In this document: piece by piece, positions 1 to 64,000 of the stretch
How the letters are laid out: each line of letters begins with the position of its first letter
How positions within the stretch are numbered: position 1 is the first letter of the stretch
Assembly: GCA_038087875.1 (NCBI GenBank)
Contig: CM075988.1
Span: 25,360,001 to 25,424,000 of the forward strand
Source: Malacoraja senta
Lineage: Eukaryota
Reading direction: 5' to 3'
DNA: 64,000 nt
The notes under the pieces: generated by a model
What the model was told of the DNA's origin: nothing
Seen by the model: the letters and a program-made list of their open reading frames with translations, nothing else
Database searches by the model: none
Translations under genes and position numbers: made by a program

Positions 1-1147
1 TAACTAAACCCACTTGCGTAGGAAGTGCTGTTTACAAAGTTTCTACGTTATTTTCAAGCCAATTTTCAATTTGTTTCTTAGCACTGAATTCCTCCAACTT
101 CTCATTCTTTGCTATGTGATATAAATTGGCCACAAATTCTAGAGCAGTTAGCACATGTGTCATTCAAAAACTAAGTTCCTTAACTGGAGAATCCATTTTC
201 AAAATATGGTCCATCCAAGGTAGCATTTTACACAAGGTGTAAACTTTTTTTTAAACTTATCTTTCTCCTCACATCAACCAACGAAAGGGCAGGTGGTTGA
301 GCTCAACACAGAATTTTATCACTTGCCTTTTACAAGAACTGGAAGAGCATGTTTTCTGTCCAACAGCTACATTCAATGAGTGCCAATGGCTGCATTCCAT
401 GTCCACCACACTGGACTAAGGGTCATTGCTCCAATGAAAGATAGGCAGATATGTGAGATATGCATGGTGAAGAGACAGCTCTTGCCACTTGCATGGGAAG
501 TAGCAAGAGGTTTGAATTGACCATGACTTTGTAGGACAATACAAGGCCAGGAAATGAGGAAATGGAGCTCACCTTGTACAGGACTCTTACAGAGATAATG
601 GTATCCAAATCATAAAATACACCACTTAAAGAGATAATTCTAGTCCTTGTCAGCTCCATGTAGAAGCAATCAATTTGGTTCTACTTCTCCGGCCTCCTCC
701 CCCATAGTCATATAAATTCTTTGCTTTCAGATACTTATCCAGCGCCCTTTGACTACTGCAAATGAGTTTGCCTCCACCACATTTCCTTGTCAATGCATTT
801 CTGCATTTCACATCTAGTTGTTGACTGGTGAAAAAGGATAACCACCCATAAGAAAAAGGTCAAGATCAGATTTTTTAGACACTTGGAATTTGCAAGATGG
901 TTTCAGAACATGGTGACTCTCTGCCTGCTGTTCCAGAAGAGAATCTATTGTACTGATGTATGGCCTGATAGAATGCAGAACAAGCTTTTTGCAGTATCTC
1001 TGTACACGTGACAATAAGAAACAAAACAATTATTTTTTTCAAGCTGAGTTGGAGAGGCAAATACTTCCTCATGCTCCTCTGAAACATCTAGGCCAATTTT
1101 ATCAGCTAATACTTGAAATTGGAATAAACCTACTGGCGTAGTCTTAA

Positions 1148-1173
1148 ACCCCCCCCCCCCCCCCCCCCCCCCC
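1148..1173 (+). repeat. Poly(C) tract
   Basis: Homopolymer seen directly. Confidence 0.95.
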
Positions 1174-3577
1174 ATAGTTACTGCTAGTCTGATGTACATA
1201 CTTAGCTCAAATGTACTCAAAGGTCTTGTAGCCAAGAATTGTTTTAACTACACTGAAGGTCTGAACAAAAGTTCAAAATAACAACAGGTGCCCAAAGTAC
1301 AGCCAAGAACCGAACTGCTAACTAATCACAATCACCTAGTCAGTCCTACCTCAATGCTATAGAAACTTAGCAAGATTACACTGAGGGAAGGTATAACAAC
1401 AAAGGGAGAGGGCATTGAAGTACTAAAGTACTAGGATAAATGTGCAATGGACAGTAAACTATAAAGTAAATGGTGTGCAATTGATAGATTGTTGGCTTTA
1501 TCACATAACATTTATAATGACACTCATCTTGAGTGTTAAAGTATGTACGTCAGCAACAATTCAACTCATTTTTTAATGTCCATTTCTAGTGATAGCAAAA
1601 TGAACAGATCTGCAGAAGTAAAATGCAATCGAAGTGAAATATCTTCTTAAATGGGAAAAACGAGGCTCATGGTACAGAGCACAGGGAGAGGTTTAAAAGA
1701 AGAGAAGGCTATACATCTCACAAAGCAGTAGCTAGTTGACCCCAAGCTTGGTTTCAAAGATCAACGAGTTTATCAAGGGAGAACAAAGAATTAATCCGCT
1801 CTGATTGCTTCATTGACATGGTTCAACAAAAAAGCTAATCGTTCTCAAAGACAAAAGGCAATTTTCATTTCCTGATACTGCAAGCAGATCCAAAGACCAT
1901 GGTTCAGATCAGAAAAAAATCCTGAAAAATGCCTTTATACCCAAGAGATTTATCCATAGTAGTTTAATCCTTACTTCAATGTATATGCAACATTGCTGAG
2001 GTCAGCCTGTGATTCTTTGGACAGGTACAATACCATTGATATCTCAAAACTTGTGCTGCATTCAATAAATTGTTCTTTAGATTGCATAGAAGTTTATCAC
2101 AAAACCAAAACAACAACAGTGTGACAATTTCAGAATCAGAATCCACTTCTGTTGTTGCCATTCACTAAATCTATACTACCATGAGCAAAAGCCCACAATA
2201 AGTCTTACAAATTAAAAAAAAATCTGGAATGCTTTGAGCTACAAGAATTCCTTTACAGAGGGATTTTACTTTTAACATCCTTTGGAATTTGTTAATAATT
2301 ATAAAAGAAAGCATCTCCACAAGTGACAAATTATTCTTTCAGAGAGTTTGATCAAATACCACCTACATCTTCCTAACACCTCTATAGTCTGGGTTTTGTG
2401 AAATATGCACACACCTCTAGAATATTACTGTGATGTGTTTCTCCTTTACAATCTTTGACTGGACGTGGACAATATCCAGTTAGGAATTTCATCATTCAGT
2501 TTTATCTAACGTTGTTTCTCTATTGCTTCAATGAATCAAGTGCTCATCGTTCATTCTAACAATCGATTCCAAGTATTGATCTCCTTTCTGCAATAAATCC
2601 TGCCTGGCGTTTCACCCAAACTATCTATCACAAAGTTGTACGATACATAAGCCCTCACTATGCAACTGGCATCTATTTATCATCCAGCACAGCTGCAAAA
2701 ATGTTGGAACTAAACAGTTGAGCTCCAGGCAAAGATCTTGGACGTAATGAAAGATGCAATGATGTAAACAAATTCTTTAACCCGGGAAATAATCCCAGAA
2801 AAGATCTCCACTTCTTCTTCACGGATCACTGCATCTGGAACAGACTGTTAGATGACTGATCAGCAGAATTTTTTTTTTTAAAGCTGGATCAATATTTGTG
2901 GAGAAGGCAGACTGGATGATTTCAGGATCGTTAAGAATGGGAAAATAGGAGAAGATGGAGCTCTGAAAATGGTCTTTTTTCCCTCTGCACTTTCTCTGTA
3001 TCTGTAATGCTGCAACACCACATTCTGGTATGTTTTGCTTTGCACACCACGTTGTACTTGGGTATGGTTTGAATGTACTCATGTGTGGTATAATTTGACT
3101 GGATAGCATGCAAGCCAACGTTTTTCACCGATTCTGGACACACGTGCCAAAAAACAAAACATAATGAAAACCAACTGGGATTGATAGGGCAAAATCATCT
3201 CAAGGACAATTTTTCCTTCTTACCAATACTTAAAATTTGAAGTATACTTAAGAATATATAGATGGTTGCAATAAGCTGACGACTTGGAAGTAACATCTTT
3301 GTTTGATCTGACAAATTTATATATGTTTTTTTAATTCTCATTGAAAACTATAGTGCCTCTTAGAATGTGCTGAAGATTGGCATCCTAAATATTTGACTTT
3401 GTTAATTGTGGATTACCTTAATGCCGAATTCATAAGAAAGCATGAAGACTTAACCTTCCTGTTATTTTATCTGTAATTCCTTCCCTAAGTTACATGAACG
3501 AACAACTTTTCTTTCAAAGTCAATTAACTGGTGTTTCACTCTCAGGGTTGTTGAAAGAAGAGAGCTTGTCAGAGTCA

Positions 3578-3712
3578 ACATAAGGTCATGTGATAGGAGC
3601 AGAAATAGGCCATTCGGCCCATCAAGTCTACTCTGCCATTCAATCACGGCTGATCTATCTCTCCCTCCTAGTCCCATCCTCCTGCCTTCTCTCCATAACC
3701 TCTGACACCTGT
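3578..3712 (-). mobile_element. CR1-type LINE 3' tail fragment
   Basis: Same ggccattcggcccatcaagtctact tail as other copies in the window. Confidence 0.8.
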
Positions 3713-6700
3713 GGGGAGAAGGAGCTGAAGGAGGCATGGAAGAACTAAACCAGCCAGGAACCAAGTGTTCTTTGACCCACATAATTCATCCCATCCCTCT
3801 GCATTGCAGATCTATGACGGAATTAGACAGTGTCCATGGCAATTCAACCGATATGGCAGGCTTTGACTCAAAATGTATCTGCAGAAAGCAGTTTTAATCC
3901 TGAGTACAATGCAGATTGAATATGACAGACACAAAGATTAGAGCTCACTGTTAAATCAAAATGCATTTTGAATGCAGATGTAAACAACATTGGCATCATA
4001 TGGATTTTTTGGTTTCACCATCATTCAGTCATTTATTTGCACCAAATCATTTTGATAAATATATAAATAGGGTTTTAATATGCTATTTTGCACACAGGAT
4101 CTAAACTATGATAAATCCATCTGCTATAAAGAACAAGAGGACAACTTAAAACGTTCAAAACCCGAAACGGAAATACAAACACTGAGGAAAATATTAAAAG
4201 CTTTGAAGAATTCTCAGCTGATTGTCACTTTCATAAATCTCCTTGACAAATATGGCTCGCTGCTATATATACACCTTGAGGGAGGGGACAGTTGCAAGTC
4301 ACCGCTGCATCATGGAAAATGCTCCAATGCTCCCCAAGTCAAACTCGGAGTTTGGTCAAATGACCCACAAATTCTATTGGCAAAGCAAAACACTGTGCCT
4401 CAAAATATTTTTACTGCAAGATATTTCAGAGAGATGAACATGTCGTGATGAGGTGATAAATGGATGCATGTCTTGATTGTTCTAATTTTGGGCTTACAGA
4501 TATTCTTTTTCAGATACTGACTGATTGCTTAATGTGTTAAATGTTTGTCTTTTAATTTCACTATATTTGGGTTGAACTATATAACACCGCAGAATATTTT
4601 GCTCATGAAAGTATCACAGGTCCCTGTCTCCCCCCACCCCAGACATAATGAACTAGAACATCTCTCAGAGTTTATGCAACAAAAATACATCAGCTCACAA
4701 CTTAGCATTTCAAAAGTAAACATGATCAACTGCAAGCAATTCTGAAATGACTGCGACACTTGTGTAGGAGGGAACTGCAGATACTGGTTTACACCAAAGA
4801 TAGACACAAAGTGCTGGAGTAACTCAGCGGGACAGGCAGCATCTCTGGTGAGAAGGAATGGGTGACTTCGGCAGGGACTGAAAATGGGTAGCATTGCATT
4901 TCTAATTAATTGTTTTTCGGGCTTGATATTTGATTCCACTTTTTTATAATGTGTTGAATATTGGATAGGGCCTATACTCTATATATGCCAGATACTCTAG
5001 TAGTAGCTTACAGGATGTTTCACTCTTGTTCTAATATTCTGGTGTAAAATTCAAGTTGGTCTGGAAGCAATGTGGTCATGTTGTTATGTGTCACCATTTA
5101 TAGATCCTTCCTAATATTCAGCCCTTTAGTGACAAACAGAATCGAAAATCAAATCGAAAATGGGACCTATTGAGAGATGCAATGCTGCCAAATGTCTGTC
5201 CCCAGTTATGTAAAATTACTACTGTTTAAAGTAGGCATCTCTTCGCATTTCCCCTTTTCCTGTTAATGACAAATGTAGTGTAATTCTGGATAATGGTCCT
5301 CTAGCATTAAGGAGGGACAGTTATTTTAATGGACCAGCGCATTTTGTTCTATGAATTATCATGCGACATTACCTGCCCCATTTGTCAGTCTGGATGTACC
5401 AACAGGAAAGAAAATGCTAGACACCAAATGAAAGGCCTAAGAGGATCATACATCATTAATTCATTTTGTTTTATACTGCACACAAGCACAGAGCCCTGGC
5501 TCACAAGCATGCATCTCTGGCTTTATCTTTGCAGTTTCTTCTGGACCTTATTTGGGATTTACAAACTATAGTATTCCCAGGACTTGTGAAAATCAGGAAA
5601 TGGACAGCAGAAGGATCAAGCTTGGAGCTATGAGCAACGGAGGCAAGTCACCGCAGTAATTAAGAAAGAAGCTTGCATGTCTGCTCATTTTCTAGTGCAT
5701 GCTGATACGAATGAGCACCAAAATATATAGAAATGTAACAAAAATGCATTGAGTGAAGCCAAAATATTTGTGAATGATAAAACAGTCTTTGCAACTGGGC
5801 TGCAACAATGGACACTCCTGAAACAGATGATTATCCTGTGCAATTCATTATTCTTTGAATTACGGCAACCTAGTTATTAAATCATGATCAATGGTACAGT
5901 TGTAAGTATGATGTACGGCATTGAAATAAAAGTTTGATGACTGCACTGGGCTTCTCAGATTAGAAGAGGCCTACGTTTTATTCAATAAACTCATGCCAAC
6001 TGGACACTCAGCAAAATGATCCCCATCAACCCTGGAGGTGAGGAAACCTCATACACGACTGTATTGGAATTTACACAGTGGGAGAAAGGATAATGTCTTA
6101 AATAAGCACAGGACTTTACAATTTTACACACTGACTGATGTTATTCCCCATTACCTTCAATGGTGATTAAAATCACTGAAGGACAAAATTGGGGCTAGTC
6201 TTTGTCATTTTCTGTTGGGCACATTGAAGTAAAATCACATTTGCGAACATCACATTTATGATTTCTGGAGTACACAGAAATCTTTTCATTGAGGGCATGT
6301 CTTTGCTGGGAGTGGGAAAATAGAGGAAAGATAATATATACAATGTGACAGTTAAGTAATACCTGCTAGACAGACAGAGAAAGGGATTTAAGGGAAAGGT
6401 AATCTTTTGCGTACGAGATGTCCACCATTGTATCATTTGCACTGTGAATATGTGAGTAACATAGAATAGACTGGTGAAATTATGACTATTGCCTTTTGTA
6501 CTCCCTCTAGCTGTCATGTAAACTGAGGAAAACCTCAAATATCGTTGCTTACAGGTTAGAAAATTAAATGCAATTCATGGTCAACATGACAAGGATTCAG
6601 TTAATTTGACTTCCAATAATCAACATATTTCTATAGTCATCCACAGGAAGTTCTTTTTTTCAAATCACTCACTGTGGTCGACTTAATTTCAACATTTCCT

Positions 6701-7092
6701 TTTGCCAGATGCTTGAAGACACACAGTAAAACACATTATAAAAAGAAAAGTAAACTCTGCGTTTTGGTCTTTCATTCTCAAACAGAATACTTTGAAGAAC
6801 CTCCAAGGGATAGTTCTGAGAAAAATAAATAAATGGTTTAACATTATTTAACTTGTGCCTGAAAATGGGTATCTTGCAGACCAATGATAGCGAATTATTG
6901 TGATGGATATAAACTCAATCCACTCACTATTTAAAGTTCTCATAACTAAATATAAATGCCTTGATCCAAATTCTGGAAATACCCAAGCATGATGACCTAA
7001 CTTCTTATGAGATGTAAAGTTATACATTTCCAGTTTTGTACAGAGATATCATAAAGATCCTTCAAAGAGGTGAAGGGTTTATCTCCATCTCC

Positions 7093-7387
7093 TAAAGCCC
7101 CTGTCCCACTTTCCCGAGTTACTCATGAATTCTCCCGAGTTTTCCCCTTGATTCAAACTCGGGGAATGTCCGTAGCGAGTCTGTAGGAGTCCGTAGACGG
7201 CTCGTAATGCCAGCCGTAGGTACTCGGGGCATCAGGTAAGTCGGGACGTTTTTTCAGCATGTTGAAAAATGTCCACGAGTAAAAAAAAATAGCCCCGAGT
7301 ACCTACGGCTGGCATCTCCGAGTTTGAATCAAGGGGAAAACTCGGGAGAATTCGTGAGTAACTTGGGAAAGTGGGACAGGGGCTTTA
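7093..7387. mobile_element. Palindromic MITE (non-autonomous DNA transposon), TA-flanked
   Basis: About 70-bp terminal inverted repeats taaagcccctgtcccactttcccgag.../...ttgggaaagtgggacaggggcttta. Confidence 0.88.
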
Positions 7388-8851
7388 CACGTCTCCAACT
7401 GCCTTCCTTTCACCTTTAAATAACATCCACCAAACGCAACACTCCTAATTAAGAGACGTCAATATTTTAACAAGAAGCACAAGTGGCAATATTCAACTTT
7501 ACCTCCAGGATAGTCAAACTTTCATCCTGTTAAAATCTCTCGGAAGAACATTATGTCTATTCTGGTGACGAAAAAACCCCGGTTCACCACACACACAAAC
7601 CATCACACATTTATGAGTTTGAATGTTAAGGTTTCGTTGCGATTTATCTTTCAAGAATGTGAACTTTCAAATATTTAGCCAAAAAGGAAAATGGGGAAGC
7701 AGAGGAGTTACATAGTGCCCTTTAAGGGATAAAGCAGACCCATATTTAAATAAAACTTAGCTTACATAACACTCTCAAAGCTCTCAGCTCAAACATTCCA
7801 CCCGTTAGATTACACCATATGTAAGATAGGTGAAGGTTAAAGGCCTCTGCTATTCAAGTTTGGCAACAAGCCTATGTTGAAGGAAAATATCAAGGAACTG
7901 ACTATGAAGACACATAGGGACACATGTGATCATACAACTTTCACGGCCCCTCTCCATCATTTCAGTGCCCCATTGAGAGAGCTCAGTTAAAACAATTCAG
8001 ATTTATTCCACAATCCCATTGTGAATTACTGTAAGTATGGAGGTGATTGTGGAATCAGTGGTGTAATATTGTTGGCTCAAGTCTAAGCATCACTCCTTGT
8101 GAGAGCAGCCTCTCTGGAGTGTGGATTTGGTGGTTTTCGACTGCAATACAAATATATCCATATAATTAGATTAGGAGTTTTTATAAGGAAAAGGGCACTC
8201 ACAAAATCACTCATAAAATGCACAATAAATAAACACTGTTGTACTAACTGGGGTGGAAGTACAGCATTTTGTAACTATGTGGAGCTGGGGCTCATGTCAA
8301 GATTACCTCACATGCAATTCCTTTGGTTTACAATTGCAAATCTGTTTGCTATTTGGCTTCCATTAAATATAACATGGATAAATAAATTAAAATCTCTTGC
8401 CATTCCAGAGGATTGGAGATAAGCAAGGTCCTCCTGTTCTATGTAATCGGACCAGAAGGCAAGGTCCCACAATCCTAGGTAGGAGTAGGAGTTATCACTG
8501 CTCCAGTAAATGCATTTCAAGTCAGCTACTGCTGCTTCTGAAACACTTTATATAGATTCCCATGCCCCAGTTATTGCTCCAGTAAACCACAGGTCTGAGG
8601 GAAACTGGGTCAAACACAATTCAAAAATAAATTAGCAGACTGAAGTTCTTAACCATTTTTAGGTCCTCTTAAATCAACTCAATTTCTAACCAAACCTAAC
8701 TTCAGAACTGTATCTTGCTCTGACCTAAACACAATTAGTCCTGTAATCACGTCATCTCATTCATAATTAAAGATATCAGATGAAATAAATACAAGTCCTT
8801 CACAACAAGGTACTGAACTTGCATATAACACAACAATCAAATAATTAATGC

Positions 8852-8927
8852 TACAGGGCACTGCAGAGTACATGGCTACAGAGCACTGCAGAGCGTACAC
8901 CCCTGCAGAGCACTGCAGAGAGTATAC
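8852..8927 (+). repeat. Short tandem repeat, about 26-bp unit x3 (cagagcactgcagag core)
   Basis: Three gcactgcagag copies seen directly. Confidence 0.7.
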
Positions 8928-9048
8928 TAAGCAGGGTAGTGAAATGAACCTGCTCATACAGAGTATGGAGGAAAGGGGAAAGGAGGTGAAGTAAGTGGAA
9001 GCACATGCTAGTAATGGCTCTATCTTCCAGTGATGGTGGATCTCTTCA

Positions 9049-9186
9049 TTAGTCTTGGAACAAGATATCCCTCCAGCTAAAACTATGATTGGGCCCATGG
9101 GTGAGTGGTAGGATGGGAGGATCGACCAGCTGCCATATCCCCGCGTCTTCCAGCTCTTCGCACGCACAAAATCCCAAATATGGAAT
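9049..9186 (-). CDS. UBASH3B: UBASH3B terminal coding exon 14 (138 nt including TAA): IPYLGFCACEELEDAGIWQLVDPPILPLTHGPNHSFSWRDILFQD*
   Basis: Manual translation matches recalled human C-terminus IPYLGFCSCEE...DPPILPLTHGP; polypyrimidine tract plus tag acceptor. Confidence 0.96.
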   Translation of the reverse strand: MPYLGFCACEELEDAGIWQLVDPPILPLTHGPNHSFSWRDILFQD

Positions 9187-9329
9187 CTATAGGAAGAAAG
9201 GAAAATATGTGAGGTGCCTGAATTTCAGGTGCATTCAGAGCCAATTGGCTCAACAATTCTGAAACCTGCAACCTGCCTCTGCATCCTAACGTTGGTCTAG
9301 AACACCTTTGTAATTGGTTTCTCCCTTTT

Positions 9330-9970
9330 CTTCCATAACCTAGGGCAGTGTAGAAGGATTTTGGCACACTGGCCTTCATCAGTCAGGGAATTGAGTGTAA
9401 ACGTTGAGACATGACGCACAAGACATTGGTCAGACCGCACTTGGAGAAATGTGTTTAGTTTTTGTCACCCTGCTTATAGGAAAGATGCCACCGAGCTGGA
9501 CAGTGTGCAGAGATGATTTACCAGTATATTGCCCAAACTAGAGGGCCTGAGCTACAAGGAGAGATTGGGCAGGCAAAGACTTTCTTCCTTGGAGCACACA
9601 AGGCGAAAGGGTGTTCTTAAGGAGGTGTACACATTTTTGAGGAGAATTGACAGAGTGATTGCAGAGTCTTTTTCCCAGAGGAGGGGAATCAAGAAACTGG
9701 CAAGATAGGTTTAAGGTGAGGGGGGGAAAGATTGAACAGGAACCTGAGGCACAACCTTTTCATTCAGGGAGTGCCAGAGGAAGTAGTCAAAGCAGGTACA
9801 ATATCAACATTTAAAAGACATTTGGTGAAGTATATGGATATGAATGGTTTAGAGAGATATGGGCCAGGCAGCGACAAAAGGGACTAGCTTGGATGAGGTA
9901 TCTTGGTTGGCATAGACAACTTGGGCTGATGGGCCCATTTCCATGCCGTATCACTCTATGGCTAATTCTA
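9330..9970 (+). mobile_element. Decayed CR1-type LINE 3' region
   Basis: Degenerate copy of the RPHLE..VQFW / VQRRFTR segment seen intact at 54846. Confidence 0.8.
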
Positions 9971-9976
9971 TGAAAC

Positions 9977-10302
9977 TTTAGTTTTGGTTTTAGAGATTCA
10001 GCACAGAAACAGGCCCTTCGGCCCACCGAGTCCACACAGGCCAGCGATCCCCGCACATTAACATTACCACACACACACACACACACAAGGGACAATTTAC
10101 ACTTATACCAAGCCATTTAACCTACAAATCTGTTCATCTTTGGAGTGTGGGAGGAAACCAAAGATCTCAGAGAAAACCCATGTGGTCACGTGGCAAACGT
10201 ACGAACTCCGTACAGACAGCACCCGTAGTCGGGTTCGAACCCGGGTTTCTGGCGCAGCAAGCGCTGGAAGGCAGTAACTCTACCGCTGCGCCACCGTGCC
10301 GC
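9977..10302 (-). mobile_element. Near full-length tRNA-derived V-SINE (HE1-like)
   Basis: A box ggtggcgcagcggtag, B box ggttcgaaccc, V-SINE core ggtttcctcccacactccaaaga, CR1-like tail. Confidence 0.88.
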
Positions 10303-11113
10303 TTTACTAAATGAAGAATCAAGTTCAACATTTAGCAATTGTATTTTGAAAGTGGTATTTACTCTACTTCCACCAAACAGGGCAGAACAATTCAGGCATC
10401 AATAAAATATTTTTCTTGTTCCCGCTCTGAATGTTTCTTCGTTTCTATGCCATTTTTGTTTAATTGCTTTTTCACATTCCCCCTTGCACATTTGCAACAC
10501 ATCTCGCGTCAGTCACACATAAATCACTAGTTGTAACAAACTAAAACTATCTGGGCACGTGGTGCTGTAAAAACCACATCGGTGCCGAATCGGTAAAGAA
10601 TTATAATCTTCTTATTTTCTTACTAACAGGATCGGCACACAAGAAATGTACTGGAAAGCACTGATCCTTATATCTCCTAAAATACCCAGCTATCCCAGAA
10701 AACAGTGACTGAACCAGCCAAAATAGTCCACATGGCCAATAATTCCAGATTTCTAGCCTTCTTTGTTGATGTGGGTTCAGATTTAAATTTCATTTCTATT
10801 TCCCTCAAAATAGCCCCAATGTCCCTCAGCCCTGTGTCCCTCTGTACAAGCAGACTGTGTCCAAGCCCTATGATTTTGACCTGATGATGAAACCATGGCC
10901 TGATAATTAACCAGCTGTAATGCTGCACCTCTCATTTACGTAAATCCCACTCCCAGTTAAGCTCTCAGCCCCTCCAGATATCTCACATAATTGGAAACAT
11001 TAAGGGCTTAGACTGAACAAAAGATGGATATGCTAATGCGGTTGTTATTGGCTTATTCCCACACTATTATAATAGCATTATCTCACCCAGCTGGAAGGCA
11101 CAATCACACTAAC

Positions 11114-11223
11114 CTTTCGAACCACTTGCACAAAGTCCTTGGAGTTGCGTGCGGAGAGCCCCTGTAGTTGCCGAGTGCAGGCTTCTAGTGAGGAGGCGTG
11201 TGCTACAATCAGAATGTTGTTAC
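11114..11223 (-). CDS. UBASH3B: UBASH3B exon 13 (110 nt): NNILIVAHASSLEACTRQLQGLSARNSKDFVQVVRK; second catalytic His
   Basis: ORF 11078..11320 translation; tttcag acceptor, gttagt donor. Confidence 0.96.
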
Positions 11224-12689
11224 CTGAAAGGAAAGAGCAAAACAACATGCATCTGGGGTCGCATCCAGCGCAAGGAAGAGAACTTGCAGCATCACAGTCC
11301 ATATTCACAACTCCGCACATTGCTTTAGAGCTGGTGAAACACCTTCAGTAGACATTGTAGACCCATATCCAAAGTCCACAGTCAGTGATGTGATACGGAA
11401 CCATTTCACGTCATTAGTGGCATTGGGGTGGGTTAAGATCAGCTGTGCTTCCCTGCCCTTCTCAAACAGTACCCTAGGATATTATACATCCAGCTGTGGA
11501 GCACAGCCTGCTGATGTTCAATAATTCATTAATACAAGGGTCTCCCTCAGTGCTGGATTTGACCGTCAGCCCCAGACTGAAATAAGGAAAACAATCTAAA
11601 TGCAGAGGCTTGGAAATCTTTGGAATTCTCCATCCCCAAGGCCATTGGATCCTCAGTTGTTAAGGATTTTTACCGTTGCAATTAATACCCAATGTCTGAA
11701 GAAGGGTCTCGACCCAAAACGTCACCCGTTCCTTCTCTCCAGAGATACTGCCTGTCCCGCTGACATACTCCAGCATTTTGTATCTATCTGGTTTAAACCA
11801 GCATCTGCAGTTCCTTCCTACACACATTCCCTTATGTCTTTTGGATTTAAAAATCTGTCAAAGTGGATTTACCATATACTTAGTGGATGGCAGAGCAAAC
11901 ACGGTGTAGACAGTCTGTTCCTGCTTCTTCATATATTCAGTCAGTGAGCGCACACAACTCTCATCCTACAAGGCAGATTAATTGTACGGTGGTCTTCCAT
12001 GGGTTAAACAATCAGTTTTATGATCTAGAAGCTTGGACTAACAAACCAGAGACCAAAGCTTGGATCTCAACATGGCAGCTGGGGAATTTTAATTCAGATA
12101 AGCAATCCAGAATTTGGGGGGGAAAAAAACACAAATAGTTTTTGTCTGGCAAAGCAGATCTCAAACCTGCTGGAGTGTTACAAGAAACATCTGGAATCAC
12201 TAACATCCTTCAGGGAGAAAATCAGCCCAACCTCAGCCCATGTAGTTGTGAATGCCCAAAGTGACCTGCAAAGTCAATCAATTGATGGGGCAATAACAAT
12301 CCCGACCAACCCAGAAACACAAATTAAAAATTATAATGGAGACACCAGAGACTTCAGACGTTGGCATCTGGAGCAAAACACAAGCTGTTGGAGGAATAAT
12401 AGGTTAAACAGTAGCTAGAGTCTCTCGTCCACCAACCCCCCTCACCAGGATCCACCCATCGCTTGCTAGCTCCTGCCTCTCCTCGTCCCCACGTTATAGT
12501 GGCCATCTCCCCTTTACACACAAACACACCGTGTTCATGCTGGGTCTTGACCTGACCCCCTGACCAGCTGCTTGTGCATTGCCTAAACAAACACAAGTAT
12601 GTTGCCGTTGAAAGTTTTACGCACCGTGCAGAGAGGTCTTTGGGTTGTTAAAGTAATTACTAACAGTATTTCCTAACAGATATGAACTG

Positions 12690-13012
12690 AAAATTGAAGA
12701 TAGACACCAAAAGCTGGAGTAACTCAACGGGTCAGACAGCATCGCTGGAGAACAGGAATAGGTGCCGTTTTGGGTCAAAACTCTTCTTCAGACTGGGAGT
12801 CAGGGGACACTAATTTTAAGGAGATGGAATTCAGGCCAGTGTACGCCTGGAACAGGGATTGTTCAATGTACTCTACAAGGAAGCAGGCAGAGCTGGGGCC
12901 CATGCGAGTGCCCATAGCTACACCTTGGATTAGGAGGAAATGGGAGGAGTCGAAGGAGAAGTTGTTAAGAGTGAGGTCCAGCTCTGCAAGGCGGCGAAGA
13001 GTTGTTAGTAGA
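12690..13012 (-). mobile_element. Penelope-like element fragment: RT motif region plus terminal repeat
   Basis: Translation LAELDLTLNNFSFDSSHFLLIQGVAMGTRMGPS matches the PLE RT GxAMG motif; followed by the common terminal repeat. Confidence 0.88.
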
Positions 13013-13049
13013 AAACTGAAAATTCCCTGGCAATGAATAAAAGAGTTAC

Positions 13050-13156
13050 CTTTAAGTTTACATTCAGCCAGGATATCCCTCATCACCTGGCAGCTCCTGC
13101 TAATGTACGTCTCATAGGGTTCTGAAATCCCAAGTTTGTTCACTGGTATGTGAGGT
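13050..13156 (-). CDS. UBASH3B: UBASH3B exon 12 (107 nt): PHIPVNKLGISEPYETYISRSCQVMRDILAECKLK
   Basis: First part of ORF 12775..13167; ttgcag acceptor, gtaact donor. Confidence 0.95.
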
Positions 13157-13269
13157 CTGCAACACACAAATACCAGTTAGCAATGTACAGGAACAAAAAT
13201 CAGACGAATGATGAGCAGAGACACAGCCTGATGGGATGAAAACTCTTTGTACTGGTTCAATGGTGAGAG

Positions 13270-13649
13270 ATAAGAGCCTGACCCACTTACGCGATTTTTT
13301 TTGGCGACTTGCCGGCACCCGTCATAGTCGCAGCAGGTCTCCAAAAATTGTCAACATGTTGAAAATCCAGCGGTGACCAGAAAAAGGTACGACTCTTTGG
13401 CCTACTACTCACGACCGTACAGGCGACATGTCGTGGGGTGACGCCTGTTTGGTCGTGAGTAGTCGCCTAAAGAATCGTGCCTTTTTCTGGTCGCCGCTGG
13501 ATTTCCAACATGTTGAAAATTTTCGGCGACCTGCTGCGACTATGACGGGTGCCAGCAAGTCGCCAAAACAAATCGCGTAAGTGGGTCAGGCTCTTATCTC
13601 TCACCATTGAACCAGTACAAAAAATCGCGTAAGTGGGACAGGCCCTTTA
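13270..13649. mobile_element. Palindromic MITE with duplicated right end
   Basis: Nearly the whole element is an inverted repeat; termini taagagcctgacccact / agtgggacaggcccttta. Confidence 0.88.
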
Positions 13650-14024
13650 GTTTTCAATCCACTCGAGGCTCTGGGACATCTCAGGTTGTGGGAAACGGAC
13701 TGGGCCATTTGCACCTTCAGCACTTTCAGTGTTCAAAACAAAGGCTGAACAGGAGGTGCAACCTCATTAGCTCACATCAGTAGCACATCCTCCCATTGCC
13801 AAAACAGCAACTTCAAGAGTCAAGAGAGTTTTATTGTCATGTGCCCCAGATAGAACAATGACATTCTTACTTGCTGCAGCACAACAGAATATGTAAACAT
13901 AGCACACTGCAAACAATATGATAAATTAATAGTCTCCCAGGGTGGAGAATTCCACACATCTGATTGATTGAACTGAATGCTAGATCATGGAAACAAGCCA
14001 ACTAGCAGAGAAGATTCGGCTGGG

Positions 14025-14510
14025 GTTGAGGTGCATTTCCTCCAATTTACGGTGTTGCTCGCTGTGGCCATGGAGGAGACCCAGGACAGAGTGGTCAGAT
14101 ACGGAATGGGAGGGGGAGTTGAAGTGCTGAGCCACCGGGAGGTCAGGTTGGTTATTGCGGACCGACCGGAGGTGTTCGGCGAAACGATCGCCAAGCCTCC
14201 GCTTGGTCTCACCGATGTAGATCAGCTGGCATCTAGAACAGCGGATGCAGTAGATGAGGTTGGAGGAGATGCAGGTGAACCTCTGTCGCACCTGGAACGA
14301 CTGCTGTGGTTCCCCTCCCCTTCATCAGCCCTCTGGTTGTCTCCTCCCCTCCCCCAGCCCTCGGGCTCCTCCTCCGCCTTTTTCCTTTTTTCCTTTCTTC
14401 TCCCCACCCCCCATCAGTCTGAAGAAGGGTTTCGGCCCGAAACGTTGCCTATTTCCTTCGCTCCATAGATGCTGCTGCACCCGCTGAGTTTCTCCAGCAT
14501 TTTTGTGTAC
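14025..14510 (-). mobile_element. Penelope-like element: GIY-YIG endonuclease fragment (minus) joined to an inverted terminal repeat (plus)
   Basis: ORF 13980..14291 FTCISSNLIYCIRCSRCQLIYIGETKRRLGDRFAEHLRSV..PVAQHFN is a PLE GIY-YIG domain. Confidence 0.92.
14419..14446 (+). ncRNA. Minimal type I hammerhead-ribozyme-like core in PLE terminal repeat
   Basis: CUGAAGA-A-GGGU uucg GCCC-GAAAC-GUU; stem III is palindromic (AACGUU), stem I only about 2 bp. Confidence 0.6.
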
Positions 14511-15775
14511 CAGCAGAGAAGATTCACCAGGAGGTTGCCTGGGACGGACGGTGTTTCAGTTCTGAGAGGAATGGAGTGGAATACTTTATTGTCACGTGAC
14601 CAAGCACAGCGAGATTCTTTGCTTGCATGCCCAATGTGTACAAATAGCAGCCACCTACAGCACAGCCACAGTTACAAAGCACGCCAGCTTCTGCTTTTGT
14701 TCTACCCATCCCACCCCCCCCCCCCCCACCCCCAAGTGGCCAGGTCTGTTTCCCCTGGAGCAGCAGCAGGGGAGGTTAAGAGGGAACATGAGTGGGATAG
14801 ATATAAATATGAAGTGTATGGATCGGGTACTCTGCAGGAGTACTTTCCTCTTATCAGAAGCAAATTTAACTAGAGACCATAGGTTTAAAGGGCAAGAGAT
14901 ACAGAGGGGATCTGAGGGGAACCTTTTCACAGAGAGTAGCGAGTACCAGGAATACCATGCCGGGCGGGGGGAGTGGAGGAATCAGAAAGGGTGTCTAGTT
15001 GAGTTCATGGATAGGACAGGTTTGAAGGGATATGGGCCAAACGCGGCCAGGTGGGACTAGTATAGCTGGGACATGTTGGCCCATGTGGGCAAGTAGGACC
15101 AAAGGGCCTGTTTCCACACTGTATCACTCACTCTATGAGCACTGAAATTGCTTTGGCGTTAAAGGCTATGGGCTGCTTGCTGGAAGATGTGATTCGTACA
15201 GATTGGTGCCCAGTGATCAGCATGGACGTGATGGGCCAAATGGCCCGTTTCCATGCTGTATAAATCTATCAGAGGTCATCTCCTTCTCCTCCAGCCCTCT
15301 TCAGCAGGCATCTGAGCCACAGGCATTTGCTGCACTGCCGGCTGTCGAGGCTGCAGGCAGTCAGACATGAAAGTGCAGACTTTCAGACGTCTCCCTAGCA
15401 ACTTAAAGGCTGCCGTCTCTTTCCCCTGTACAAAGAACATTGCTTGCAGGAATATTCCGCAGCTGCCTGCCCAGATTACTCGAGCGTGTCTGGGAACTGA
15501 TCCCACTTCACTCTCATCAATGCAACTAGCAGTACTGTGCGAATGTCACAGATGAAGTACTTGATCTTTTTGCAGCGTTCGTTCGCACACAGAATTAGGT
15601 GATCATCAATTGAGTTTTAACACCAAATAAATAGCTCAAAGCAGTTTCTAAATCTGCCATTCCAGCTCGGGAAAAGGGTTGAAACAAAGAACTGCAGGTA
15701 CATATTTATACCAAAGAAAGGCACAGAGTGCTGGAGTAACTCAGTGGGTCAGGCAGCATCTCTGGAGAACAAGGA

Positions 15776-16070
15776 TAGACAATAGGCAATAGGTGCAGGA
15801 GTAGGCCATTCGGCCCTTCGAGCCAGCACCGCCATTCAATGTGATCATGACTGATCATCCCCAATCAGTACCCCGTTCCTGCCTTCTCCCCATATCCCCT
15901 GACTCCGCTATTTTTAAGAGCCCTATCTAGCTCTCTCTTGAAAGCATCCAGAGAACCTGCCTCCACCGCCCTCTGAGGCAGAGAATTCCACAGACTCGCC
16001 ACTCTCTGTGAGAAAAAGTGTTTCCTCGTCTCCGTTCTAAATGGCTTACTCCTTATTCTTAAACTGTGGC
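15776..16070 (-). mobile_element. Young CR1 3' fragment nested inside a PLE repeat (15688-16170)
   Basis: (ctattg)n tail; PLE sequence resumes on both sides. Confidence 0.85.
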
Positions 16071-16464
16071 CTTCATGACATAGGTAACATTCATGATCTG
16101 AAAAGTCACCTATACTTTACTCCAGAGATGCTGCCTGAACCGTTGAGTTCCTCCAGCATCTTGTGTCAATAAGTGTTTTTCAGTATCTATCGTCATATAG
16201 TCCAAAAGAACATACTACATTGCAGTGAGACCAACTCGCACTTTTGACACTGCGTCAGTGTATCCCACTCATTATCTGCTTATCCATCAACAATAAAACG
16301 TGTTTGGATGTGAAGTTTCAGTGAGTACAGGAAGCATTTCCTCATCCCTGGTCATCATTGCTCCTGCAAACACAGTCCACAGATATGCCAGTCGTTTGTC
16401 TAAGCTTGAGCTCTGAGGTACTGGAAATAAATGTTCTCCCCACCATCTCGATGGGCAGGTCTGT

Positions 16465-16640
16465 TTGGTTTAGTTTAGAGATACAGCGTGGAAACAGGCC
16501 CTTCGGCCCACTATCCTACCCCACTAGGGACATTTTTTACATTTACCAAACCAATTAACCTACAAACCTGTGGGAGGAGACCGAAGTTCTTGGAGAAAAC
16601 CCACGCAGGTCACGGGGAGAACGTACAAACTCCGTACAGA
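16465..16640 (-). mobile_element. Partial V-SINE (HE1-like)
   Basis: Shares core and tail with 9977-10302. Confidence 0.8.
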
Positions 16641-18093
16641 CATTTCTCATGAATTCCGTGTGAAGTGATCGAATGAAGATAATTTCTGCAGGTGATAGAT
16701 GTATGTTTCTGCTAAATTAGATTAAAATCCCTTCACTTCCCTTTATTTTTAAGAGAATGAAAGAAAGATTTTGCATTTCTGTTATATGTTCCTTTCCAAA
16801 AGCCTCAAAATCCTTTCTAGCCAACAATACGCCTAAAGAGTTGTTATTTCTATAATGTAGAAAACATTGCAGCCAAATTGGTCACGGCATGCACCCATAA
16901 ATAAGGTACGATAACTGACTAGGTAATTGGTTTGAGAAATGTTGATTAAAAGATAGATCGTGACCAGGTCACCCGGGATAAATCTACTGCTTTTTCTTTG
17001 AAATAATATCATGGGATTTCTTTTTAATCTCTCCTTGATAATGAGCATATGTGATATCAGTTTAATGTTTCATCTGACAGCTCTTACAATAGTGATATTG
17101 TAAATTTTGAAAGAAAAGATGGCTGCATTTTTTAAAATGCTAATATTAGAACATATCGAACCAGGGAGAATACAAAGAGTCCACAACGGAGACAGCGCAG
17201 TCCATCCAAGTGCAACACAAAGTGCTGGAGTAACTCAGCATGTCAGGCTGCTTCTCTGGAGGACAGGGATAGGTTGAGACATCTCCAGGCTGAATGTCTC
17301 AACCGGCTATGCCCATTGCTGGATAATCCATGTACTACTGCAGACCTTGCTCTTAACACTCCGATAACGCAACGATGTGGACAGCAGTGGCGAGCCGCTA
17401 TGTAGCATAAGGACACGAAGGAAGAATGGATAGGTGACATTACAGGTTGGGAGCCTTCAGCATGGATTATGAAATGTTATGAAAGATGAGATGCAACGGG
17501 AATGAGACTGAAAAGAGGAATAAAAGAAGGGTTTTAAAAAAAAGTGCATTTTGGAAGGTAGATGGGAGTGGAAAGATCAACACAGCAGTTGGAAGGGCTG
17601 CACAGGGAACTGCAGATGCTGGAATCCTACCTGGAACACAAAGGGCTGGAGTAATTCAACGGGTCAGGCAGCATCTGGGGGAGGAATGGAAACCAGATGT
17701 TTTGGGTGGTGATCCTCCTTCGCCTGGCCATTCCCTCCCCAGATGCTGCCTGACCTGATGAGTTACTCCAGCATTTTGTGTTTTGCCCGAGATTTGAGCA
17801 TCTGCAGGTTTTTTTCTCCCACTCTTTTTTTCCCCTCTAGAAACTATCCCACTTTTATCGACATAGATTCAATTCTGATTACACACAATACAGTATAAAC
17901 AATTTTAATTCATGCACCTCCTACAGAAAGCGGTTTATAAGCTTGAAAGCTGAAGATACAAGCCTATGCAACCATTTTCTGCACAGCATACTTGTACACC
18001 AATACCAATCACACCTTTGATGATATCAATACTTTTCACATGTTGGTTCATGACCGATTGACTTGAGCAGACAAGAGAGAACATTTGTTCTTC

Positions 18094-18315
18094 TGGACAC
18101 AAAATGTTGGAGTAACTCAGCGGGACAGGCAGCATCTCTGGGGAGAAGGAATCAATGACGTTTTGGGACAAGACTTTTCTTCAGTCTGAAGAAGGATCTT
18201 GACCTGAAACGTTGCCCATTGCTTTTCTCCAGCGACGCTGCCTGTCCCGTTGAGATACTCCAACATTTTGTGTCTATCGTCGGTGTAAACTAGCATCTGC
18301 AGTTCTTTCCTTCAC
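18094..18315. mobile_element. Palindromic PLE terminal-repeat element
   Basis: Inverted arms centred on cttcagtctgaag. Confidence 0.85.
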
Positions 18316-18369
18316 ATTCTTTCTTATGGATATAAGCATTTGGTGATTGATCTCTACGCCAATTCCTAC

Positions 18370-18514
18370 TTGTAGGTTATATCAGTCCCCAGGTTTGCTG
18401 CTGCAAGTTCTTCTGCTGTCATCCACGCTGGCAAAGTGTTCCCCGAAACCCACTTCGTCCACTCAAACAGTCCCGGCTCCACCCGAAGCGTTATCTGGTT
18501 CTCCTGTTGAAGTC
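18370..18514 (-). CDS. UBASH3B: UBASH3B exon 11 (145 nt): LQQENQITLRVEPGLFEWTKWVSGNTLPAWMTAEELAAANLGTDITY
   Basis: Manual translation; ttgcag acceptor, gtagga donor. Confidence 0.95.
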
Positions 18515-19498
18515 CTGCAAACAAAATATCCAGCATCACTGACTTAGTGACTCATTCAGCACAAAAAACCCCCATCTCCAAATCAAACACATTACACGGG
18601 CTCATTGATGTTCCAAGGTCAGCATGTCTAATGAGTTTATAACGAGCAACATAAAAAAGTTGACGAATGCTTGAGCGGAGAGGAAAAGGGGGGGGGGGGG
18701 GAACTAGTGGAAGCAAGGACAGATTCGAAGATTAAAAAGAAAGGGAGAATATTAACAGGAATACTAGAGAATTAAAACCCACATCTTTCAAACAACAATC
18801 TTGCATCACTGCTTCATAGAGCGCCCCTGTCAACAGATCATCACCGACATTGGGTGGGAGGACTTTGATTTATATATATATAAATGAAAGACAAAGAAAC
18901 AGAATAAAAGGAGTGGTGAATCTTCAAAGTGTATTGAATGCACACCGCATCTCATCGTCCCAACTTGCCACCTCCTCAGAATTATTTAAATACCTCAGAG
19001 ATTTGAAACGTCTATGGATATAGGGACTGTTTTGTGAGCCCTCTCTGGGATAATGTCAAACAAAGATACCATTAGGTGCAGGATACCCATCTCCTTAAGC
19101 CTGCTCCAGCATTCCTGTAGGAGGTTCATGTTTAACCTGATTTTAACTTAAATTTGTAATCCTGCCAACTTCCACACCTCCGCTGATCAAGAATCTACAT
19201 TAACCTTAAAAAAATGTTCTCGTCTTCCACGACTCTTTTAAGGAAGAGTTTCAAAGACTCACGGCCTTCTGAGAAAATATTGTGCCTTGTTTTTGTTTTA
19301 ACTGGATGAGCCCTCTTTTTTATGCAGTTGTTCCTCATTCAAGATTCGCCCATAGGGAAAAATGTTCTCCTTATTCACCCGAACAAGAACCCACGATCTT
19401 ATGTTTCAATCCAGATAACCTTCACTCTTCTAAATTCAGACACGCCTAGCCTATCCAACCTCTCCCCGTAAGATAATCCAACAACAATAACAGAAAAA

Positions 19499-19970
19499 GT
19501 CTGAAGAAGGGTCTCGACCCAAAACATCACCCATTCCTTCTCTCCAGAGAACTCTGTCCCACTGAGTTACTCCACCTTTTTGTGAATAGCAAAACAGCAC
19601 ATTTGCTGAATAGTCTTGTGTAGGAAAGAACTGGTTTAAATCGAAGGTAGACACAAAATGCTGGAGTAACTCAGCGGGTGAGGCAGCATCTCTGGAGAGA
19701 AGGAATGGGCGACATTTTGGGTCGAGACCCTTCTTCAGACTGATGTCAGGGGAGGGGGCAGGATAAAGATAGAATGTAGGCGGAGACAGTAAGACTAGTG
19801 GGAGAATTGGGAAGAGGAAGGGGATGGAGAGAGAAAGCAAGGGCTATCTAAAGTTAGAGAAGTCAATGTTCATACCGCTGTGGTGTAAACTACCCAAACA
19901 AAATATGAGATGCTGTTCCTCCAATTTGCGCTGGGCCTCACTCTGACAATGGAGGAGGCCCAGGACAGTT
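19499..19970 (-). mobile_element. PLE 3' end fragment(s) with terminal repeats
   Basis: Encodes the end of the GIY-YIG ORF (KLEEQHLIF.LG....GMNIDFSNFR-like) plus the shared repeat. Confidence 0.85.
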
Positions 19971-20128
19971 GGCAAGGAAATTCAAGGGTGCAAGGGGGCC
20001 AAGGGTGAGAATAAAAGGCTTGGTACAGAAGAACAGGAGGGGGTATAGAGTGAGACCTCTGGGAAGGAGTGGCAGAGGCTGGGTAGTGGGCCAGTGGAGG
20101 TGTTAGCATAAATAGACGTCCCCCTTAC

Positions 20129-20221
20129 CTCTTAATATGTTGAATGCAGTCTGTACACAGCGCAGCGAGGGTGAGCAGTAAACATAGTCAATGATGGATT
20201 TACTCTCCAGCAGAGCCTCAC
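20129..20221 (-). CDS. UBASH3B: UBASH3B exon 10 (93 nt): EALLESKSIIDYVYCSPSLRCVQTAFNILR
   Basis: Manual translation; SPxLRCVQTA motif; ttgcag acceptor, gtaagg donor. Confidence 0.96.
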
Positions 20222-20602
20222 CTGCAAGGCAAACATAACAATCTGATTAATCTTCCCACATATTCTGCAGGTAATGCAAAACCTGTTCTCAAACTTCCCC
20301 CTCAAAACTGAAAGTAACAAAGACAGTATTGTTCTGACATCTAATACATCCAAATTCCTGCCTGTCAGCTCCTGAAACATAACGAGTCCAGAATATGTTC
20401 AATCTAATTCTCCTCGGACTAATCTTCCACCTCCCTAACCTGATTGGTGAACAGAAAGGTGGAATTAAACAACCAAACCATTGTCCACCCACTGAAAATG
20501 CCACAAATCATTTATTTAATGCAATTGTCAGATCTCACTGTTGTGTTATACATCTTAAATCAAACAATGGGGTCAAGGAAAGAGATACATCATTTACTCA
20601 AA

Positions 20603-20995
20603 ACATAGAAACATAGAAACATAGAAACTAGGTGCAGGAGTAGGCCATTCGGCCCTTCGAGCCTGCACCGCCATTCAATATGATCATGGCTGATCATCCA
20701 ACTCAGTATCCCGTACCTGCCTTCTCTCCATACCCTCTGATCCCTTTAGCCACAAGGGCCACATCTAGCTCCCTCTTAAATATAGCCAATGAACTGGCCT
20801 CGACTACCCTCTGTGGCAGAGAGTTCCAGAGATTCACCACTCTCTGTGTGAAAAAAGTTCTTCTCATCTCGGTTTTAAAGGATTTCCCCCTTATCCTTAA
20901 GCTGTGACCCCTTGTCCTGGACTTCCCCAACATCGGGAGCAATCTTCCTGCATCTAGCCTGTCCAACCCCTTAAGAATTTTGTAAGTTTCTATAA
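20603..20995 (-). mobile_element. Young CR1 (HER1-like) LINE 3' fragment
   Basis: LIETYKILKGLDRLD...FFTQRVVNLWNSLP; (tttctatg)n tail; near-identical to 55123-55514. Confidence 0.92.
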
Positions 20996-21258
20996 GTGTA
21001 ATCATCGTTTCAGATCTGTGACTGAATTTCAATTTTCCACTCATGTGAATATTGCCTGATGTCCTTGACTAAAAACCCTGCAACCATGTCCCTAAACAAG
21101 AGCCATCTCTTGGGTTTGGGTTGGGCTTCCTTAATGTAACCCAACAAGAGAACAAAGTTTTAAAGAAGGAACTGCAGATGCTGGAAAATCGAAGGTACAC
21201 AAAAATGCTGGAGAAACTCAGCGGGTGCAGCAGCATCTATGGAGCGAAGGAAATAGGC

Positions 21259-21286
21259 AACGTTTCGGGCCGAAACCCTTCTTCAG
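21259..21286 (-). ncRNA. Minimal hammerhead-like core, sense to UBASH3B (intron 9)
   Basis: Reverse complement ctgaagaagggtttcggcccgaaacgtt. Confidence 0.6.
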
Positions 21287-21919
21287 ACGACAAAGTTTAC
21301 AGGAAGGAAGTGCAGATGTTGGTTTCTGTCGAAGGTAGGCACAAAGTGTTGCTAATTCACCGGGTCAGGCAGCATCCCTGGAGAAAAGGAAGAAGGGTTC
21401 CGAGGGGATCTTCGGATCGGAACGATGAAGGGTTCCGACCCAAAACTTCACCTGTTACTTTTCTCCGGAGATGCTGCCAGACCCGCTGAGTTGCTCCAGC
21501 ACTTTGTGTCTATCTTCGGTAGATTCCGTGCCATTTATAGAGGATGTGATGACTCTTTAGGATCACTGCTACATTCAACCAGACCAATCTTTGACCAAGA
21601 TCTCCCAGTCCAGATATCATTGAAGTAAATCAGACCTTCTCCCATGCCAAGCTACGATGTGACACACAAAACTGAACACAGCCTCCAATTGGTACAGGTG
21701 ACAATAAAAGACCTCTGAAACCTTGGAGTTTTGCGTCTGATCCAAGAATCTGTACACCTGAAGATCACCTTCCTTTCCCTTGGCATTCAGATTTGTTGGT
21801 TCAAATAGTACTGGGACTCAAAACCTTGGTCAGAGATTTCAAACCGAGGATGACAGTGAGAATGTTTACAACAACTCAAGATTGCCATGAGAATAGGAAA
21901 AACGACAGCACACAAGCCA

Positions 21920-22170
21920 ATAACCAATAGACAATAGGTGCAGGAGTAGGCCATTTGGCCCTTCGAGCCAGCACCGCCATTCAATGTGATCATGGCTGAT
22001 CATCCCCAATCAGTACCCCGTTCCTGCCTTCTCCCCATATCCCCTGACTCCGCTATTTTTAAGAACCCTTAACAATCTTATATGTTTCAATGAGATCTCC
22101 TCTCATCCTTCTAAACTCCAGAGTGTACAAGCCCAGCTGCTCCATTCTCTCAGCATATGACAGTCCCACA
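21920..22170 (-). mobile_element. Internally deleted CR1 fragment flanked by a 92-bp direct duplication
   Basis: (ctattg)n tail; flanks 21827-21918 and 22187-22278 are copies of each other. Confidence 0.85.
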
Positions 22171-22328
22171 TTTGACAGTCCCACCATGGTCAGAGATTTT
22201 CAAACTGAGGATGACAGTGAGAATGTTTACAAGAACTCAAGATTGCCATGAGAATAAGAAAACAACAGCACACAAGCCGCAAGAGGACCCAAATTGTGAG
22301 TGAAGGGTTGTTGATAGAATTGACTTAC

Positions 22329-22451
22329 CAACAAGCCTGGCCTGGGTGCAGCCGAACACAGTGATGGGAGCATCTTTCTCATAGTCCTTGTAGCCACCAC
22401 TTCTTTGCGGCAAACTTGGGGGCATGTTCAAATTGGACCGTATGTAATTAC
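22329..22451 (-). CDS. UBASH3B: UBASH3B exon 9 (123 nt): NYIRSNLNMPPSLPQRSGGYKDYEKDAPITVFGCTQARLV
   Basis: ORF 22237..22431 plus upstream codons; aatag acceptor, gtaagt donor. Confidence 0.96.
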
Positions 22452-23052
22452 CTATTGGAAGAGTAAATGGCAGTGGATTAACCCTAGAGATAAAAGCCTG
22501 AACAAAACACCAACAGATTTATAATCAGCACATTCATGACTCTGGAAAGATTAGCATTTCATTTCTCTTAACTTGACAAAAGCTGGTCAGAACCCTACAC
22601 TAAGTCGACAACTAAACAGCGCACTGTCTCAAAATGCCGACTGTTGCCTCCAAGGGAGAAGCGACTGAGGTGTAATGGACCATTATGGTACTACAGGTGG
22701 ATGTCAAATTACCGTGCCTTGAGTGAGCAATTGGCATCTCTCAATGTTGCCATCTTAAGGAGCGACGTTGTCTTCTGTCTACTGGAGTGCAGTAAAGGCC
22801 ACGGGCTACTTATTTATACACATGTTCTTGGTATCGATAACTTTGTCAAATCAATGTTAGGAATGTTTTTCGTATCATCTGTGGTCACCAATGGGAGCCC
22901 AATAAAGTTAACTGGACCTCAAGCCCTCAGATAAAAGGCAATTTCAAAATGAATAGAAAACTAAATGCAATCCAAAAATTAAAGTCAGCAACATTTCCTA
23001 GTCCTTACTCCTACATATTGGTTCTTGCACAAAAAATTACCTGGAGGATACA

Positions 23053-23280
23053 GGAGGTAGACAAAAAATGCTGGAGAAACTCGGCGGGTGAGGCAGCATC
23101 TATGGAGCGAAGGAATAGGTGACGTTCTTTAGACTGATGTGGGGGGGGGGGGGGCGGGAAGAAGAAAGGAAGAGGCGGAGACAGTGGATGTGCGAGAGCT
23201 GGGAAGGGAGGGGAAAGAGGAGAGAAAGCAAGGACTACCTGAAATTGGAGAAGTCAATGTTCATACCGCTGGGGTGTAAA
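23053..23280 (-). mobile_element. PLE 3' end fragment
   Basis: GLHPSGMNIDFSNFR* followed by terminal repeat. Confidence 0.8.
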
Positions 23281-24371
23281 CCCGCTGGGGTTGGGTGAGG
23301 ATACAGGGATTGGACAGGTACTGATTTGTATGAAGGTCCAATAACCTGTGGGAATAAGTATTGTGGAGACACAAAGAATCTTTTCTCCAGACGAAGGTTG
23401 TCGTGATCAAGGTAACACACACTCCTGGATCCAAATTCCCAAGACCAACACCCGGGAAGAGTGTGGCAGAGGAGGGTCTGGGCTGTGACTGTCAACCCAA
23501 CATCACCTATAGTCTTTCCGTTCACTGGTTAGCACGCAACAAAAACTTTCCACTGTGCCTCGGTACACGTGACAATAAACTAAACTAGACATTGTATTCA
23601 AATCATATATTGTCCCATTATATCTGTGCAAGAAAGAACTGCAGATGCTGGTGAAATCAATGGTAGACTCAAAATGCTGGAGTAACTCAGCGGGTGAGGC
23701 AGCATCTCTGGAGAAGGCATGAACGGGGTACTGATTGGGGATGATCAGCCATGATCACATTGAATGGCGGTGCTGGCTCGAAAGGCTAAATGGCCTACTC
23801 CTGCACCTATTGTGCAACGTTTCGGGTCGAGACCCTTTTCCCAAAGTTGCCCATTCCTTCTCTCCAGAGATGCTGCCTCACCCGCTGAGTTACTCCAGCA
23901 TTTTGTATGACCCCATTCTATTGGGTGACTAATACTAAAAACTAACATGATCTGTTGTTCCTTTCACATTTTGTGTTTATTTTTCCCCACATGGATTCTG
24001 CAAGAGTGAATTTTATTCCGTAACTCGGAGATTTGGGCAGTGATTTATGAATTCTGCAAGGGCAAACTTCTCTAACCTGAACGCTGCATCGCAGGTTTGG
24101 AGAGTAGTCGTGAGATTAACTTCAGTCAGGACACCGCTGTTCTTTCAAAGTGTGTCACTGAATCTTTTTATATCCACCCAAGGGCCTTGGCGTTACCCAA
24201 AAGAGGGCAGACTGACGGTGCGGCACTCAGTACTGTCTGAGAGAACGTCAGCCCAGACCGTGTTGAAGGTGAAGCAAGGTTGTGACTTGCAGAACAGCAA
24301 GCTCTTCCTCACATCAGACCATGCGAATGGAAACAGATGCCTCCGGGCCCCACGAGGGAAAACAGACCAAC

Positions 24372-24492
24372 CTTTTGAATCGAAGCATTGAGAGAGCCAG
24401 TGCTTCCCAAAAACCACATCCATCCTCTCGCCATGCCGACAAATGTACAGATCCCGCTTGACCAGACTGGACCGGCAGTTCTTCGCCAGCAT
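24372..24492 (-). CDS. UBASH3B: UBASH3B exon 8 (121 nt), start of histidine-phosphatase domain with RHGE motif: ...DLYICRHGERMDVVFGKHWLSQCFDSK
   Basis: ORF 24193..24594 translation; cccacag acceptor, gttggt donor. Confidence 0.96.
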
Positions 24493-26438
24493 CTGTGGGA
24501 AACACCAAGCAAAAGAGTAGTGCAGTGTAGCGGAGATTGCTGGTCGGCGCGGACTCGGTGGGCCGAAGGGCCTGTTTCCCTGCTGTATCTCCAAACTACA
24601 CTAAACCAGTGGCAATGAAAGATAACCAATGCAAAAAACAGCAAAGCCAAATATGTATTATCCATTTGGGACCTCTGTTTAATGCTGTCTTTTCCCCCAA
24701 TGGTTTGTTTGTGGGTTGGCCAGGATAAGGACAAAAACACAAAGTGCTGGAGGAACTCAGCATCTGTGGTCAAGCAGCATCTGTGGTGCGAATGGACAGA
24801 TGATGTTTTAGGTCAGGACTCATCTTCAGACTGATTGTAGCAGGGGTCTGACCCGAAACATCGCCTGTCCGTTCGATCCACAGATGCTCCCTGACCAAGC
24901 GAGTTCCTCCAGCACTATGGTGGCTTGCTGAAGATTCCCTGTGTGTGACCGGTGAAGGATGCAAGTAACACACCTCTTCCCCCTCTCTGCTTCCTGTGCA
25001 CCTCTATCCCATTGTGCACCGATTTCTCTCACTACCACTCTCACTGTCTCCACATGTCCCCTTCCACCTGGCTCTACATTTCACACTTCTCTCCTCACCT
25101 TTATTCTCCTTTTCATCTCTACGCTTTGTCACTTGCTTCTCCTCCCTTGCATCAACCTATCACTTGCCAAGCTACCCCCTCCCCCACTGCAATCAGGCTG
25201 AAGATGTGTCCCGGCCCAAACCCATTCCCTCTCAATGTCCCGCCTTCCCCACTGAGATACTCCAGCACTGTGATTATATCCTATTGCATTTAATTGTTGT
25301 TTTTAATATTTAACAACAGCATCAGCAGCGAGCAGGCAACACTTTTATTGTATTCACGTGGCAAGGAGTCCCAGGAACCCACCTTCTGGATGGAGACAGG
25401 ATTTTGTCCATCCTGCATTGATTGGTGTTGATCAGCAGGGGGCAGAGCGTCCACATTTGGTGCCAAGGAAGCCTGCAATAGGTGGTGAATCTGTGGAATT
25501 CTTTGCCACAGAGGGCTGTGGAGGCCAAGTCAGTGGATATTTTTAAGGCAGAGATAGATAGATTCTTGATTAGTATCAATAACACCATTGGGGTGTTATT
25601 GGGATCAGCCACGATCATATTTAATGGCGGTGCTGGCTCGAAGGGCCGAATGGCCTAAACTCCTGCAGCTATTTTCTATGTTTCTAAGGCAGGAGACTGA
25701 GGTTGAGAGGGTGAGATAGATCAGCCATGATTGAAATGTGGAATAGACTTGATGGACCGAATGGCCTAATTCTGCTGCTATCACTTATGACCTTAAACCC
25801 CATAGATCCAGCTGATGTCGCCCCTTGCCCCTCACCCCTGGACTGCAGAGGGTGGACACCAGCTGGGGTTATCTCCACACTACAGAGGAATGTTATGAGG
25901 TCACAGCCATCATTTATTACAGTGGTGCTGTTGCAGCTAGACTTGGTGTCCTTTTTGAAGGGACTTTTAAGAAGAGATTTAACAGATTTATGAGGAGAAG
26001 TCAGAATGAAATATAACTGCTTCCACCCATAGGAGGATGAATAACCAAAGGATAGAAGGCAAGTTGATTGAAATCAAATCGGAGTGGGGACTTTAACATA
26101 TGATGAGCATAGAGTACAGATGATAGAAGCAGGTACAACAGTGACATTCAAAAGCCAATAGTTATGAGTGTTTTATTGTCATATGTACCAGAACGGAACA
26201 ATGACATGCTTACTTGCAGCAGCAACACAAATGATTTGTAGACACAGTACTGAATAGAATAAACTTGTTAAGGATTTAAATTGCCAGGAGCATGAGGAAA
26301 TGTCAGAAGGTGTATCCAAGAGGGGGGATCGGTACAAAGTGCCACCATGTCACCATCTGCCACATGGATGCTGCAATAATTCACCACCAGACATTTGTAC
26401 AGGACGGGCCACAACATGCAAATATAGATGCAGCTTAC

Positions 26439-26571
26439 CAGCATCGGTTGGCAGATGACATTGGAGGGCAGAGACAGAGCCTCACCCTGCTCCTCCTGGT
26501 TTCTCCTCCGAAGAACTCCGTCATATAAACTGGCACCAGCAGAAGCAGTCGCAGTCAGGAATGAGTTGGAT
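26439..26571 (-). CDS. UBASH3B: UBASH3B exon 7 (133 nt), linker: SNSFLTATASAGASLYDGVLRRRNQEEQGEALSLPSNVICQPML
   Basis: Manual translation (not in ORF track); similar to human DGVLERR...IICQPMQ; tactcag acceptor, gtaagc donor; phases fit exons 6 and 8. Confidence 0.92.
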
Positions 26572-26580
26572 CTGAGTAAA

Positions 26581-27300
26581 GATCATAAATGATTGAAGCA
26601 GAATTAGGCCATTCGGCCCATCAAGTCTACTCCGCCATTCAATCATAGCTGATCTATCTCTCCCTCCTAACCCCATTCTCCTGCCTTCTCCCATAACCTC
26701 TGACACCCGTACTAATCAAGAATCTATCTATCTCTGCCTTAAATATATCCACCAACTTGGCCTCCATAGCCTTCTGTGGCAAAGAATTCCACAGATTCAC
26801 CACTCTCTGACTAAAGAAATTCAATAGACAATAGACAATAGGTGCAGAAGTAGGCCATTCGGCCCTTCGAGCCAGCACCGCCATTCAATGTGATCATGGC
26901 TGATCATCCCCAATCAGTACCCCGTTCCTGCCTTCTCCCCATATCCCCTGACTCTGCTATTTTTAAGAGCCCTATCTAGCTCTCTCTTGAAAGCATCCAG
27001 AGAACCTGCCTCCACCGCCCTCTGAGGCAGAGAATTCCACAGAATTCCTCATCAATTCCTCCTCATCTCCTTCCTAAAAGAATGTCCTTTAATTCTGAGT
27101 GTGACCTCTGGTCCCAGACTCTCCCACTAGTGGAAGCATCCTCTCCACATCCACTCTGTCCAAGCCTTTCACTATTCTGTATGTTTCAATGGGGTCCCCC
27201 TCATTCTTCTGAACACCAGCGAGTACAGACCCAGTGCCATCAAACGCGCATCATATGTTAACCCACTCATTTCTGGGATCGTTCTAGTGAACCTCCCCTG
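26581..27300 (-). mobile_element. CR1 3' fragment abutting the exon 7 acceptor, with a younger CR1 nested at about 26823-27050
   Basis: FFSQRVVNLWNSLPQKA translation; two distinct tail types. Confidence 0.88.
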
Positions 27301-27961
27301 GACTAAAGGCAAGAAGGGAAAGATTTAATAGGAGCCTGAGGGGCAACCTATTCAACACAGAGTGTGATGTATACACGGAACAAGCTGCCAGAGGGAATCA
27401 TTGAGGCAGGAACAGTAACAGCATTTAAAAGACCCTCTGACAGGTACATGGATAGAGAATGTTTAATTGGATATGGGTCAACCACAGGCAACTGGGACTC
27501 TTCAGTCAGGCACCTTGGTCAGCATGGACGTCGTGCTGAAGGGATGTTTCCATATTGGATGGCCATGACTCTATAAAGACATTGGTTTAGTTTAGTACCG
27601 AGGTACAGTGAAAAGCTCTTTGTTATGTGCTGACCATACGTGATTACATCCAGCCATCCAGTGTGGTGTGCAGATACAGGATAAAGAGAATTCCATAGCT
27701 TTGTAGGGCAATCAGTATCATAATATCCCAGTATCTCGTTGCTATGACAATTTATCTTGAGAGATCTTCTAACATCTCTCACCATAGGAACATCATTCAA
27801 GATACCAAATGCAAACACCTACAAATCATTGACAAAAGGGAGCAAATGGACAATTGGACAGGAGAGTTTGTGCGGAATGTTACACTCAGTCAAAGGCAGA
27901 ACAAATATCAACAGTTTCCTTCAAACACAAAGACATAATGGATCAGTTTCCATCAAACACG

Positions 27962-28490
27962 AAGGGCCTGTCCCACCTACGTGTCCTTGGCATGCAAATT
28001 ACGCGACCTTGTGGTCGCGTTGAGCCGCGACGGTCCCGCGAAGGTCGCGCGCAATTTCATGAGTATGCACAGCTGTCTGGAGTGCGTGACGTCATTTGAA
28101 GATGGACACAAAGCTGGAGTAACTCAGCGGGACCGGCAGCGTCTCTGGAGAGAAGGAATGGATGATGTTTCAGGTCGAGACTCTTCTTCAGTCTGAAAAG
28201 AACGGTCTTGACCCGAAACGTCACCCATTCCTTCTCTCCAGAGATGCTGCCTGTCCCGCTGAGTTATTCCAGCATTTTGTGTCTATCTTCAATTTTCTTG
28301 GCCCCGCTCTGGGAGTAGAAGTGGGGGCGGAATCCGGACCGCAACGGCCGTGAGCCCCAGGCCGAGCTCGGCGATCGTTTGCCTGCTTCTGCTGCTGTTG
28401 GAGGTGAGATGTTGCATCGCGCCAGGGTCTTGGGCCTGTCCCACTTTGGCCGTCAGTTCCGCGACAGGCCGTTGGCACGTGAAGATTTCG
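27962..28490. mobile_element. MITE-family remnants with a palindromic PLE inserted (28103-28290)
   Basis: gggcctgtcccac termini at 27964 and 28432; PLE inverted arms. Confidence 0.6.
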
Positions 28491-28517
28491 TTTTGTGGCT
28501 GTGAATCACTGTGGTGA

Positions 28518-28925
28518 TTCTTTGGAGCGCAGAAGGTTAAGGGGGGACTTGATAGAGGTCTTTAAAATGATGAGAGGGATAGACAGAGTTGACGTGGATA
28601 AGCTTTTTACATTGAGAGTAGGGAAGATTCAAACAAGAGGACATGATTTGAGAATTAAGGGACAGAAGTTTAGGGGTAACATGAGGGGGAACCTCTTTAC
28701 TCAGAGAGTGGTAGCTGTGTGGAATGAGCTTCCAGTGGAAGTGGTGGAGTCAGGTTCGATTTTATCATTTAAAATTAATTGGGTAGGTATATGGACGGGA
28801 AAGGAATGGAGGGTTATGGTCTGAGTGCAGGTAGATGGGACTAGGTGAGTGTAAGTGTTCAGCATGGACTAGAAGGGCCGAGATGGCCTGTTTCCGTGCT
28901 GTAATTGTTATATGGTTATATGGTG
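28518..28925 (+). mobile_element. CR1 3' fragment, (tatggtta)n-tail subfamily (another piece at about 40165-40375)
   Basis: LERRRLRGDLIEVFKMMRG...TQRVVAVWNELP. Confidence 0.9.
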
Positions 28926-29007
28926 TTATGGTCTTTTATTAGGAAGTGCAACAGTGATGCTACCAAGACGCTCCTCACAGTAACCAAGACACTCCTCTGC
29001 TACTCAC

Positions 29008-29216
29008 CCATGGAAGACCCACGTATCGCATTCGTCTGCCTTGGCAATGTAGTTTTCTGGGAGCAGGCCAGAGCTGCCCGTGGCGAGCGAGGTGCCGTAG
29101 ATCCAGCCTTCGCTGGTGCTGCTCTGCTCGATGAGCGACATGAATATAAAGTCTCCTTGCACCAGTTCCAGCTCGTCATCGTTCTGTGGTGTGTATGGGT
29201 ACATCACTCGCAGAGT
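29008..29216 (-). CDS. UBASH3B: UBASH3B exon 6 (209 nt), SH3 domain: TLRVMYPYTPQNDDELELVQGD...GLLPENYIAKADECDTWVFH
   Basis: ORF 29004..29276 translation; ccag acceptor, gtgagt donor. Confidence 0.97.
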
Positions 29217-29363
29217 CTGGCAATAGGAAAACCCAGCAGAGAACCATCTTAAAATCATAGTTACAACACAAGCCAATCACAGAAAGGAAGACATTGGGAA
29301 AACATGAATTTAAATGATTGAGTTGTTGATATTTATCCAGGGCACACCAACTCCACTCAGTAG

Positions 29364-30252
29364 ACAAAAGTGCTGGAGAAACTCAGCGGGTGCAACACAC
29401 TGAGTAGGCAGGAGTATAGAGGTGTATTAAAAAATTAGGGCTTTCGATGAAGGGGACAGACTTTTATTCCGAACAAATTTTAACTCAATTGTTTGCCTGT
29501 TGTGGAAAAGTTTTTGTTAGTTGGGTTTGTTATCATCACCAGTATTGAGGAACAGTGAAAACCTTTGCTTGCGCGCTATCCAGTCAAAAAGACTGCATGG
29601 ATACAATCCAGACGTCCACATTGCACAGGTAAAGACACACATTTAGTGCAAGATATAACATCAAAGTCCCATAAAGTTTGCCCAGAGGTCTCCAATGAGG
29701 TAGTGGTGGCGTGTAGATTATTTTGATGCAATGGACATTCTCGGTGAAAACGATTCGTCTTGTACGTCAATGACACGAGCCGCACACTGAGTAGACAGGA
29801 GTATAGAGGTGTATTAAAAAATTAGGGCTTTCGATGAAGGGGACAGTCTTTTACTCAGAGTAGGGGAATCGAGAAGCTGAGGGCGTCGGTTTAAGGTGAG
29901 ATAGGACACATTCAACATAACATGAGGGTCTTTTTGTTTCACACAGGGGGTGGTGGGTGTATGGAACAAACTGCCAGAGGAGCAGGTGATGGCAGATACT
30001 ATAACAATTGGACAAAAGTGCTGGAGAAACTCAGCGGGTGTAGCAGCATCTATGGAGCGAAGGAAACAGGCAACGTTTCGGGCCGAAACCCCTGAAGGAA
30101 ATAGGCTACGTTTCGGGCCGAAACCCGGAAGGGTTTCGGGCCGAAACTTGCCTATTTCCTTCGCTCCATAGATGCTGCTGCACCCGCTGAGTTTCTCCAG
30201 CACTTTTGTCTACCTTCGATTTTCCAGCATCTGCAGTTCCTTCTTAAACACT
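29364..30252 (+). mobile_element. Composite PLE insertion carrying transduced intron-1 sequence; 12-bp TSD tccactcagtag
   Basis: TSD at 29352-29363 and 30253-30264; body is the reverse complement of 62703-63506. Confidence 0.85.
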
Positions 30253-31313
30253 TCCACTCAGTAGTTCCCTCCACAGAAGGCGATATACCAAATGCATAAT
30301 CAGTCTGAACCCAAACGTCACCCATTCCTTCTCTCCAGAGATGCCGCCCGTCCCGCTGAGTTCCTCCAGCATTTTGTGTTTATCTGAAATGTTACAATTA
30401 TCTCAGAAGATCTTCGGTGTAAACCAGCATCTGTAGTTCCTTCCCGCACACGTTGAGTCAATGTTGCCTGTCGTTCATAGGGGGAACAGCCCCATATTTG
30501 GAGTCCCAGAGGTTCATAACTTCCACCCTGACGGGTTGCAGCGCTCACATCATGCCCACACATCTCACCACCCTCACCATCTCACATCCACCACCAAGTC
30601 CAGACTGGCCTGGGCCAAGGAGCAGAATACACGTCACTGTTGACCCCTCATTTCACACCAGCCTTAATAGGAATGGAATCACCAACTTGGACAACAAAGA
30701 TAAATGACGTGTACGAAGGAACTGCAGATGCTGGTCTACACTGAAGTAGACACAGAAAGCTGGAGTCACTCAGCGGGTCAGGGAAGCATCTCTGGAGAAA
30801 AGGAATAGGTGACGTTTTAGGTCGGAACCCTTCTTCAGACTGAGCAGACTGAAAGGAGTGGGGGGGGGTGGAGGGGGGTCTGAAGGCTGAAAAGAACAAG
30901 CTTCCCGAGGCCATCTGTTGCCAGCCCTATTTTGTTCTGGCCTTCATCTGAAGAAGGGTTACAATGAACAAGTTTAACTTTTTTTTTATTTCACGTTCCA
31001 TCTGCCAGCTGGTGAATTGGTTCTGAGCCATCGAGTTGGGAGGAAAGGTAGGATTTAATGAATCTCAGTGAACTAAAAATAAGCAAAAGTCCCACCACAA
31101 TCACAAAGCAGATTTATTTCAGCAGAAAGAATGCAACAAGTGGAGGAGTGTTATACAAATACTAATCGACCCACTCACTAAACAGTGGCTTGAGACACGA
31201 TCGCTGAGAACGTGGACGATATAATTCTGCTCAGCTGTAGAATGTGACTGTAGCAGTGATGTTCACCGACCATGGAAAGGACTTCACAAGATCAGTCTAG
31301 AGGCAGGGCCACG

Positions 31314-31570
31314 GTTTAGTTTTCGAGATACAGCGTGGAAACACGCTGACCAGCGGCCCCCGACACTAATACACACTAGGAACAATTTACCATTTTTTAC
31401 AAATCTGTATGTCTTTGGGATGTGGGTGGAAACTGGAGCACCCGGAGGAAACCCACGAGGTCACGGAGAGAACCTACAAACTCAGTACAGACAAGCATCC
31501 ATAATCAGATCGAACCCGGGTCTCTGGCGCTGTAAGGCAGCAACTCTACCGCTGCGCCACCGTGCCGCCC
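31314..31570 (-). mobile_element. V-SINE (HE1-like)
   Basis: tRNA-like head, V core and tail. Confidence 0.85.
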
Positions 31571-31880
31571 ATGTTACATTCTCCTGTGGCCTCACAGCTG
31601 CTTCACTTCACGGGACAGTCACATAGACGGCGAGGCCTCAAGGGTGATGGGGACCCTGTCAGTGCAACCCTCTAACCAGAGTGTGGCATGGAGCAGCAGT
31701 TGTGGCTATTTCATGAATAAATGAGCCATAGGATATTATACTCTCCTCTACTGATGGAATTTTTTCAAGTGAAATAATCCTGCTTCGAAGAAAGACACAA
31801 AATACTGGAGTAACTCAGCGGGACAGGCAGCATCTCTGGAGAGAAGGAATGGGTGACGTTTCGGGTTCGAGACCCTTCTT

Positions 31881-32297
31881 TTCAGATCCTCCTCCATGTC
31901 TACAAAGCCCTCAATGGGCTTGCCCCCACCTACATAAAAAATCTTCTCACCCACCACTCCACCTCCAGGCCCCTCAGATCGGCCGACTTGGGGTTGCTGA
32001 ATATCCCACGGTCTAGGCATAAGCTCAGGGCGACCGCGCCTTTGCGGTTGCAGCCCCTAGACTGTGGAACAGCATCCCCCTCCCCATCAGAACTGCCTCC
32101 TCCATCCACTCCTTTAAGTCAAGACTAAAAACTTATCTATACTCCCAAGCCTTTCTTGACGTCCTCTGAGCGAGGGTTACATGTATATATGTATGTGTTT
32201 GTTTGTTTATACTATTCTTATAACAAATGTAAATCACTTTGGCCAACGAGAGTTGTTTTTTAAATGTGCTATATAAATAAAGTGACTTGACTTGACT
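31881..32297 (+). mobile_element. L2-clade LINE 3' fragment nested in a PLE (31788-32570)
   Basis: ILLHVYKALNGLAPTYI...RSADLGLL; L2-type end tgctatataaataaa plus (cttga)n. Confidence 0.88.
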
Positions 32298-33744
32298 TCT
32301 TCAGACTGATGTCAGAGGACAGGGAGAATGCAGTCAGAGACAGTCAGACTGGTGGGAGAACTGGGAAAGGGGAGAGGATGGAGAGAGAGGGAAAGCAAGG
32401 GTTACTTGAAATTAGAGAAGTCAATGTTCATGGGTGTAAGTTGTCCAAGCGAAATATGAGGTGTTGTTCCTCCATTTTGCACTGGGCCTCACTCTGACAA
32501 TGGAGGAGGCCCAGGACAGAAGGTTATGTGGGAATGGGAGGGGGGGTTAAAGTGTTTAGCAACCGGTTAGCATCTAGCAAGTGGTTAGCATCTTAACTAT
32601 CTATACTTTACTATCTCCCCCTGGTCCAATCCCTCCCTAACTATGTCCAAGACACCTCACACGCCCTTCGTCTCTTCAATGACTTCCGTTTTCCAGGCAC
32701 CCACTCCCTCATCTTTACTTTGTTTAAACCAGCATCTGCAACATTTTCCTACATAATCCCATTTCGATGCAGTTTTGGTATGAATTCTGTTAGCTTTAGT
32801 TCACAAAGACTGTTTAAATCCCGCTTTGTTTCCAATTCAATGCCCCAAATGCCAACTCACCAGCTGACACAACGAAGAAGCTGCTTAAGATTTGCATCTG
32901 ATGATGTTTTCGAACTTTTAGAGAAATCCCATTCAATGAGGAGACATCCACGTTAATATAACACTGAGAGCAGACTGGTGTCAAGAACAGAGAGTCTCCG
33001 TGCAGGAAGGGGAGCAGGCATAAAGGCAACTGTGTCTCACCAAGTGCCCTAGGCTCCTCAAACAAACAGCACATCACCACAAACTATCCTGCTGCATTTT
33101 AACCAGACTTCATAGGATGGAGCAGACTGGCAGGATGGGGCTACTATGACCTTGAGCTTTCCTCCCCCTCCCACCCACGCCTCCCCCACTCTTCAAATCT
33201 TTTGCCTTAATTTCGTCCAAAATGATTAAAACCAAAGATAGAACAACAAACTGAGGGTCAGACAGCATCTCCTGAGAAAAGGAAGAAAGGTCTCGACCCG
33301 AAAAGTCACCCATTCCTTCTCTCCGGGGATGCTGCCTGACCCGCTGAGTACTCCAGCATTTTGCGTCTGTCTTCGGCCTAAACCAGCATCTGCAGTTCCT
33401 TCCTACCCTTGTGGTCAGTTCAGTAGGACAATGAGTTCCAGATTTCTACTGCCCATGATATGAGGAAGTGCTTCCTCGTCCCATTACTGATGGGTGACCT
33501 TGAATACTTCTGACCCTCTGTCCTTGAGATCTATAAAGCTGCAATTATTCAGTGAGTTACGCTCAGGGAAACCAGAGATCTAACAACCTCCATTGATTGA
33601 TGGCCTCGTCACATTCCGAAACTTCAGGTGCAAATATTTCACTCCAGGGGTTTGCTGAAGGATTACATTCTCATTGTGTTTAAGAAGGAACTGCAGATGC
33701 TGGAAAATCAAAGGTGTTTAAGAAGGAACTTAAATATGATCAGT

Positions 33745-33772
33745 CTGAAGAAGGGTTTCGTCCCGAAACGTT
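33745..33772 (+). ncRNA. Minimal hammerhead-like core in PLE repeat
   Basis: ctgaagaagggtttcgtcccgaaacgtt. Confidence 0.5.
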
Positions 33773-33937
33773 GCCTATTTCCTTCCCTCCGTAGATGCTG
33801 CTGCACCCGCTGAGTTTCTCCAGCACTTTTGTCTACCTTACATTCTCCATGAATCTTCTCACGTCATGCAAGTATTTGCCCAGGTTGGGTCGGACGTGAA
33901 GCCCCCCCCGACTCGCACTTTGCTTAAGATAATTTAC

Positions 33938-34107
33938 CTCGTGATTCGCGAAGCGGATGTCTCGGGAATAAAGAGCAGCGACCCAGTCACAGCCCAGCTT
34001 CAGGTCCACGCCTCGAGCCAGCTTCTCCAGTGCGGTCAAGTGAGTGGGCTGGAAGTGATAGGCTAGCGTGACGTGGAGCTGCTTCTTGTGAGGCTCCACT
34101 CGCACAT
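33938..34107 (-). CDS. UBASH3B: UBASH3B exon 5 (170 nt): VRVEPHKKQLHVTLAYHF...RDIRFANHE; second HxT motif
   Basis: ORF 33833..34333 translation; ttgtag acceptor, gtaaat donor. Confidence 0.97.
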
Positions 34108-34970
34108 CTACAAGGGAGGGACCAACGGTGGAGTTAGACAAACAATGAAAAAAAAAGTGCCTGCCACATAGATGCTGGAAGGAATGTACACAAGCAAGAT
34201 CCCATGCTGAGTAAAGGTACATTCGGGCTGGTCGCTTCAGAGGTAAATATTGCCCAAATATACTAACGGAATCAAGGGATATGGGGAGAAAGCAAGAGCA
34301 GGGTACTGATTCTGGATGATCAGCCATGATCACATTGAATGGTGGTGCTGGCTCAAAGGGCCGAATGGCCTACTCCTGCACCGATTTTCGATGTTTCTAT
34401 ACCCAGTGGAACCACACCCCAATTTCTCATCTAAAACACCTCCACGAGTTCTTTTCTGACCCAGGATTTGACAGATGGAACAGGTTACAGCCCCAGTCAT
34501 ATTATTAATTCCGTGGTGTTATATAGAAGTCTTCAATTACACACAGATCATTCTGCTGACTACGTCCCCACCACCCAACTCCTGAACTAGACTTCAGACA
34601 ACTTGAAGCCAAGTGGTGAGTCTGTGGAATTCTCTGCCTCAAAGTGCGGTGGAGGCAGGTTCTCTGGATACTTTCAAGAGAGAGCTAGATAGGGCTCTTA
34701 AAAATAGCGGAGTCAGGGGAGAAGGCAGGAACGGGGTACTGATTGGGGATGATCAGCCATGATCACATTGAATGGCGGCTCTGGCTCGAAGGGCAGATGG
34801 CCTACTCCTGCACCTATTGTCTATTGTCTATTGAATGAATGAATAAGTTTATTGGCCAAGTATGTTCACATACAAGGAATTTGCCTTGGTGCTCCGCTCG
34901 CAAGTGACAACATACAACTTATTACTCTGGCCATGTTATGTTTAACACCATTGTTAATATGATTTCCCAC

Positions 34971-35169
34971 CTGCTTTACTCGTGGCCTCTGATGCAAAAT
35001 CTGCAGCAAATTTCTTGATGATTTCTGCGCTCTCCTCCTCCACGAAGAGACCGATGAAGTTGGACGAGGTGTACAGCTCCAGGGAGAGGGGGAGCGGGAA
35101 GGTCTCCTTCCATCGGCTCACCGTGTTCTGCAAGGCTTCACACAGACCCTCCACTTTGCTGTCCTCGCA
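34971..35169 (-). CDS. UBASH3B: UBASH3B exon 4 (199 nt): CEDSKVEGLCEALQNTVSRWK...LELYTSSNFIGLFV...FAADFASEATSKA
   Basis: ORF 34954..35181 translation; ttccag acceptor, gtggga donor. Confidence 0.96.
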
Positions 35170-35837
35170 CTGGAAGAGCAACGAGCACAGTCAGCATCCG
35201 ACGGGCAACACCCGGCCAGCTATATGCCAAGCCCCATGCTCGAGAACCACAGGGCAGCACACCACTTAGTATCACACGCAATGTTTACTTTAGTTTAGTT
35301 TAGAGATATAGAGCAGAAACAGGCCCTTCGGCCCACCGAGTCCGCGCCGACCAGCGATCCCCGCACACCAACGCTATCCTACACACACCAGCGACAATTT
35401 ACATTTATACCAAGCCAATTAACCTACAAACAGAGCCTCACAATACTGCCAGTGCACGGCTGTATTGCATCCAGCATTCAAATCCACAGTGCCTCAGTAT
35501 CAAAAAGCTGGAGTAACTCAGCGGGACAGACAGCATCTCTGGAGAAAAGGAATAGCTGACGTTTCGGGTCGAGACCCTTCTCCAGACTGAGAGTCAGGGG
35601 AAAGGGAAACGAGAGATCTAGATGGTCATATAGTGAGATATAGTTGAGTTACTCCAGCTTTGTCTTCAGTTTAATCCAGCATCAGCAGATCCCTCCTACA
35701 CAGGATCCAATATCATATTGTTGACCATTGTACCACAATATCACACCATTCCACACAATGCTACAGGAATCATCATCACTCCACAGAGCATAGTGCCACA
35801 GGAGCCAACTTCACACCACCCCCAACTATGTCCAGGA

Positions 35838-36892
35838 TTGGGTTGCCAACTGTCCCGTATTAGCCGGGACATCCCGTATATTGGGCTAAATTGGTTTGTC
35901 CCGTACGGGACCGCCCTTGTCTCTTATTTGACTGCTACTACTCGGGTCGAGGGGAATGTCGGGTCGGAGCGCCGCGTCCGGCCCCGCCTCACCCGTCCCG
36001 ACGTAGTGCAGCCCATGGAGTGCAGCAGCAGCGCCTCGCCAGTGGCCCCGTTTGGTCGGCAGCCCGGCCAGCTGTCCGACCTTCGGACCTTCGCTTATCG
36101 CAGACACCACCACCCTTCCTTCTCATGGCCGATCATGGGTTCATGAGTTGGATGGGGTGCCGGACTTTGCGCGCAATGTCGCCCGGGCCAAAACTCCTCA
36201 GCTGGCCCGCCGGCTGGGCTTTGCGTGCAGTCCAGCACCCGGGCCAACTCATCATTCACCCAGCCACGGCCGAGTCGGTCAACTAATTGCTGTGGGGAAT
36301 TTAGACAATAGATAATAGACAATAGACAATAGGTGCAGGTGTAGGTCATTCGGCCCATCGAGCCAGCACCGCCATTCAATGTGATCATGGCTGATCATCC
36401 CCAATCAGTACCCCGTTCCTGCCTTCCCCCCATATCCCCTGACTCCGCTATCTTTAAGAGCTCTATCTAACTCTCTCTTGAAAGCACCCAGAGAATTGGC
36501 CTCCACTACCTTCTGAGGCAGAGAATTCCACAGATTCCACAACCCACTGTGTGAAAAAGTTTTTCCTCATCTCCGTTCTAAATGGCTTACCCTTTATTCT
36601 TAAACTGTGGCCCCTGGTTCTGGACTCCCCCAACATCGGGAACATGTTTCCTGCCTCTAGCGTGTCCAAACCCTTAATAATCTTATATGTTTCAATAAGA
36701 TACCCTCTCATCCTTATAAATTGCAGGAGTGTACAAGCCCAGCCGCTCCATTCTATCAACATATGACAGACCCGTCATCCCAGGAAGTAACCTGGTGAAC
36801 CGACGCTGCACTTCCTCAATAGCAAGAATGTCCTTCCTCAATATTTTTGACCTTTTGCCCCTTATTTGCGAGTGAGAAAGTTGGCAGCCCTC
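35838..36892. mobile_element. hAT-like non-autonomous DNA element interrupted by a CR1 (36302-36840)
   Basis: Inverted termini gggttgccaact / agttggcagccc; GC-rich body; TSD not clear. Confidence 0.6.
36302..36840 (-). mobile_element. CR1 3' fragment
   Basis: LRKDILAIEEVQRRFTRL...LIETYKIIKG; (ctattgt)n tail. Confidence 0.9.
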
Positions 36893-36942
36893 GTTGCAGG
36901 GCCCAGTACAGATGGCAGTGTACACAGACTACAGTCACTCAC

Positions 36943-37129
36943 CATGAAAAACTGGCAGAGGGTGATGTGGGGGAAGATGTTATGGGCCTTGTTTTTGCCA
37001 CACAGCTGTCGCGACTGGTGCCAGTACTCAAAGAGCTTGTTGGCCAGAGGGCCCGTGGGCCGCAGGTACAGGACGTATTCTCGAGGAAGAGGGTCGTCCA
37101 GGAAGGGATCATCCACGTGTGAAAACAAC
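36943..37129 (-). CDS. UBASH3B: UBASH3B exon 3 (187 nt): LFSHVDDPFLDDPLPREYVLYLRPTGPL...NKAHNIFPHITLCQFFM; first HxT motif of the 2H-phosphoesterase domain
   Basis: ORF 36862..37185 translation; cag acceptor, gtgagt donor. Confidence 0.97.
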
Positions 37130-37774
37130 CTGACATGGCAGAAAGGAAGGGTGGAGGTGAACATCAGGACTACACATGATGGCACTTTGCCATCGTCACA
37201 TTACCTCCAGCAGTGCCAGCGCTAACCATGCACGAGGCATCCTCATGCCGGCTCTAGGAAGAGTGAAGAGTGAAGACCAACAGCCCTCTCCCCCCTCCCT
37301 CCCCCTCCATCCAACCTATGCTGACAGCACCAACTGCTGCTGAAACAGATTAAAAACCAACAGCTATGGGTCCAGGGATTCTGTTCATCAAAGAGCTGCA
37401 AGATGAAATGGCTTGCCTCCCCAAACAGCCATGCAGAGGACACAAGCTAATGCAGCCTGCACGGCCAAAGATCCCGGAGAAAACCCATGCAGGACACAGC
37501 GAGAACAAACAGACAGCAGCCATACCTCCCTGGTTTACCACCGCTACACTTTTGCTATCCTGCTATCTTCCAGTGCCTAATCTGTGGCCAGGGTCCCAGC
37601 AGTCTCCTCCCTCAATCCAATAACGACCAAGGATATACCTAGAACAGGCCCCATGGATTTTTTCCCCCCTTTATGCAGGTCAACATCGCCTCCTCCTGGT
37701 GAAATGCTCCAGGACATAACCACTGCCTTCCCTGAACTCAACACCATCTTCCATGTCCAGGATCTTCATGTTAG

Positions 37775-38320
37775 AATTTAGAGATACAGTGACACAGGGC
37801 AGAAACAGGCCCTTCGGCCCATCGAGTCCATGCTGACCAGCGATCACCCTGTACACTAGCACTATCCTACCCACTGGGGACAATTTACAATTTCACCAAA
37901 GCCAATTAACCTACAAACCTAGAGAGTGAGAGCACCTGGAGAAAATCCACTTGTTCGCAGGGAGAATGTACAAACCCTGTACAGACAGCACCTGTGGTCA
38001 ACAGACAATAGGTGCAGGAGTAGGCCATTCGGCCCTTTGAGCCAGCACCGCCATTCAATGTAATCATGGCTGATCATCCCCAATCAGTACCCCGTTCCTG
38101 CATTCTACCCATATCCCCTGACTCTGCTATTTTTAAGAGCCCTATCTAGCTCTCTCTTGAAAGTATCCAGAGAACCTGCCTCCACTGCCCTGAGAATTCC
38201 ACAGACTCACCACTCTCTGTGTGAAAAAGTGTTTCCTCATCTCTGTTCTAAATGGCTTGCCCCTTATTCTTCAACTGTGGCCCCTGGTTCTGGACTCCCC
38301 CAACATCGGGAACATGTTTC
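37775..38320 (-). mobile_element. V-SINE 3' part followed by a CR1 3' fragment
   Basis: Similarity to other copies in the window. Confidence 0.8.
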
Positions 38321-38699
38321 GCCACCATCGGACTAAAGAACCTTCGGTTTTCCATCGTAGCCTCTCACCTCCAACTGCGGAGGCACATTTTGTGAATCGT
38401 TCTCCTTCTTAGTTTTTATTTTAATTCCGTGGTTTTCCATTTATTTAAGAGCCATACAGCTGGTGGATAAAAATTCTGGAACAATCCAAGCACGCACTCA
38501 AGCATTTTGTAAGTGATCTTTGCAAAAAATCTCTCGGTTATTACTGCATGCTGCCCCAACTTCACCAGATGTTCACGGTCTTGTTCCCTGGTATATGCTA
38601 AATATTGGTCGGTTTCAGCTCCCACTGGCTAGGGAGAGATAGACCTGGCACAATCCCTGTACTCAATCCCAATTCTATCTGGAGAAAGTGCAAAGTGGG

Positions 38700-38872
38700 T
38701 AGACACAAATTGCTGGAGTAACTCAGCGGGTCAGGCAGCATCTCTGGAGAGAAGGGATAGGTGACGTTTCACCCATTGCTTCTCTCCAGAGATGCTGCCT
38801 GACCCGCTGAGTTACTCCAGCATTTTGTGTCTACCTTCGATTTAAACCAGCATCTGCAGTTCTTTCTTACAC
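38700..38872. mobile_element. Palindromic PLE repeat with 14-bp TSD aagtgcaaagtggg
   Basis: TSD at 38686-38699 and 38873-38886. Confidence 0.87.
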
Positions 38873-41204
38873 AAGTGCAAAGTGGGGTTGGGATTGTCAA
38901 TGAATTTTTCAAATCCTGACGCACAGATTCTATGGAGCCTCTTGTGTCATTTAGGATGAATGTTAAAATACCAAAGAACATTTGATTGCCATAGAACAAT
39001 ATTTGTGGAACAATCAATGTGTCTGGGGTATATCATTTGGGGAAAGTCAGTGGATATATTCAATGCAGATAGATAGATTCTTGATTAATGCGGGTGTCAG
39101 GGGTTATGGGGAGAAGACAGGAGAATGGGGTGGGGAGGGAGAGATAGATCAGCCAGTACGAGTGAATGGTGGAGTAGACGGGATGGGCCAAATGGCCTAA
39201 TTCTGCTCCTATTACTTATGAACTTTTGAAAGGAACCTGGAAACACAAACCAACAATGCAGGGAGGATGCCTGGGCTTCATAGTGAGGGGATATAGGCAT
39301 AAGGCAGGAACGAGGTACTGATTGGGGATGATCAGCCATGATCACATTGTATGGCTGTGCTGGCTCGAAGGGCCGAATGGCCTACTCCTGCACCTATTGT
39401 CTATTGTCTCTCCCAAATCCTGATACAAAATCCATCTCTAAAATCAACACAAGAGGAGAATGTTTCGGGGCATTACCTAGTGGCAATTTTGAGATATAAA
39501 TCCTAAAACGGATGCAACTCCAAATCACTGATGTATTGTACAAGCTCTTAGCAGGGACCTGCCATCTACCCAGGTGACGAAACACTTCGTTTATAAAGGT
39601 TGAAGGGGAGTGCTGGGTTTTTTAATCCACAAATTCAAGTGTTTGTTACTGCGTTAAACTTCACAACAAGCCACAAGTTTAAACGTTTGTGAGGGCCAGG
39701 TAACACCAGAAATTCACCAAATGGCACCTCCGAGTGTCCGCCTGGCATGTCCAATGTTAGAGGGACGGACAGGGAGAGGGAGAGGAGTCAGCACATGGGA
39801 TAACGGTACTGGCCACATCCTGCGAGCTGAGTGAGACACAGCTATCAAGAACAGTGAAGGAATCCTCCTGCCCCAGAGTATAACATACACCGGGCTCAGC
39901 AGAACAGGAAGCACTCAGCAACCCAGGCAGAACTCACTAATGCCTCTGCACAGCTCGAATCAATAGTGTCAGTCGGGGTCAGGACAGAAACTGCTCTCCA
40001 GCTATTAAACAACGACATCACTTTCTCCGTTTCCCCTCTCCCTCCTTCTCTCTGTCACTTTTAAATATATTTGTTTCTATCTCAGATATTTGTTTGATTT
40101 CTATACCTGGTGGTTTTCCACAGTTCTGCCTGACCAGACGAGACAGGAAGAGGAAACTAAGGTTCGATGTTATCCTTTAAAAATAGATTGGATGGGTATA
40201 TGGACGGGAAAGGAATGGAGGGTTATGGTCTGAGTGCAGGTAGATGGGACTAGGGGGAAGTATTTATTTTTAATTTAAAACAAAATAATAATTTTTAAAA
40301 AAAATGTTCGGCACGGACTTGAAGGGCCGAGATGGCCTGTTTCCGTGCTGTTATGGTTATATGGTTATATGGTTAAGGTGGGGATTCACACTCTCATTCA
40401 TGGTCTGGTTACATTTACCTTTCAAGAACCCTTCCCCCTGTTCAAGATTTGTAGATCTCAATATCATGGGTTTACAGACCACACCTCGACACCAAATATC
40501 CTCTTAGTATCCCCATCCTGGTAAAAAACTGTTATCTACCTCATTGGTGACCCTTGGACTATCATTGATCAGACTTTACTGGTTTTATCTTGCAGTAAAC
40601 ATTATTCCATTCATCCTGTATCTGTACACTGTTGACGGCTCGATTGTAATCATGTATTGTCTTTCCACTAACTGGTTAGCACGCAACAAAAGCTTTTCAC
40701 TGTACCTCGGTACACGTGACAGTAAACCAAACTGAACTGAAAATTGGAATAAGGGTCTCTGGAGACAATGACAAGCATTTACATTTGATCTTTCTGGGGT
40801 CAGAGGTGGTGTATTCAACATATGTGTCATGTTCAAGAAGGAACTGCAGATGCTGGAAAATCGAAGGTACACAAAAGTGCTGGAGAAACTTAGCGGGTGC
40901 GGCAGCATCTATGGAGCGAAGGAAATAGGCAACGTTTCGGGCCGAAACCCTTCTTCACACCAATGTGTCATGTGTATCCTCAACAAGAGGAGGGTGCAGC
41001 CCGTACCCCTGGTGACCCCGGCTCTCGATGCTCAGTACTACGTGTGGATTTAATGGGGTGACTATCGCTTCATGGCAGCCTGCCTTTCTGTAACAGTTTT
41101 AACAAAGTAGAACACAGTATACATCAACGGCAACATCAACAGAAAACTTGACACAGGGAGGGGATAAAACAGGACACCAGAAACTTAGGATGGGAATTGT
41201 ATTT

Positions 41205-41230
41205 ATATGTATGTGTATGTGTATGTGTAT

Positions 41231-41291
<61 letters not shown>

Positions 41292-41357
41292 CGTGCGCGT
41301 ATGTATGTGTATATATCTATCTATATTTAAAACTGTGTGTGTGTGTGTATATATATA

Positions 41358-41390
<33 letters not shown>

Positions 41391-41490
41391 GCATATACAC
41401 ATGTGTATGTGTGCACGCATGTGTGTATATGTATATAAATAAATATAGATATTTATATGCATTCCACGGCATTGCATATAAATATATATT
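41205..41490 (+). repeat. Compound (TG)n/(TA)n microsatellite
   Basis: Seen directly. Confidence 0.95.
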
Positions 41491-42284
41491 CCTGAATATT
41501 AGGACCTATTCAGGCAGCTTTCACATCTGCGTGAGAAAGGGTTTGATTGGACCTCACCACAGTTGGATGCATCACCCCACAGAACGGTTGGGCCTCTGGT
41601 TATTGGATGGCCTCACAGGGCATGGACAGTTGCCCCTGGTGCAGATTGGACAGGGGACATGCTGACAGTCAGGCATGGATTTAGCTCCGACTGGCGAGGG
41701 CAAGGGAAACCCGGCAGCATCTCCGTACTCAATCCCAATTCTATCTGGAAAAAGTGCAAGGTGGGGTTGGGATTGGGATGGCCAATGAACTTGTCAAATC
41801 CTGATCCACCGATTCCATTGGGCCTCTTGTGTCATTTAGGATGGAAGGCCAGGGATACCACACCCAGCAGGAACCAACCTCAGGTCCACTTCTATGAGGA
41901 GATGGGCGTTTCAATGAGTGGGAGCCACTGGTTAGATACAGTGGCTGCTCCAGGTAGCAAGAACACAGTTTCCAATCAGCAGTAAATAACAACAACATCA
42001 TTGGACAAACAAATGAATCACATACCACACGAGACAAGATGGAATAAGGCTCCCTCTGTTCTAAACTCTCAATATTCCCATTATCCACACAGCAGTGTTC
42101 TCGTGTTAGTTTGGAGTGAAGGGGCCATTCATTGCCATCCAAAGGGGTATCAATGACATGGACGCACCCCTCACAGGAAACTGACCAAATAATTCCTGTT
42201 ATAAAGCGCACCATTTTAAGGTAGACAAAAATACTGGAGGAACTCAGCGGATGAGGCAGCATCTATGGAGCAAAGGAAATAGGC

Positions 42285-42312
42285 AACGTTTCGGGTCGAG
42301 ACCCTTCTTCAG
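42285..42312 (-). ncRNA. Minimal hammerhead-like core, sense to UBASH3B (intron 2)
   Basis: Reverse complement ctgaagaagggtctcgacccgaaacgtt. Confidence 0.6.
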
Positions 42313-43280
42313 ACTGATCATTTTAAACTGCTTTATCTATTGAACTAACACTTATAATTGCCAGCAATGCTATATTCTTTGTTGCAAGAAAACCCAATTT
42401 TTCCGACATTCAGCAGAGCTCTTTGATCTCTCTTTGATGTAGAGGAGAAGTTAAGTGGGCAGTTCTGCGATGGAGCCAAGACCAAATAGCTGCCAGCTGC
42501 TGTATCATTCAATGAATGGATTAAAGAAATGAAACCACCATACACAGTGATAGGATTCTTAATCATTTGGGCGTGGAATGCATTGCCGGGGTGGTGATGG
42601 AAGCAGATACGATTGTGGTGTTTAAGAGGCTTTTAGACAGGCATGGAATTGCAGGGAATAGAGGGATGTGGATCATTACAGGCAAATGGGATTGGTTTGG
42701 CTTGGCACCATGTTCAGCATGAGTATTGTGGGCCGATGGTCCGTTGCTATGCTGTACTGTTCCATGGTCCTGCACGCTGCAGAGTAGATCCCTTGTATCC
42801 ACAGCCTTCCTTGTGGAGGGAGTTTCACGTTTCCTCAACAAACTTTATGAATCCGAGTCATAGAACGTGGAAACAGGCCCTTCGGCCCATCTAGCCTACG
42901 CCGACCAACAAGCCCCATCTACACTGGTCCCACTTGCCTGCGATTGGCCCATTTCCCACAAAAACCTATCCAATCCATGTACCTGTCTAAATGTTTCTTA
43001 ATGATCCGGCTTTAAATTAAATTTGACGTCCCATTTTACCCGCTACCTCGCACCCTTTGATCAGAGAATCCCTCAAACCATGCTGCACTTGGGGTAAAGC
43101 GTTTCTCACGCCGCTTTTCTTGGGGTGGTGAACAAACACAGAGTGTCACCGATCCGCCTGTGGCAAAGACATTGGGAGTATATGGGCCCACACTCGGGAA
43201 CGCCATTGAACTGCACGGAGATTCACGGCAATGCAACCCGGTCACAGTAATCCAGGCTGCCGACAGCCGTCAAGTGGCAA

Positions 43281-43600
43281 TAAAGGGCCTGTCCCACTGT
43301 ACGAGCTAATTCAAGAGCTCTCCCGAGTTAAAAAAAAAAAAAAAACTCGTAGTAAGCACGGAGAATGAACGTAGCGGGTACGTCGGAGCTCGGGGACGTC
43401 TCTTAGCGGCTCGTAACGCTAACGGCAGGTACTCGGAAAACGCGGTAAGCTCGGGAAGACTCGTGAAGATTTTTCAACATGTTGAAAAATGTCCACGAGA
43501 GCCCAGAGTACCTACGAGCGGCTATTACCGTAATTCTCCGAGTTCGAATTAGGGGAAACTCGGGAGATCTCTTGAATTAGCTCGTACAGTGGGACAGCCC
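43281..43600. mobile_element. Palindromic MITE related to 7093-7387
   Basis: TIR cctgtcccactgtacgagctaattcaagag / ctcttgaattagctcgtacagtgggacag; shared internal aacatgttgaaaaatgtccacgag. Confidence 0.88.
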
Positions 43601-43695
43601 AATAATGTACACAGAGGTGATGGACACCATGCCAGCGCTAACTGCAAGAGAAAATAGTTAAGTTGCAGGTTTGTAGACATTAAGCTGATACCAAC

Positions 43696-43749
43696 CAATC
43701 ACATGCGGCCTGGACACTCTTCCCTCCAGTAGATGCTAGCGCCTTTAGT
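43696..43749 (-). CDS. UBASH3B: UBASH3B coding exon 2 (54 nt), UBA domain: LKALASTGGKSVQAACDW
   Basis: Matches recalled human STS-1 QKALASTGGRSVQAACDW; acceptor ttccag, donor gttggt; phase fits exon 3. Confidence 0.93.
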
Positions 43750-45261
43750 CTGGAAGAAAAAGATGAAAGAGAATTGTTAACACATTGGGTTTCAGACGGG
43801 GCCATTCCATTCTCAGTTACTGGCACCTTGCGGTCCTTGTGGAATCCACCTAGGAAGATGCAAATCTCTGACAATAATCTTCCACCGCTCTGATTATAGG
43901 ACAGAGTTAAACAGCACTGTGACCTGCAGGAATCAGATGGACATACACATACGCACACAAAGAAAAGCATGCTGGATCTTCAGTCCTGTTATGCATACAA
44001 TAAAAAAGACACAAAATGCTGAAGTAACTCAGTGGAACAGGCAACATCTCTGGAGAGAAGAAATAGATCACGTTCCAGGTCGAGACCCCGCAACCCAAAA
44101 CCAGCATCTGCAGTTCCTTCCTACACATTTCGTATGCATACAGTAAATATGGGGACTGTCAATCTAATTGATTCAAGAAAATCACTTCCATCCATGTCAC
44201 CTCCTCCCAGCCTCCGACTGTGATCGAGCAATATTCCAGCAGCCGCACTATAAGCTGTCGGTCGTGCTGGTGACTTTAAGTGTCGACCGTATAGGATTTC
44301 AGGTCTGACAGGATGCGCAGCAGAAATGCTGAAGATGGTTCAAGTAACTCCATGCCAAAGGAACTCATGTGTGACTGATCAAAGTTTCATAACAAGGGGC
44401 TGCTCAGTTAAGACAAAGCAGATGAGTAATTTCTTCTACCGGAAGGTCACAACTCTGGAATCCCCGACACCAGAGAGCCCTGGAGTCATTGAAGACGTTT
44501 GAGGCTGAGACTTGCCAGATATGATCTTGATGTTTAAGAGTCATTTAGGCCCGCAATGAATATGGACCATGTGCAGACACAAGTGATTAGTTACGTTTTG
44601 CTTTCCCCTCACCCGACAATCAAACTGAAGGAGGGTCCCGACCCGAAATGCCACCCATCCATGTTCTCCAGAGATGCTGTTTGACCCGCACAGTAACTCC
44701 AGCGCACTTGGTCTTTTTTTGGAGGGTTAGTTTAATTTGGTATCACAGCCAACACAGACATCGTCCTGTTCCTGTGCTGTACTGTTCTATGCTTCATGTT
44801 ATACTTAACGTACACGTGTGCAAATGGGATTGAAGAGAGAATGGGAAAATTAGGTTGAGACCAAGGTTGGATCAGCCATTAATCTATTAAATGGCAGATA
44901 ATGTTCAAAGGACTGAATGGACTGGCATTTATATCTTTTTTTTTGCTTACTTGACTGGCTTAAGAAATGTTCCTTAAATCACATGTTAGATGATAAAGTG
45001 CAATTGGATCTTTGCCTTTCTCCTTAGTTTCACTCCTCTCCAAGATTTGTGACAGTGACTGAAGATTAAAGTGTGCGTTTTTCCACCTTGGCCACATTCA
45101 CCCCAGCTTAATTTGGTGTCTAGTGAACCTGGAATTTCGAAATATATTTCTAGGTTTAAAATAATACTCTTCACTTGGAAAGGAAATGGTGGTTTTTCAG
45201 GCAGGAAGCTGTGGTGTTACAGAGAGGTATTTACAAAAAAAGGTTTGATTAGGATTTTTCA

Positions 45262-45500
45262 GGGTGGCGCTACGGTAAAGTTCCTGCCTCACAGCCCCAG
45301 AGACCCGGGTTCGATCCTGGCTACGGCTGCTGTCTGTGCAGAGTTTGTACGTTCTCCCCCGTGACCATGTGGGTTTTCCCCGGGTGCTCTGGTTTCCTCC
45401 CACACTCCGAAGACGTACAAGTTTGTAGGTTAATTTGGCATCGCTCGGTAAGTTGTAAAATTGTCCCTAGTGTGTGTAGGATAGTGTTAGTGTTACGGGA
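45262..45500 (+). mobile_element. V-SINE (HE1-like), 3'-truncated
   Basis: B box ggttcgatcc, V core. Confidence 0.85.
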
Positions 45501-45526
45501 TTGCATCTTTGAATTTTTTAGACTTC

Positions 45527-46287
45527 AAGTCAAGTCAAGTCAAGTGAGTTTATTGTCATGTGTCCCTGGTAGGACAATGAAATTCTTGCTTTGCTTGAGC
45601 ACAACAGAACATAGTAGGCATTTACTACAAGGCATTCTATAAATATATACACAATGGTCAATATACTGATAAAGTGCAAATAACAGTATTGGCTAGTAAA
45701 GTTCAGTGTTATGTCCGAGCCAGGTTTAATAGCCTGATGGCTGTGGGGAAGTAGCTGTTCCTGAACCTGGTCGTTGCAGTCTTCAGGCTCCTGTACTTTC
45801 TACCTGAAGGTAGTAGGGAGATGAGTGTGTGGCCAGGATGGTGTGGGTCCTTGATGATGCTGCCAGCCTTTTTGAGGCAGCGACTGTGGTAGATCCCCTC
45901 GATGGAAGGGAGGTCAGAGCCGATGATGGACTGGGCAGTGTTTACTACTTTTTGTAGTCTTTTCCTCTCCAGGGCACTCAAGTTGCCGAACCAAGCCACG
46001 ATGCAACCGGTCAGCATGCTCTCTACTGTGCACCTGTAGAAGTTAGAGAGAGTCCTCCTTGACAAAACCGACTCTCCGTAATCTTCTCAGGAAGTAGAGG
46101 CGCTGATGTGCTTTCTTAATAATGGCATCATTGTTCTCGGACCAGGAAAGATCTTCAGAGATGTGCACGCCCAGGAATTTGAAGCTCTTGACCCTTTCAA
46201 CCATCGACCCGTTGATATAAACGGGACTGTGGGTCCCCATCCTACTCCTTCCAAAGTCCACAATCAGTTCCTTGGTTTTGCTGGTGA
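45527..46287 (-). mobile_element. Rex1/Babar-type LINE 3' fragment
   Basis: KTKELIVDF...FKFLGVHISEDLSW...KKAHQRLYFLRRL...NFYRCTVESML; (cttga)n tail; one frameshift. Confidence 0.88.
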
Positions 46288-47657
46288 CGTTAGAGAAGGT
46301 GTGTGGAAACAGGCCCTTCAGCCCACCGAGTCCACGCGTGGACTTGGTGGGCTGAAGGGCCTGTTCCCACACCGTTTCTCTAAAGTCCAAACAATTCAAA
46401 GATGGAATGCCAATTGTAGCAGTGATCCTGAAGGATGATCACATCCTCCAAATAGCCTCTTGGTGGCGATCCCTGGAGGTGACGACGCGACGCTCTCTGG
46501 GACGCGCCGGGCGACAATTCTGCCAACATGTTGGACGACGACAGAAGCCAACAGCGAGCTACATCGTCTGACACACGAGCGAACATCCTCCAAACACACG
46601 TGGGGGGGGGAGGTGGCACAGACCTTCAATCCTCTGCTATTCAATCAATTCAAATGGGAGTCCCCTCGCTAATGTCTAAAGGATTATGTCAGTAAATTAT
46701 AACATTTATACACTCGTGTCTTGTCTCTCTTTCCCGTCTTGTCATAATATAAAATAACAATTCACCATCAATAACTGGTTCATGCAGCATTATTGAACTA
46801 CAGTTCCAAATATTTCTCTGAAGAGAGAAAGGCAGAAATAAGTGTGTAGGAAGGAACTGCAGATGCTGGTTTACACCGAAGGTAGACACAAAATGCTGGA
46901 GTAACTCAGCGGGACAGGCAGCGTCTCTGGAGAGAAGGAATGGGAGACGCTTCGGGTCCAGCCTGTCCTGCTGAGTTTCTCCAGCATTTTGGATCTAAAG
47001 ACAGAAACAAGCCCGATACAAGCAACAGAAATAGGCCGAGGAAGGTGTGGATACAGTGGGCAAAAGATACATCAGAGAAGACCTGCCAATTTCCCAAATA
47101 TAGGCTGGAAATTGAGGTGTATAATCCATGTGCAGGATTAGGTATAATAATTGTATTAAGAATAAGTGATATTATTCAAAGAATGTTCAGTATTTTTTAG
47201 CTTTTTTTTGCTTGTAAGAAAGGAAATGCTGAGTTGACAGTCTCTGTAATCCACCGATATTAAATGGATAGCTTTGTAGATGATGTGAAGACAGGGTCAC
47301 GAGTACTGGCCTTCAATCTCCTCAATGTCTGAATATTTCTCCAAGCTACTTATGATGATATTAGTGTGGCTGGCCTGCCCTCATTTATTATTACCCAGCC
47401 CATTAACTCCACATCAGCCAGGGTGATGGATCGATCCAGTTCACCAGGATGTGAAAAGGACTTTGCAGGAGGCAGAGGCTTTTTGTAATACATGGTGTAG
47501 GAGGCACCAGAAGTGCTTTTAAATGTTGTAGGAAGGAACTGCAAATGCTCGTTAAAACCGAAGGTAGACACAAAATGCTGGAGTAACTCAGCGGGACAGG
47601 CAGCATCTCTGGAGACAAGGAATGAGTGACATTTCAGGTCAAGACCCTTCTTCAGTC

Positions 47658-48175
47658 ATACGCATATACACACACATACATACACACACACACACATACA
47701 TATACATAATTGCACACATACATATATACACGTACATACACACATACATATACACATATATATACACACACACATGCATACATACATACATATACACATA
47801 TATACGCACACATGCATACACATACATATACACATATATATACACACACATGCATACACACATACATATACACATATATATACACACACACACATATATA
47901 CACACATACATATACATAATTACACACATACATATATACACGTACATACACACATATATACACATACATACATACATACATATACACATATATATACACA
48001 CATGCATACACACACACACATATATACACACATACATATATACACACATATACACATACATATACATAATTACACACATACATATGTACACATACATACA
48101 CACATATATATACACATACATGCATACATACATATACATACATATACACACACACACACACACACATACATAAAC
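47658..48175 (+). repeat. Long (CA/TA) compound microsatellite with higher-order repetition
   Basis: Seen directly; recurrent catacatatacataatt marker. Confidence 0.95.
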
Positions 48176-48574
48176 ATATTTACATCTATCTCGTCTTCAG
48201 TTTATTCCCAATTGTTAACCACCCTCAGCTTTCAGGATAAAGTCAGTGCGTATATAAGCAAGCGTTGACCATACAGTGCAGATGATGTAGAACATGCATT
48301 CCTCGGGGTTGGGTACATGAGTAACAATCCAGTCGGCTTAATGATGACTATTTTATAAATTCCATGTTGTTTATAATTGTTTGAATGTAACTTCCTGCAG
48401 TGTTGGGTGGAATGTGAACCCATGTGTCTGGGTTACTTGTCCAGGTCTCCAGCAGAGTTTATTTCAGGATGTTGCTTACGGGCGGGATGTCAGCCGGGGA
48501 AAGGGCAGTGTCTGGTACAACAGGTAACGTCACTGCCACTCAGCTCCAGCAGCTGGGGGCTGATGCTTTGTGTC

Positions 48575-49035
48575 ATAAGGTCATATGTAATAGGAACAGA
48601 ATTAGACCAGGCATCTACTGCGCCATTCAATCATGGCTGATCTATCTCTCCCTCCTTCTCCCCATAGCCCCCGACAACCGTAGTAATCAAGAATCTTGAC
48701 GCGAAACGTCACCTATTTCCTTCGCTCCATAGATGCTGCCTCACCCGCTGAGTTTCTCCAGCATTTTTGTCTACCATCGATTTTCCAGCATCTGCAGTTC
48801 CTTCTTAAACAAGAATCTATCTACAGTATCTCTGCTTTAAAAATATCCATTGACGGCCTCCACAGCCTTCTGTGACAAAGAATTCCACAGATTCACCACC
48901 CTCTGACTAAATAAATTCCTTCTCATCGCCTTCCTAAAAGAATGTCCTTTAATTCTGAGGCTATGACCTCTAGTCCTAGACTCTCCCACTAGTGGAAACA
49001 TCCTCTCCACATCCACTCTATCCAAGCCTTTCACT
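48575..49035 (-). mobile_element. CR1 3' fragment with nested PLE repeat (48698-48810, TSD caagaatct)
   Basis: KGLDRVDVERMFPLVGESRTRGH translation. Confidence 0.87.
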
Positions 49036-49086
49036 GTGGAACCAGGCTCTGTGCAATCTGCATGTTCTACATGACCATACCAGTTT

Positions 49087-50075
49087 CAAGTCAAGTCAAG
49101 TCAAGTTTATTCGTCACATACGCATACGAGATGTGCAGTGAAATGGAAATGTGGCAATGCTCACGGATTGTGCAAAAAAACAAACAAACTAACAAACTAC
49201 AAACAGAATGGAACAGAATCACATAATCACATATTACATATTTGTGGGAGGAAAAAAAGAAGAAAGCAATTTAAAAAAGACATCACACAACAGTAGTTTG
49301 GTTCAGTAAGTTAGTCCCTGGTGAGATAGGACTTTACAGTCCTAATGGCCTCTGGGAAGAAACTCCTTCTCATCCTCTCCGTTTTCACAGCATGGCAACG
49401 GAGGCGTTTGCCCGACCGTAGCAGCTGGAACAGCCCGTTGCTGGGGTGGAAGTGGTCTCCCATGATCTTGTTCAATTCAATTCAATTCAATTTATTTGTC
49501 TTTTGGACAAATTTGTCATTTGGACCCCTTGAGGTCCAAACGAAATGTCGTTTCTGCAGCCATACAATACAAAACGAAGAAGACCCGAGACACAACACAA
49601 TTTACACATACATCCATCACAACACTGTGATGGAAGGCAAAAAAAACGTATCTCTCCACTGCACTCCCCCCCCCCCGATGTCAGAGTCAAAGTCAAAGTC
49701 CCCGGCGGGCGATGGTGATTATCCCGCGGCCATTAAAGCCACGCCGGGTGATGCAAGGTCGCGCACCGGGTCTTGGTGTTAGAGCCCCGGCGCGCGCCCG
49801 CAAAGTTCGGCGGCCATTCCAAGCCGCGCGGGGGGATAAAGCCCCGCTCCAGGTGCTCTTCAACCCCGCAACTCGGGCGGGAGAAGTCGCCTCTGGATCT
49901 GCACCTTCTGGTGTATAGTTCCTGCAGGGGGGCGAGTGTAGTTCCCATAGTGCGTTCGGCCGAACGCACTACTCTCTGCAGAGCCTTCTTGTCCTGGGCA
50001 GAGCAGTTCCCAAACCAAATCGTGATGTTTCTGGACAAGATGCTTTCCACAGCCGCTGAGTAGAAGCACTGGAGG
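49087..50075 (-). mobile_element. Rex1/Babar-type LINE fragment (second subfamily) interrupted by a GC-rich short retroposon (about 49471-49890)
   Basis: CFYSAAVESILSRNITIWFGNC..DKKALQRVVRSAE; (cttga)n and (ttgaa)n tails. Confidence 0.8.
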
Positions 50076-52721
50076 TGCTTGTGGGTGCTCTGGTTTTCTT
50101 TCACTACCCCGAGCGTGAGTAGTTGGTGGGATAATCAGGGTGCAATCAATGGGGCATTTGTGAAGGAAATGAAAGAGAATTGGAATAAGGCTTAAATTTA
50201 TTATCGTCATATATACAGTTTTGCACGTTATCTAATCTATAAAACTCACTCCAGCCAAACTCAAGTGCAAAGAGGTAGAGTGAAGGGAAATATACAGAGT
50301 GCAGAATATAGATTGCTCTGAGAGCTGGCGTAGATTCGACGGCCCGAATGGCCGCCTTTTATACCGTGAGTAAACGTGAAAACGGCAGAAAAAACATGAC
50401 AGCTTGGCAGTGAGAGGAACCGGATGCCGATAGTAAAATATATATTTATCAAGTAGGGACAGCTTGGAAAAAAAGATTCAAGTGGAATTTCTTTCATCAA
50501 TAGCTTCGATGATGAACGTTACCACAAGCAGTTATGAACAAATTAAATAAGAAAGGAGAAGGGTACTTAGATAGGGCGAGGCAGCGGTAGGAAAATAGCA
50601 AAGAGTGAGTCATTCGCTATTGAGAGTAACGACCAAGAGATAGGGGTTAGTGGTCAGAAATAGACTGTACAACCACCCCTTACTAGAACTGAACTGCTCT
50701 GGGACATTACTGTTGCTCTGCCATAATCTACAAACACATCTCGGGTTCAGAGGCTTCAAGTCGAAAGGGCTTCACTTGCCGACCATTTTGTACAAGCAAG
50801 AACAGATGAACCTTTCATGGCAGTAAAAGCAGCCTTCAGTTTTCTTCAATATCACAAATCTGACTTGACTCATTGCCAACACAATATCTGCACATTTAAC
50901 CTCGGCTACAACAGAATAGAGCTTTTGTTATTTTTATAGGTTAAAGATTTGCAATATTTCCTAAACTTTCGTGCGATTTGTATCCATGAAACATTCTTGT
51001 CTGATCTGTGTCCAGGCAGAGCCCTCAGCTCCTTATGCATCCCTAGTTCCTTCGCTCCATAGATGTTGCCTCACCCGCTGAGTCTTTTTAAAATTGCAGT
51101 TTTTTCTTTTTTTCCTCCCACAAATATGTGAATATGTGATTCTGTTCCATTCCGTTTTGTAGTTTTTTTGCACAATTCACAAGCATTACCATTTTTCATT
51201 TCACTGCACATCTCGTATGTGTATGTGATGAATAAACTTGACTTGACTTGGTTTTCTCCAGCATTTTTGTCTACCGCTCCTCATGCATGTGCCTTTGTTT
51301 GGATAGACCTGGTCCAATGGCAGAATCCTGCCCTTTCTCCAAACCTTGGACCCATTTTCCTTTCTTTAGGGTAAAAGTCAAATCAACGTTGAAAGTTATC
51401 ACTGAATCCAATCCTGGCAGTGCAGTCCCAATCAAAACATCCTGTTGCACAAAATGTCCCCCTCTCCCAGTTATTCTGCCAATTGCATTGTGCAGGAAGG
51501 AACTGCAGATGCTGGATTGCACTCAAGATAGACACAGCATGCTGGAGTAACTCGGCGGGACAGGCAGCATCTGTGGATATAAGGATTGGGTGATGTTTCA
51601 GGTCGAGACCCTTCTTCTGAAGGTTTGGAGGGATATGGGCCAAACGCAGGCAGGTGGGACTAGTGTAGATGGGACACGTGGGACTAGTGTAGATGGGACA
51701 CGTTGGTCAGTGTGGGCAAGTTGGGTCAATGGGGCCTGTTTCCACACTGTATCACTCCATGACTCCATTAAGGGAGCTAGCATCAACTATAAGATTGTTG
51801 TTAAAATCTATCTGATGCTTTAATGTGTTTTAGAGAAGGAAATAAGCTTCCCTTGAGTGGCCCTGTGCAAGGTGGCTGAACTAACTAACTACCTTACAAA
51901 TTGGCCAGACATCATTCCATAGTATCAGACCAATACAAAAATCCATGAATATAGAACATAGCAGACCAGCTGGCAATGAACGTGGCACCAGATGGCACAG
52001 AAAATACTTGGGCCAATTTATCAGCAATCCTGGGTCAAAATCATAAACCTGTCTCACAGCTCTGTGGGAGGAGACTAAATCTAAGTAGGCTTCAACTTAC
52101 TATTTCCTGATGAATTTGGGAAAGAATGTGAGCGAATGTACCACACAGGAGGCTGCTGCTTAGCCCATTGGGTCCATGCTGGCTGGACACTCACCTGGCT
52201 TCATCCATTTTCCAGCAACAGGTGCTTGGCCTTGCAGGTGCCAGCTCCCTGACCTCTACATCACCTGTTCACATGTGGCGCCTTCACGCCCACGTTGGTT
52301 TTGCATACAGCCCGTCACCGCTGGCGACCCACCAGCAGCTTCAGAGAACGACCGACCGGCCGGCCACAAGAGCTCAATAACAACTCCAAGGTCAGACACA
52401 CTAATTGGCCTTATCTACATACTGGTTGTGATTGGTGAGAATGTATGTAAAAGGGGCTTCTGGTATAAACGTGACACGTGGTGTCTGGCTCAGCTAAGTA
52501 TCGGTTGTTCTTTGCTTCCTGTCCTGGGATTCTGTAGATCCTACACACATATTCTAGCAGCCTCTGACTTGACACAGTTTTCTCTCATCCTTGTATTAAT
52601 CATTTCAATCCCTATGCCCTAGGTTTTGACCCCTCTCTGCTAATGGAAATAAGTCCTCTACGTCAGTCAGCCCATCAGAATTGTATACCATTCCATTAAA
52701 TCTCAGCCTTTCCCAATCAAA

Positions 52722-53078
52722 GGGCAGCACGGTGGTGCAGCGGTAGAGTTGCTGCCTTACAGCGCCAGAGGCCTGGGTTCAATCCTGACCAAGGGCGTGT
52801 GGGTTTTCTCCAGGTGCTCCAGTTTCCTCCAAAGAGTACGTCTTTGGAATGTGGGAGGAAACTGGAGCACCCGGAGAAAACCCAAACGGTCATAGGGAGA
52901 ACGTACAAATTCCATTCAGACAGCGCCCTTGGTCAGGTTTGTAGGTTAATTGGCTTCTGAAAATTATAAATTGTCCCGTGTGTTGGATAATGCAAGTGTA
53001 CAGGGTGATCGCTGGTCTGCACAGACACGGTGGCCCAAATGGCCCATTTCCACACTGTATCTCTAAACTAAACTAAAC
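52722..53078 (+). mobile_element. V-SINE (HE1-like) with internal inverted segment
   Basis: Head and tail on plus; about 52836-52935 is core sequence in reverse orientation. Confidence 0.82.
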
Positions 53079-54840
53079 AAACCTAGCTAATCCAGGTCTC
53101 CTGGCTCCAGTGCCAGCAACATAAGTCTCCAATATGATCATGTTTCTCCTGGAGCGAGGTGACTGATAAGTTAATAGCCTAACAAATATAGAGATTCCAA
53201 AGTAGAGTCTCGTCCCCAAACGTTGCCTATCCATGCTCTCCGGAGATGCTGACTGACCCGCTGAGTTACTCCAGCACTTTTATCCTTTAGTGTACAAACC
53301 AGCATCTACAGTTCATTGTTTCTAATGTTGTAGACAGTTCTGGCAGAACCACCTTGCTTCTTGCTCTCAATCTTTGTACCTCAACTAAAAGGATAGCATC
53401 CCATTTGCCATATTAACCACATATTTACTACCCCTGCTGCCTTTGAATATCCCTTACAGATATCCACACTATTTATCACTCCCATTACTTCTAAGAATCC
53501 CTCTGTTTCTCCACATTATCAATATCTTCCCATTTATTTCCTTGCCTTATCACACTTTCCCAAACACTTCAGTTCAGTTTTAGTTTAGTTTATTGTGACG
53601 TGTAGGCCCATTCTTAGTCACGTATGTGACCAAATATATGAAAAATTGTGGAATACATCTCAAAGCATTACAGGTATATTGTTTTGTACTGTACACATGA
53701 TTCATATCTTTTTCGAAGTTTATCAAGTGAAAATGTTATGTTATGTTGACAATGTCCGTTTAGGGTCAGAGGTCAAATGTGACTGGTCACGTATGTGGCC
53801 GCACACAGAAACATTTTTTTTTTTTCCATAACTCAGTTTTATCTTACAAACTCTTGTGAATTTTTAAAAAGCTGGAATGTTCATATCTTTAGCAGACACG
53901 CATTATAGTTCTGCGAGTAGGAAAATAGCAATGAATAAGATTAATCTCTTACAATACTTTTTTTTAAATGTATCACATCGTGTGATGCCATCTGGTCACG
54001 TGTTGTGACATTTGGCTTCACTTTCCCAAGAGTGGCCCTGTAGTGAGGTACAGTGAAAAGCTTTTGTGTTGCGTGCTAACCAGTGAGTGGAAAGACGATA
54101 CATGATTACAATCGAGCCATTCACAGTGTACAGAAAGAAAGAAATGTTGCTGTCGGAGTAGAGATTTATAAAGAGTGGAGCAAGATTGTAGCCTCCTTTT
54201 GCTCTGGAATTTCATTTGATTCACATGCTTAATCGATAATGTTTTATTATTAATGTTTTATGTGTCATTCCTAACTGTCACTGTATATCATGTTGTCACT
54301 TGCGGGCAGAGCACCAAGGCAAATTCCTTGTATGTGAATACTTGGCCAATAAAACTCATTCATTCATTCATTCATTTACGGGTAGCACGTACAGAGTCGC
54401 CCGAGTTGGGCACCATCTTGAATCCTAGAGCCACTTCATTCATTGGAATCATTGGACACTTCATTGAATTGAATTTGTCATATTTCTATCAAGTGCCCAA
54501 CTTTCCACAGTAGATTTTCCTCCACCTCTCAATCGCACGGACAAGTTATGGGCAATGAGTGCAGTTTGCCCGTGGAAGCCCAAGACCTTCACCATAAGGT
54601 CCATTCAGCATAAGACCCAAACATTCCTAAGGAACCCCATTGAGTATTTATGCAAATGAAAGAACCATCTGGAAAATTATTAATAAAAAGGCAATATCCT
54701 TTCCAGATAATGCTATAGTCTGTTCTAATCTGAATAATACTTCTAGAACCAAGAAAGTAAATTGTCCCAGGAAATGTAAAACAAAATACAATCCTAGGCA
54801 AGAATTCTCTCCCAGCTGTGAAATGAATCCTCCATTATCC

Positions 54841-55514
54841 AGGCAGTGAAGAAAGCGAATGGTATGTTAGCTTTCATAGCAAAAGGATTTGAGTATAGGA
54901 GCAGGGAGGTTCTACTGCAGTTGTACAGGGTCTTGGTGAGACCACACCTGGAGTATTGCGTACAGTTTTGGTCTCCAAATCTGAGGAAGGACATTATTGC
55001 CATAGAGGGAGTGCAGAGAAGGTTCACCAGACTGATTCCTGGGATGGCAGGACTGTCTTATGAAGAAAGACTGGATAGACTTGGTTTATACTCTCTAGAA
55101 TTTAGGAGATTGAGAGGGGATCTTATAGAAACTTACAAAATTCTTAAGGGGTTGGACAGGCTAGATGCAGGAAGATTGCTCCCGATGTTGGGGAAGTCCA
55201 GGACAAGGGGTCACAGCTTAAGGATAAGAGGGAAATCCTTTAAAACCGAGATGAGAAGAACTTTTTTCACACAGAGAGTGGTGAATCTCTGGAACTCTCT
55301 GCCACAGAGGGTAGTCGAGGCCAGTTCATTGGCTATATTTAAGAGGGAGTTAGATGTGGCCCTTGTGGCTAAAGGGATCAGAGGGTATGGAGAGAAGGCA
55401 GGTACGGGATTCTGAGTTGGATGATCAGCCATGATCATATTGAATGGCGGTGCAGGCTCGAAGGGCCGAATGGCCTACTCCTGCACCTAATTTCTATGTT
55501 TCTATGTTTCTATG
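54841..55514 (+). mobile_element. Young CR1 (HER1-like) LINE 3' fragment, RT C-terminus in open frame
   Basis: ORF 54846..55415 LVRPHLEYCVQFWSP...VQRRFTRLIPG; (tttctatg)n tail. Confidence 0.95.
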
Positions 55515-55655
55515 AAGGTTGCAGGGTAATCTCAGAATCGGCTATCTCGTGCATCAGTCGGAAAGGAAGTACTCCTGTCTCACACACAAGGCAGAGGATA
55601 AAAACAACAGTTTCAGGAATTTAAACAGGAAAGACAAGCTGTCACTGAGAAATTG

Positions 55656-55872
55656 TTTAAGTAGGAACTGCAGATGCTGGAAAATCGAAGGTAGACAAAA
55701 ATGCTGGAGAAACTCAGCGGGTGCAGCAGCATCTATGGAGCGAAGGAAAGAGGCAAGGAAATAGGCAACGTTTCGGGCCGAAACCCAAAGGGTTTCGGGC
55801 CGAAACGTTGCCTATTTCCTTCGCTCCGTAGATGCTGCTGCACCCGCTGAGTTTCTCCAGCATTTTTTGTCT
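55656..55872. mobile_element. Palindromic PLE repeat with TSD actgagaaat
   Basis: Inverted arms; TSD at 55644-55653 and 55873-55882. Confidence 0.85.
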
Positions 55873-56411
55873 ACTGAGAAATACTTTTACAACGGGTGAA
55901 CAACAGCTGAAGGTTTGGACCACGAAGAAACAGCTGGATGTTCAAAGGGTGAAATTGGAAGTAATTTGTTGGCATATTCTTATCTTGTTATCTCACTATT
56001 TTGTTTAGAGATCAACAAGGAATGTCCGACACCCTTTCAATCCATCTTCTGCGGGTTAGACATTTAGTGCATAAGTTTGATAATTCGACAAGTTATTAAT
56101 GGGCATGAAAAATGCTCCAAGGTCATTTCTCACTGGTTTATTGAGGGAGGTTTAAACTCACTGTTGACGTTATATCCTTTGAGAATTCCCAGTGGCTCAC
56201 CAATGTTCATGGAATCATTGGAGAGAAGGAATGGGTGATGTTTCAGGTCGAGATCCATCTTCAGAAGCTTCACCCATTCCTTCCCTCCAGAGATGCTGCC
56301 TGAGTTCCTCCAGCATTTTGTGACTATCTTTGGTGTAAACCAGCATCTGCAGTTCCTTCCTACATATTTATGGAATAGTAAAGGCAGCCAATTATGTGTC
56401 TGGCAGCACCA

Positions 56412-57205
56412 TATGGTGCCAGCACAACAACCTGGCCCTCAACACCAGCAAAACCAAGGAACTGATTGTGGACTTTGGAAGGAGTAGGATGGGGACCCAC
56501 AGTCCCGTTTATATCAATGGGTTGATGGTTGAAAGGGTCAAGAGCTTCAAATTCCTGGGCGTGCACATCTCTGAAGATCTTTCCTGGTCCGAGAACAATG
56601 ATGCCATTATTAAGAAAGCACATCAGCGCCTCTACTTCCTGAGAAGATTACGGAGAGTCGGTTTGTCAAGGAGGACTCTCTCTAACTTCTACAGGTGCAC
56701 AGTAGAGAGCATGCTGACCGGTTGCATCGTGGCTTGGTTCGGCAACTTGAGTGCCCTGGAGAGGAAAAGACTACAAAAAGTAGTAAACACTGCCCAGTCC
56801 ATCATCGGCTCTGACCTCCCTTCCATCGAGGGGATCTACCACAGTCGCTGCCTCAAAAAGGCTGGCAGCATCATCAAGGACCCACACCATCCTAGCCACA
56901 CACTCATCTCCCTACTACCTTCAGGTAGAAGGTACAGGAGCCTGAAGACTGCAACGACCAGGTTCAGGAACAGCTACTTCCCCACAGCCATCAGGCTATT
57001 AAACCTGGCTCAGACATAACACTGAACTTTACTAGCCAATACTGTTATTTGCACTTTATCAGTATATTGACCATTGTGTATATATTTATAGAATGCCTTG
57101 TAGTAAATGCCTACTATGTTCTGTTGTGCTCAAGCAAAGCAAGAATTTCATTGTCCTACCAGGGACACATGACAATAAACTCACTTGACACTTGACTTGA
57201 CTTTG
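56412..57205 (+). mobile_element. Rex1/Babar-type LINE 3' fragment in open frame
   Basis: ORF 56396..57019; near-identical inverted copy of 45527-46287. Confidence 0.9.
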
Positions 57206-57910
57206 ACAGGATTAGCCCATTTGCCCGACTTCCGTTCCACACAACCTTGCTAATATTTCCTTCATCCACTTGCTTTCGAAACACTTAACTGTTAACCCTT
57301 AACTTAACTATTTGGTGGCAGCCAATGAAGTGCTCTTGAAGTGCCACTGATCTTGTAGTGCAGAAAGCCAAGCAAACTCACATAAACCAACACCTCAGCA
57401 CAGATCAGGGTTCCAACACGTTCCCGGATTACACAATTCCTTGAAAGGTCAATGGACAAGATCACCTGGTCCATCCTGGACTCAAACGTACCTCAGGACA
57501 AAACGACTGAACCCAGACCCACCAACACCCGATGCCATCTTCACCAAAGAAGACCATTTTAACACAAGCAATATTGCAAAGGACTATTAACAAAATTAGC
57601 AATGAATATGTTCAATCAAAGGGTTGTAGATAAGACATGACACCATGTTCAATAAACACAAATTAATGGTGGCATGCAAAAGGAAATTAGATAAACACTT
57701 AGTAATACAGGAAATAAGATGAATGATGATGGAGCAAAACTGATAAAACGTCAACTTCTAAAATGCCCGGTTCTTCTGACTTTGTCTCGTTCCCCCTCCC
57801 CCCCTCGCTGCCCCAAACCCCCATATACACTAATACTCTCACAATGAATGGCTCTTTCAGATTCAAGCACTCTGATCCAAGCCAAGGAAACAGAATAGAA
57901 AATATTAATA

Positions 57911-58001
57911 GGTACACAAAAATGCTGGAGAAACTCAGCGGGTGCAGCAGCATCTATGGAGCGAAGGAAATAGGTAACGTTTCGGGCCGAAACCCTTCCT
58001 C
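57911..58001 (-). mobile_element. Short PLE repeat with 14-bp TSD agaaaatattaata
   Basis: TSD at 57897-57910 and 58002-58015. Confidence 0.87.
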
Positions 58002-58003
58002 AG
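57976..58003 (-). ncRNA. Minimal hammerhead-like core, sense to UBASH3B (intron 1)
   Basis: Reverse complement ctgaggaagggtttcggcccgaaacgtt. Confidence 0.55.
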
Positions 58004-59348
58004 AAAATATTAATAATCAGGATGTGAAACGCAAGGCTGCCGATTCTGAATATAAGCACCGTTATGTATCTCACATTTAGCCAAGTCACACATTCATTTA
58101 TATACAGCCATGGCGAGCAAAATGGTGATGACTTCCCCGTTGATTTTGTCAATCAGGTCAAGATGTGGGGGTGAGTGGTGAATGTGCTCGGCGAGGCAAG
58201 AGATCACAATACCATCTCCACAACCTGCTGCTCAAAGATGAGTTTATTAAAAGCATCCCCACCCTCTCTTCCCGCAGCCAACCCAAGCCGCTGTGGTTAT
58301 CCAGTCCCACTGAATAGACTTGTTTTCTGACAAGTGGCAGGAAGAGTTTGAGGAAGTCATGACCACTTCTTCACTGTAATTAACTCCAGCAAGCTGCTTC
58401 GAGAGTTTCTCAGCAGCATCAGATAACGACACCATTTATGACACCATAAAACAGTCAAGACGACACTGAATTCCTTCAACATTTCATTCCAATTAACGTT
58501 TGTATTAATCATTCCATCGCCTGTTTGTACGGAATATTTGCCAAGGTTGTCTACAACAATAAAATGGATCTATACGACACCTATGATACATTCCAATGAG
58601 TTTTGAAGGCAGCACAGTTGTACAGCTGCCCCACACCACCAGATTAAACTGTTAAAGAGTCAAAAATATTTGTACTAATTAATGTACAGTTAATTAGTGG
58701 CACACCAGAGCCCCCGTCTCACAGCGTCTCAAAGGGCAAGATCACTCCTGACTTCAGGTTCTGTCTGTGTGGAGTTCCCCAGCACACTCCCTGTAACTGT
58801 GTGGGTTTCCTCCAGGTGCTCTGGTTTCTTCCCCACATCCCCAAGATGTGCCGGTGGGTAGGTCAATTGTCCACAATGGCAGAATCTGGGGCAGGGGAAG
58901 AAAAGGTCACAGGGGGAGAAAAGAGGCGGGGCAAATGGCTTCCTCTGTGGACCGAACGGCCTCTTCCCAAGTCTTAGGGAAATATACAAACCTCCCTCGA
59001 CAAAGTGGCCCAGTTTAATGCAGGACTGGGGGGATGGGGGAGGGGGGAGGGGGATGGGGGGAAAGTCAATACTTTGGTCAATGCTGGAGGAACAATATTT
59101 TGCTGATCGCACAGACCAGGAACAAAAACGCTATTCCAGTAACACTTAAATATAGTTTCATAGAAATGTAATTACTTCCCCAAAAGAGTCTTGTGATTAT
59201 TAATGCCGAATCTACAGTGTTGTCAAGAACAGTATTTGTTTCTAAAGCAGCTTGCTTGCAGGATTGCACTAGTCTTGTTGGTAATGGGTCCAGCACACAC
59301 ACTAAAGGGCCTGTCCCACTTGGCCATTTTATCGGCGATGTATCAGAA

Positions 59349-59843
59349 CACTACACCTCCTGACACTACACCCCCTCACACTCCACCCCCTCACACTCCA
59401 CCCCCCCCCTCCCACTCCACCCCCCCTCCCACTCACCCCCCCTCCCACTCCACCCCCCCCTCCCACTCCACCCCCCCCTCCCACTCCACCCCCCCCTCCC
59501 ACTCCACACCCCCCTCACACTCCACCCCCCCTCCCACTCCACCCCCTCCCACCCCACCCCCTCACACTACACCTCCTGACACTCCACCCCCTCCCACCCC
59601 ACCCCCTCACACTCCACCCCCTCACACTCCACCCCCTCACACTCCACCCCCCTCCCACTCCACCCCCTCCCACTCCACCCCCTCCCACTCCACCCCCTCC
59701 CACTCCACCCCCTCCCACTCCACCCCCCTCACACCCCACCCCCTCACACTACACCTCCTGACACTCCACCCCCTCCCACTCCACCCCCCTCACACTCCAC
59801 CCCCTCACACTCCACCCCCCTCACACTCCACCCCCTCCCACAT
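59349..59843 (+). repeat. C-rich minisatellite, about 15-bp unit (ccccctcccactcca)
   Basis: Seen directly; lies just after a lone MITE terminus at 59303. Confidence 0.95.
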
Positions 59844-60662
59844 TCCGCCACCATGTCAAAGTCTAATTTTACTCCTGTTTTTTGTTCCCTCGATTCCAAA
59901 ACCAAGCTGCTGTACAAGATGGGAGATGTGCATCAGGGCAGAGGGCTGATCTACCCACTATCTACATCTTTGGTCACCCTCAGTCTCAGTCACCAACCCT
60001 TGATCGGACTTTGCTGGCTTTACCTTGCGCTAAACATTATTCCCTTATCATGCATCTATACGCTGTAAATACCACGATTGTAATCACGTTGCTGACAGGT
60101 CAGTACGCAACTAAAGTTTTCCACTGTACCTCGGTACACGTGACAATAAACTAAACTGATCTTCCAGGTTTAGTGGTCGGGTCAAACTCTGTTTAGGAGG
60201 TCAGCCCTCGTCCAAACAACATTCACTCTGGTCTGTGAATGATGCCAGAACCAGAGGCACAAAAGCTCGCTGTGGAGCCTTCCTTCAGCGTACGTACGCC
60301 AGAGTCTACACGTTGATCGCAAAGTTCACTATTAATTAAACCACAGCCAATTGTTGCAGGCGACTTGGAAGAAAACGTATGAAAAAACCCCCCAGAGTCT
60401 CGGCCTGAACGTGGATCACTGGCTCATTTACATTCACTGCCCACATAAACGGCATGGCTCCCTGAATTAATTAAACCCTCCAAATCTGGTTACATGCAAA
60501 TTAACTTATTTCCAACCTAAACATCTGATACGTATTGGTCTCAGTTGGGAACATCACCACCACTGGCTTCACCCCCCGTTAAACACAACGGCATTTAGTT
60601 ACACCTGTACTAACATTCGCTGCAGACTGCAGTATGGTCTGATCATTCCCTGCCGGGCAGCA

Positions 60663-60965
60663 CCAATAGACAATAGACAACAGGTGCAGGAGTAGGCCAT
60701 TTGGCCCTTCGAGCCAGCACCGCCATTCAATGTGATCATGGCTGATCATCCCCAATCAGTACCCCATTCCTGCCTTCTCCCCTGACTCCACTATTTTTAA
60801 GAGCCCTATCTAGCTCTCTCTTGAAAGCATCCAGAGAACCGGCCTCCACCGCCCTCCGAGGCAGAGAATTCCACAGACTCACCACTCTCTGTGTGAAAAA
60901 GCGTTTCCTCGTCTCCGTTCTAAATGGCTTACCCCTTATTCTTAAACTGTGGCCCCTGGTTCTGG
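60663..60965 (-). mobile_element. CR1 3' fragment
   Basis: (ctattgt)n tail, similar to 15776-16070. Confidence 0.87.
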
Positions 60966-60989
60966 AAGTCGGGTTCAGGGTAAGTAATT

Positions 60990-61530
60990 AATTTTTATTT
61001 ATATAGCACATTTAAATCAACTCGCTTTGAAACCAAAGTGCTGTACATAGAAGAGATTGGGTTTCCATACATCCGTACAAAATAAAAAAGAAAAGACACA
61101 ACACACGAGAGAATTTAACATGAACGTCCCCCCCACAGCAGATTCAGCGTTTCCCACTGGGAGGGAAGGCAGTAAAAAGTCCAGTCCTCTTCCTCTGTGT
61201 TCACCCGTGGTCGGGGCCTATTTGAGGCCTCCACAGTCCCCGATGTTTCAGGCCCTCTCCCCGGATGATGGAACTCCAGCGTCGGAGAGAACACTCTCAG
61301 CGGCATTGGAGTTTCCGAATCGGCCGCTTCCTACCGGAGACCGCGGCTCCCGAAGTCCACAGGCCGTGCTGGGCGGGAGATTCACACTGGCGAGATCTCG
61401 GCGTGAGATCCCAGGCCTCCGCGATGTAAAGTCAGCGCCGCCCGCGGCTGGAAGGTCCGCAGACCACAGCTCCGCGATGTTGGAGTCAGCGGTCTCAGCA
61501 CTCCTGGATTTCCTCCGTGACCCCCCCTCA
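60990..61530 (-). mobile_element. GC-rich non-autonomous retroposon with L2-type 3' end
   Basis: Reverse complement ends ...aaatgtgctatataaataaa, as the L2 tail at about 32262-32280 does. Confidence 0.6.
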
Positions 61531-61964
61531 CGGTCAGACAATCTCACCTGGGTGACCTGCCCTTGGGAGTGGGCAGATGCAGTGGGGAGAACATGGATGG
61601 AATATATCAACACCCCCCACCCCCCATTCCCCTCTCTCCTCTACTTACAAGGTGCCAGAGTCAACAGTGTGGAAATAGTTGCCGGGTGTGGAATAATGGG
61701 GAAAATGGACTGATTATCCAATTACAGGTTCCGAATTGATCAATGGATTTGATTGGCCAGGAAGAGAGGACATGGTTGTTCAGGCTGGGAAGTCCGAGAG
61801 GAAAGAAAATGCCCAGGACCAAGATCAGGAAACCATTCCTCATGCACGGTGGAAATATGGTGTCATTCCCCCCAAAAATCCACAGAGGCTGGAGTTTAGT
61901 TGAAAATGTTAAACTCGAGGCTCATTAACAGCCTCCGGTTCTAAAGGAGGGTTAGGAGACCAGG

Positions 61965-62271
61965 TTAAGTAATACAGAGCAGAAACAGGCCCTTCGGCCC
62001 ACCGAGTCCACGCCGATCAGCGATCACCCGAGAGGACAATAAAGGGCTATCTATCTAATCTACACTAGAACTATCCTACACACACTCGGGACAATTTACA
62101 ATTTTTCAGAAGCCAATTAACCTACAAACCCTGTATGTCTTTGAAATGTGGGAGGAAACCGGTGCACCTGGTGAAAACCCACGTGGTCATGGGGAGAATG
62201 CACAAACTCTGTTCCGGATCGAACCCGGGGCACTTGCGCTGAAAGGCAGCAACTCTACCACTGTGCCACCC
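61965..62271 (-). mobile_element. V-SINE (HE1-like)
   Basis: tRNA-like head, V core and tail. Confidence 0.85.
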
Positions 62272-62616
62272 ATTAAGATGGAGCAAAGAGCAATATTAGC
62301 CGTGATGTGAGTGAGGGGGGTAAAATGGGATTGATGGGCCGAATGGCTTCCTCAGTTCCCATCAATACAAATCCTACAACTGAGCAGACACACTGCAGGC
62401 AGCCAACCAGCCACTGTGGTGTCACCTGGCCCAACCAAGTGAGCATCTCTCTCTGCTGCTCCAACTATTGGCTTGCCACCACGAGAGGGGCCAGCTGATC
62501 ATGTGGCCAGGACTATAACACACCACCATCTGTTGGAGACAGCACAGCAACTAAAACAGCTTTCATTTTCAAAAATCCCATGCTGTCAGCCAGCTGCCCA
62601 TGCAGAACAAGATGCC

Positions 62617-63150
62617 CCATCTACACTAGTCCCACCTGCCCGTATTTGGCACAAATCTCTCTAAACCTTTCCTATCCAGGTACCTGTTTAATTGTTATAG
62701 TATTTAAGAAGGAACTGCAGATGCTGGAAAATCGAAGGTAGACAAAAGTGCTGGAGAAACTCAGCGGGTGCAGCAGCATCTATGGAGCGAAGGAAATAGG
62801 CAACGTTTCGGCCCGAAACCCTTCCGGGTTTCGGCCCGAAACGTTGCCTATTTCCTTCCGGGTTTCGGCCCGAAACGTTGCCTATTTCCTTCAGGGTTTC
62901 GGCCCGAAACGTTGCCTGTTTCCTTCGCTCCATAGATGCTGCTCCACCCGCTGAGTTTCTCCAGCACTTTTGTCCAATTGTTATAGTATCTGCCTCACCT
63001 GCTCCTCTGGCAGTTTGTTCCATACACCCACCACCCTCTGTGTGAAACAAAAAGACCCTCATTTTTATATTAAATGTTTCCTATCTCACCTTAAACCGAT
63101 GCTCTCAGCTTCTCGATTCCCCTACTCTGAGTAAAAGACTGTCCCCTTCA
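62617..63150 (-). mobile_element. Old CR1 fragment interrupted by a palindromic PLE repeat (62704-62975; TSD aattgttatagtat)
   Basis: TSD at about 62690-62703 and 62976-62989; CR1 sequence continues across the insertion. Confidence 0.85.
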
Positions 63151-64000
63151 TCGAAAGCCCTAATTTTTTAATACACCTCTATACTCCTGTCTGCTCAGTG
63201 TGCGGCTCGTGTCATTGACGTACAAGACGAATCGGTTTCACCGAGAATGTCCATTGCATCAAAATAATCTCCACGCCACCACTACCTCATTGGAGACCTC
63301 TGGTCAAACTTTATGGGACTTTGATGTTATATCTTGCACTAAATGTGTGTCTTTACCTGTGCAATGTGGACGTCTGGATTGTATCCATGCAGTCTTTTTG
63401 ACTGGATAGCACGCAAGCAAAGGTTTTCACTGTTCCTCAATACTGGTGATGATAACAAACCCAACTAACAAAAACTTTTCCACAACAGGCAAACAATTTG
63501 TTCGGATGTTTTAAAATTACGTCACCAGGCATCCCAACCAACACTTTTTCATAGAAACATAGAAACATAGAAAATAGGTGCAGGAGGAGGCCATTCGGCC
63601 CTTCGAGCCAGCACCGCCATTCATTGTGATCATGGCTGATCGTCCCCAATCAATAACCCGTGCCTATAGAAGTTCACACAGAGTCTGTGGAATTCTCTTC
63701 CTCAGAGGACAGTGGAGGCCGGTTCTCTGGATACTTTCAAGAGAGAGTTAGATGGAGCTCTTACAGATTGCGGAGTCAGGGGATATGGGGAGAAGGCAGG
63801 AACGGGGTACTGATTATGGATGATCAGCCATGATCACATTGAATGGCGGCGCTGGCTCGAAGGGCCGAATGGCCTACTCCTGCACCTATTGTCTATTGTC
63901 TCCCGTCATTGCAAGAAGATAAAAGGTTTGGATAATGTTGGACAAAGCCAGATGAGGCCAGCTAGCAGAACTGCAGAACCTGTCCTGGTTTGTGGAGGTG

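Follow-up and report, generated by a model that had tools for sequence, protein, structure and literature searches.

The window (the whole 64,000-nucleotide stretch of Malacoraja senta DNA analyzed here) covers part of a UBASH3B-like gene on the minus strand, all coding exons of which were mapped with elasmobranch UBASH3B-like proteins. Exon 6 (SH3) occupies positions 29010-29219 (minus strand), approximately 130 bp from the insertion that is the subject of this study. Exon 2 lies at 43686-43748 (minus strand); intron 1 spans the distance between it and a point 61.6 kb beyond the window end, and exon 1 is located 61.7 kb past the window. The gene order at C12:25.02-25.96 Mb is let-7 (plus strand), UBASH3B-like (minus strand), an IL-1/18-like gene, an adaptor-mu-domain gene, PHLDB1, a NACHT-LRR gene, a PDZ gene, a U-box/Ufd2 gene, and ATP synthase g, as derived from Pfam and homology matches with a Pfam scan that took in 150 of 599 candidate frames.

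Self-comparison of the window indicated that the segment 29468-30252 is an inverted duplicate, the reverse complement of 62699-63506. The core alignment pairs 29487-30252 with the reverse complement of 62699-63498 and reaches 29468/63506 across an 11-bp indel. Copy and source differ by 16 substitutions in ~770 bp (about 2%), the 11-bp indel, a 33-bp indel corresponding to one tandem unit, and three 1-bp indels. The copy is ~780 bases long and is separated from its source by ~33-34 kb. Exon mapping places the source (62699-63506, minus strand) in intron 1 of UBASH3B and the copy in intron 5, and the copied strand, which bears the tail of a Penelope repeat, is the UBASH3B sense strand. The near-identity, the two introns and the strand are all as a preliminary description had claimed. 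That description also mentioned two 69-aa ORFs that translate alike; these are GTG frames at 29576-29785 (minus) and 63200-63409 (plus) with identical translations, and the three substitutions between them are all synonymous in frame, probably by coincidence. The copy is intronic and shows no sign of a function. The 11 bp present in the copy are absent from the source, which lost them later.

The composite is built as follows, with all features on the plus strand. A left target site duplication (TSD) at 29350-29363, with 12 exact bases at 29352-29363 and 14 if one slip is allowed, is followed by a 31-bp stub of an inverted Penelope arm (29364-29394), which begins at the inner end of the tail. 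Next comes a re-copied piece of ~70 bp at 29396-29466, equal to 29783-29853 in direct orientation; the alignment of 29396-29472 with 29783-29859 has 94.8% identity, and the piece has three copies genome-wide (here, at 29783, and in the source). The captured flank from intron 1 (29468-29844) is low copy, and the stretch that follows (29845-30009), captured from the LINE around the source repeat, ends in the left 14-bp TSD of the source. The copy of the palindromic Penelope repeat itself (30010-30250) comprises an inverted arm, 33-bp units, a forward arm and the tail, and is followed by the right TSD (30250-30264, exact 12-mer at 30253-30264). The joins at 29394-29396 and 29465-29469 exhibit microhomology or filler (1 filler base or 2-3 base microhomologies around the re-copied piece), and poly(A) is absent. 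An exact 30-bp direct repeat (29363-29392 = 30011-30040) also lies inside the composite. Thus the short inverted repeat and the re-copied segment were both verified, the ends of the copy are defined by the Penelope repeat, and the proposal that a template jump made the 70-bp re-copy was borne out. The ~550 bp of flank said to be non-Penelope DNA were indeed captured, but part of this supposedly repeat-free cargo (~29564-29704) is an old diffuse repeat. The 12-mer TCCACTCAGTAG occurs in the window at positions 29352 and 30253 only. The direct repeat reads as the remains of a 14-mer, with 29350-29363 matching 30250-30264 but for an extra T.

The source repeat is a solo Penelope repeat forming a near-perfect hairpin (62702-62975, minus strand; predicted DNA fold of -122 kcal/mol, a figure without a shuffle control). 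It sits within a LINE, presumably a CR1, and has its own 14-bp TSD (62688-62701 and 62976-62989). Both flanks of the repeat align in order to another LINE-like copy at 9665-9929. Since the source repeat has its own TSD in a LINE that continues on both sides, as had been proposed, the direction of copying is from intron 1 to intron 5. At base 30249, the copy has C, the canonical tail letter, whereas the source has T, which there belongs to its TSD; the last bases of the copy are therefore probably not source-derived. The two letters after the tail were considered as proof of templating by the source; this argument was dropped, as a 14-bp TSD with one slip fits them. The forward arm of the copy shows 0 differences from the source in 95 bp. 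Among 36 subfamily copies, the forward arms differ by a mean of 4.4, and only 5 of 630 pairs are at 0. If an older arm was present at the landing site, it was almost wholly rewritten from the source.

A 291-bp cargo probe gave two full-length matches (98-100%) in the 1.94-Gb genome, with the next-best match at 79% over half its length (best 40 of 500 candidates scored), in contrast to an ordinary multi-copy family. The left copy junction is unique in the genome and the copied segment has a single donor in the genome (best 40 candidates scored in each search).

The repeat is the terminal repeat of a young Penelope-type family. The endonuclease fragment in the window scores above the Pfam cut-off and is matched at 90-100% identity by at least 150 scored sequences, in which frames of up to 743 codons are open. 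At another locus (L202), a 611-codon frame starts in the same arm and tail; its matches to RVT_1 (E 5e-5) and GIY-YIG (E 7e-4) are weak, both being under the Pfam cut-off. A script was run over 1,664,000 contiguous bases (1.664 Mb) of the same contig, and it found 360 tail motifs, of which 65 are built as TSD (10-18 bp), inverted arm, tail and TSD, at least one of these calls being false. Short solo palindromes account for 58 of the 65, their arms having a median length of 73 bp; the modal TSD length is 14 (16/65). Penelope repeats make up 4.9% of the surveyed region vs 37% for all repeats. In its outer build, the finding does not differ from other insertions of this family. Core boxes resembling those of a minimal hammerhead ribozyme are discernible by eye in the repeat; a search with Rfam gave no match at the gathering score in 300 kb containing such repeats. 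The build of the solo repeats (TSD, inverted arm, tail) matches the two internal start sites that bound the tail and are used by a Penelope reverse transcriptase (RT) in vitro (PMC11167929). It is also identical to that of canonical EN+ Penelope insertions, with an inverted arm and a 30-40 bp tail (PMC8557442; PMC11167929). The tail likewise stands at the start of the frame for RT and GIY-YIG at L202. Unlike such canonical insertions (PMC8557442), the insert described here lacks element coding sequence, and its interior is host flank.

The variant ggaaacaggc is shared by both copies, but it is rare rather than private to them as had been thought: of 88 motif copies within 1.664 Mb, 4 have it. 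Two neighboring solo repeats at C12:25,429,100 and 25,431,357, 5-7 kb beyond the window end, share the state of the source, with 0 differences in the forward arm and the rare ggaaacaggc variant. Judged by these letters, local homogenization among nearby repeats is possible. Separately, two solo Penelope palindromes (C12:25,712,389-25,713,161 and 25,335,740-25,336,671) have a center replaced by a LINE 3' end with no TSD visible by eye; such replaced centers may mark these repeats as break-prone.

The anatomy of the composite would suit host pre-mRNA having been retrocopied afresh, by target priming, into an empty site, where a new TSD and a new inverted arm were made; this is how the preliminary description interpreted it. 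Normal insertions of the family, 65 of which were called in 1.664 Mb, have the same succession of TSD, arm starting at the inner tail end, tail and TSD, and a precedent with a verified empty site is available from Adineta (PMC3846280). This interpretation predicts an empty orthologous site with a single TSD in relatives. Short-read contigs from four runs (organisms A-D, A being the closest to this genome) were aligned on 28900-30700.

In the run of organism A, which has other alleles in the right flank, a contig bridges the copy-specific join (29430-29846), and the structure is therefore not an assembly error. Source alleles in the bridging contig point to a merging of branches. An assembly artefact or an ordinary multi-copy non-autonomous family can practically be dismissed, given this contig, the 16 differing sites and several indels between the copies, and the presence of only two copies genome-wide (best 40 candidates scored) both here and in a second case presented below.

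In all three of organisms B, C and D, a contig of the left flank crosses the direct repeat and carries on in the Penelope arm up to its own end, with 14 (to 29377), 22 (to 29385) and 6 (to 29369) arm letters, respectively. The left contig of organism A itself ends at the same base as that of organism C. An empty site would give unrelated unique sequence after the left TSD; the relatives give the arm, and thus there is no empty site at the left junction, to which these short-read contigs refer (the right junction is hidden among repeat rows). With so few mismatches listed, the alignments were not forced across an empty site. No copy-specific junction was found in the contigs of B, C and D, which represent the whole run of C and 86-90% of the two others, with the caveat that contig simplification can drop or merge branches. 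In the whole run of organism C, there is no cover at 29449-29491, and one contig spans 29492-29982 unbroken. A piece from organism B aligns gapless from 29472, has 55 unaligned letters beyond that point, and contains the 11 bases missing from the source. A single cargo copy was seen in B and C, with no sign of a second one in any of the three relatives; stretches of the cargo lacking cover in organism D were left aside as evidence. The divergence of the cargo from this genome is 17/269 in organism B and 35/490 in organism C (6-7%), approximately three times the distance between copy and source.

A TSD arises when the adjoining element arrives. As the TSD was made with the adjoining element and the arm is found in relatives without the cargo, the Penelope repeat and the TSD are both older than the cargo. 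The direct repeat framing the copy is accordingly not new, contrary to the earlier claim. A fresh insertion of host pre-mRNA by a Penelope RT is very improbable in view of the arm in 3/3 relatives, a terminal letter unlike that of the source, and the antisense strand of the second case. The preliminary description had itself named outgroups lacking an empty site as an outcome that would speak against it.

A true Penelope retrocopy may instead have formed before the split of these organisms and collapsed in the relatives via the 30-bp direct repeat, while conversion kept copy and source alike in this genome. The exact repeat 29363-29392 = 30011-30040 offers a substrate for such a collapse, and patchy divergence in both cases suggests that conversion does occur. 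However, this history requires three extra events, and copy and source differ by 1.3% across the low-copy cargo, at scattered sites, well under the 6-7% that separate it from the relatives. The unrooted tree of organisms A-D gives no root from which losses could be counted. We give this history little credence.

The 1.664-Mb survey contained 28 low-copy pairs, and ends were inspected for ~17 pairs or pieces. Two pairs end at a tail, namely the finding and one more case at C12:25,663,238-25,664,678. An alignment end would fall within 4 bases of a tail by chance at ~0.001 per end, and the link to the repeat is therefore not accidental. The second case is a 1.44-kb inverted copy (96.7%) of C12:25,689,373-25,690,820, with a 14-bp TSD, two copies genome-wide (best 40 candidates scored) and a donor 27.6 kb off. 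Its source spans two separate solo repeats, providing repeat homology at both ends, and lies in an intron of PHLDB1 (plus strand); the tail-bearing strand is minus, namely antisense. The first coding exon of PHLDB1 was sought and not found, and a let-7 search was of no help in orienting this case. Its left arm differs from the arm of the source at 7 of the first 60 bases. The divergence is patchy, with two 250-bp tracts of 0 differences (P ~0.004 each under a uniform rate) beside a middle part of ~4.7%. The search for TSD-flanked duplications at the Penelope terminus in 1.664 Mb thus yielded one further example, and the expectation that the source strand would be sense to the host gene failed in it.

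Two of the 65 TSD-and-arm elements hold local cargo, both inverted relative to the source. The seven long elements of this set consist of these two, three solo repeats with later LINE inserts, one with a false TSD and one with two tails; for one of the three with LINE inserts, no donor with the same join was found among 40 scored. The survey is blind to events that lack an arm, whose cargo consists entirely of repeats, or whose TSDs have decayed. As the 1.6 Mb yielded a single event that had not been selected beforehand, any rate derived from it could be off by two orders of magnitude.

Other local duplications were observed in the same region. A 376-bp inverted local copy (C12:25,097,614-25,097,989 and 25,102,187-25,102,560), 4.9 kb from its donor, reads as an ordinary repair-type duplication with a ~52-bp direct repeat frame and no Penelope end. 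Three shorter direct local copies at ~25,209,600, 25,643,800 and 26,146,200 (C12) have no Penelope end. A ~2.4 kb tandem duplication (98-99%) lies at C12:25,594,382-25,604,195, its copies later split by separate element insertions. At C12:26,169,600-26,185,900, short direct and inverted copies (91-99%) are tangled around a LINE in a complex rearrangement, with no Penelope ends seen. Within the window, the pair 45527-46286 / 56443-57203 (99%) was rejected as a similar event since it belongs to a young dispersed LINE family, and the pair 20604-20996 / 55122-55514 (99%) looks like a young LINE 3' end.

We somewhat prefer, at slightly better than even chances, the explanation that the finding is an inverted local duplication inside an older Penelope terminal repeat, formed by DNA break repair from a nearby look-alike repeat. 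Because the TSD brackets arm and tail, a complete solo repeat would formerly have stood at the landing site. A break in this palindrome, presumably caused by its hairpin structure or by the endonuclease of the element, would allow the tail-side end to pair with the matching repeat 33 kb off in inverted orientation. Synthesis on a DNA template would then proceed through the donor repeat and ~550 bases beyond the homology into the flank, one slip would produce the short re-primed 70-bp piece, and rejoining to the left stub would take place via 1-3 base microhomology joins, with loss of the old interior; the order of the synthesis steps is also conjectural. Both donors are inverted, and direct partners would tend to delete. 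Repair duplications are known to land in existing transposable elements with microhomology, filler and chimeric pieces (PMC2671141), and homology-initiated tracts terminate by microhomology and template switching (PMC5104497). Break repair is further favored by the short local copies without any Penelope end in the survey, by the TSD, which reads as a decayed 14-mer of modal length and fits an older frame, and by the second case, which is antisense with repeat homology at both ends. Against it, the identity of the forward arm to the source over 95 bp needs full conversion or tail-only pairing, the strand copied here is that of the pre-mRNA, and the donors at 28-34 kb exceed the typical range of under 5 kb (PMC2671141). 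Two events are known, the first of them with outgroup data.

The chief rival, with two steps as well but an RNA template, is that Penelope re-entered its own repeat. The endonuclease would nick the older repeat near the tail, and its RT or another RT would copy a repeat-bearing nascent RNA, replacing the interior. The sense orientation of the copied strand, the wholly source-like forward arm, and the existence of a young family whose ORFs are nearly complete (open over up to 743 codons) agree with this scenario, as does the location of both captures at Penelope repeats in spite of their small share (4.9% vs 37%) of the region. In vitro, the Anolis enzyme starts inside RNA at both tail ends, disregards additional RNA on the 3' side, and cleaves the junction of its own repeat (PMC11167929). 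The sense strand, however, has a prior of 50%, as the tails within UBASH3B are 20 sense and 21 antisense, and the antisense second case would need either an antisense RNA driven by the repeat or priming at the opposite end. The backward jump of ~320 bases to an internal position would also better suit a duplex DNA template. Re-entry is considered unlikely on balance. The proposed rule that host pre-mRNA serves as the template fits one of the two cases, the only other one being antisense to PHLDB1, while an RNA template at an old repeat is still compatible with the data.

The finding works like the repair-mediated duplications of Pace et al. (2009, PMC2671141), although it is not filed in their proximal class because the donor is more than 5 kb away. 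As in that account, a copy from one donor lies inside a pre-existing transposable element on the same chromosome, the joins contain filler or microhomology, the pieces are chimeric without poly(A), and the event is lineage-specific. The differences are that the donors here are 34 kb and 27.6 kb away, compared with under 5 kb in the proximal class, that the copies are longer (0.9 and 1.4 kb) and primed by ~100 bp of repeat homology, and that they are bracketed by the TSD of the host element and so mimic a retrocopy. In long-tract gene conversion (Hartlerode et al., 2016, PMC5104497), one end likewise depends on homology and the other shows template switching together with microhomology or added nucleotides; short repeats also act as substrates in rearrangements mediated by transposable elements (PMC9675761). 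These two studies concern reporter or human Alu/L1 data, whereas the present event is a germline one at palindromic Penelope repeats.

In the trans-mobilization by Penelope described for Adineta vaga, host DNA is framed by direct and inverted pLTRs and a TSD, and introns are retained; non-coding captures between solo pLTRs are mentioned as well (Arkhipova et al., 2013, PMC3846280). The same frame of pLTRs and TSD is present in both of our cases. The NRPS case in Adineta has an allelic empty site with a single TSD, while here the relatives already carry the repeat and the donor is identified and local. Capture of host DNA by Penelope in Adineta (PMC3846280) and duplication by repair in existing elements of vertebrates (PMC2671141) are thus already known. 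What the literature searched did not contain is the combination seen here, in which solo Penelope palindromes lie tens of kb apart, DNA is captured between them, and the result mimics a retrocopy. The pattern was unreported in cartilaginous fishes in this literature (mostly freely readable texts), and PMC9977147, PMC4209133 and bioRxiv 10.64898/2026.07.22.740005 contained no closer precedent.

A frame of Penelope repeats and a TSD around host DNA does not by itself prove retrocopying. Such a frame can predate its content, and such cases therefore need an outgroup test. Capture of this kind is possibly a common route to local, inverted, kilobase-scale duplication in a repeat-rich fish genome. 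We tentatively suggest that old solo Penelope palindromes might be recurrent capture sites, which an active endonuclease would re-cut and which RT or host repair would fill with sequence from the nearest matching repeat at a distance of tens of kb, nascent intronic RNA included. A few percent of solo repeats, corresponding to hundreds to thousands per genome, might then hold local duplications that resemble retrocopies.
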